A DNA stretch of 64,000 nucleotides from Bugula neritina (lineage: Eukaryota; Animalia; Bryozoa): the NCBI GenBank assembly GCA_964035545.1, contig OZ037765.1, positions 31,061,504 to 31,125,503 of the forward strand, written 5' to 3'. The translations under genes were made by a program, and so were the position numbers. The notes beneath the pieces are model-generated. The model searched no databases, was not told the origin of the DNA, and worked only from the letters and a program-made list of their open reading frames with translations. Positions 1 through 64,000 of the stretch are shown piece by piece; position 1 is the first letter of the stretch, and each line of letters starts with the position of its first letter.

Positions 1-12
1 AAACTGCCTTAC

Positions 13-3000
13 TATGATGAGAAGGTCAGCATGCGTCCCCGAGAACACTGGAATGTCCATAGGAACTCGGGTGGTGTACGGTTTATTCAATCTCACACCA
101 AAGTTACGCTCTCCACTCAAAAGAAGAATGATGAAGACACCAATATGCATCATACCGACTCGAGCTGCAAAAGATAAACGTGTGACCGACAACAGAGACA
201 AAACTAATGCCGATAACTGTCCTCAACTGAACTTGAGTTTAATCCTGAAAATTTTTCGAAATCAAAATTGAAAAATCTGATCAAAGGCCACCACTGTAGT
301 TGACGAATACAAAACAAACTTAAATGTCTTAAAGTTAAAGTTTAAAAGTTTAAAACATTTAATACTCATAGATTTTATTTCAGCTACGGATTTAAATTAA
401 CAAGATTGAAAATTTATGGTTGTAATTAAAACACATTTGAGTCAAAAATTTAAGATGATTGAAAAGAGAAGATAACTATAATATAATAAATATCCTACAT
501 TGGTCAGCTCTGGCGTCATTCAAATGATAGAGTATGGGGACCAAGACCTCTAGAACATCACTACTCTTTAGCACATAGAACATGAAAGTCTACAAATCAT
601 TGTTATACAAGTCATTACCATAATGCTGTGTATTTATAACAAGACATGCTTGCTTACATTGAACGTTGATAACATGTCAAAGAGCTAGTAATATACAAAT
701 GAAGCAAACAGTGATTTCAGAGTAGTTTTTATAACTTAAACTGTTTATCAACAAAAAAAATTCATCCTGAAATAATTAAACTAAATGGATATTATATCAA
801 ATATTAGGCAATGAATAAAATTTTATGTAAGATTTTTTTAATTACAGTACAGTGTTACAGTGCAGTGTTACAGTACAGTGTTACAGTACAGTGTTACAGT
901 ACAGTGTTACAGTACAGTGTTACGGTACAATGTTACGGTACAATGATACAGTAATGTGTTACAGTGCAGTGTTACAGCGCAGTGTTACAGTACAGTGTTA
1001 CAGTGTAGTGTTACAGTACAGTGTTACAGTGCAGTGTTATACAGTATATCAGTACAGTGTTACAGTATATCAGTACAGTGTTACAGTACAGTGTTACAGT
1101 ACAGTGTTACAGTACAGTGTTACAGTACAGTGTTACAGTATATCAGTACAGTGTTACCTTGTTGATGTCACACATCTTCCAGAACAGGACGAGCATCTCC
1201 TGGTAGAACTGAATCTTCTTACAAGAACCTGGAAGATACGTCTGAGTCAAGGGGTTGTTTAGCAAACGTGTCAGTCCTTTCAACATAAACGCAAAATCCT
1301 ACAACATAAACCAATCAAAACGTCTAAAAACAAACCAACACAAACTCGTAATTTATTCTGTCAAATAACTTTCCTCTATTAGGACATACTTATTCACCTC
1401 TACTAAGACATATTTACCTTTACCAAGATATACTTACCTCTACTAAGATATACTTACATCTACTAAGACAACTTACCCTTACTAAAACATCTTACCTCTT
1501 CTCGGTGAATTCTGGATAAATAGTTGACAAAGAGATTCTTAAATCCGGTTTCCTAAAACATGAATTAGAAAACTTACAGCTGACAAAACTTCAAATGTAG
1601 CACCTGTATTCAGATGTCAGAGTGCAGCAGGTGTCTGCCAGGTCATAACATACTGTATACGTAGAAAGGTGTCATGATATCTCACCGAGTTTTCAGAGCC
1701 ATCTTCTGAGTGAGACTCGAGGTCGTTCTCGAGACAGACACACATCACCTGGATGGCCACTTCAACCAGAGGCTCCCGTATATCGGTGACCATGAGATGG
1801 TTGTACGGGACTCCGTAGCCAACAGGATCGTAGGAACAGATGACATTGAGTAAAGAGGTGAACAATGGCAGAGCATGTCTGCAATACAACATGGCACAAA
1901 CTTGATGTCAGGGGAAGCAACTTCGCAATGATCAATTTTATAATTACGTGCATTCCTAAAAATCTTGGCTAAAATTTCCTTTTTTGTCTTGACGTATTCT
2001 ATATTTTAGAAATAATAACTAAATTGACGAACAGAATTCTAATGTGTAGAGTAAATATACCCCGTGACAAGATTACCTGTTTTCAGTAGATGTCAAATAT
2101 TCAACCCAGGGATTAGGGACAAGCTGATGATCTGAAATGGAGACAACAGACGACTAGTAGAAAGTTTAGATGCAAAATAATAGCCAACAGTCACAAAACA
2201 CATACAAGATAAATATGGAAGGTGTGACAAGCTGAAACCTAGAATATAACACACACAGACTTACCATTATTGATTTGATACATTGTGTAAGAAATACATG
2301 TTAGTATTAACTTGAGTATCTCAGTTTTATTCCCGTCATGCACAGTGTTGGTAGGAGGGGAGGTAGCAAACCCGACCCCAGCCGCCCATATGTATTCACA
2401 GCTATCAATTGATTGCAGATCTTCAGCGGTGTCCTAGTGAGTATAGCATATAATTAACCCACCAGATATAAAATCCACTAAACTATAATGACCAGTTTCT
2501 ATATTTCAAATAGCATGCATTAAACAGATACCAATACAAACCACATGTCTATGCTATCATATTGCATGCAGTAAGTTACGTGTACTCACCGGGCCCTCCT
2601 TTCGAATGTACTGCACAGTAAAATCTGGACAAAAGAGCAAATCCTACAAAGAAAAAATGGAGTATAAAAACACCAAAGAACAAATAAGTAAACTGACTTA
2701 AAAATATAAACAAATAATAATATAGTTGTGAAATTAAAACTAGCAAAACATATCCTCCCTTTACAGATAAAACATTTTAAAAACAAATATTTTTTATTAA
2801 ATTATTTCTTAAGAAAACATTGTATTTATAAAATCATTATGTGAAGTATTTTGTCATTTAACATATCATGTCATGGTAACAAGTGTTTGTATCTTGCATA
2901 TATCGGAGTAGATATTACTACTCACACACAGAGCATCTACGAGGTTGTGTGCTAAAGGTGCGCCAGGCTCTGTGCTCACATACTCTGCGTGGCTAGGAAT

Positions 3001-5103
3001 TGGAGACCAGAAGAAGCCACTCCAATCCACATCCTCAAATATGTAGGGTATGAGTCTCGTGAGAAGACGAATGCAGTTCAGCACTACAACCAAACGAGAG
3101 GTGATGCAACACCATTGCATTACCACAGTTGGGTGAAATATTAGTAATAACTCACTAAAGTTAAGGTCTTGTAAGGTTCACAGTCATATGTAAAAACTTG
3201 TTTTGCACATGCTCTGATAGACTTTGCAGACAAATCATTGGCTGCATCAACAGAAGAGAATTTTCACGAAAGTAACTTGAGATTAAAAATTTTTTCTAAG
3301 AATCCAACCTGTTTGCTGCTCGTGGACAGAGTTACACATGTTTTGAGCAGCTGATACAATCCTTTCAACTGCCTTGTAGCAAAGGGTAGCCATATTTGAT
3401 GGCATTTCCTCTCGCAATGCTCGCACCTGAAAATTTTTTAAACAAATTTTTGAATAACAAAGATACTTAAGTTTGTTTATCGAAGGGATCAGCCATGGTC
3501 TACGAGTTAGAGCATTTGCTTAGTAAACACAAAGTCATGGGTTCAAACCCCGACAAAGGCCATTGGTGATGTTAGGAAGAGCATCTAGTCATAATTGCTC
3601 CTGTGCCCCATCTGAATAAGTCCTTAGCCCAATTTAACAAAAAAAACCTTTGCATCAGGGGCCTCTCAGAGGGATAGTGACTATAAACATACTAAAGTTT
3701 ATTTTCAAGTTTTTCATCGAAGAAAAAGCAGAAAAATGATAAATGTAGCTAATTGATGTCTCACCTCAGTTGCAGGAATGAGCGCAAACACATCTTGGAC
3801 ACTAGTTAAGCTTTCAGACCAAAATTGGCTCCAAAAAGTTTCATTATTAGCTTCAACAGGCTAAAAACATTACATGAAGTAGCAAAGTATAAATATCACA
3901 TTGAAATAGTGAAGTTTTAGGTCATTTAGAAAACATTTTAATATTATTAGTATGAGCATAAATATTACTATCACCTTTACTTTTGAATTTTTTAGACATT
4001 TTATTTCAACATAATATTAATAGTACCAATTATTTTACTATTGGTGTTAGCTTTTTAATTTTAAATTTAATATTGATGAAAATATAAATATTATAGTTGT
4101 ATTTTAATTTAATTTTCTAATAAATATAATTTTTTTATTAATAAACTGTTATTTAACTTAATTTTTATTTTACTACAAATAATAATATATATTAAAGACT
4201 GTCACTTATACATTGGTCTACACAACGACAGGCACCGCTGTTCAACCCAATCAAAGGCTGTATCTCAGGGTCAAATCGATCAGCAGACGCCTACAAGCTA
4301 CACAATATATATTAATATTTACATAAACTGTCATGATGATTGCTTATAGTGATAATCTTCTAGCTTAAACTTAATTAGAAATTTTGTAAAATAATCACAA
4401 TGATAATCATAATGACCTAAATATAATGAATATTAATCATAATGATAAGCTTAAACTGTTAGTGTTAAACCAGTTAAAGCCAAAGTCAAACTGAAACTGA
4501 AACTAAACTAAAACTATGGCTAAATCAATTAGTATCAGTATTACTATTACTATTACTATTAGTATTACTAATAGTAATTAGTAGTTAGATAAATCGAAAT
4601 TTACTAACTCTAAGTTTAAATACTATTAGTATTACAATTAGTATTACTATTACTATTAGTATTACTATTAGTATTAGACTCACAGTTAGTAATATTCTAA
4701 TAAAATTAGTATAAGTATAAATTAAAGTAAAAGCAGAAGTTAAAGTATTAGACTTCGTATTACTAAGACTGTAACTGTAAGTTACACTGTGTAAGTGTAT
4801 TACATTTTTAATTAGTTTTACTTTTAGTTTTACTAAATTCAAATTAGTTATTACTATTACTATAACTATAAGTTATAGTATAACTATAAGTATAACACTA
4901 TAACTATAAGTATAACTATAACTTAAACTATTACTATTACTATTAGTATTAGTATTACTATTACTATTAGTATTACTATTAGTATTACTATTAGTATTAG
5001 TATTATAATTAGGTTATGCAGAATGAGAATATCTTACTTGTGTTTTCGAGGTCAGTTCAATAACTGCTTTTCTAAAATTCAACTTAGAATCTGAATTTCC
5101 CAT
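13..5103 (-). CDS. HID1: HID1 domain protein (dense-core vesicle/Golgi), 5' part; 12 exons in window, continues beyond left edge
   Basis: Exon 1 (5038-5103) encodes MGNSDSKLNFRKAVIELTSKTQ with an N-myristoylation Gly2. Later GT-AG exons encode PVEANNETFWSQFW..VQDVFALIPATE (~3766-3860), VRALREEMPSNMATLCYKAVE (~3310-3426), LNCIRLLTRLIPYIFEDVDW (~2925-3090), DLLFCPDFTV, SCEYIWAAGVG, HALPLFTSLLNVICSYDPVGYGVPYNHL, NLFVNYLSRIHREE, DFAFMLKGLTRLLNNPL, VLKSSDVLEVLVPILYHLNDARADQ and SRVGMMHIGVFIILLLSGERNFGVRLNKPY (13-164). These match the HID1 family as I recall it. Confidence 0.95.
843..1157. repeat. 13-bp minisatellite (CAGTGTTACAGTA)n in a HID1 intron, starting at the splice donor
   Basis: Direct tandem array. 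It explains the repetitive ORFs at 852, 956 and 1021. Confidence 0.95.
1370..1495. repeat. Degenerate ~20-bp tandem repeat containing copies of the HID1 splice donor
   Basis: Units such as tacttacctctactaagaca (minus strand AG|GTAAGT) lie next to the true donor at 1495. Confidence 0.75.
3485..3690 (+). mobile_element. tRNA-derived SINE (degenerate) in HID1 intron 2
   Basis: The GGG start, A-box-like TGGTCTACGAGTT and B-box GGGTTCAAACCC have tRNA spacing, followed by a non-tRNA body (cattggtgatgttaggaagagcatc...). No intact cloverleaf. Confidence 0.7.
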
Positions 5104-5921
5104 AGCTAGTGGAATAAATAGCAACCATATGGCAATGGTGAGTGTGTATATCTTTTACATACAGTAACAGGACGGGCGCAAAAAGCAATACGATGTCAAA
5201 ATAATATTATAATAATGTGCCATGTAGTAATGGTTCTACGGTTAGCTGCTTACACACTGAGCTGGAATATACCTGGAGAGGCCAAGGACGTTTTAGCGTG
5301 GCCAAATAGTTTAGCTCCGCCTTAACATGGAAAACTTAACCACGCCTACTTGTTTTGCACACAGCAGTAGTAGTAAAATCCATTATAAATGCAAGCTATT
5401 AGAGCTAATAAATTAAGGAAAACACTAAAAAATAATGAAAATTCAGCACTGTGAAGCAGGAATCAATTATTTTGTTTATTTTACTTTTGGTATTTGTAAT
5501 TTCATGACTAATTATCATTTTATGAAACATGTACCTCAAGTATATATGATGATAACTTTAATAACCTAACAAATGCATTACATATTTATTGATTAGATCA
5601 ACACATTAGTCAAAATGAAATGAAAAGCAACAGCAAAGCAAATTTCAGCCTTAGTACATGAAAACTGACAGTAAAGATAACAAGTATAAAAGTTTATAAA
5701 TAATATAAAAAACAGATGGTAAAACACAGCTTTACAAAACAGGCAAGTAACAGATTTCCTTAAACCTTTCAAAGTTTTAAATTCTGTTTTGAAAGCAATA
5801 AGAGATTAAAATAAAATTACAGAATAAACAAAAATTAATATTATATTGCAATAACAATATTTGTGATTATCTAATGTTATAATATAAATACAATAAATAT
5901 GATTAATTAACCACATCCTTA

Positions 5922-8900
5922 TTACTGGCCTCTAAACAGTACATTTTTGTTGCTACATTGCCTGAAATTTAGTTTGTGCATAGCAATATTTGTTAGTTTA
6001 GCAATGTGGTGCTGGAATAAGTCATAATAAACTTCAATAAGCAAATTTAAAAGGGAGAAATGATGATTTTCAATGCCTAATGATGTTTCCATGGAATGTT
6101 GAGCAATTCCAAATATGTCATATTTACCAATTTCTTGCTTCACATCTATTTGTAGCTGAAGTAATTTCACGAACTTTTGGCCTTTTAGGTGTTTGTGAGT
6201 GCATAAACAAGTGGTAATAACTCCATCTGAAGGTATAGTAAGCCCACCATTGTTTTTAACATGCAATAGTTTTTTGAGCTTACCATACTTGAGACTGCAG
6301 CACTCCTTGTTCACTAGAGCTTGCCTGCACTCTAGACATGTTACTTTTCTTAGTGCCTTTCGGACAACCCACCCAGAGATGTAGACAACAACATTACCCA
6401 AAACAGGGCCAGCTAAAACCCTTACTTTTTCAGCAGGTTTTAACTCATCATGAATGAAGATATCCGCATTATCTTCCTGAGAAAATGGTGGAATATAGCT
6501 AGTTGAAGCGAGAATAGCAGTTGTGTTATCTAATGGCTTAGAATTTCCTGAGTTGCCTGGATGTACACCACATCGGGTCACCAATTTTCTAAAGATAGAC
6601 TGAAAGCCAGTTACAGATGGGTTATTATTCCATCCACCTAAAACAGATATTAGGTTGACGACTTTAAAAAAATGCTTGGACATCAATTGCCTGTTCACAA
6701 TTAATGATTGGATTACGTTTACCCAGAAAAAATGATGTTTTTTAGAACACAAGCAAAACCTTGCATGCAATTAAGCCAAAAAAGTCATTTAATTTAAAAA
6801 ATGCACAATTGCTTTGACACCACAGTTTTGGAAATTTTTGAAAATTCATTATTCTTGTTTCTTGATATTCAAAAGTTGATAAAATATACTTCATATTGCA
6901 TGCATTTTAACCACTAAGCTCATGCAAAAAAATTCACTTTTCAACACAGTTGGTCCAGCCGACCATCTTAGTTGCACCTATCAAAGCAAAGTGAAAAACC
7001 GAACACCTGAAGGAAAGAGATAAGAGAGTAAGAGAACAAATGAACATGTTAACATAAGTGCATGCAGACTGGGCTTCATGCATAGCTGTTCAGAGCTATA
7101 GCATACCACAACGGCGAACTGCATTGAAGAAAAGCTCTAAATGGTCTTGCGAAAATTTATACATTAGCAGATAGTCGAGTGTTTTAGGCACCAACAGTTT
7201 CTCCACCAACCCAAATACTGTGTCAATGGCACATACAAGTCCAGTAATACAAACATGTCTGTAAATAACATAAATAGGGACAGGCACATATTAGATCTGA
7301 AATATAAGCAATTAACACTTTCTTTGTTAATAGGAAATTTACCTTTTGGTCTTGTACAGAGGTATCCCTTCATTATTCTTTAGGCCTAGCAAATATTGCC
7401 GTGTATCTTTCAGAAAAGGAGTGATGACACTGATACCATTGAGATGTAAAGGCTGCTTGTAGCCTTTAGCTATTGCTGATCGACTATTCAGGATGTCAAA
7501 CAACCGATCAACTCGCTACAGAAAAAGTAACATCAACAGAACATGGGACGATTGCAGTTACAGTATTTTAAAGAAATAAAGCCAAAAGCTGTAACAAACC
7601 CTATTTATACCAGGCTTACAGTCAACATTTTCCATCCATCTATAAAACATTAATTGTTGTCACATGATGTAGTCAATATCTAAGGATTATTTTATTTCAA
7701 ATGCTGATTAAAGAACATCTTACCGCCTCAGGGATCGTGGGGATGGGAGTGTCATGTAACTTCTGAGAAACTCATAAGCCTTTGGTGAGTAGAGATGTAG
7801 CGTTAGTGCAAATTTTTGCTGACTTTCTGAGTATTTGCCACGGAGTGGAGTGAATAGGCCATCAGGAACATCTGTATGGTAATATCAACTTTAGACAGAG
7901 TTTCAACTGAAAATGTCAAGGCGTTATTAAATTGTAAAATCATACCAGCAAAACCTTTCAACTTTTCCTCCAATTCACCATTGATCAAACTTTTTTCTCT
8001 GACCAACTTGATGCATTCTGCAAGCTTCATTTTTGATCTTTTGGCACGTCTAGTTGAATTGCTAACTTGCTTCTGTAATTGGCTAACCTTTTCTTCTAAA
8101 AACCTAACTCTTTGCTTCAAAGCATCGGGAGTGGTACTATAGCAATGATCCTGTATCATATGAAATTATTCAACTTTAATACAAAAATAACCAAATGTAG
8201 AAAAAATATATTATTATAGTATACAGCACAGCTATTTACCATAAAGTGGCAAGTAAATACATCAATATTAAGTCATAGTTAAATAAGCTATCTAATAACC
8301 TTAAGAACTACAGCTGCTGAAGTGTTCAAGCTCATTTTAGTGGTTTCAATTGAAATCTCATCTTTTTCTTCAGCACGGCGACTAGTATGAGTAGTTCGGG
8401 GAGTTCTTTTTCTCTAAAAATTGAAATATACAGATGTGCAAGCACAATAATTAATTTTATCATTCCAATGACTGTTGCATGAATATCAACTTACTATAAG
8501 TCTCTCTGGAACAGCAACCAATTCCTCTGCTGGAACAGCTCCACTTCGCAAACGCCGAGGTTGGCTTGTGCTTTCGAAAGAATCGCTATAAAAATGATCG
8601 CTACACAGTAGAGATCTTTCACTAGGTTCTTCTTGGCGGCGAGAAACTTTCCACCAAACATTCCAACGACTGAAGTCCTTCTGCTTGTTGGGAAATCTAA
8701 ATAAAAAAATACTGCACTAGCCAAAATTATTTACAAACTGATATGTTATGCTTTATCAATAGTGCAACCTATTTAAACCATAAAAACATTAAAACTTTAG
8801 GTAACCGTAAAATCCAATATCAATCAACAGAAGATTTTCAATATTTATTAAAGAGAGTAAATTAATCCAGTAATGCTTTAAAAATAATAAACTTGCTGTA

Positions 8901-9724
8901 AATAACATCAACATAATAAAGTTGTTAGCAATAATAATAGTGACATCAATATGAGTAGATATTCAGAGTGAGTCACTCACACTTCGACTTTCACATTTTC
9001 ACATTGTGTAGTTACTGTTATTGTTGATCATAATAATACTATTAGTAATAGTACTATTCATACTCATACTGATACTCGAATTATAATAACAATTTATGAG
9101 TAAGTTACTACTACTACTGAGTACCTGTACTGGTAGTAGTAGTAGTAGTAGTACTAGCAGTTGTAGTACTAGTGCTCTACTAATAACAATAACACTAGCA
9201 GTAGGCTAGTAGTACTAGCAGTTGTAGTACTAGTGCTCTAGTTTCAATAACACTAGCAGCAGGCTAGTAGTAGTAGTAGTAGCAGTAGTAGTAGCAGCAG
9301 CAGTAGTAGTAGTAGTAGTAGCAGCAGCAGCAGTAGCAACAGCAGCAGCAGTAGTACTTTTATACTGGTACCGTAAGTATAGCATTAGGCTTAGCTATTA
9401 GTATTACTATTAGTATTAGTGTATTACTATAGTACTACTATTACTAGTAGTAGACGTAGTAGAGTACTACTACTACTAGTACTAGTACTACTAGTAGGCA
9501 GCAGCACCGCTACCACAACTATTAAGCCTACTGTTACGCTAGTTAATGTATTACTTTTACTGATTTTTGTAACTAAAGCCATATACTTACTTGTGAAAAG
9601 AGATTTTTTTGTCTTTACTGTAACTGCTGTACTGGTAGTTGCGGCAATTGTATGCATAACACTGAGACCCAGTGGTCTTGCTTCTTTGACCCTTAGTTTG
9701 CTTAGGATACGGAGAATTCGACAT
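5922..9724 (-). CDS. THAP9/P-element-like transposase, 9 exons, ~627 aa, lacking the central DD/GTP-binding region
   Basis: Exons are 9591-9724, 8495-8696, 8300-8413, 7946-8150, 7724-7871, 7600-7639, 7343-7515, 7107-7258 and 5922-6637. All are GT-AG and phase-compatible (1884 nt, no internal stop). Motifs: THAP (CYAYNC..FHKFP..W..LCSDHF..AVP), DHCY, coiled coil, FALTLHLYSPKAYEFLR..LPSPRSLRRW, DRLFDILNSR, YKFSQDHLELFFNAVR-GGWNNNP and a C-terminal CxxC. Confidence 0.88.
9100..9500. repeat. (TAG/CAG)n trinucleotide low-complexity tract in transposase intron 1
   Basis: Direct agtagtagcagc runs. They explain ORFs 9419 and 9427. Confidence 0.9.
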
Positions 9725-10087
9725 GTTCAACGAAGTAGTGGTGATAGAGAACACAATTAAATAAAAATATAGTTGCTTGAGATATAAAGCAGAACAAAAA
9801 ACAAAGTTTAAAAGTGAGATTCACTCAATCGAAATGATGGACGACCGGCTCTATTTTCTCCCGCTAGAAAAAGAGCATGCTCGGGCTCACAAAGCCAATC
9901 GGCAACGAGGTTACATTACAAAGTACACCCGTACCCATTCCAGATATTATTGAGTTCATTGTGCTTACAGTCTATCAAGTACATATGTTTTACGAGGATG
10001 TGCATGTTATCATCGTTAAATTAACAAAGCGTTTGAAGTTTGCAGGCTAAGAAGTGAGTCCATTTGACTGGTTTTCCACCCAAACAT

Positions 10088-10181
10088 CCAATCAAAGGGT
10101 TAATTAATCATTCTGCATCCAATCAGCGTGATCTATTAACTTTAGCCCTTCGCATCCAACTAGATACCAGATTTGACCAAT
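10088..10181. promoter_or_regulatory. CCAAT-box cluster, probable SPSB3 (and pre-insertion HID1) promoter
   Basis: CCAAT occurs at 10088, 10119 (31-bp spacing, NF-Y-like) and 10177, between the divergent HID1 and SPSB3 genes. Confidence 0.45.
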
Positions 10182-10812
10182 AACAGAGAAATTTGTTAAC
10201 CCGAGTCTACATTTTTACTTGATCACTAAAGGGGCCTTCCTAACTAACACCCATCTTGAACATTTATAGCGTGAGTTTTATCAATATATTTTGCAGTTGT
10301 AAACAAAGTTGTAGAGCCTTCTAAAACTCTAACTGTTACCCACTTGGCGTTGTAAATAAAGAATCTTGCAGACTTAAAGATATCATTCAGATGTAATTCT
10401 CATAATCTCGTAGACTTTGTGGCTTAATAATTATGCAGGGACAATAATAAAGACTATCTTCATCGTGATAAAATTAGATAATAAAATTAGATGACAGCTT
10501 TTGACTTTAACTCTAAGTTTAAGTTCAGTTTGAGTTATCAAGTTTATCACCACCAGACTCACTCTCAGTATGGATATGAGTATCAGTCTCAGTATGGGTA
10601 TCACTATGAGTATGACTACTAGTATTATAACTATGGCTATTACTATGAATAAGTTTAATGAATATTATTCTTAATAGAATATACATGTTTGTATATTTAT
10701 ATGGTTGCGATATAATTTATTGATTATATCAATAGCAAATTGAAATTAAACTGCTAAATACTGATAACTGTCTGATAGTGATATCAATAATTGAAAATCA
10801 ATGTAATAGTAA

Positions 10813-11186
10813 TTTCTGGGAGCTAGTCTTGAAGAGCACAAAACCAACAAGTGCATAAGGCAGGAAGCGAATGTCACAGTTGTGTTGGAACTGGTGTAAA
10901 GAAGAAGGTTACAGTGGTTTGGACATGTATGCAAAAGAAAGGAAGAAGATGACATCAGAAGAGTACATGGGATAAGAGTTCAAGAAAAAAAAATCGGGGA
11001 CGCCCTAAGCATAGATAGAAGAAGACAATCAAGAAAGATCTCCAATCCTGTTACCTCAATGAAGAGGACACTCAGGACAGGGTTAGGTGGAGAAGCCTAA
11101 TTGAGCTAGGCCTCTGACAGCCACCGGCTACACAAACAAGACAGAGTGGACATATGTGAGGATAGGTGTGAATATGATGATGATGT
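10813..11186 (+). mobile_element. 5'-truncated, decayed RTE-clade LINE 3' end
   Basis: Translates as ..*RRRLQWFGHVCKRKEEDDIRRVHGIRVQEKKNRGRPKHR*KKTIKKDL..DRVRWRSLI, a typical RTE ORF C-terminus with in-frame stops, and ends in a (GAT)n tail. Confidence 0.85.
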
Positions 11187-12020
11187 TAAAATCTTTTACA
11201 CCATGATTATCATCAGTATTACAACTACTATGTCTATTAGCATTAGCATCAATATAAGTTAGTTAAACTTAGTATAGCCATAATTATAAGTATTACTTAT
11301 AGTTATACTATTACTATTAGTATTAGTATTTTATTTTCATTTAACCAATTTTAGTATCACTGTATCTGTATGTGTTTTTACTATGAAATTAAATTTGATA
11401 CTAGCACTGAAGTTATTTATGCTGTAAGTTTAATTAAAGTAAAAAGATACTGACATTACTGATCGCTATTAGTCAAATTAAAACCGAATGTTACATTAAA
11501 CTTGCTTGCGTTTATATCTTTTTGCACATCATGTTTAGTGTTAGGCTTACATTTGACTCAATAAACACCAACTAGTGTTAGTTACTGTTTCAGTAGTACT
11601 AATACTCATACTGCCACTCAGACTCATTGCTCTCGCTTCTTTAATAGTTATGATGATCAAACTGACTTTTTCTTTAGCATTAAAGTATTTACACTGATAT
11701 TATCCAAAGTAATGCACAGCCCTTTCTTCAAAATTGGTGCTAATTTGCTGAGCAGTTTAGCAGTTTTGTATTGATGTGCAAGTAAACCCATTCTTTACAA
11801 GACTCTTTGTAAACACAATTAAAATGTGTCACAAAAAATCTTCCAATATTCTTACTAAGTACATGTTAAAGCATTGCTGTTTTAAATTGTCTACTCAATT
11901 TTGTGATGATTAGTTTCATAAGTCGTATTTTTTTATAAAAAAGATCTTTGATGTACAGGTTGTGAGAACGTGTATACATTAATAGATTTTGGCCATGCGC
12001 CGTGTGAACGCTTTGTAGTA

Positions 12021-14476
12021 ATGGAGGAAAATGCAGACGTCTCATCTCCCGAAGAGCCAGAGAATGAAGTAGTAGCAAGACTGCCCATAGAATACTTTCC
12101 TAGTGGAACCTACTCTCAGTGTACATGCTATTGTCACCGAGTTCAAAATAATGAAGATGAAACTACACATTCTAGTAATTGCCCGACTTATGGTAAATGT
12201 TTTAACCATCACCAAATGTAATGTAATGTCTCAAAATTATACACACTGCTTGGGTTAAGCTCATTTTTTGCTAATAAATTTATATGATTGTAAAAAACGT
12301 AGTAAGTTGAGTTTAAGCATCTTAAACTTTTTTACTGAGATGTGTGAACTAAATATTTGACCCTTGCTTTTGCTCCTGCTGTTCAAAGTATAAGGTCAAA
12401 GTCAATCCTGCTATTGATACTATGGGTCATAGATATGCAAAAGTCTCACTCAGCCATGTTTTTTTCATTTTAATTTATTTACAAATTAGTTGAACAGTGG
12501 TTTTGTCTTTTTATTGACAATATTGAATCTAAACTTTGCTTGCTTATAATGACTTGTAATAATAAACATTTGCCCAGATAAATAGTAATTTGTAACTTTG
12601 AACTATTATATTTCGTACAATGCTGTATAATTGGGGCAAAGGTGCACATATTTGTAAGATACTTTCGGAATGATTCATCTATGAGTCATCGATGAGGTCA
12701 ACAGCTAATACTTTTACTGGAAACACGAAAATAGTCTATGGCTGGCATAAGTTTTGGAACATATGATTTCACAAGTTCTGTTATTTTAGAAAAACGGTGA
12801 CTGTATAGGCATTGTCAGTGCTAAGCAGAGTAGCTGCTGTGAGTACATTTACACTTGCTTATAGAAACCGAATGGACATGGGATGAGAGTATGAACTGCG
12901 AGAATACTGGGCTGTCTAAAGCAAATCTAGAAGTCATGTTCCATAAACATTTTAGCAACGGTACCGCTGCCATTAGAGGGTCAGCTCCTCTTCGCGAGGG
13001 TCAGCATTACTGGGAAATCAAGATGACTACTGGTGTATATGGCACAGATATGGTAAGACGTTCTCTAACTCTCATGACTGAGAGAATATATTATAGTCTC
13101 TATAAGAAATGTTGAACTGATATGTCAACACGTTATATAGACATACTAGAAATCAAACTCTAGTCACTTCAAACCACTGCATAGATAAAACATGCAGCAG
13201 TAGCATGCCGTGTGGCTACTTCTATGTAGTTATATTCTTTCATGGCAGTTTGACAAGCTGGCTAGTATTATTTGCATGCCTAAGACATGCAGGTACTCTA
13301 CCATACTGTCTAGTCAGTTTTTGTAACACACTTCTTAGCTAATGTTAGTAGTTATAGTTTTTGTATTTCTACTTCCGTTAGGATGTCTTTTCCTTTTACT
13401 CACTTGTTTTTCACTTCCCAAACTCTGTTCAGCTTGTTTTGTAGATGGTGGGGTTTGGCACAGAAGCGGTCAACCTACAGAGTGCCGCTAACAAGTTCAC
13501 CAGTCTACTGGGCCTGGACAGTGAAAGCTGGGGATATTCCTACACGGGAAATCTCATACACAATGGTGTGAAAAGGAAAATTTCTCAAAGTTTTGGTCAT
13601 GGCGTTGTGATTGGTATCCACTTGGACATGTGGCTTGGTAGAATGTCTGTGTTTAGGAATGGGAAATTTCTTGGTAAGTCAAATAGTTTAATGTGCTTAC
13701 TTCTTCTAGCAATTCTTTGCAACTGTTTCTTTATATTAATACTAGGATGATGCCAAAACCACAAATAAAAAATATATTGAGCAATATTGTTTATATTTCT
13801 ACTCTCTCATTTCCTATATGGTAGATAGTGTGGTGTGTTTATGCTTATCTTATTGTAGAGTGTCTATAGGCTATAGTAGGTGTAAAAGACTGTCCTAGTT
13901 TTATAATGCAGTCCTTTTTGGAGTAAATATGGTTATAGAAGGGAAGTTATAATTGTCATTAGAGTTTTGGTGTTGAGGTATTTGTTCTTGTATTTCTTAT
14001 AGTCAGAAAACAAATAATTTGTGTAGTTATGACTACCAGGACTATGTTTTTATCACTGTTATTAACAAGTAAATAAGGTAAAACATTATGTGGGCAGATC
14101 TTTTATTGTAGGAGTTGGGTTTTCTAGTGGTATTAGAGGCAAAGAAATCTACCCCATGGCTTGTTCAACAGCCGCGCGTACTGGTATGAGAATTGTCCGT
14201 TCTTCCTCTTTTCCTACTTCACTCCAATTTATGTGCTGCCAAGTATTGCGTAACTCTCTGCCAGCTGACAAAGATGTAAGCGAATCTATATTCATACCTC
14301 CAGGACTAAAACTCTTTCTAATAAACAACCTGGATTGGTTGCTAAGGCCATACTCTCCAAAGGAAGTTAGTGGCACTGTCACTAAGCTGCGTAAACGTGG
14401 GGTGCGCTGTGAACCCAAAGGAGGATGTAGTGAAATGAAGCGTGCTCGTAGTGATGTCACTGATCAAAAGAACTGA
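12021..14476 (+). CDS. SPSB3: SPRY domain-containing SOCS box protein 3
   Basis: Exons are 12021-12192, 12865-13052, 13445-13673 and 14112-14476. SPRY domain: GTAAIRG..GQHYWEIKM..VYGTDMMVG..SWGYSYTG..IGIHLDMW..YPMACSTAARTGM. SOCS box: SLQFMCCQVLR..IPPGLKLFL. The start codon is less certain. Confidence 0.92.
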
Positions 14477-15001
14477 TTTTTACTGCTGATATATTTTTTT
14501 AATTTAGTTGTAAGATGGTGCAATTGTAATTTGAATTGGGAAAGTGGGCGATTATTTTATTTCCATTTGTCATGTATTATAGTGAAGATTATTTTTTAGT
14601 CTATTGAAATGATTTTAGTTTTTACAAAGTCCCAACTTGATTAACAATATTTTTTTCAATCAAAGACTATTTTATAGTACATACTTTTTTATTTAATTTA
14701 GATTTTCTTGCTGCAAAATCTCAAGTGAACTTTGCTGTTTTAAGTAGTTCCAACTTCTGGTATTTTTAGAAGAAAATGAAATAAACTGAAAATTTTTATC
14801 TATTGCTTAAATATTTCTAATATTTATATAAAAGAGTATTTGAATGCTCAGGCCATACACAGCATGTGAAAGGAGAGCATACAAATATTTCAAAATACTT
14901 GCTTACTGACGGCATCGAGAATTATTTTTGTGTCTATTCTTTACAAATGTAAGTAAATATGAGTAGGATTCGAAAATCAAATGTTTAATGTATATTCACA
15001 G

Positions 15002-15002
<1 letters not shown>

Positions 15003-15031
<29 letters not shown>
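15003..15031. repeat. (TA)n microsatellite
   Basis: Direct. Confidence 0.95.
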
Positions 15032-15033
<2 letters not shown>

Positions 15034-17333
15034 ACTGGTGGAGAGCAGCTGTTTTGTCCCCTCATCAGCACAGAACAGACTACCATATATAGTTACATAG
15101 TTATGAGCATATATTAAGCATTTCATATATTAAGCATTTAACATAATATATTTAACTTGAACCCGCTACCCGAACAGGACAAAGTGGAAATAGGTGAGAA
15201 AAAAATAACTATTCGATAACTGTATGCAAAATGATATACACATTTTTAGTTTATAAATACCTTTGTTATATATACAGCTGTAAACATATAATATCTTATC
15301 CAAAAAAAATGAATTATTGCCATAATACTCGCTTCATATTTCACAACCGGAGTTGCTTTCTTTTGCTAACATTTACAAATGGAAGTATTCTACGCACTTG
15401 TTTTTGAGAGCTCACACGTGACTAACGTTGTAAATATCACTTATTTATACCAGTATAATCTATGAACTATAACCCTTTGATTTATCCTTGAGAACTAAGT
15501 GAAAGCTATTTGGGGCACTGTGGTCACCTTGCAGCAGTTTAGGGGAAAGGACTACAGCTACGCTAAGAGGTTAGCGAAACTCTTACAGTTGCGATTGAGT
15601 GTTATAACTTGTTGCCATTGAGTTAACTTTGTGAATATTATGTGATCCAGATCTGCGAAACTGAGTCTGCCCACTCACATTGTGATTGTGAGTGTCACTC
15701 TGACACTGACTGTGAGTGTGACTGTGAGTGCGGAGAAAGCAGTCTCAGAAAGCATACTCGTACTATTATTCATTGCATTAAAATTTACTGATAGTCATTA
15801 CAGTTACTCATTACTCATTACTATTACTATTAGTCATTACTCATTGAGTCATTAGTGATTAGACTTAGTCATTAGACTTACTCTTAGTCTTAGAGTTAGT
15901 AATCACTCCTTAGTCATTAGACTTGGTGATCCACTGATTTAGATTAGACTTAGTTTGATAAGACTTGGTTTTATTCGTTATGATTACCATAATCATAATC
16001 ACAATGATAATAAATGATAATTATAATTATTTTATTTATATGATGCAGATAATCATAATATTAATAATAATTGTTATTATAATTTATATCAATAACAATT
16101 CATTAAATTTAATTCATAACTGTAAGTGTAGGTGTAAGTGTAACACTAACTGTAACAGTCACAGTGGGTATTACTACTAGTAGTAGTAGTAGTACTAGTG
16201 CTACTGTAGTACTACTACTACTAGTAGTAATAGTACTACTAATAATAGTACCACTGTAACACTAACTGTTGGGTGCATACTCACACTGCATAGTGATAGT
16301 CTTATACTGAGTGATAGTGATAGCGATACTCCCACTGATACTGGTAGTGTGTGAGATGTGTAAATGCCAGTGTGGTTTGCATTGTTTTGTTAAAGTCAGC
16401 AAATTCGGTCAGAGCCAATCTGAGTATGATGGTTTCATTTATGAAATTTGTCATTTCTTTTGGCTATAAATAAACTTAAAGTAAGAAGACTACTACCATC
16501 CGCTATTCTCCAAACTGTGTGTCAACGTACTTATATGGTCTTTGGTTGTGTATCAATGTGTACTGTTTGAAGAATTTTGATGTGTTTTTTATTTTAGTAC
16601 TGGAATTAATTTGTTAAATTGAAACTATAACCTCTATTTCCATGAAAGAGTGGAGTTTTATCAGATGTAAGAAATGATACTAGAGAGTGTTATACAGTTT
16701 CCTCTATACTGCATGATAAGGCAAGACAAAGAACACTAATCATGTAGTTATATTTTGCAGACAAATAATGTAAATGTTTTGGTGCTGAAATTCAACATTA
16801 TCCAAGCGTTTAAAGAGCAATCCTGACTGAAGTATCTTCATAAATTTTGAAATCTCTGTAAGTTTCATCTTCTTTTGTGTTACCTGAGTTACAGCTGATC
16901 TCTAGTGCTAGGAATGTCCAAGCATTTCCTAGCAGTAAGTTGATCTTTTAGTCTCGACTGTGGAATACTTAGTGTTCAATTTATTTACATCAGTGAAGTT
17001 CCATTGAACTCTTGCATTATAGCTTTCTATCAATGTTTGATGAATCATGTAATTGTATGTCACTGGTAACTTCAAAAAGCTGCTTTTTAAACTTTAAAAC
17101 ATCGAAGTATAAGAGTACCATAAATGCCTTCATAAATAGTTTGTATAGATATAGAAATGTTTAGCAAAATCATCCCATATATTCAATATTAAGTAATTAG
17201 ATGTCCTTTTTCAGATTGAATGAATTGGGAAAACCTATGTTAATATTCAAAATATGTAACAATATTTATGTTTATGAGATTCCATATTGTTTTCCAATAT
17301 TTTCTATCATATTGGTTATTTTATTGTTTAGCG

Positions 17334-19495
17334 ATGGCGTCTAACTACGACTCCTCAGACGAGTTGATAGCAGAACTCAAGTGCTGCATTTGCCAAGACA
17401 ATTATGATGACCCAATCAGTCTTTCATGTGGACATAATTTCTGCCGTCAATGCATTCTCTCTGTCCTTAACACGTGTAATGATGATGCTCGTGTCAACTC
17501 AGAGGCAGCTCTTTCCTGTCCGGTTTGTCGTGAAGTTCATTTCGTTAGCGCAAATACACTGTCTAATATGCCTGTAAACCTCAAACTCCGTAACATAGTA
17601 GCAGCTGTGGACAATAGAATCAAATTGCAGCCGGCCAAATGCGCTACGCATAATAAACCTTTCGTGCTGTTTTGCTTTGACTGCAAAGAAGCAAAATGTT
17701 TGACCTGTTTCATAACCTCATGTTCGTCATCATCTCACGATACTAAGGAAATTGATGAGCTCACAGCCGAAATAAGGTCACAGATTGATGAAAAGTTACA
17801 AGAATTTTCCGAATCTTCTAAGCCAGAACATCTCACAGAACTGGAACTTCTGACCGATAAGCGCCTCAGTTGTGCAGTCGAGAAGATTAAGAATTATTGC
17901 AAGGAAAAAGTGTTAGAAAATAAAAAGGTTTGTCAGTTTGTTTGTTTGTGGCATAGTGTTTACTTTTTATAAGATTTAAAGTATTGAGCCCCTTTATTGA
18001 GCACTCGAACTATAAATAAATACCCTATGCTATCCTAGAATCTAGTTTCTCTGAAAGGCAGATGATTGATAAAATAATGCATATTGAGTTGCTGAAATTT
18101 GAATCCTTGTTGGTTGATATTTAATCATAATTTTTTTTATTTTTTGCACCTTGTTCAAAATGATTATTGTGCAATTTCTATGGTCTGTAAAATATTAGAA
18201 CTGTAACTTCGTGTGGACAACACATTACTGTTTGTAATTTGACTGTTGTTATGACGAGTCAGTCTGTATTCTAGGACCAGGAGAAACGAAGAGAGCAGCT
18301 GAAGGAATTCCGTACTTTCCCGAATTACTCGTTACTGACCAGGAAAGATGAATTGGATGCTCTGTACGAGTGTCTCCCTGTTGATACTGCGTGTAAGAAT
18401 CTAGTGACGGAATTAAGAAAATGTGTAGGCCAGCTTGAAGATGTGCTCAAAGAAATTGGTAAAGATGTAGCTTGTAACGATGAGTGCCACCCTGTTGCTC
18501 TGTCGTCAAGTTACTCCACTTCTCCTGAAACCTCTGTTGGTCGCGCGGAATCTCATTTCCCCCAATCAAGTGCTTCAAACTTTTTATCCACTAGCCACGC
18601 GGCACTAGCTGAACACTATTCTGAGTCATTCGCTGTTGGCAATGCCTTTGGTTTTCAATTATCCGATTACGAGGTTGCTCCTTACCCGGAAATGGAAAAT
18701 TTTTATGACATAATTTCCAATTTTACCTTTGATGATCACTTGGTTTCAAATGTGTTATTTTTGGAGGGAAGGGGTATGGCATGTACTAGTGTTGGAATGT
18801 GTCCTGTCTTTGCCGAAAATACCGAAGACATCCGCCTGTCGGGAACTTTTGTGAAAGATGCCTGTCAGATCAATGCTCATAAGATGTTAATACTGACATC
18901 GGACTCTCTACAAGTACATAGAATTGATGAAAATTTCAATAGTCCGCCTATATTTGTCCTTCCTGTGCCACAGCCAGGTTGTCAATTCGATTGCATAGCT
19001 GTAGGCGGTCACTCAAATTCTATTTACTTTGCAGCAGATACAGCCAACAATGTTATTCATACATGGAGCTCCTTATCGAGATCTTGGAGTGGTGGCATTA
19101 AGATTGATTACTTGCATTACAGGGGTGTCCCAAAGCTCCACATGTGTGGTCATGAAGACCAATTCTATTTGTCTTTGCATAATAGCAATGACATAGTGGC
19201 TGTGGGTGTTGACAACCTCACAGTATGGCGTAATAATCGTGATATTTCACAACCTACTGGCATGGCGATCGATGAGAATACGTTATATGTGTGCCAAGGA
19301 GCGCACGCTAACTGCTGTGTTGTCTTGCTTAATTTAGACGGTTCTCTCAGAACTCGTATTTTACAAGCAATGGTTGAAATTCCGTGGGCCATTGCTGTTA
19401 ATGGAGACAAAATAATGGTACTAGAACGACACCACGAACACGAACTCAGTAGATCATCTATCAAGTTGAAAATATTTCAAGAAGTACCTACCTAG
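17334..19495 (+). CDS. TRIM-family E3 ligase (RING, B-box, coiled coil, divergent NHL-like beta-propeller)
   Basis: Exons 17334-17927 and 18275-19495 join in phase 0. C3HC4 RING: CCIC..CGHNFCRQC..CPVC. B-box: CATH..FCFDC..CLTC..H. C-terminal NHL-like motifs: QPTGMAID..LYVC and PWAIAVNGDKIMV. Confidence 0.88.
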
Positions 19496-20111
19496 CCAAT
19501 AGGCTGTGGGTCTCGGTAAATATTTTTTACAATTTCTATTAGCGATTAAATTATATTATATATCAACATTTTCGCTTCCTCTTGGCATTTTTTTCACATT
19601 TATACTTCAACTGCAAAAATGACTTTTAATATTTAAAACTATTTAATTTAATATAGCGCTCTATTTGTTATTTGTAAAATATTATTTGTGTAAAGCAAGT
19701 TTGTTACTTAGTTTATCTGTAGTTTTGTGAAATATACATGTATGGAACAATGTTTATTCTGCTTGCTTGCTTATAAACTATGGGTCTAAACTCTAAAGGT
19801 TGATATTTTAGTCAACATTTTAATTCTTTTAGCTTCATGGGTTTTGCCTTGTAAAATATGTAACTGGGTTTTTATCACCCGCTTCATTAATTAAAAAGAA
19901 CTTGAAAATGTAATCTTTGAGTTATTTATAGTAATTAAATTTACATGAAAATATTCAGCAATAAATTATTTCTTATTATCAACATAATCATAATGTGTTG
20001 TGTTACTGAGTATTTGCAAGAATTACAATTTGAAATTTTGTAAAATTAAGGCAAAAATGTTGATCTCTTATGAAATTCAAATCATGTACTCCCAATTTTC
20101 ATCATCTATAA

Positions 20112-20444
20112 CAGGGGTGCCCAGCCTTTTCAGACCAAGGGTCACTGAAAGGGAATATTTTGTGGCGAGGGCCACATGATAAACTTCAGCTTCAGGCCAC
20201 AGCATCAGTATTTTTTCATATTACACTGTTGCAAATTCTCATGAATAATTACACAATTAAGTTCCGACTGTTACTGCAGGCTGCATTTTTTGTAGCATGT
20301 GTAGAAAACAGTCATTTAAAATGTGGTTTTTCACTTTAATTCATGTATGTGGGAAAAGTAATTTCAGCTTTATGCCTTCGAGGGCCGTTTAAATGTAGGC
20401 TGGAGGCCACATCCAGCCCTGGGGCCGCCTGTTGGACAGCCCTG
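20112..20444. mobile_element. hAT-type MITE, 333 bp
   Basis: TIRs CAGGGGTGCCCA...TGGACAGCCCTG. The 8-bp flanks atctataa (20104-20111) and atctatag (20445-20452) match at 7/8. No coding capacity. Confidence 0.85.
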
Positions 20445-22773
20445 ATCTATAGAATATAATATGCATAGTTGGATTCTAGAATTAATATTTCCAATTATGC
20501 TGACTATGTTGACAGGCTGTTTGAGAAGATTTACTGCTCCGATTTGTCAGATCAGAGAATACATAGTGTTTTGTGTTTTTGCGGAGTAGATACTGTACAA
20601 TAATGTAATATATTTACAGAGAATAATATGCTGGTAGGTAATGACTATAGTAGAGTTAACAACTTGAGTAGACTATGCATGATAAATAATTTACCTAGTA
20701 AATGTAATCTGATATAGTGGTAGTAAACTATAATTTAATTCCCAGAAAGTCAGAGTTCTTGGGAAATGTGCTGTTCTTGAGACAGTAAATAATTATAGAT
20801 GTATGAGGTCTTCTTTCCTTTTTATGTTTAACTCTTACTTCTGTAGTTTACAAGTTATACCTTTAAGATATTCCACCAGCTTGCTGAAATATGGTTTCCG
20901 TTAGTGCTGAGGTTTGCCTGCCTCCTTGAAGACTGCTGTGACAGGTTGATGTAACTATAAATTATTATACCTGCTCTGTCACGGTATGTAGACTACACTG
21001 TATCTACAAAATTCAAGAAAGAATATGGAATACATATTCTGAAAGCAATGGACTTGAAACTTGAGTACAGCTGAAATTGAAATATGCAAATGAGCTAGGC
21101 GTCATGATACTACATGGAAATTGTTTTAAACAAGAAATGCATTAATATACTAAACTTATAATTTACAGCTCTTTGAATACGTAATGCAAATATAATATGC
21201 TTAGTAATATAGTATTATACAAGTAATTGTGGTATAGGGATAATTCTGCGTACATGTTTTTATTCAGTGTTGGGATTTGTAATTTTAACCTTTTCTTACA
21301 TTAACATTAATTGGTAAACAAACAAGAATAAAACAAGGGCATATATATTTATTCGATCATACTAACATATGGATGACATTTAATATTAATTATATACTTG
21401 ATGCATTATACAGATTTGATATAACCTGGTGTTTACTTCACTTATAAAATCTAATATCTACAAAGTTAATATGTGAACAACAAACAATACATATTATTAT
21501 ATATTATATAATTTTTGTTATAAAATATATATTCCAGACTATGGGTTATGGTACAATTAATGCTGGTATAATTTATAAGCCCTAAAAATCCTTATACGAT
21601 CAAAGCCATGTTATTTCAAACAATAAATTTACAAATTTAATAATTTTTAATTTTTTCTTTTTAAATTCTTTTATTTCCATTCAACAATTTGTAAAGACTC
21701 TGGGTTATGCTTCCTTGCAGTTGTCTTGCTATGAAATGTATTTTATCACTCTATATCGTTGTAAAAGATGTAGCTCTTAATGGAGGAAGACATAACCGTT
21801 CATTTCTGCCTGTCACAATCTGTAAAACATGAATAAAGCTATTAAGAAGCATCAGGAAATCTTTAGCATCCTCTAAAGTCTAAAGCATAAAGTAGCAGTA
21901 AAGCTTACATCAAAGTTTTGTAAAGTCAAGATGCGTTGGCAATACCCCATCATAATGAATTTGCAGCACGAATACATTGGGAGACTTCAAAACTGAAAAC
22001 TTGAAAGCTGTTTTGAATCAGATTCTACTTTATTGGAAAATTCTATAGTATATAGAAATGAAATAAGTTATAATGGTTAATTAGTCCAACAAGATTAATA
22101 GTACGGAGTTATTTTGTGCTAGCTTAAATTTTTTTATTTCACTCTTTAGTGTTTAGTTAATGATTGGACTATAAAACGATTATAACTACTTATAAAAATG
22201 TCATATTCCTTTTAAATATTATACTCAAACCTACTTATACTTCATCAGCATTGCATTGATCTCTAGTATATCTTTTAACACTTTTTATAAGAGATTATTA
22301 CAATTATTTATGTGTAAAAACAAATTTCAATTTTACCAAATATATGAAAATCTGAAATAAAAATACTGTTATTGTTTTTTATACAATGCTATTTATACAT
22401 TAAAATAAAAACAGTATCACAAAAAGAAAGTACATACATTTTGGCTCATGCATAAAAAGTATAATCCAAGCTAAATTAAAATAATACTTATAAACCGGTG
22501 CTCTGTTGTCCTGAAATATACCCAAACTTTGAAAGTAAATGATGGATTGTGGTGCACTTCATTAAAAAGTCAAGCATGAGAGTCAAAAAGTCAATCTAAA
22601 AACTGCACAAATGAAACAATAGACTAATATATACAAAAAATATATAAAGTTTAATAAATATAATTGTTGATTTAAAAAACTATAATACACCTTCTATAAT
22701 ACAGACTAATAAACAGAGTGTTTACAAAGTATAAAGGTCTGTCACAGGTAGCGATTGTCTGACTCATCAAATA

Positions 22774-25700
22774 TCACAAGTGAGTGATGTATACTTCATT
22801 TCCTTCGTTGTTTTTTACAGGAGTTTTCTTCTCTTTAGTATTCTGTAAATGCCAACATAATAGGCAATCATAATTTAGATAATATAATATATTACCTGCA
22901 GCACTTATTAGCTTCTAGAAAAATATCATAACATAGAAGCTTGCCTCATCAGAGTGAACTTTCTAGTAGAACTTATTTAAATTCTTTGAACAGTATATTA
23001 AACTTTCAAGATATTGTTATGCCATCGAATGCAAGCAACTATTAGAATTAGAAATATATTATGTTAAATAATTGAAAATTGCAAAAATTTACTTTGCTAT
23101 AAAAAATATGTGAATTTATGAGCATACTGAGTGGTTACTTAGCTGCAAAATGCATATTTAGGTACTGATACCTTTTACTAGAAGATAAAAACCTACCAGC
23201 TTAGGATCCTTCCTCATAATTATCCAACAAATAGTGAAAGTAACAGAGGCTAAGACATGGAATCCCACAGACAAACCTGCAAAGTAATTATTATCCCATT
23301 AATGTAATAGTAGTGTTATTTTTATGAGATGTTCTATTTGTTTTTGCATTCTTTCTTACTTTGCCTACTGTCTATTCTAGCATATCTTACAAATTACACA
23401 CACTTAAGACATTCTAATTAATACATTAGTAATGGTATATCTTTTAACATGTCATCACAGTATTAGTAACAACTGAATGAAACTAGACATCTAAAAGCAC
23501 TCAGTACAGTAACAACTTGCACATTTCCAACACCCATCAAGCCATAACTGAAGCAAAGATATTTTCTTGGCACTAATAAATTCACATTAAATACCTTGCA
23601 CTATTATAACGGGCATTCAAACATTGTTTTATGACAGAGAGTTGCCATGGCGACATTGGGGCATGTTGTAACATGTTTAATTTTTGTGTGTATCAATAAC
23701 TGGGAATGTACGAGTGTTTGTTGATAAAGCAATAAATAAACATATTATACTTCAACTAGATTACTAAAAACAGTACAACTCACACATAACAAGCTAAAGA
23801 GAGTTGATTCATACCTAGAAATGTGTATCTAAACTTTGTGTTGTCATAAACCAGACAGTTGAGAAGTTGCCCACAGTCTTCCTTGCGCCAATCACAGCTC
23901 GAGTCTATTACAGCGCCATATATAATGGGAGCTGGGAGGAGGGCTGCAAACAAATAAATAATTTTAAAGAAACCATTCTATTAAACTGTACTTATTGATT
24001 AAAAGTGGAAATGGTTTAAGTGCTGGTTGCTAGATGCTACTTGAAAATCTGAGATAAGCTTTATTATATTGAATTAATAGTAAACAACTATAAAGTTATA
24101 ATAATAAATATGACAACCATTATAATTATCATGTGATTATGATAATTATAATGGTCGTCATGGTAGCAATCTCTTATCCTAAGGCTAACAGAGATACTAG
24201 CCACACACAGTGTGTTTACAAGCCAACATGAGGAGAATAAATAAGATATTGTTACTGTCAGGCTATGATTATTACATCCTTTGTTAAATCAATTTTTATG
24301 TTGCAAAAAATGTGAAGTTTTAAAAAATTGTTGGACAAAGAATATATAAACAAAATAAAAAACAGCATTTTTTTAAAAACTATTAGACATTCATATTTCA
24401 TTTTACCTGCTGTTTTTTCTCATTTGTGTGTCTAGTTTAAATTTAAGGTAAATGATTGAAACTGATAGAAAAATCTCCTTCAAGCAGGCATTGAGTTGAG
24501 AAGACAATCCTTGGTATTACTAGTATTAGTGAGTAGGAGTTATGCTACCACTTTCCCTATTGCCAACTTGCTTATTACCAACATTGTAAAGGCAATTTTT
24601 AAACACATAAATGACTATAATACTTAGGTGATAAGCCTTATTTAAGTATGACTGCAACACAACATCTCTCCCTATAAGAATATTATTATTGTGAGCAAAT
24701 TTGGGATATGAATCTTAATTAGCAATGAAGTACCACATCCAAAAGTTTCTGTAACATAACACTAGCGTATCATTAGCATATTGCTAACATAGCACTAACA
24801 TATTACTAACAGATTACTAGAATAGCACTAGATGATTTTTAGACCTGAATTTTCACTCGATTAAGTTTAATTGTTAGCATAGTATTCATAACTAAATATT
24901 TAAATACGAGTGCCACAACAACCACCCTACCTAGAAGTCTGATGACTACAATCTGGATTCCAAGTCCAAATGATTTCAACTCATCTCGTACACACCTATA
25001 AGAAATTATCACAGTATTATACCTGATTCAGTTATAGTCAATGCATGTTTTGGCTTTTCATTGTTGCAAGAAAAGTGTTGGGCTTTGATAGACTTTGGTT
25101 AGAATATTGCAAATTTACAAGTTATCAAAGAACTCTCTGCAAATATTTTAATCAATAGCAATATTATATTATATTAGAATCTGGTAGCACAAACCTGAGG
25201 GTAATGATGGCAATAGGGGTCTTTGACGCTGCTAAAGCAAAGCTAACCAAAGCCAGTACAACAAGAAATGCTGGTAGAAGCCTGCAGTTATTTTTACAGG
25301 AATTCTCAACTACTGATTGGTGAACAGTAGAAATATTATCCAATGACAAATCACCAGAAATAGAGCATGAGCACAATTCACCCTACAAACACAACAATCA
25401 GGCGATTTAATAAACTATGGAGTGTATTCATGTAATATATTTTAAACTACTTTAATTCTTTTCAATGTAAAACAGTTTGATTACTTTAAAGCTTAGTCTT
25501 AAAATAAATATAAAAGGCCAGCTTTACAGGCCATTCAATTATTTCAGCAGAGCTGTTCAATGACTAAATGCAAACGGTATAAATCCATATTTGGTACAAA
25601 TCCATATTTGATCCGGGTCTGTTATACAATGGATTATAACTATGTCAACAATACTTTGATAGTGAATGCTGACTTGTACAGGAATTGATTTACACTCCAG

Positions 25701-27246
25701 TCAAAAAATATGCCAGAATTGATTTTGCATTTGTCATTGTTTTCATGACAAAACAGCTGTATTGGAAAATTACACAACAAAAACATGGTGTTGAAACTAC
25801 ACAATACATAGTGGCAAAAATAGATGGAAGTAAGTAATCAAATGGTGACGCTGTCTTAGATGGAATGCTGACTGCTTCATTTCCCAGCAGCTTTATGTAA
25901 TACCCAATAAACTACAGCTAAATTTTTGGGCAATTACATAATATTTGGAAGCAACAGCTTGTACCATTGCTAAACCTATAAATGTATCATTACATGCAAA
26001 GTGTCATATGATGTTTACTTTATACATGTGACAGGTACAGCAAGTGCACCTAAGTGACTCATAACCAACTCACCAGACCATCAGTGTCACTATTAGAACA
26101 CCCAAGATGGCATCTACTAGGGTAAGTTATCTCCTCATTTACACACACAGGTTTATAAACTGTTGGTCTGCAGTTGCAGTTTTCATCACAATTCTGTACC
26201 CAGTTGCTAGCATTTCTAGATAGAGTGTTATGGCTAAAACAACAAAATTTTGAGATTATAAATAAAATACATTCTTCTAAAATAGTACCCCAAATAGTAT
26301 AAAGTATAGAAACTAAGTTAGTTTTAAACAAAGGTTTAAAAATACTTATTGGTTAAACTCTTTATGTTATATAATTTGTCAGTAGGATAAATCTTGTACT
26401 GCTACTTTCAGTAGAAACATAGTTAACCTTCCCTGAGATTTCAAAACTAACCTGATGTGGTTGATACCAGCTACTTTGAGATCGTCACACCCAATGAACA
26501 GACCCGCAGCTGTTAGAACTAAAGCTACGACATTGAGCAGTGCAACTGATTTGATAATTGCTACAAATAAAACACAAATTAGTCATCAATACTTTAAACA
26601 ATCGAAATGATGAGACTTGAAACTTTTTACCATTGTTAAAATAAATTTATTTTGAATAAAAATTAATTGCGATAAAATCAGAGATCTGTTATCACATGAT
26701 GTAATAGTGCTCACCCATTAGACTCATATCAAATCTCTTCATCAGATAACCAAACAACACGACTCCAATTACAGCGGGTGGGATTGCCGCCCCTCCTATA
26801 AAAATTAAGATTAAAATACTTGATATCAAAATTAGAAAATTGACGACAATGCATTGTAAATAATATGTCCGTTATTACTATACGTTTCATAAGCTACTAC
26901 GCATTATGAGTTATATATTGTTTTGTGTGCTAACTTGATTCTGTTCAACTATACTGTTCATAAACAACTTATGACCACAGTGAGTTCACAATGCATTATG
27001 TATGATGAAAGTGAAACCAACTGAAAAGCTGAACTGAGTAACATAAAGGTAAGTAAACACAGTTAACTGGAAATGCAAAAATTACCACAGGATTGGAAAA
27101 CTTCCAAATATTAGAAATGACTCAACCAAAACTCCAGCACTCAAGCTGATATGTGACTACTAGCTTAATTGACAAGGTATCTTGCTTTCTCCCTCCCCCC
27201 TCTCTCCCCCCTCTCCCTCTCCCTCTCCCTCTCTCCCACCTCTCTC

Positions 27247-27318
<72 letters not shown>

Positions 27319-27353
27319 TCCCTCTCCTTCTCCCCCTCTCCCTCTCCCTCTCT

Positions 27354-27407
<54 letters not shown>

Positions 27408-27446
27408 ACCTCTCCCCCCTCTCTCTCTCTCTCTCCCACCTCTCTT

Positions 27447-27477
<31 letters not shown>

Positions 27478-27598
27478 CCTCCCTTCCTCCCTCCCTCTCC
27501 CTCTCCTTCTCCCCCCTCTCCCTCTCCCTCTCTCCCCCCCTCTCTCTCTCTCTCCCTCTCCCTCCCCTTCTCCCCCTCTCCCTCTCCCTCTCTCCCCT

Positions 27599-27643
<45 letters not shown>

Positions 27644-30600
27644 ACCTCCCTCCCACCTCTCTCTCTCACCCCTTTCTCTCTCAGCTTTCACCAACAGTTT
27701 AATGTAATAGTTTACCTGTTATCAGGCTAGCATTGCTTTTGTCCACATAAAACTGAGTCTCCAGGTATTTTGGAGCAAAAGTGGTAAATCCAGTCACAAT
27801 GAGCATAACAAACACAGAGCCGAAGTTTACCAGCATGTACACAGGGTTCTTTATCAGCTCTAACATTGCCTTTGGTAACTCTGAAAACAATTATCAGATT
27901 TTAGAAAATCATAAGAAAAAAAGCTTTCCATGAATAAAATAGGTTTTAGGTTACTGCAAATGATCAGGTGATTTATAAATAGTATAAAATTATATAACAC
28001 TTCATGAAGCTATGAAGTGTTACGTGTTAGCTCTCTTGTTGTCATGCTATTCTATTTACTATATCATCGGCATAATGGTTGCTAGTTTCCACGAAACATA
28101 AATTATTCATACTAGTATAAGTAAATGATCAATGAAAGCCCCAGGAGACTGATAGAATGGCCTGACAAACAAAGAGAGCAATTATTAGAGTCGCAGCTGT
28201 GTCATCCCTTTCTCACCTGAAACCTTGCCAAATGCAAAATCTGCTGAAACATTTCTTTCTTCTTCTTGTCCTTCATCTTCAGCATTCATACTAGATTTGC
28301 TGCCACCCAGAGTAAAGCTGATGTTTGGTTTCTTTTCGGCGTCCATGTTTGCTTGCTTTAGAGATTTGGGAAAGAGACAGAGCCATGGGGAAATCAAACA
28401 CATCAAGATCGTAAAAATAAGAAATCCACCCCACCAAGCGCCAAGCCATCTAAAACAGAATTGAACAATTAGAAGCTTTAATTAGTTGGAACATAACTTT
28501 TAACTATCATAAAATGTTAGACTCATAAGTTTTATGTTTGGTTAGTTACCTATTAGCATGGAACACGCAAATAACCATTCAAGTTTGTACACGACACCTT
28601 GTTATTACAACATAATGCTAGTCATTCATTAGTACCTAACCAATGACCATGTAATTTTTAGCTTAGTCATCTTTGTCACGAAATCAATACCAAGCTTTGA
28701 ATTTCAACACTCGACATAATTCTCAAAAAAGGAAATAATATATAAACGGAAGGTTGAGAGATTAATATAACTTTTCTATAGAGTTGTGCAATCATTTTAT
28801 CTTATAGCATAAATCTATGAAGAATTAACTTTTTACAATGTCTAGGAATTTTCAACATTTGAATAGAAGACTACAATATTCATCTATGATTATATACTAG
28901 TAAAATATATACTCTAATACAAGTGCAGTAATGGAGAAATTGAGACAGCCTAAGTTCTTTAATTTTCTTAATAAATTTGGGTTTGGGGCCTGGGTTGAAA
29001 TCCACAACATGACCTTTTTTGCTAGAGTTCTAAGCTAGAACACAGGCTTTTCTTTATTTCTCTGTTACTGCACCTACCTTCTCTAAAAACACCATAATCT
29101 GAGTAATATTTATAAGTGGCTACTTTATGACTTGAGTAGTTCCTTCCAGGAAGCATTTATATGCGTACACACTCCGGTATAGTACATTAACGTAATAATT
29201 GGCACGGGCTGATACTTCATTACCTTTACCACTGCTACTATTGCCAAATAATATGTAATTGTATACCACAACATAAATTCTCAGTGAATACTGAAAAGCA
29301 GTTGTGATATGCCCCAGCAAATATGCTACCATAATAACAAACATCAGTCACGGCTATATTATGCAGTACTAGCACTCCCAAGCATGAAATCTAAGGAATG
29401 TTACTATCACTACTGCTGAATATATATTCAACTAAAACAGTACTTTTTATTTCATTACCAAATGCAAGCACTAATACTATTCATTAGTCAAGTAAATACA
29501 AGATTTTCAATGTAGCAATACTTTAAATGTTGCTTTTTACGAATCAAAAAACCGATATTTCGTCATACAACTATTACTATTATATATTACTAACAGTGTA
29601 TCTTTACTAGTCAGTCCGTAGTCTTTAGGGTTGTGAGTGAAAACATCTATGTATACATTTATCATTCCCGAACCACCACCATAACCGATCACAGCACCTA
29701 ATATGGAGGCAGCATAGATGATACCTACAACAATGAAAAAATTATATAGTATACACATCACAAGTAGAAGGAGATGACACATATATGTGCAATAAAATCA
29801 TGCCGTTACTTATGAGTATTTATATATTACGGCCAATCTATTAATAACTACAGTGGAGCGATGAAAGCTATACTTTAACCAGCTGAAAAGAGGTGATAAG
29901 AATGCTTGTATGGAATGTGTAATCGCTAAGTAAATGAAGGCTACTCCTAAGTAGTACTTGTGTTATGGTGGAATATTCTAGACCTACTATCTATGCTAAC
30001 CAATGTTAGTGTAAGTTGCAATATTGGTCAACTATTTTATTTTTTAACAAATAAATCACGAGCATATAATTTCAATCTGATTTAAAAACTGACTCACTGC
30101 AGAAAGTAACTGAATATATAATTTACCGATATACTCTCCAGAAACTTTCCGCTTGACTGCATTGTCGATGTAAGAAATGGCAATGGTCATAATTGGAGAG
30201 CTGCCAATACCAATAATAATTTGAGCGACTATGAAAATGCTGATGTACAGAGTGCTCCCTGAAAACTTTTCTTTATCTGAGCATCTCTGTGAGTTTTCAG
30301 AACTAATTTCCATACTACACGATGCAATAGAGAAGTTAACGTGTCCTTGGCCCAACACCACCTGGTCAGTGTATGCTGGAGAAATCCAATGTGGAATACA
30401 GAACATTATTGTACCTACGCCAATGATTAAACTCCCGATAGCTAGTATACGAGGAATATGGCCGTAATGACCAAAATAGCTAATAACTATGACAGCCACA
30501 ACGGCACCAATCTCGTATGAGGATACAATCAGCCCAGACGTTGAGCTGCCCAGTTCAAATTTCTGTTCAATAGTTGTGAGGACTGCTGGTAGGTAGCTGG

Positions 30601-30790
30601 CTGCTATGGCTCCATTTACTAGAGACAGAATACCTACTACGACAGCAAATATTTTGATATTGTGAAAACAAGAGCATCCATCTAGAGCGCTGACTTCGGA
30701 GCTAGATGTGTCCGTGTGGGATATGATGTCAGCAGTGCTACTGCTGTTGTAACTCATGTCTATGCTGCTGTTGTCAGACGGTTTACCCAT
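22774..30790 (-). CDS. SLCO/OATP organic anion transporter, paralogue A (12 coding exons)
   Basis: Exons are 30127-30790, 29595-29724, 28217-28449, 27716-27880, ~26715-26795, ~26452-26562, ~26073-26216, ~25196-25382, ~24932-24996, ~23815-23944, ~23197-23277 and 22774-22842. Motifs: LTTIEQKFELGSSTSGLIVSSYEIG, the OATP signature WLGAWWGGF, Kazal-like CNC..YKPVC..YPSRCHLGC, and PAPIIYGAVIDSSC. Ends ..VYITHL*. Confidence 0.92.
23641..23654. promoter_or_regulatory. RFX X-box-like palindrome in SLCO-A intron
   Basis: GTTGCCATGGCGAC differs by one base from GTTGCCATGGCAAC. Motif match only. Confidence 0.3.
27188..27681. repeat. ~500-bp polypyrimidine/polypurine (CT)n compound microsatellite in SLCO-A intron
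   Basis: Nearly pure C/T strand with higher-order subrepeats. It explains the six low-complexity ORFs at 27122-27730. Confidence 0.97.
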
Positions 30791-33700
30791 GCTGTCTACT
30801 TCTGATGCACAGCGTTCAATGACTTTTCTACAATAAAGCAATAAAATGGCGTAACACATAGTTAAGGTGAAGAGCTACAAAACATGGCAATACTGTTTCG
30901 AGTTTAGACCACACTTAATAACTGACTATCCCATTTTGATGGCCAAACATTATTTTTCTAGATATATTACTTCTAAATATTAATATAGTAACAATAATAA
31001 ATTTTATTTCAGAATATATCAAGGCACACAAGAATAGTATTTCTTAAAATAAAAACTCACAAATAATTATACGACTTGACAAGTTACCTTAGCAGTTAGA
31101 GTCGTTCAAGGTAATATTGTCACAAAGTTTCACCGTTGTATAAACCTCAATTTCTCATCGCATGTGTAAAAATGGAAACGCAGACGGCTGTTTACCTGAA
31201 ATTACCGCACGTTGGTTTAGACTGGCACGCACTGCTCTATTAAAGCTATTGAAAAGAAGCGTTCAGCATGAATGAACACATTGGCAAATCCACCAATAAT
31301 GTTGGTTATTATAAGTTGCGTGAGGAATGTAGTTTTATATAAAAGAGTTAAGCTTAATGCAACCAAAGAAATTGAATGCAATCCAATTTTCGCCAACAAA
31401 GAAATGAAAACAATGTGCACAATGCATCCATTGAGTTTCTAAAAGAGCTAACACTTCATTTAAATGATGTAAGCAGGTTTGCATGTGAATCACACAAATA
31501 ATGAGCAGTCCTAAGTTGAGTAAGCTACCAATAAAATAATATAGTTACGCATTCAGTGTAAGCTACTTGAAGGTTGTAAATTTCCTTATCAATAAATATC
31601 AAGTGGAAAGTAATGGCAATGAATAATAAGGTGTTCAAAACACTTTGTATAACTACAGTTGCTACCTACTCTAGTGTATTCTATTAATAAGTTTTAATAC
31701 ACAAATACACAAAGTCATGGTTATTTTTATATTGATAAACATGTTTTAGATACTAAAAATTACATTGACAATAAATGTATAAGTTGTTAACAATTTGTCT
31801 ATAGCTACAAACATGGATATAACCATAACTAAATATGGTGTGATAAGCAACTAACGATATTTAGTAAATAGTACATTCTAATGTAGTAAGACAACTTCCT
31901 AACAAAGAATACTGATCTCAGGATCTATGCTAGCATTGCAATAGAAATCAGGAAATGGGTAACTTTTGTATTTGCATACTTGATTTGTAGTAAATAAGCT
32001 AATACTGGGTTTAAACTGAAATAAGCTAATGTGATGTGTATATTATTATGCTATATAGTAATTAGAAGGGTGATACAAAACATGCATCTATCTATTAGTT
32101 AGAAGTTTTTTACTCAGATCTTACAAAACAATTAGGAGAAGATAACTCAATCAAATGTTGCTCAAAGCAAGAATATTAATGCTGGAGCAAGAAAAAATTA
32201 AAAACATAATATGTATTATATTATGACTAATGCAATCTAATAGTTTAATAAATTTGGTACTACCCAACAAATCAGTGCAAATCTTCCTCGTTTGTGCCAC
32301 TATACAACTGAATAACATATTATTTATTAGCCTTGCACAACAGAAAATGTGGATTTAATGATGTGCAAGAAATAAGCATGATTACTTTATCCAATAGAAA
32401 TATTTCTCTACATTTAATTTTATAGTTTTGTGTAACTGAATTTTGCTCAAGTTTCCTGATAGAACCCTTTTTTGTCAAACTTAAGAATTTACAATGCATG
32501 AAAGAGTAGTATACCATTAAACATAAGCATTTGTCACTGTTACATAATATAATAAATAAAATTGCATTATATTATTCTGATAATATATAACTGGCTTTAT
32601 TATCCTTAACTATACTTAAATATAATATATACAAATATACTTGCATACTGCTGAAATATATATCAGGCCATTTTGCATTCGTGCAAGAAAAATTCGCCAT
32701 TTCATAATAAGTGCTGCTTGTTTTTTAATAAAAATGGGTACCAAACAAGCAGTTTTTGATGTTGAAATAAAAAAACCTGCCTTTAAACTAAAGCAAATGT
32801 GTACACAAATAACTATGTTACTTGAGAGGTGAAGAAAACACAACTCCTACTATTTTTCCTTACACTTTTATAACTCATAATGTAAATAATAATGCATAAT
32901 AATGAAGATTGAAAGTTACAGTCAAATCAAAATTTAAAAGAAAATACATTGGCATCTAGTTAATTATATTAGCACACTAAATAAAAAAAACAGATTTGAT
33001 GTTTCTTTGGCTTGTACAAATGGGCTAAAAAGTTTGTAGATATTGAAATCCAAATAATCCTAAATGTGCAACATGAATATTGCAAGAGTTAATGACAAAA
33101 AAACTTAAATATCATAAACAGATATAGTAAAATTTATTTAATTGCTGAGAGCCAATATTCAAAGATGATGATTTTTACCCACTAAACCAATTCAAATTTG
33201 ACCAATACAGCAATTGATAAAGTTGAGGACTCACAACTCCAAATACTAAGACTGAGATCACCTGTGTGAGTCTGAGAACTGAGAATGAGTTTAAGTGACT
33301 TCCTAAAGGAAAATGTGTCAGCAATAACAAGCTTCAAAACTATTTTCAGGAAAAATTTTCACTTTCAGTAATAATTGGTGGAGATTTTGACATTAATTTT
33401 TGTATCCACAGATTACAAAGAAGTCTTTTATGATTACAGCGTTAGATGATCTCAAAATGAATAGATTTTTAAAGGCAGAAGGCAGCTGCAGTTTCAATAG
33501 CCTGAGATTTTGAACTATTTTTTTATAGAAAATTTTAGCTCAGGGCACAGGTTGTACCTTTTATAAAATTTCAACTTTTCTTTCAAAAAGCTTTTAATCT
33601 TGTTAATTTACAAAACAGCAATTTGTGTTGGTATTAACAACAATATGTTATAATTATGGTAAATGTAATAGCCAACAATGTTGAATGCTTTTACTAACAG

Positions 33701-34679
33701 AATCTATAACAATTATTACAAGTGTCAATAATATGTGACATACAGCTCCAACCACAAATATGTCATCATACAAGCTTGTAATAGAAAAATTCAATTATAG
33801 AGTAATTTATAGAAAGCTGCAGACCACAAAGAGAGAGTGGACACTGTTTGTCAGCAAAACCTCAAGAGCCTCAAGTAGGTATGAAACTTCATTTATTTTG
33901 CTTGTTTTTGTGATATAAAAGAAAAGTTCATTTAAACTTTCCAATTTTCTAGAAAGGGCCTAGAGATGCAGTATATGAGGGCACATTGCTGAATAATTTA
34001 GTGCCATAGGTTTCAAGTGTTCTTTTGCAATTTAATATATTTAATTACCATCATATATTTTTGATAGCAAGTTGATGCTATCTATAGCTGCATAGCTAAT
34101 AGATGACATGTGTAGAATAAAGTGAGAAAACACTGAAGCATGGGATTATTAATAGCCTCAATATGACAATATCAATATGCATAATTAGTCTATTTTTATA
34201 TCAAAAAACTTTTTACTTACACTTAATTAAAATAGTTGTATTTGTTATTGATTATTTACACAAATATTTATAAAGTATAAGTTATACTTGTATCTTAATA
34301 AATGCATTATGATTATATTGTCTAACTTCTAAGTCTTTTTGTTTAAAAATTCATATTTTACTTTTAAAATTTACGCTTATTATTAAATTTTAAAATAAAA
34401 CTTAAGCTGGGTTCATTAGTGCTACAAATATAAAGTAAAAACACTCTTTGTACAAGAAAAAGACAAATGAATTAATGAAAATTTTTGGAAATTATAAACC
34501 AATTTAAGTCTATCTCAGAGTCAGTCTAAAATTAGAAAACATCGATTAGGATTAAATTAATATCATTATTATTGGCTTATTTAATAGTTTTGTGTGAAAC
34601 TTCAAGAAGTTTATTTAAAAAACTACTTTAAGTCGATGTTACACTTACTGAAAAAAATTAAAAACAGAAAAGCAGTGTT

Positions 34680-34890
34680 ACCTGAACTAGCGGTTTTACA
34701 AGCATACAGATCACGTGGTACAAATAACACTAGTTGCTTCCGGTGTTATGCACATTGATGTCTTCAGATATATTTCGATTCACTCAGTATCAGGAGAGCT
34801 ACTATTCAATGCAACTTTCTGCGGGTCATTCAGATGCAGAGCATGATTTCACCAATGCAGTTCAGTCAGTCCTTTTCATTGTGCAGGTTA
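34680..34890. promoter_or_regulatory. Candidate bidirectional promoter of the two SLCO genes
   Basis: Relatively GC-rich island with CACGTG (34712-34717) and an ETS-like CTTCCGG (~34737). It is bounded by outward-facing donor-like sites (minus CAG|GTAAC ~34681; plus CAG|GTTAAC ~34886), consistent with non-coding first exons. Confidence 0.5.
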
Positions 34891-36690
34891 ACATTCATTG
34901 AGTGATTGAGCAATAATTATTAAAATTATAAGTTTAGAAAGCTCGGATTTTAAATACTTTACCTAAGTATTGTGAAGTTTAAATAAAAGCATGAAATCGA
35001 AGTAAAACAAGCTATTGTAGCTACTGCCAGTAACATTAACAGTAACTGTAAGTATTACTATTACTATTACTAATTAGTAAATTACTATTACTATTACTAT
35101 TACTAGTATTACTATTTGTATTAGTTAAAGTATTGCAATTACATTTACTCTTAGTCTTACCCAGTTACTGATTTAGTTTTACTCTAAGTATTAGTATAAA
35201 CTATTACTACTACTATTAGTATCTCATCTGTATTACATTGATAATTGACTGCTTCTTCATTCTAATTCTTACTCGGTTTCACTAAAGTTATACTAATACT
35301 AATAAGTCTAACATTGTGATTATGATTAACTGTATAAGTATAACTATTAGATTTAGTACAACATTAAGTGATCAACTATTTTAATTAATAATTACATTTA
35401 CTATAACTATAAGTTAAACTTAATGTATAATAATAAGACAATAAGTGCTCTATAGTCTATAAGTATAAGTATGACTATTAGTATTAGTCTTAGATTTTGT
35501 TTTATTATTACTGTTAGTATTACTATTAGTATTGCGTTTACTATTACTGTTGGAGCTATGCCTACCGTTACACTTACTGCTAGTGTTACACTTACTGTTA
35601 GTAATAGTAATAGTTATAACTTTAACTTATAGTATTAGCATTATTATTAGTATTAGTGCAAGTATAACATTAACTGTATAAGACTAGATTGCTATCAATA
35701 TGAATACCTTTTTTACCATGATTCTGAGTTTGAATATGATTATCATTGTCAAACATAGAAACAAAAAGAATTAAAATTAGTTGCCAATTGGGTAGCATTG
35801 ACTCTAAGTTTTGGTCTAATTGAAAGTCTTGATCCTAATGGTGCTCATATTCATATTGTTACTAAATTTAATATTTGTTATCTAGTTTCAGACTTTCAGT
35901 AATGCTGATATATTGATGCTGATGGTTAACTTTTAGGCAATAGCAGTTCCTGATTTATCTCGTTTATGGAACCTTGTTTGGATATTATTTGTATACGTAT
36001 TAGTAGTTGCACATTTGTACTAGCTTGTGATTTGTATGTATATTGTATGGTATGTAAGGCATAACTTTGGGACTAAAGATAAATTAGAGAAAAGTACACA
36101 GTGATGACTGATGAGTCATACTTGACTCATCAAATACTCAACTCTATTAGTAATACCATTCTTTAATTGTATACTCACAGTTATACTGGTTGCTGTTTTA
36201 ATTGTAAAATAAAAATATATTGATAGGTCTAAAAGCTAAGCCTAATGTGTGGTAATATATTATGCTCATACTTTTGTGTATAGTACATAGAACATTAGTC
36301 CACATCTTATCCTACTGCCTGAAGCTTAACTTTGTGTGTTGATATTTCTTTCTGATACTCTGTGAACTATGGTGATAGCTGTGAATGTGTTATCTGTATT
36401 ATTTAAACTCATACAGTCACTAATCAGTGATTTGTTTATCTTAATAAATCTCATTGCCATGTTTATTCTCATAGCTAAACCACAATACTACTAGTACTAA
36501 GCTAATATAATAGTAATGCTGGGTATAAAAGTACTTTTATATGAGTTGCAAATTGAAGAGCTATTCTATTCTATACAAAATGTAACACTAAGTTACTAGT
36601 CACTGGTAACTTATCACTAGTAGCCACAGTTATTCTCTTGTATTTGTATTAAAATTTATAAAATTGTGTTTCAGTATCTTCTGCTAGAGA

Positions 36691-39600
36691 ATGGAGAAAG
36701 ACAATGTGGAGAAAGAGTCACTACCAGAAGCAGAAAGGCTACTGAACAATAATCAATGTCATGGAGCTGGTCCATCTACAAGCAGCAGCACCAACAGCAA
36801 TAGGGACTCTGGAATTCAAGATGGAGAGTTTTTAGAGCAACAATCAACACTAGATAAAGACAAGAATGTAGATGCTGCAATTGTAAGCCTTCCGCCATTG
36901 CCTAAAGCGCCTCTAGCTGACCCTTTAGAAGAAGTTGCTCAAGAATTATCACGAAGGGGCTCTGTGGCCAGCGCCCGCTCCGTGTTGACTGTTAATGATG
37001 TTGAGATTGATCCTGCTGACGAACTGTGCGGGTGGGGGCCCTTCAGTCCCGCATTTTGTCAAGGATTCCGGAATCCTAAATGGGTGTTAGTGTGGCTGAG
37101 TCTAGCTGGGATGTGTCAGGTTAGTGAGAGATCTTAGTCTAGATTCTGTTGTATAAGTCTGCCTAGTATCTTCCTGGAGAATGATGGAACTCAAGTTTGA
37201 TTGAAGGTTACAAATAGAAGCGAACATTTTATGCAGTACTCTCTTGTATCTCACTAATCTGGGGGTCAAAACCTCCATTTGTGACATAGTAGAATACCAG
37301 ATTTAACTCAGATCTGTTAAATTTGGCCATTTTGTCCCTATATAGACACATACATAAACCACACAAGGGGTCCATGGATTCCGTTAGAAATGGATTCGTG
37401 AGATGTGGAGGAAGCACTGTAATGTAAATGTGATATTTATTGCAATTGAAAAGCACGGCGGTGTAATAATCACCACAACAGGTACAGTTCGCTGCCTAAC
37501 CGCTGCCAACTGGTCACCGACAGCAGCTAGTAGTAAACCATGTTGTTGTATCTTCACTAGTTTTGGCCTGACTCTTGAGCCAAGTTACTAAATTTAGATA
37601 TTAGGATGCTCTGTGTACTCTCCAGTTATCAAGTGACAGACCTGTGTTGTAGCAGCTGCTGTAAATACCCTCTCTGATTGGTCAGCGCATCGCCTGACTA
37701 GCAGTGGCAGCATTCCAACATGGAGGCATTTTATAAAAATAGTTATCTAGTATATTTGAGATTCCAGTTGTGAGTGGCCTGTATACTATATATAATAATA
37801 ATACTGTGTTATGCTAAGGTATTTAAAACATGCTACCTGCAACGCAGTGTGTAGATAACGTTGGCTCTTACTTTCAAATATTATTGCTGCAAGATATACA
37901 TTAGATGGCTGAAAGCAATAAACTCTGCATGTGATGTTTCGTACCTCAAGACAAGCTCTACTAGAATGTTCTTGTCTCTTCTTACACCCCCTCGGGGTGT
38001 CTTACGCCCCTCTCCCCCTGCCTGTGATATACATGGGACACTGTGTGCTACTTGCAGGGGATGATAGTGAATGGGTTCGTGTTGAACAGTATCAGCACCC
38101 TGGAGCGCAGGTTTGACCTGAAGAGCTCTGAAACTGGCATCATAGCCAGTGGCTACGACTTAGCCTCTCTGGTCTGCCTCATTCCCGTGTCATATTTTGG
38201 GGGCGTGAGTAGAAAGCCCCACTGGGTTGGTGTTGGAGTACTGATCATGAGCCTGGGCTCCATCATCTTTCTACTACCTCACTTCACCACAGGTTAGTAG
38301 GCTATAGGAATCTCATTGGAACTTAAGCTAAGCAATTTTCGCCTGAAGTCATAAATAAATTTATTTGTTGAAAATTAATTAGAAATTAGTATGAAGTTAT
38401 TAACATTAGGAAATATTAGTTTCACTAGTGAAATCTGCACAGAGTTGGTAATGTTGTGATTAGTTCTAATCAGTTTGGTTGAAACAGATAGTACTTGTGT
38501 GTTTCACGTGTCACTATCAGCTCCTTTGTAAGTAGTGCTAATGGCATCTCCGGGCAAGTGCTTGTTGGTTAGACTAGGCTAGTGTATAGTTTGTTTATTT
38601 TGCTGTAGAAACAAACTAATTGAGTTTTTTGTGTGATTTTCAAGCAGTTGATAGCTGTTAATGATGGCTGCTAAATATAAACTGAAAGGTAAATATGAGT
38701 GTACGATGTGGTTACTTAAGTTCAACCCTTCTGTCGTCTTTCATACTGGCTAACTTTACTAATGATATACTAAGAGTGATGTAGGCTACTGTAATAGTTT
38801 AACTCTTTAATACTTGTTTGTGTACATCAGTGTGAGTATTTACTATGTTTGTACTTTTTTACTATCATTCTAACTCTACATCATTTCTTTGGTAACCACT
38901 AAAATCTGTGCCCTTATTTACAACTGGCAATATTTAATTACTGACTGCTAAACACAAATTGTATTATTAATTACTAATTATGATTACATAATAGTCCAGA
39001 CTTTGCTCTGAGCTAAGAGGCTGGAATGGTATCTGTAAGATCTCGTAGATAGAATCTACCTGTACAGTGGTCCTGGATTTATTGAGTAATAAAACAGATG
39101 TTGTTAAGTTACATGAACATCCTGAACTAGAACTGTAGTGTCTGTAAAATCTATTAACTGGAGATGGTTATCTGCTGAGAGTTGATGCATGTAGCTGATT
39201 GCCTGACTCAGTCTATTATTACGTAACTGTTAACACATTCTCCCAGTCCTCTGGTTGGGAAACACATCAGTGAGGAAAGTGCCACATCAGGGTGTGTTTC
39301 TCCACCGGTATTGTAACTGTATAGCAGATGTCATGCAGTATGTCCCAGTCCAATAGTGGGTGACCTGATTGTAACTGCTGTCAGCTGTAATTTCATTAGG
39401 TCAGCGTAATTACTTTGAATCCCTTTTTAAGAGGAATGTGTGCAGCTGTTGGGACTAATGTGGCAGCTACTGCGTATAATGTATACTACTCAATATATTG
39501 TATAGTCCACCACACACACACACACACCGTACTGTGTATTGCAGCACAGTGTAGTATATGTTGTATATTTTGTGTTGTATTACAATACCAAGATGTCTAC

Positions 39601-42600
39601 TAGGTTATGTTGTGTGTTGTACTATGTTGCACTGTATATTATATAATATATAGTTACAGATATATTATTACTTCTCTGTACGTACATGCATTTATATGTG
39701 AAGCTCTCTGTTTAGTGTTCAGTATTATACTGTATCACATTATATTGTATATTACACTATGTTCTACTATATTACATTGTATAATATATATGTTATGCTG
39801 TATTATATTGTATATATATGTGTGTTATACTGTATTATATTGTAGATGTATATGTTATACTGTATTATATTGTAGATGTATATCTGCCCACTAGTAATGG
39901 TGTAGAAGACACATGCCTGAGAGGCATTTCCTCCAACATAACTGTAGGGGACTGTGGCAGGGGCCTCCTCAGTAAATATAAATATGTGTTTATACTGGGG
40001 CAGCTGTTGCATGGTGCTGGGGCTACACCACTCTATACTCTGGGGGTGTCATACCTTGATGATAACCTGCTACCCAATGCCACATCACTCTATGTAGGTA
40101 AGTACACCTCACTATATGTAGGTAAATACACCTCACTATATGTAGGTAAGTACACCTTACTATATGTAGGTAAGTACACCTCACTATATGTAGGTAAGTA
40201 CACCTCACTATGTAGGTAAGTACACCTTAATATATGTAGGTAAGTACACCTCACTATGTAGGTAAGTACACCTCCCTCTATGTAGGTAAGTACAGTATGT
40301 AAGTGCAGGGTCAACTGAATTAAATATTCACCAGCTGCTACTCATAAGATTAGATGCAAATAGACTCATGCTATGTGCGACATTTACATGTTGTATGACT
40401 ATTGGAAGTGTATTTGCTGGATATAAATATTTATACTATTGTGGAAAACGGAATTCATTCCGTGACCGATAATCTACAAGCTGTTGGTGGTTTGCTGATA
40501 TTTCTTCCCCTTTCCAAGTTTTCTCCCCAGAAATTCATTGGAGACATCATGCACTGAAAAGTTTGGACTAGATCTTTCAGGCACCTTAGATGAGAATTCT
40601 AGTAGAAATAGTTTGATGGTGTGAGTTTGACTTGTAGGAGTTGAGTTGAAGCACAGCGAATAGCTGGTTACCTGGTAAATGTTTGGCCTTCACCTCTACA
40701 GCTGCTTCATTCAACGCATTGTAGAGACTGGCTAGTCATGTGTTACTTTGCAGTGGCCTGATTTCATCTGTCTGTCTGTACTTTCTCAACTGTTGCACCA
40801 TCTGGGTGAAGATTTGGTGATCCAGCATGTCTGCTGAGCTACTCGTTTATGGCTTTATGTTTCAGCTTTGGGGTGGTTGTGCTTATATGATTATTTATAT
40901 ATTATGGACAGCAGTGTGAATTATACTGTTTGTAGACAGAGACAGCTAGTTTGTTTGCTGCCTCCAGTTATTTTGTGAATTATAACGTGATGACCAGATG
41001 TACAGTGTGTTGTGAATCTTCCTTCCACACTATTATATTAGCTGAGTCTTTTCATGTGAATGATACTAATGACTGTTTAAACTGCATCTTCTTATAAGTT
41101 AATGTACGAATAATTACGATGTATCAGGTAATAATTAACTTGATGTAAGCTTCGGGTTTGTAACAATTGATTCCAAATGCAAGGGTGGAAGTCTGCATAC
41201 TTCCATATGTTCCTACTGTATGATAATATGAGAGCACACTGGGCGGAGCTAATAGTGTAGGAGAGGTTTATTGTATTTTTTGTCTAGAAGGGCTGTATAT
41301 TTTAATATCTTATTAGTTTATTAACAATTTTAATTGTTTTTTTTAATTTAAATTGATTTTTCAATTAATATGCAATTAACGTCTTTTTAGCGATATTCTA
41401 TTCATTATCAATACTTGGACCAGCCGTTGGTTTTCTATTGGGTGGGATATTTCTCAACATTCACACAGATGCAGCTTCAATAGACACAGCAGCGTAAGTA
41501 GATTCTATGCTATCAGGATATTCTGGTAAATGTGAAGTAAGGAATGCAATGTCACACTAAGAAATACAATGGAAAGAATGTAGTGACTATTCATTTAATG
41601 AGAGAATTATTATGCACACTGAGATATGCTGAATAGATACAATTTCTTATCGCAATGTTATGCACACAGAAATAGCTAAATGAGTTGAATGTGTTATCAT
41701 TAGAATATGACATGCTAACTAGGAAGAAATGAATGTGTTAGTTCATATATGGTATATGGTCTGTACTATTAACTTATAAACTACAGCTAGTGTTTAGATT
41801 AGTTACTTTACAACATTTAGATGTTCTTATCAAGTCAAAATGTTGCTATAAACTTTTCACAAGTTGATGTTAGCTCAGTTGACAACTTAATTTGCTTTTG
41901 GTCTGATAAGTTGTATCATAAGCTCTAAATTTAACCACCATACTAAACAGGAAAAATCATTAATTTTCTTAAAATCTACTTCCTGCAATTACCAGTTATT
42001 AAAATTTTCATCAGATATAGTTTTTATAAACTTTTAAATTTTAAGAATGAGTTAAAATTTTGCAAGCAAAGACTGCATGTTGATACCCTTGTCTGTGTAT
42101 AGTCTACAGATCAGTACAGACAGTCCCAAGTGGGTCGGCGCGTGGTGGATTGGATTTATCTTCTCAGCTGCCATCAGCTTCATTGTGTCTCTCGTGTTGT
42201 GTGGATTCCCAAAGTACCTTCCTGGAAGACAATCTATCATGAGACTCAAGGTGACCTACTTACAGAGTGTCGTACCATGTGACAAGTTATCGTGTACCAT
42301 GTGACAAGTTATTGTGTACCATGTGACAAGTTATTGTGTACCATGTGACATGATATCGTGTATCATGTGACAAAGTATTGTGTGATATGGCAAGTGGTCC
42401 TACACATTGGTTCTTCCTTTTACTGTATTTTGTGTTTCATATCAGCATCTATGAGAGTATTGCTATAGAAACACTGGCTGTGTGGGTGTCGTGTCACAAC
42501 TTAATCTTTACAAAGTTTCCCAAACTTTTCTAACTTTCATATTAATTACTATAATCAACATGTTTAGAGTTTCCTAAATGGGTTTGAACTCTAAATTTCT

Positions 42601-45600
42601 CAAAAACAACTGGACTTTGTTTTTTGCTGTCACCACATGGAATAGTTTACATCCTGGTAGTTGTCATTATGATTACCCTGTTTTATGTATTTAGTCAGTG
42701 TCACTGTTAAGGGGGGGGGGGGCACAACCTTCCCCGCAATGGCAAACTGGTAACTCAAGCTAATGACTGTATGATGGGTGTTTAGGTGTCGGAAGCTCAT
42801 GCAGGCGGGGCTTCCGGAGCTTTTACAGGAAGTCCAAGAGAGTTTCCGGGGATGTTGAAAAAGTTGCTGCTTAACCCAACGTTTATTTTTGTGTCCGTGG
42901 CTGGTACAATGGAAGGTTAGTTCCACCTCGTCTCTTATATGTAGTCACTGTGTTAGTATTACCTTGTATCTTACATGTAGTCACTGTGTTAGTATTACCT
43001 TGTATCTTATATGTAGTCACTGTGTTAACTCTACCTTGTATCTTATATGTAGTCACTGTGTTAACTCTACCTTGTATCTTACATGTAGTCACTGTGTTAA
43101 CTCTACCTTGTATCTTATATGTAGTCACTGTGTTAACTCTACCTTGTATCTTACATGTAGTCACTGTGTTAACTCTACCTTGTATCTTATATGTAGTCAC
43201 ATGTGGTGTGGCATGTTTCAGGCCTCATACTCAGTGGCTTTGCTACGTTTGGACCCAAGTTTGTCCAGAACCAGTTCTCTGTATCTGCTGGTAAAGCTTC
43301 TCTCATTGTTGGTAAGTTTGTCTGTCTGTGTGTCCACAGCTAGTTACTTGCATCTGTTACCTGCCCGTTGATGAACTAATTGAACAAGTTTAACAAACAA
43401 GTTGTTCTGTGCTGTATATTATTTCAGGTGGTTGGTCACTTACAGTAAAAATACTTGAAGTCTCAAGTATTTGTTTATTATTCGATGATTCATAGCTGAA
43501 GGTTTTGCATATTCTAGAAATTTTCTGCTTTTTAATATTCAACACTATAATTCTGTACAACATTTATATGTATATGAATATATAATTATATATCTACTGT
43601 TAGATTTTAGTCTGTTTTGTCTATTAATTGCTGACAAGCTGTTGTTACTTGTCACTTCTGGCCGGGTGTTACACACTAAAGTTTGTCACTTTGAACAGGT
43701 GCTATAGCAGTGCCAGCTGGCGGCGGAGGGACGTTCTTTGGTGGTTGGATTATTAAACACAAAGACCTGAAGTTAAAGAGTATTGTAAAACTGTGTGCTG
43801 TGTTTGCAGCCATATCCTTCTTCCTATGCCTAGGCTATCTCATACAGTGTAACAGCTCCAAGTTTGCTGGAGTTAACCACCCCTACATGGGCGAGTAAGT
43901 CTTACCAACAATGTGTGTGTTGACTGAGTTTTTAGATAAAATTTAGTCATTTTATTGTAATTACAGCTGTTGAAGCTTATGTCAGTTGAGGAAGTATAGA
44001 TTAGAAGTCCATTTTTATTATCACGCCCTGTACATGCTGACTATATGTGCTGCCTGCAGGTCTACTATAAGTCTGAACGCCACGTGCAATGCCGGCTGTT
44101 TCTGCTCACCCACCATGTACAACCCCGTGTGTGGAGCTGACCAAGTCATCTACTACTCTCCCTGCCACGCTGGCTGCACTGGAGCCGGCATTTCTATACC
44201 CTCAGAAGGCAAGGTTAGGCGGCATTTCCACCCTTTCTTTTACATGTTTTGTACACAGTTTAGGGCTATATCTTTTCTATATGGTTTATGCTCTTCTTAA
44301 TCCTCTTTGGTTTACTGGTTTAACCTTTTCTATTGGTGATAGGACACAGCGAAGGTAACTAGCCATTGTCCTGTACTTACTGCACCCTCTGTATAAGATT
44401 AGTAACTGCTATTGCTTGCTTGGCCACTAGCACTTGTAGTAACTCTACTGGTAATATTGTGCTACTAATACTAATACCTATCTACCTGTTGGTAATATTA
44501 CTGCTAATAAATATATTATTGCTAATACTACTATTAATTTTTCTACTACCAATACTACTAAAAACACTACTATTAATACTACTAATACTAATTTGACTAA
44601 TACTTCTACTACTAATACTAATACTAATTTGACTAATACTTCTACTACTAATACTAATACTAATATGACTAATGCTTCTAATACTTCTAATACTAATACT
44701 ACTAATACTAATACTACTACTTCTACTACTAATACTAATATTACTAATACTAATACTACTAATACTTCTACTACTAATGCTATTGCAGCAAATTTTGTAA
44801 TGTGTGCTACTGCGATGTTTTAGTTAGCTTCCAGCAACACCTACACTGGCCAACATTTGTTCAGCCTGCATTCTATCTGCTTAATAATTAAAATATTGTC
44901 ATAACAATTCTCATATTTCTACACATATGGTTGACTGGGTGACCCAATATTTATGTAAAATAATCTTTCATATGATTGTAGCAATAATAACATTGTTCTA
45001 GTATTCATATTTAAGGGCGTTTCTGCTGCCCCTACCTTCATGTGTTTATATCTGTTTGCTTACAAGTAGTGTAATCAGTTTAATTGAGTTTGCATTAAAA
45101 GTGTGTTAAGTGCTCTGTCAGGGGGAGGGAGGTGCTGGGATTGCTTTTCTTTCAGCTACAAGGAATGTCCATTAAGAACTGACTTTTTTAGGGATTCATG
45201 TTTTCCTGTATGCAGTATTTTAGCTGTTTAAATGATGAAAAACACCATAAAGCTCAATTTATTAGCTTAAAAATGTTTAACTTGATTTTATGGAAGAAAT
45301 TGATATTAGGAAGTTACGCATGCATAAAGGTTGTTGTAACAGTCAAAGTGAGGGGGGTACATAGCACCCTCCCATACTACTCTCTACACTGACTCATGCT
45401 ACATTTACTAATGGTTTTGAGCAATTAATTATAGTTGGTGTTAATGGATCACACTAAGTGGCCTCCTTGGCTCTCATTTCCTGTTTGCCTCTTCATTCCA
45501 GAATCTAGTGCAATGATGTCTTGTAAAAAAGTATAATTGCTGCTATATTTAATACACTATATCTGGCAGTGTTGTTAAGTCCCTGTAGTGTTTTATATGT

Positions 45601-48600
45601 AAACACAGCTCACTACGTAGCTTGTTGAGTATTTAAATGATATAATGAGTTTAATGCATGTATTTAACTGATGTTATGCTACTTGATAAATAATATAATA
45701 AATTTATTAATAGCTGTTCCACTTCAGGACTGCATCACAATTAGAGTTTTAATTACTTTATAATTAGAGTAATTAGATGCCTGCTGCCCAGTTATATTTT
45801 ACTACATATGAAGGTTTTATACTATTCAGCTTTTACAATTTATCATAGTTTTGAGAATGCTTCTAGCAAGGTCATTTAAAATGGAAGACTACTCAAAAAG
45901 CTTTAAAAATTTTGAAGTTTTGACACCTTGAAGAATTGGACACCATTCCTTTTGAAGTGAAACATAAATGCTAACTTATTAACTTTACATTGAAGCCCCC
46001 ATTTCTTCTTACAACTATTACATTATCTACTTATTTACTTACATTATCTATGTACTATCTGTGACATTATTTATTTACATCAACTACTTTATATGCCTTC
46101 CTGAACTTCCTTGTTTGACATGGGAAATCTGCTAGCAGGTTGTCAAAGCTGACAATTTTTAGTTACCACAAGCAGTTGCTAAGTGATGCGCTCAACCTTT
46201 GGCCATTAGTCACCTTGTCATGCTCAGTAGCTGCATATTTAATATCAGCTACATTGCTTTACCCATTGTCTTAGCAAGTGTTTCCAAATATTCATTAACC
46301 TTGCCAACTTATGCTTGGCAAAGCTGTTCATTGAATTTGTTGATAATTTATTTTGATACATGGTTTAAGATTCTATTTCAAGTTGATATTTTATTCGACT
46401 TGTAAATAAATTGCATTATGTCTGAAAGGGTTGAGGTCTTAATAGTTGTCCGAAATATTATAGTTGTGTTGTATAAATTGTAAAATATACACCTGCTATT
46501 ACCTGTTTTTGCTGAACCACAAATGTGCGTGTATCACACTGTGCTTTGCTTGTATTACACTGTGCTTGTATTACACTGTGCTTTGCTTGTATTACACTGT
46601 GCTTGTATCACACTGTGCCGTGTATTACACTGTGCCTGTATTACACTGTGCTTGTATTACACTGTGCTTGTATTACACTGTGCTTGTATTACACTGTGCT
46701 TGTATTACACTGTACTGTGTATTACAGTTGTATGCGAACTGCTCGTGTATCGAGGACAAGTATGTACTGGATGTGGGGGCAGGCAGTCAAGTTCAGGAGG
46801 GTCAGTGTACTAGCAGCTGTCAGCTCTTGCCTGTATTCCTCCTTTTCTTCTTCGGAGTTACTGTGTTTACATTTCTAGCCAGCATACCTGCTCTGTCTGC
46901 CATACTACGGTGAGTTCTTCAACCTGCTGTCTATTGTCATCATGTGACACACTTTGTACTGCAATGGGACAGTTAGTTTTAAGTTCCTGGTAAACAGGTG
47001 TGTCATGTCCAACACAATATTTCTACTCATTGTAATATTTGCAAAGCTTACTCTGTAAGTTTTCTTTCTAACTTTACTGGGATTTTTGTATTTATATAAT
47101 TTGCTGAAAGTATTTGTCTCAACATCAGAAAAGCATCTTGATATTAGCAGTAAGTGGATATATTATATGACTCATCTGCATTCAGTAATGTATATATAAA
47201 CCCTGTATATTTTTATGACAATGTTATTAAAATGCAATTTATCTGTAGGAGTGTTCCTGAATATCAAAAGTCGTTTGCTCTTGGAATTCAGTGGCTAATA
47301 GTGAGAGCATTTGGTAAGCTTTCTCTACAATGATCTAAAATACAAAGACCAAGTTAGTTGTATAATATTGTATAGTGTGGAGTTATCTGATTAACTGCAA
47401 TTGAGAAGATAACTCTAAAACTAGTAGTTCACGATTCTTCTGTTTAGGCCATGCATTATGTTGTCTTTTATGACTGAACAAGTCAATTAATCAAAAGCTT
47501 AAGCTTTAATAGAAATTATTTGTTGTTGCAACATTATTCAGATAATTTGGTGTGATTCTGCCTTCTAACTAATGCAGTGATTATTGATTGTTGGTGTAAA
47601 TCGTTAAAAATCTATCAAAACTAACTATATTAGTCATTTTTATTTACTTTACGAAAGCAAATCCATACTCAAGTAATTTAACAGCTACAAGAACAATATT
47701 TAAGTGGTTTTCAAGTCTCTCAAATATAAATAACCTTGCTCATGATTCCAGTATTGCAAAGAGTGTTCGACTTTTAAAAAGGTGATTTCACTTTATAAAA
47801 CAATTTACGAGCTCACAGTGTGCAGATTGAACAGTAAGAAAAACTTTCAACTTAATACAACTCCATGTTTTAATTTCAGAGCAAGCTAATTTTAGGATCG
47901 ATAAAATTGTTTGAGAGAAATTTCTAATTATTTAAAAAAAAGTTGCAGTACATCATGACGAATAAAAAATTAACTATTTTTGCTAAATTTTGATGTGGCA
48001 TTAGCATAAAATTTTGTCCAACCTACAACTAAGTAGGATTACTGATAGTAAATAGTAAAGGGAAAGTGTATAGCAAGGTGTTTATTCCACAAAATCAAAT
48101 TTCTTAGCCTTTTATCTTGAAAGTTTATAGTATTACAGTAGATTGATGAGTTTTTCTCAGTTTTTGGAGTTGTCTTTCCGATGTTTTAAAAAGCTGGCTA
48201 TATTGCAGGCACCATACCAGCTGCTCCTATCATTGGGAGAATAATAGACTACTCATGTGTGCTCTGGCAAGATGACTGTGGAGTCAATGGTTCCTGCTAT
48301 GCTTACAATAATAAAAGAATGGGTATGTTTATCACTGCCCGTTTCACATAGCATAGCCGTAGAGTATCACACTACTGTTTCGCATAGCATAGCCCTAGAG
48401 TATTACACATAGCATAGCCTTAGGGCCTAGAGTATTACACTTGTGTATGTTGCAGGAATATACCTCATGTCAGCAGGCCTGATTGTTAAGTTCTTCTCAG
48501 TGCTATTCTTGGTGCTCACATACGTCGTCTATAAACCCCCAGAGGAGCCGAGACCAAACCCAGCTGTCCTCTCAACTGAAGTTGTATGTTAATAGAAACT

Positions 48601-49102
48601 TTCTTCTCAATCTGTATGCTGTGTGTATGTGCTGTTATAGAGCAGTAATTCTCGTTACACGGTTGTTTTCTTTATCTTGGATTACAAAAATTTCTTATGT
48701 TTGTGATAGAACTTCTGTAATTATACAGGTATTTGCGTATGATGATTGTCAAACAATTATTCCGTAGGGCCTACAGTTACTTTTACGTAAAATTGCAATA
48801 GCTTTCGAAGAAACTTGAATAGTTTTACCTAATATCTTGGTTGTGCATATAGTTAAGGTTTTGTTTTCAAAATGCATTTGTCATATTTTGATAGTGTACA
48901 GTATGAAAAGCTTAAGATTTCATGGAACTCCATTTGAGTTCAGATTACAATTATGCTCTGTATACTGCCAATACTTAATTTTTTATAAACTATTTGTTTG
49001 GAGAGAGTAGTCTATATTTACTTTGTTGTGTCGTCGTAGGATTTCATGACCACCCAAGAAGACATACGAGCTGCTGTAAATTCTGAGACCACTGAGCTCT
49101 AG
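36691..49102 (+). CDS. SLCO/OATP transporter, paralogue B (OATP4-like, 14 coding exons)
   Basis: Exons are 36691-37119, 38058-38292, 39876-40097, ~41391-41494, ~42103-42250, ~42786-42915, ~43222-43311, ~43699-43894, ~44060-44213, 46728-46909, ~47249-47312, ~48209-48322, ~48456-48583 and ~49040-49102. Motifs: CGWGPFSP, QGMIVNGF..ISTLERRFDLKSSETGIIASGYD, GQLLHGAGATPLYTLGVSYLDDN, WVGAWWIGF, YNPVCG..YYSPCHAGC and KSFALGIQW. Resembles SLCO4A1/4C1. Ends ..SETTEL*. Confidence 0.93.
40081..40292 (+). repeat. 22-24-bp tandem array of the exon-3 splice donor of SLCO-B (9 copies)
   Basis: Unit GTAAGTACACCTCACTATATGTAG. GT donors at 40098, 40122, 40146, 40170, 40194, 40216, 40240, 40262 and 40286. Confidence 0.95.
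42270..42390. repeat. 21-bp minisatellite just 3' of a SLCO-B donor
   Basis: Unit tgtaccatgtgacaagttatt/cg, ~5 copies. Confidence 0.9.
42930..43200. repeat. 36-bp minisatellite filling most of a SLCO-B intron
   Basis: Unit cttatatgtagtcactgtgttaactctaccttgtat, ~7.5 copies. It explains ORFs 42883, 42889 and 42950. Confidence 0.95.
44460..44780. repeat. (ACTAAT)n-like low-complexity tract
   Basis: Direct. It explains the T/N-rich ORF 44593. Confidence 0.9.
46530..46727. repeat. 16-bp minisatellite (TGTATTACACTGTGCT)n ending at a SLCO-B acceptor
   Basis: The last unit variant tgtattacag supplies the AG at 46726-46727. Confidence 0.93.
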
Positions 49103-50714
49103 CCGAGCGCCGCAGTACCTCTAGACTATCTACTGTTTATGTTATACTATGCATGCTACAGAATGGTGCTCTACCGGCTAACCTTGGCCCTTCACTACTT
49201 CAGCCTTTAGCCCTCGCAGAATGGCTGCTCTGATATATTATTGTTAAGTTTGTTAAAGTTATATTTTAGCTATTTCATTTAAAATACTCTAAATATTATA
49301 TATTGAGATATATATAATAAATCTTTACTTTTTATTAAATTATGTAATTAATTGTTATACTCAATTTATGCATGAAGTTGTCCACTCATTACTTGCCATG
49401 ACTATTGTATTCATTTACCATGCAAATACTCTATGCTTCAGTTAGCTAATGGCACAAGCTGAGCTACTATAAATCTTTAATCATGCTGCGTTTTCAGTAG
49501 CATAGCTGAATTCGGAAAAGTATTGATGATTTAAATTGGGAACACTGGTATATTAAAAGGAAAGTACTTTTTTATAGAATGTAATACCTGTTACATTGCA
49601 TGTTGGATTTTTGGCCATATTGTTGTTTTTAAAGAGACTAAATGCCAACTTCCATATTTTAGCTGCTATCTTGATTTAAATTTTCTCAAAAGCTTCCCGT
49701 GTAAGCTATGCGTCTCATCCTTTTCTTGATCCCATATTTTCATAACATTGGTTATAGTAAAATATTTAGATAGAATTTTTCCAAATGAAGTCTTTGGAAA
49801 TGCTGTTGTATATTTTGAGCAGTACTGTTATTGTATATAGTGTTCATTTTATTGTTGTTATATAAATCAAATGCCATTATTGTTTCTATGAAAAAAATCG
49901 TGCTGTTGCGTTTTTATTTTTACATTTGTCACTTGATCTGTTGTTTTTTGCCGGTTTTTCTTGTCAGTTTTTAAATTCTAATAATGCTGCTCAAGTCATT
50001 TGAGTTCATAATAAACTGTTTCTAAATCTATAAAAGAGTAAATTATAAATAAACAAGATAATAAATCATGGGTTTCAACTTTCTATAATAGTACACAAGG
50101 TAAGTATCAGTCGGAAATTATTTTATATAGATATTTTTAAGTTGTCACTCACGTTGAGCAAATGCCCAGATATACTAAAAAAAGTTTTGGCCCAATAGAA
50201 CAATGTTAAAACTACATGCAGGATAGGTTATATTACATGGTATAATCAAACTTTGATGCATGGTTTACAGTAGCTGCATTTACAAAACTTAGAATTAAAA
50301 TGCTGTACATAAAGAACATAAAATTTTGAATAATTCATTCAAGTGTGGACAGTTTTCAAAACTTTATGCTACCAGTTGAGCCAGGTGTTTGAATTAGCTA
50401 TTGAATCCCATATTTTACTAATGGTTTTGTTGGACCTCAAAATAACTTTTACTCCGTAATATTGATAATCTTAATCTAATTAGCAATTTATATATTTGTA
50501 CAATATAATACAGAAACTATTTACAAAAAAATGGGGATAAAATTTTAGCGGCACTGCTTCTTCAGCAGTTAATACAATAATGATCACTTAAAAAGGTGCA
50601 AAATTCAATTTAGCAACATCAAATTAATATCCTTAAACTATTTATTTTAGAGTATAATACTCTGTAGTGTACAAATTTGCCTATTCTTTAAAGGTTATTG
50701 AGGGAATTTTGTCA

Positions 50715-53700
50715 TTACAAAGATATATCGCTAAGTTCATCTTCCGCATCATTAAGAGCTCCGTTTACATACGCAGTGTTAGGTGTTTGGAGTTGTCTAC
50801 TCCTCCCACTGACTTTCCTACTGGAAGGTCTGCTATGATGGAGTGACGCAGAGTTTTTAACGCTTTTTACCTTCTCAGTGGAATGCTGACTAGGCAGCAG
50901 TGAGCTGGCTGTGAACATGGAGTACGTTGCCAGAGTCAGCTGTTCCAGCTGCGCAGTGTTAGTTAGACCAGCAGCTATAGAACTGTTAACACTACTTCGT
51001 CTGCTACTAGACACTGCATACTGTTCTGCTGGATCTTCGCACTCAAAACTTATATTGTGTGCAGAGGCATCGCTTATGCCTGTTGTCGAGGCATCACTTA
51101 GTCTCCGGTGTATGTGAGCTTTCACTTTGTCCATGCTAGTTCGACTAAGACCACTTCCACTCCTGAAGGAATAATACGAGTTTGAGTTGCACATATTAAC
51201 ACCGGAGTGGTTGCAACTGAGCAATATTATATATTAAAATAAATTTTAAACTCAGGTATATCAAGGATATAGTAGATAGTTACCCAGGCTAAAACTGAAA
51301 TAAAGGCAAAGTTACAGTTTTCTCAAATAGCAAGAGTTCTATCAAAACTTTATAGCATAAACTGACCATAAAATAAAACAATTTTGTTTCAAACCAGAAG
51401 TTAACAATGATAAGGCTGAATAAAACTCTACATCTAACATCTAGCAACCTCTTCAGCCGCTCAAAATGTATTAATAGGATAGATCAGAGCTTTCACCTTT
51501 TAGCATTGAAAGCAGCAATGTCAGCAGCAGTGACTCTGCCCGAATCCCTATGATCTCTACGCTGCCTACCACCCTTCCGTCTCCTCCTCTTTATAGCCTC
51601 AGCTCCACTCAACTGAGAATCAATAGATGCCCGTCTCGACGCTATTATAGATGATATGTCTACAGCAAAGGAACACAATCGTTAGAAGTTTATTCTGTGT
51701 GGAGTCACAGGTAACTGCAATATGAACTCATTAGTATACTAGTACTCCTAAATTATAATGCTATTCTTGATAGACATGCAAATTCAAATTTCCCAAATTA
51801 TTTTTTTATTTTTCTAGGTTAAACTATTCTGTATTAACTCATTCATGCATAACCACATATATGGTACTACCTTACATATATTATAATATAATAACCTATA
51901 TATAATACAACATATGTAATATAATATAATGCAATACAATATAAATTATAAAGTGAGATAACATATGTAATATAATATATGAAGATAATATAATGTAATA
52001 TAATATAATATACAGTAAAGCATGTGTTCACCAACCAGAGTCTGAGTATCTTCTAAGTGTACCGGCTACAGGAAGTGCAACGCCTCCTCGTCTTCGTACT
52101 AGGTTCGGCATTGCCTGCACCCAGTCAGATGACACATCTTGGGAGTTATAGCTGTCCATTTCAAGTTTCATGCCTGAAATAGACCTTATAAGGAATACAA
52201 AGAGTTTTATAATGCACACACAAAAATTTAAAGCAGTTTCTTTTATGGAAAGCTCAACAAACCTAGCTAAACATATTTTCAAACGCATGAGACTATTAAA
52301 GCAAGGGATGTGATGTATGTCATAGACCCACCAAGAGGATCGTCGTGAGACGTGTGGAAGTCTAATGATAACTTCCTTCCTTTTTTCTGCTGATTTTTCT
52401 GAAAAGCTAAGGCTATCATTCTATGTTTGCTCTTAAGTTTTACAGGCTTATTGGTTGGCATAGAAAGCAGTCTGAAGAGAGAGAAACAGTTGTCATAGTC
52501 GGCAGTCATTTGAGAGCATTTTAATTATATATATACTATTTTATTATATACTATTTTATTATATACTATTTTATTATATACTATTTTATTATATATTATT
52601 TCATTATAATTATAATATTTTATTATATATTATTTTATTATATATTATTTTATTATATACTATTTTATTATATATTATTTTATTATATAATATTTTATTA
52701 TATGTGAGATAGAGATGTCACTGCTAATGAGGCTGTGTATTGATGACACTGAATTTGAAGTATAAGCTATGATTAGGTATAAGCTATGACTAAAATACTT
52801 CTGAATGAAATGGTGAAAAGAGTTTTATTATAGATTAAATTTGAAAAAGCACCGATGTTACTAAACTAAAATAGTGACGTTTTGTCAATATAAATTTCTT
52901 ACTTTCTAAAAAACCTTAGCCATGTTTCCTTGCTGGCTTTAGTCCAACTCCACGAGCTCATCATAATCCCAGCCCCAAAGTAGGAGAATATATTCAGGTA
53001 TATAGTGGCTAGATTTGGTCTGTCTTTAAACTCACAAGTTGTATCATCATCCTGACGCAAGTCAAACTTGGCACTGGCTTTACAACTACAAACAGTCCAA
53101 TTATTACTAATAGTATACATGATGATTCCTCTATAGTTAATTGAGTTCAGTGATGACAATATTATGCAGTATTCTATAAAGGAATGTTTATGCAATCTCT
53201 TTAAAAAAACACGATTCATAATGAACTCGTATAATATAGTAGTCTAAATCTATTTTTGCATACAAGATAATTTTGTTGACTATTTCAGTTTTGTTTTAAA
53301 TAAACGGAATGAGGGCGATAATTTAGCATTATTGTCAACTTTTGGAGTTACCTTTTCTTAAAATAATAAAATTATTGTGCCTACAGCTGAATTATCTTGG
53401 TAAATTATTATACCCATACTACTTTTAGAAAATATTTATGTTTCATTTAAAATGTTTTCAATAGACCTCTAAGGTTGACGGCTACTTACATAGTATAAGT
53501 TTTAAAGCTTTTCTCCCAGAGATCTTTATGATTGAAATCATAGATATGAATAATCAATGTAAGAGTGACAAATATAAATGCCAGAGTTGAAAATATACCT
53601 GAAAGAGAAAACAATACAACATATTATAATGAGTAGACAATATTTAATTGATAAAATATAAGAACTACCCTCATGTACACAACAAAAAGTTTGTTTAAAA

Positions 53701-56700
53701 AGTACTGGGCATCTAATTTTATAGTTTCATTTATTTCCAATTGTTATGCTAATGCATACATTTGAATATATTATATAGATGATTTTAAAAGAGCATATGC
53801 ATTGACAAATATTTTAAAACCGAAATATATGTCTAGTTTTAATGCTGAAAGGGCTAGTCAAGTGCGCTTGACATTTCACAGCAGGTAACTACATGTTGTC
53901 AGCTGAATTATTTAGCATTTACACATGCGATATAGAGTTCATCTAGCACATCAATTCCTCACCTAGACGCAATATTGTAGTGGTCAGTTTAGCAGCTGCT
54001 TTATTATTCCTTATGCCATCACTACACTGCCTCACCTTGTATAGTAAGACAACTCCTAAAACATACATGTCCTTATCATAGACATATCAAATATAACCAT
54101 GGCAATGAGATGGGAAATATTTAACCTTGCCATGCTTCTACCCCTAAGAATAACTGCTATGTATAACGAAACTACATCATAACAAGCTTGTCTCTATGGC
54201 TGATATTTCATTACTGGGACGTCTTGACACGTACCTTGCAAGAGGAAGAACAGTCCAGATGCTAAGGCTAAGGTTATGGGAAAGAGCACCAGAAACCCTC
54301 GAGCAAACTTATCAACATATCCAACAAAGCAGATTCCACTGAGTGAGTCACCATCCACCTGTTATACAGGTATATTATATGACAATATCAACTGTATGCA
54401 GGGATATATATTCAATATACTTTCAAAGTATGTTTAATCATACGGAGCTGTGGCAAAGAGAACTGAAGTTATACTAAAGTTGCGTCATTTAAATAAACAA
54501 GGACTGATACTTAGTTATACTAAATAGCCTGAGAGATGTAAATACAACCTACTTTTTGTAGTGACATGGCAATAATTGCACATATGAGAGGGAGGGTCCA
54601 CGCTATGATGTGAAAGTAGGCTATCTTAGGTTGCAGTTTGTCATCTACACTGCCTTTCTGTAACTTCTTGAAGGATACATGCCACGAGTAGGCTAGTATG
54701 ACAAACCATGTAACTCCGGCCAGCATGAAGTAGTAGACTATGAAGAACACTACGGTACAAGTGACGGTCTCCTTACCTTCCCTACAGTAAATAGGTTCTC
54801 AGTCTACACTATATATACAGACATATCTTGATGCTACGTGTCAAAGAGTACCAAATGCTGTCGAAAAAAGCTTCAAGTGGATAAAATCAATTGTTGAGAA
54901 AATACACTAAAAAATTCAACTTTTTCAAGTAAATATATAAGCAAAATTTGCCATTAAATTTATAATATTAGTGAATGGTCCACAAAAGAAAATTGAAAAG
55001 AAAAACAACACAGATGCTAATAGACTCTTATTTCCATAACTCTACACCGCATTAGCCCTTAGTGATTGCTTTGTAATTTTGAAACAAATATTTACAAAGA
55101 AAAGATAATTCCCAACACTGCCATGAATTAGCCCTGAAGCACAGTGTGTTGAACTAAAACTATCACATTTCATATTTCCTGCAATTAATATTATATATAA
55201 AGCCCTTTCAATATATTGTATTCTTATCTAAAAGAATAAACGATCCCCTACTTACACCTCTCCCCCCCCCCCCCCCCCCCTTAAAGTTACTCCTCAGGCA
55301 GTGAATTATGCGGATTCAGAATAATTGGAGAAGGAAGGAAAGTTTGATTTAGATGTAAGTCTCACCCGACCAGTGGCTCAGCCAGTCTCACTGTACCATC
55401 TTTTCTACACACAATACTATCTCTAGCCTCAGGCCCAGCAAACTGGGCCAGCCAGCCAACACTTCCCATGAAGAAGCAGACGTTGATGAAGAAAATGATT
55501 ACAGAGGGATATCTTTTGGAGTTTCGCCAGTCAATCAGAAAAGTCAACTAAAACCAAGGAAAGACCTAGTTAAGTATAAAATGTGTAAACTGTGTAAATA
55601 AACGGAAAAAGCTAAAGAAGACTTTTATAGTATCTATCTCCTATAAGCTTCAATTTTATTTCCTTTTAATCTTCTATCACCATAAAACTTAATTTTGCTC
55701 AACGTTTATTATTTACCAAATTTAATAATAATTTCAATTACAGCTTGACTCTGTAAAACACAGCATCAGTCTTTTTCTGAAATAAGATTGCAATATGCAA
55801 ACCTAATTGTTGCATTTTTTTCTTGTGAGCCTGAAAAGGGCAATACCATCTGAAAAACTAAGTATTATCCAGTAAAAGTAGCCACTGATCTGATACATAT
55901 CATCAAAAGGCAGACTTAAGGACTAAGAGCTTTTCTGGAATGTAGCTCACACCTGAGACATCATACTAACCTGGATCAGGTGAAGTGAAACCTGATCACT
56001 GAATTGTTTCATAAAAAACCTCAGAGTAAAACTGTTTTCATTAATCTTTGTGATTGGAACAAAGAAGATTAATGGTCAATCACTAAACAAAATATAATAG
56101 CACTTGCTCTATCTGGCTCACTTGTTCCTCAGTATACAGTATCAACACTTGCAAATGGAATAAACTAACAACCATTTCACACCTATACAATTACCTGATT
56201 CATCAAAGCAAATAGCTAATGTGTGGCCAACTAGAGTTTGAACCTGTCTTTTTCTATGAGGCATTATGGTACAACAATAATTGTTGCATAATCCCATATA
56301 ACAACTGATTTAACTTCAATAGTTGCACCTGTATTTATCAGTTTTGTAATTTAAGTGGCTAATGAAATAAAAGCATTATTTAAAAAGAAGTTAAAAAGTC
56401 ATGATTACTGACTATGGTAAGTAGAGTAGAAACTAGACAAGCTGAGGCCATGACGGCTATGAATGTGTGCACAGACTGGTGCTCATTGGACGAGAAGAAC
56501 GGGTTATGGCACTGTACGCCACAGCCATCGATGTCTTCGTAGAAACTTTCTTTGTTGTCTGTTTTCACCAATGGATACATGCAACTGTGGTTGTTGGTGA
56601 ACTCCATTGACGTGTAGGTGGCTGCCTGGCAGAAACACAAACGCCTTCATACAGATGATGGACAATAGAGTAAGAATGTATACACAGACACGTAAAATGG

Positions 56701-57448
56701 CACAATGATAATACTACATATTTCATGGTATCATTAAAACAAATTATGTAAATAGATAAAAATATGCAATTATATGATAAATTTGCTTTTCTTGAACATC
56801 CAAGTTTCTAAGCTTTTAGATAAAACTAGCAGATTGTTGAATTGCATAAACAATAGCAGGTATATCTAACCACACTGCTACTTGTATCAGTCCCACACCC
56901 TTGAAGATAAACTAATGGCATGTTTCGCTGTGAATATCATATTTATACTCACTGCAAAAAGACAATTTATTAGCCTAACTTCCAAAATTACTTACAGTGC
57001 ACGCCTCATCAGAAGAAAAGTATGGTAGATCACAGTCTAGAAACGACGGCCACTCTCCCCCATTAGCCTCAGGAACTATTTTACATGGCTCTTTGGTGCT
57101 TAAACACAGATCTTTCCTGTACATTTCCACCTGTGAGTTCTCGCATCTGGGCATGTACACAGCACACAGTAAAGGCTGAATGATGTCCCAGCACTTGGGG
57201 GCACCTTGAAGGCCGGACCAGGCCCGCAGTTTCTCTCTCACATCTTCCAGTGTGATCGAGTCATTAGCCAGACTCAAGGAAGTGTGTGTGTATTTGACCT
57301 TGACCCCGAGACACATGGTGTTGCTGTCATTTAGAGCCAAACATTCAGCTGGGTAATAGCACGATGGTGTGTTGAATACGTCACTCTGAGAGACTGGTAG
57401 AAAGTTGTATACACACCAAAGTGCACTCAGAACTCTAGATAGGCCCAT
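50715..57448 (-). CDS. SMO: Smoothened (Hedgehog pathway class F GPCR), 12 coding exons
   Basis: Signal peptide plus CRD ([28 protein letters not shown]) in 56996-57448. Then [98 protein letters not shown] and HDDPLG. Tail exons are 52036-52173, 51497-51659 and 50715-51162. Confidence 0.97.
52525..52703. repeat. 15-bp AT-rich minisatellite (tatactattttatta)n in SMO intron
   Basis: Direct tandem array. Confidence 0.92.
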
Positions 57449-59575
57449 TCTGTTTGTAATTACCTTAGTCTTAATTAAAGCTATTTTTCACCATTATTGT
57501 AGGCCATTTTTTTATTGATACTGTCTATGCAAGTGCCTGAAAATATAAAAAAGCACACATTTGTAGAATTGATATTAAATAATTATAATAAGCTTAAATA
57601 TATTATTTTCAGTTACATAGTATGGCTATTTTATGTCTTTTATAGGTTCTGTGTCTACATATGCAGTAAGTAGAGGAAATGGTGTGACTGGCAGGGGAAG
57701 TGTTTACAAGTTTCACTCTTTATATCTAGATATGGGGAATTGTGGAAGTTGTAAAAAATTCTTACTATCTACAGTAAAGTAATTCAATAATTGAAAAATG
57801 CATATTTCTAGATTTTGCATAGTTTGATACTGATGCTGTATGTTGCTAAATTAAAGCAATATATTATTACAATAATAGCATATTAAGTAATTAAAAACCA
57901 GAGGTAGTCTGGTAACCGTAATGCAGCGATGAACTTGTACTATAAAGCTCATGTCACACTATAAGCAGGTTGACAACTATAAACCTTACTTGCACAGACA
58001 TATAGAAAGTATCTCAAGCACACAGTCATAGTGAAAGTATTGTCCAAAAAATATATATTTATAGTGGGAATTATTGCTAATATCATATTCAGAACTCGTA
58101 AGAATATTAATATGAAACACATATTACCAGATTTCAACTCACCAACATAATAGAGTATTTGATTATGATCACGATTATACTTATTCATACTCATGCTGTT
58201 ATAGCTTGCTCAAGCTTTTCATGATTTTAAAGATACTCATTATCATTATTATTGTAATATTGATATTGTCTTGAAAATTTAGAAAAATCAGTAAGACTAA
58301 CTCTAAGGTTTAAGAGTAAATTAAAATCACACAATAATACTATTATAGGCTTGAGTTAACATATATATTTAATGATGAGTTTTCAATAATTTCATACTAG
58401 TGATTACTTATTACTACCCATTGGTAATTACTAAATACAATACTAAATACTAAAAGTAAATACAATAATTATAATCATAATGGCATTACTATTAGTATTA
58501 GTAATGGACTAATATTACTTATATTAGGAAAACTAAGAGCATAGTTAGTGAGTTACTCTTACTCTCAGTTTTACTCAGTTACTGCCATGCAATTAGCATA
58601 CTCAATATTTTCGATTTATAGGTGCACACTCAAAAAGTCTTACTTTTTCATTTTGATAATATAATAACAATAATTATAAAATCAAAATTTAATTTACTAA
58701 CTGCTGGCACTGCTAAGCCTGATGTTTAATTAAAATACAACCGTAGAACTTGGTTAAATACTTAGCTATTAGCTTCTGCTACTCACGCTACTGGACACTC
58801 TATCCCATAGATTGATATTAAAACCTCTGCAAGAAGTTCCTACAATTAAAAAAGTTTTTATAATAATTGATCGCCTGGACAGTAGGCACTTGAAACACAT
58901 GTCAGCTTTCAGGTTCCATACATAAAATTCCCTCTGCATATAGGCTAATTTATAACCACAAATCCTAATGTCTTTTTTAAACTAGGGTGCACACATTGAA
59001 TAGATTAATAGAGCTCTTCGAATAATTGTTGTGGCATAGAACTAGGGTGTTTTTGTCTAAATACTGCCCTTTATAAAACGTTTTTATAACCTTTGAAACC
59101 GAAAATTAACGATATGCGCATGTCGAGTAAATTAGAGGCAAGTTTTGAGCAAATTTGCAAATATTTGCGATGGGGTTTTATTCGGCCCGTCAATCAATCT
59201 TCTGGTGTAGCCGTTGTCAGGCCAGCGAGCAGACGCCATGAAACATTAGCCATTACCATGGTAGTGATTCAATTGAAGGAATGTGGTCTTAATTTCTGTA
59301 ATTTAGCTGAACCTCAAGTCGATTTGTTATAAGTTATGACTTACAATAGTGTTAAATCAAAGTGATAGCTTTAGTTACCATTTAATATTAAATGGATATT
59401 CATTAATTTTATTTTGTTTATGTTTCTAGTTTGGACTATATTATTTTTGCAATAAGTTTGATTTTATTTTTATCTTGATCTAGCAATTGCTGTTTCAAAA
59501 CACGTTTAGCTGTATTTAAATTACATATTAGTTTCTTTATCTAACTTATTGACCCGGTACACGAAGCTCGCAGCC

Positions 59576-61745
59576 ATGAAAGTAACCTCTAAACTTCTGG
59601 AGTGCATACATCCTGATAGAACTACCTGTTTGTTATCAGGAAAGAATGTGAAGATAATTCTAGAATTGTTTAATTTATTGGATATACATAACCAGGGAGA
59701 GCTGAATGGTTGGTAAACAAATTATAGCTTTATTTCTGGATATATTTATAAAATACTTGGCCTTATTTTCAATATATTAATATATTAATGTATCATATAT
59801 TAATATGTAATCTTTCAGTTACCGTATGTAACATTTTCATAAGCATGCACAAAGTAACATGCTTGATAGCTTCTATAATCTAATGTTTTTGGCTAAAACA
59901 AAAATACCTCTAAAATATATGCTAATATGTTTTGATAGTCTAGTCTAGTATATATTTGTTCCAGTTTAATAGTTTAATAATTTATTGTTGCGCTTTTTGG
60001 GTAAAATTTGATAACGTAAACCACAGTATATACAATTAAAACTATGTACCCATATTATAAAAATTGTATGCTAAATATAATAAAATAGTTCTGTATTTGA
60101 TACCAGCCAAATGTCTACCAGTTGACTATTTTTAGATATAATCTTCTATCAGTTTATGAAGAGAGCTACAGACATGTCAAAGAGTATGATATATAAGATC
60201 TTTGATATGCTTGACTTTGACGGCTCTGGTCAGATTGACTTCAATGAGTTCTACGTTATAATCTGCATACTAGTTGCTGTCAAGGTCAGCTTATATTATA
60301 TTACATTCTGCTTATAAGTTTACTTGATTGGGCCAAATGCATGCATCAAGGAAATCTAAAACTAATAGTAACTCCCCCATAAATACCTTCCATCATAACT
60401 TGTTTGCTAAGAGCATTATTTGAGCTTTATAATTTGTTTATTAGTTTATTAATTATCATTTACTAAACTAGCAGTAAGGCTTTAAATTTGCTTGAAAATT
60501 TATTTGTTTTTATGAGCTTCAAATTTTAGACATAATGAGAGAAAATGACAACGTATGCAATTACTAGTTTATAAAAGATATTTTGTATAAATTTCATGTG
60601 TGTATTATAGCTAAATATATCCGTTATAGGAATTATAGGATACTAGTTATTATGTATGACAGTAAAGCATATAAAGAATAAAAGGGTTATGCAGCCTAAT
60701 ATTATTGTCATAATATATGTTTATTGTGATATTTTCACAATCGTTTTAAAGCTGTTATGGCATTTATAATTAATTTCACAAAATCAGTATTTTTTTTAGT
60801 ATATTGTACATAGTCTTTATCATTATTTTTGTGCATTAAACATTGTGGGTAATTGAACACATAAAATGGTGGTATTTTAGGATAATATTGAGAAGCAATT
60901 CATCTACAGCCACTCTAGGACGGTGTTTGACTTCCTCAATGAAGATGCCTCAAACGCTGTTTCTGTAGATGAATTTGTCAACTTTGGGTTTTTGTTTAAC
61001 TTTCGAGAAGATGCCATAAAAGATATCTTCAAAGAATTTGATCTCTCTGGTGATCAGGCCAGTATAATATGAGAGTTGTGTTCTCATATTTAATTGAACT
61101 CCTTAAAGTGTTGCATCATTCTTCTTGTTGGCTTTAAATGCCAATAGTTCACGACATGATTCTATGTGTAGCTTACATGTTATATATGGAATATGAGTGT
61201 AAAACCTTTCGCTTTAATTTTTTATATATAAACCCTAATGTCAGAGACTAAATTACAGAATAGGAATATAGTTTGCTGGTTTAAATGGAGAATGCCCTTC
61301 TATTCCAAAACTTGTCAGTACATAGTGCAAGACAAATAAAACAATACGCTTAGATTTACCATGAGCGTTGCATGTGATATTATTTATTAGATTTTTTTTC
61401 AATATGCTGATCAAAACTTCACACACAAAAAGACTTCAGTATAAACCCAAAGTTTAGCTCTTAAAAGACCTGCTAGTGGGGCTTATTAATGTAACTAGAT
61501 ATTGGTCAAACTGAGTTTAGTTTATTGCTCATGTTTTGTCCCTGCAGGAGTTGGACTACAAGGAGTTTCGGATGTTTGCGATGGCGTGTATAGACAGACA
61601 GAACGAGATAGACAAGCAGAGTCGTGAGAAAGCCTTAGCTCTGAGCAGACAGCAAGATATCAAGGAGAAGAAGAAAAGGTTCAAGGCTATGCTCAAAGAT
61701 GGCAGCCTTGAAGAAATATTGGAAACTATTAAAAGGAAAGGTTAG
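59576..61745 (+). CDS. EFCAB9: EF-hand calcium-binding domain protein 9 (CatSper Ca2+/pH sensor homologue)
   Basis: Exons are 59576-59708, 60136-60284, 60881-61057 and 61548-61745. CLLSGKNVK..LDIH..LND..FYQF..IFDMLD..IDFNEFY..QFIYSHSRTVFD..FLFNF..FKEFDLSGDQELDYKEF follows the EFCAB9 pattern as I recall it. The third intron has a GC donor. Confidence 0.85.
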
Positions 61746-62891
61746 TGTTTTACATTACCGTGTAATGTTGAACAACTTCAGCAAACATAATGTTGGGAGT
61801 TTTCTTTCTAACACAAACTTTGAGGTAGTTTCCTATAGAAAATGAGATAGCATATAATAAGCTTGCAATGTGTTTAATTGCATGTGATTAGTCCTATATT
61901 TCGAAAATATTTTCTTAAAGATCACTGCAAAATAATATGGAAACTCATGAAAATCTTACAACTAACTGAATCATGCAAATTTACTTTCTGTTAAAATATA
62001 AGTGACATATTTGGTTAATGTTTACATACATATGCATGAATTAGTTTTGAGTGATAACTGGGTTATGTAGAATTAACCTAGAACAATTTTTGAATCACTG
62101 TTAATAAATAACGTGATAAAATCTCAATTTCGGAGTTGCTTTTAGGTCTACACCTTTTTGTTTTTGTCTCACACACTTTCCTTACAACTTCTTAAAAGCT
62201 CAAGAATTTACAATAATTCTTTTGTAATATTCTTATATCTAAACTTGAAAAAAATGGTCATTTGAAAGTATTTACTCACAGGGGTATGCCACTTTCAAAC
62301 CAGCTTTAGTATTTGTGTGAATATTATTTCTACAAGCCAGCTTGTTTATGCAGTTTTGTTTGAGTGACTAGAAAATTTATACAATATGCAGTATGTATAA
62401 CATTATGTTGTAGGCCACACTGTTACTGTTCCAGAGTGTTTGGTAGAAAAATCATGGCTTTGGAGAATTGGCAGAAAGAATACATAGATAGGGTTGGGTG
62501 GTGGTTGATTTTACTAGTAGCTACATAACTCACATGTATCTAAAGTAATTTATATGACTCAAAAGTTGCCACAATGAATTAACATCTATGTGACTATATT
62601 TTTACATGGGCAATATATAACTTGACCATTGAGTATTGAAAACAAGTGTTTAAGACATGCTTATTGATTATGTTGCAGTGATAAAATAAGAATATATAAT
62701 ATTGTTAACTGTATACTGTTAACCATATATTTTAAGAAAAAATATCATCATACTAAATTATTATAAATATTATTCATAAATATAATATTACTATTATAAT
62801 AATTATTCACGGACGTACGAATACAAGTTATCATTGTGTTCATTGGATATTAACAGAGTTATCCTCTTTGCAATAGAAACAGTAGTTGTGA

Positions 62892-62911
62892 CACGTGATG
62901 GATTTGGCGGG
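62892..62911 (+). promoter_or_regulatory. E-box (CACGTG) plus E2F site (TTTGGCGGG) in MCM6 promoter
   Basis: Motifs at 62892-62897 and 62903-62911, ~200 bp upstream of the ATG. MCM genes are established E2F targets. Confidence 0.65.
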
Positions 62912-63109
62912 TAATACTTTTAGTAGCTAGTGTTCGTACGACTCATTCACATTGTGATACCGATTGATACCATAGTCATACTCATAGGGATACTGCTAGC
63001 AGATATTCATATTGCTCCAATAAATCGAAAGAAGCCGTTGGTTAGCATTGTTTAATACTTTTGCTGTTAATCTTATTGGGTCTTTAATTTGTAATTATTC
63101 TTTCGTGCA

Positions 63110-63853
63110 ATGGATATTGCTGAAAATCCAAATAAAGCTGCTGCTCCGAAACAGAAAGATGCAATCGGCGAAAAAACACAAAAACTCTTTCAAGACTTCT
63201 TAGAGTTGTGAGTTTCTTAGTATATACTAAAACTTAATATAGCTGAATTTATGATTTAAAAGTAATAGTAGTACTAAATTACTTTCATGGGATGTTGAAG
63301 CTTCATCAATTTTCAAATAAATCGTAACAGTAACAAGTAACAGATAATTATAAACAATTATTAAATATAATATTTAATTTTATTATTTATATTAATCATA
63401 GTATTAATATAATTATAAATATATTTGTAATTGTAGTTGTTTGAGCAACTCAACGTGGACATTTAATTTATCAATAATAATATTGAATATTGTAACAGAA
63501 AAATGTTCAACTTCATACTCATACTGATACTGTTTTACTTTTAGTTTTAGTTTTACATATGCCCATTAAGTTTAACAGTGACATTGACAGTCTCAGTCTG
63601 AGTCTCACACTCACCGTGACTGTAATTCAAATTGTTTTTCTAATTAAATTGTTCCAGTTCTGTGGTTTGAAAGTTACTTCAAGTTTAATAAAGTGATGAA
63701 TCATTAATGAAAACACCAAACTTAAAGTTAACAAAACTGGGCAAAACTAATTGCCTAATTTTTATGTTCAGATTCAAATCCGATGGTACTGGGGTTCCTA
63801 AATATAAAGATGGTGCCAGAGAGCTAATTCGCCCAGAGCGCAACACTCTCGAG
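63110..63853 (+). CDS. MCM6: DNA replication licensing factor MCM6, first two exons (continues beyond window)
   Basis: Exons 63110-63207 and 63772-63853 encode MDIAE..KDAIGEKTQKLFQDFLELF..KY..ARELIRPERNTLE, matching the MCM6 N-terminus. Confidence 0.92.
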
Positions 63854-64000
63854 GTAAGGCTGTGGTTTGTGAGTCACGAAATGGCTATAAACTTAAACTA
63901 TGTTACCTGATAAAAAATGTTCTAGTTGCCTTTTTTGCTAAGTTTTTTATTAACTATATCTCAGCAAAGACTTGAGCCATTCTTCAAATTAAGCAAACTG

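Follow-up and report, generated by a model that had tools for sequence, protein, structure and literature searches.

A probable non-autonomous, internally deleted P/THAP9-type transposon with an open transposase frame in Bugula neritina

The analysed window comprises 64,000 nucleotides of the Bugula neritina genome, and the segment 5255–9961 on its minus strand is very probably an internally deleted, non-autonomous copy of an intron-bearing DNA transposon of the P/THAP9 superfamily. Every statement of an earlier structural observation on this element was reproduced. The element is a natural counterpart of the KP element of flies and not a domesticated host gene, and its interest lies mainly in being a recent, still polymorphic natural parallel to the P/KP dynamics. 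For annotation, this means that seven loci of the genome are to be described as defective transposon copies, not as host genes of the THAP family.

Ends and gene structure of the window element

The limits of the element are exactly 5255 and 9961, the bases at which the mutual similarity of its seven copies ends. It is flanked by an 8-bp target site duplication (TSD), TGTAAGCA on the minus strand, with the same eight bases at both ends (left copy, 5247–5254; right copy, 9962–9969). The terminal inverted repeats (TIRs), about 27 bp long and with termini set by the loss of similarity among the seven copies, are located on the minus strand at 5255–5281 (3′ TIR) and 9935–9961 (5′ TIR), and match each other at about 20 of 27 positions. 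These TIRs are found throughout the family and are evidently functional.

The gene is encoded on the minus strand. Six-frame translation and inspection of the borders gave nine exons, with GT..AG at all borders and compatible phases, and a coding total of 1881 nt, that is 627 codons with zero stops. Pfam domains were searched exon by exon on this model. Exon 1 (9591–9724) carries the start codon and the first Cys pair of the THAP finger; intron 1 (8697–9590) is rich in trinucleotide microsatellites and differs in length among copies; exon 2 (8495–8696) encodes the bulk of the THAP zinc finger (PF05485, E 1.3e-9); and exon 3 (8300–8413) encodes a linker. In exon 4 (7946–8150), a DHCY motif read from the sequence is followed by a leucine-heptad stretch, a putative dimerising coiled coil whose pattern is visible by eye and whose coiled-coil-type Pfam matches are weak. 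Exon 5 (7724–7871) encodes the P-element-type HTH (PF12017, E 1.5e-16).

Exon 6 (7600–7639) is cut to 40 nt (WMENVDCKPGINR), and around it the order of motifs is LPSPRSLRR|WMENVDCKPGINR, then an intron of 84 nt (7516–7599), then RVDRLFDILNSR, with which exon 7 (7343–7515) starts. Exon 7 holds only the final 21 positions of the GTP-binding insertion domain (GBD; PF21788, 99–119 of 119). Exon 8 (7107–7258) encodes the start of RNaseH_C (PF21789, E 3.6e-9) and SQDHLE, the catalytic Glu position. The RNaseH_C match extends into exon 9 (5922–6637; coding 6637–5925, stop 5924–5922), which encodes its second half and a THAP9_C-like C-terminal domain, with a weak THAP9_C match. No Pfam match to RNaseH_N was obtained in any of the nine exons.

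The motifs named in the original prediction (the end of the HTH, the 84-nt intron, DHCY and SQDHLE) were all found, and its assignment of the element to P/THAP9 was borne out by the TSD, the TIRs, THAP, HTH and RNaseH_C. The 8-bp TSD, the TIRs, the THAP zinc finger and the P-type HTH are P/THAP9 features present in the window copy. The RNase H-like (D, D, E) core split by the GTP-binding insertion is incomplete in the window copy and present in a longer genomic copy, L021, so the former belongs to the family as a defective, non-autonomous copy.

Deletion of the catalytic core

L021 was recovered by a DNA search of the organism's own genome (216 Mb) and is located on another contig (C8:1.83 Mb). 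Relative to the window copy it carries 986 bp extra, corresponding to 756 coding nt (252 codons) and two introns. Its exon 6 continues for 56 nt beyond ...KPGINR and is followed by a 144-nt intron, a 586-nt exon, an 86-nt intron and a 114-nt exon ending in ...DATINFIR; after these come the same 84-nt intron and RVDRLF.... The exons absent from the window copy encode positions 27–137 of RNaseH_N (E 5.8e-35 in L021) and positions 1–97 of the GBD. Only four matches to the RNaseH_N Pfam model occur in the genome. The best is inside L021, exactly within the gap, and the other three are 91%-identical fragments or belong to families diverged by 70–75%. The content of the gap is thus not a matter of chance, because the longer relative shows exactly what is absent. 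Similarity to the Drosophila P transposase (PDB 6P5A/6PE2) is distant and runs through the same missing segment, which aligns to residues 253–392 of 6P5A, around the second catalytic Asp (E 5.9e-6); the C-terminal exon 9 gave only chance-level matches to PDB sequences, none of them significant to the solved P transposase chain.

The deletion starts midway through exon 6 and ends at the last codon of the exon preceding the 84-nt intron. TAGGG is found at both breakpoints, and its inner AGG is a codon in the same phase at both; in the window copy a single TAGGG of the two remains, at 7599–7603. At 7599 and 7602/7603, DNA and RNA contigs depart from the window copy and follow the full-length form. 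The 84-nt intron is authentic, being part of the full-length gene, and its donor survived the deletion. The loss of the core is a 986-bp DNA deletion between two TAGGG microhomologies and not a product of splicing. An in-frame splice join had been proposed as the cause; the absence of the core and the open frame stood, and the join itself turned out to be genomic, as indicated by L021 and the TAGGG breakpoints.

Since both pentamers lie in one codon phase and the intron donor was kept, the nine remaining exons form a single frame of 627 codons. Its predicted product is devoid of both catalytic Asp residues and of most of the GTP-binding insertion, the losses that had been claimed: RNaseH_N is absent and only GBD positions 99–119 are left. 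Mapping against the domain models, by Pfam and L021, likewise identified the gap as RNaseH_N plus GBD positions 1–97. Without these segments, the product would be unable to cut DNA. The ancestor is reconstructed as an element of about 5.7 kb with 11 exons and about 879 codons, and the predicted full-length product of about 879 aa agrees with relatives of 859–886 aa that have the complete domain order.

Copies of the deleted form and other family members

The deleted junction occurs at exactly seven places in the genome, on five contigs. These seven copies span the full 4.7 kb, are 99.83–100% identical and are each flanked by their own, differing 8-bp TSD. Over 7 × 4.7 kb they differ by eight singleton substitutions and one microsatellite indel, and one copy has an additional 2-nt frameshift deletion in exon 9. 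The changes since the deletion amount to one substitution and one frameshift in 1.9 kb of coding sequence, versus seven substitutions in 2.8 kb of non-coding sequence. In addition, position 5246 is directly followed by 9962, with the 8 letters of the TSD shared at the joint, in a 1404-nt contig that comes from a DNA-type run of the same organism. This empty site indicates that the window insertion is polymorphic or heterozygous. Together with the seven near-identical copies and their individual TSDs, it characterises the element as young, mobile and polymorphic.

The same observations bear on two other explanations of the missing core. Collapse of the catalytic exons during assembly is excluded to near certainty by the seven loci with individual TSDs and by the empty site: one junction recurs at seven independent loci, each with flanks of its own, a microhomology of 5 nt cleanly marks the breakpoints, and the search brought up no support for a collapse. 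Domestication of a P-like transposase into a THAP-family host gene, an option left by the original prediction, would accord with the open nine-exon frame and with a dN/dS of 0.12 against the full-length copy. A domesticated gene is single, immobile, fixed and without TIRs or TSD; here there are seven mobile copies, at least 99.8% identical, with TIRs and TSDs of their own, an empty-site allele of the window insertion and a frameshift already in one copy. The seven loci and the empty site strongly disfavour domestication, which is very improbable. Human THAP9 is a single-copy gene with no TIRs, TSDs or deleted copies (PMC7776569). It and other domesticated P-derived genes share with the full-length relative the order THAP-HTH-RNaseH_N-GBD-RNaseH_C-THAP9_C, and THAP9 shares the [DE]HxY motif after the THAP domain; unlike it, the window element has TIRs, TSDs and deleted copies, and lacks the catalytic N-terminal half.

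The genome search for full-length and same-deletion copies, which had been suggested as a check, thus returned seven of the latter and one of the former. L021 is the only full-length copy in the assembly and is flanked by an 8-bp TSD of its own. Its exon 1 is broken 27 nt past the start codon by a 1067-bp fragment of a 5′-truncated non-LTR retrotransposon with a reverse-transcriptase domain, and the assembly yielded no intact autonomous copy. Sequence of the full-length type is present in RNA contigs of other individuals. About 30 further genomic copies, 85–95% identical, are other deletion derivatives; the commonest of these retains L021 positions 5070–6333 and has two deletions other than the one in the window copy. 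Some 20 shorter copies (about 94% identical) seemed to share the 3′ breakpoint; this was an alignment effect, and they were set aside as carrying 172 bp more of the missing region and a different deletion. The deleted junction form is the sole in-frame derivative seen and also the most recently amplified one.

Outside this genome, exon 9 has 844 relatives at E ≤ 1e-3. Full-length relatives have 859–886 aa and the order THAP-HTH-RNaseH_N-GBD-RNaseH_C-THAP9_C, and four of the seven long relatives carry the [DE]HxY motif. Relatives of 575–638 aa, in which the C-terminal exon matches at the offset that it has in the deleted product, were considered as recurrent core-less forms and rejected, being N-terminally truncated gene models with complete RNaseH_N and GBD. 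A core-less architecture was found in none of the relatives checked.

A history of the element can be proposed around the steps that were established: family identity, the deletion with its precise limits, the loss of the two catalytic Asp positions, the transposition of the deleted form and its polymorphism. The microhomology suggests that the deletion arose through interrupted gap repair or microhomology-mediated end joining after excision; such faulty repair is the usual origin of internally deleted P elements. With its ends intact, the deleted element would have been mobilised in trans by full-length transposase; very recently, it has inserted at no fewer than seven loci. Preferential mobilisation of shorter copies may have occurred, as reported for P elements (PMC12393704).

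Expression, selection and comparison with known P elements

The RNA data consist of assembled contigs from three RNA-type runs of three studies, and such contigs show presence, not absence. Minus-strand GT..AG joints are present at introns 1–4 (8697–9590, 8414–8494, 8151–8299 and 7872–7945), that is 8696/9591 for exon 2, 8413/8495 and 8149–8150/8299–8300 for exon 3 and the adjoining border of exon 4, and 7871/7946 between exons 4 and 5. In one contig RVDRLF directly follows ...DATINFIR, which confirms the 84-nt intron as a real one of the full-length mRNA. Contigs enter full-length sequence at 7599, 7602 and 7516, and none of those shown has the join of 7600 to 7515 that marks the deleted junction, an absence that contigs cannot demonstrate. 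Most are 95–99% similar to the window copy and not identical to it, which assigns them mainly to other family members. The P/THAP9-like family is therefore transcribed and spliced. The promoter, the 5′ UTR and all splice sites of the deleted form are unchanged relative to the transcribed full-length form.

Over the 578 codons shared by the window copy and L021, dN is 0.0045 and dS 0.0375, and the divergence of their introns is 1.8%. At the level of sequence, this shows purifying selection on the coding sequence in the past. The ratio of 0.12, computed as a check of selection on the protein, is not near 1, and it is not assignable to the period since the deletion, as lineages of autonomous transposases likewise show this pattern: it could include post-deletion selection, and selection on the autonomous ancestor would predict it equally well. 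The differences among the seven copies are too few for post-deletion selection to be tested. The open reading frame is best explained as a side effect of a deletion that kept the phase and of youth, the copies being too recent for decay. The argument that degenerate TIRs with an intact frame fit selection on the protein did not hold, as the same TIRs occur family-wide, the seven copies have barely diverged and one of them is frameshifted.

The KP product has 207 aa and ends at a stop soon past its deletion. The analogy with KP drawn earlier was right: the transposase is internally deleted and keeps its DNA-binding domain. As in the KP and type II repressor P elements of Drosophila melanogaster, an autonomous P-type element has been internally deleted and its ends are intact. 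KP is likewise mobilised in trans, outnumbers the full-length form, and has a product that retains the THAP DNA-binding domain and a dimerising zipper (putative here) without catalysis (PMC7776569, PMC12393704). Unlike in KP, the deletion of the window copy is in frame, and the 627-aa product still comprises the HTH, the last part of the GBD, RNaseH_C including the catalytic Glu position and the complete C-terminal domain; the gene here also has 9 to 11 exons, and its repressor role is putative. The zebrafish THAP9-like element Pdre has TIRs, 8-bp TSDs, one full-length copy and multiple internally deleted copies, which indicate recent mobility (PMC7776569). It resembles the present family in these features and in being a non-insect P-like transposon; it differs in host and sequence family, and the deleted form described here has an open frame and near-identical insertions, at least one of them polymorphic. 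P-element dynamics, in which derivatives of faulty repair outnumber the autonomous copy and possibly encode inhibitors, thus also appear in a P/THAP9-like family that is unrelated and rich in introns. Its activity is recent enough that insertions have remained polymorphic.

P elements with internal deletions are common; mobilisation can favour them, and some of them code for repressors (PMC7776569, PMC12393704). By analogy, a KP-like repressor role for the deleted form is plausible. If translated, the 627-aa product would most likely act as KP does, through THAP-mediated occupation of transposase sites and the formation of dead mixed oligomers. That it is expressed and selected as such a repressor, its THAP domain binding the ends, its presence poisoning oligomers and the seven copies having spread through damped transposition, is a tentative reading with perhaps a modest chance of being correct; it is compatible with the structural account and adds to it only function and selection. 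The frame keeps THAP, DHCY, the leucine-heptad stretch and the HTH without catalysis, features that serve as criteria for putative P repressors (PMC12393704). The status of the junction form as the only in-frame and latest amplified derivative, the dead state of the only full-length copy in the assembly, and the unchanged promoter, 5′ UTR and splice sites also argue for it. On the other hand, the deleted junction is crossed by none of the RNA contigs shown, which record presence only; one coding substitution and one frameshift since the deletion are too few to test selection; and preferential mobilisation alone can spread shorter copies (PMC12393704).

A further step would make the 627-aa protein a new type of selected dominant-negative, in which the retained HTH, RNaseH_C and C-terminal domain yield a complete but dead subunit of the transpososome. 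This is rather unlikely; if true, its spread shut the family down in a lineage whose only assembled full-length copy is broken. The case offers a natural setting in which to ask whether transposition is repressed by an in-frame transposase that is catalytically dead and has all its non-catalytic domains.

The flanking ORFs of the other six insertions, listed as a test of promoter targeting, were uninformative. The window copy is located about 150 bp upstream of a Hid1-like first exon.

Insertion site and a possibly conserved motif of the transposase

The first coding exon of a Hid1-like gene (MGNSDSKLNFRKAV...) is located at 5038–5125 of the window, on the minus strand, and matches positions 1–23 of the Pfam Hid1 model (E-value of 3e-4); ends of RNA contigs fall at this exon, near 5121 and 5038. 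The end of the transposon (5255) lies approximately 130–150 bp upstream of it, and the two share the same orientation. The window transposon has thus inserted close to the promoter of the Hid1-like gene, a position that P elements typically take.

Exon 4 (7946–8150) encodes the motif DHCY, which may be a conserved feature of this transposase family, since a [DE]HxY motif, the HCF-1-binding type, occurs C-terminal to the THAP region in four of the family's seven long relatives (P0084, P0087, P0138, and P0141), a frequency far above chance for a four-residue motif.

Splice and non-splice joints in RNA contigs

Exon-skipping joints with GT..AG borders were found in the RNA contigs for E2–E9 (8495->6637), E3–E6 (8300->7639), and E7–E9 (7343->6637), each in one contig with a short side of 26–30 nt. 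As predicted from its sequence, the E2–E9 spliced form would have a coding capacity scarcely beyond the THAP domain; being nearly the THAP domain alone, this form, seen in one contig, resembles the P repressors that are generated by splicing.

At 7637–7734, 96 nt are skipped in RNA contigs of two runs, while the predicted intron 5 (7640–7723) comprises 84 nt. Skipping the additional 12 nt would remove the codons for SLRR, which close the helix-turn-helix (HTH) domain encoded by exon 5 (7724–7871). This probably reflects a 12-bp difference in a transcribed full-length copy, rather than a non-canonical splice.

Two other joints, 7319->8395 and 6792->7184, are not of the splice type and were present in all three RNA-type runs; the highest depths seen were at these joints, in run X9. 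Such joints point to a further deletion derivative of the family that other individuals transcribe abundantly; no match to it was identified among the copies listed for this assembly.

Variation among the family copies

In L021, which alone among the copies in the assembly is full-length, exon 1 contains a 5′-truncated non-LTR retrotransposon fragment of 1067 bp (L021:1234–2300; G000 C8:1830733–1831799), with an RVT_1 domain within an open frame of 328 aa and a tail of short tandem repeats.

Intron 1 of the window copy presents dense trinucleotide microsatellites of the AGT/ACT/GCA type (9000–9520). In these microsatellites, one 3-nt unit separates the window copy from its six sisters, and older family members are strongly divergent in this region.
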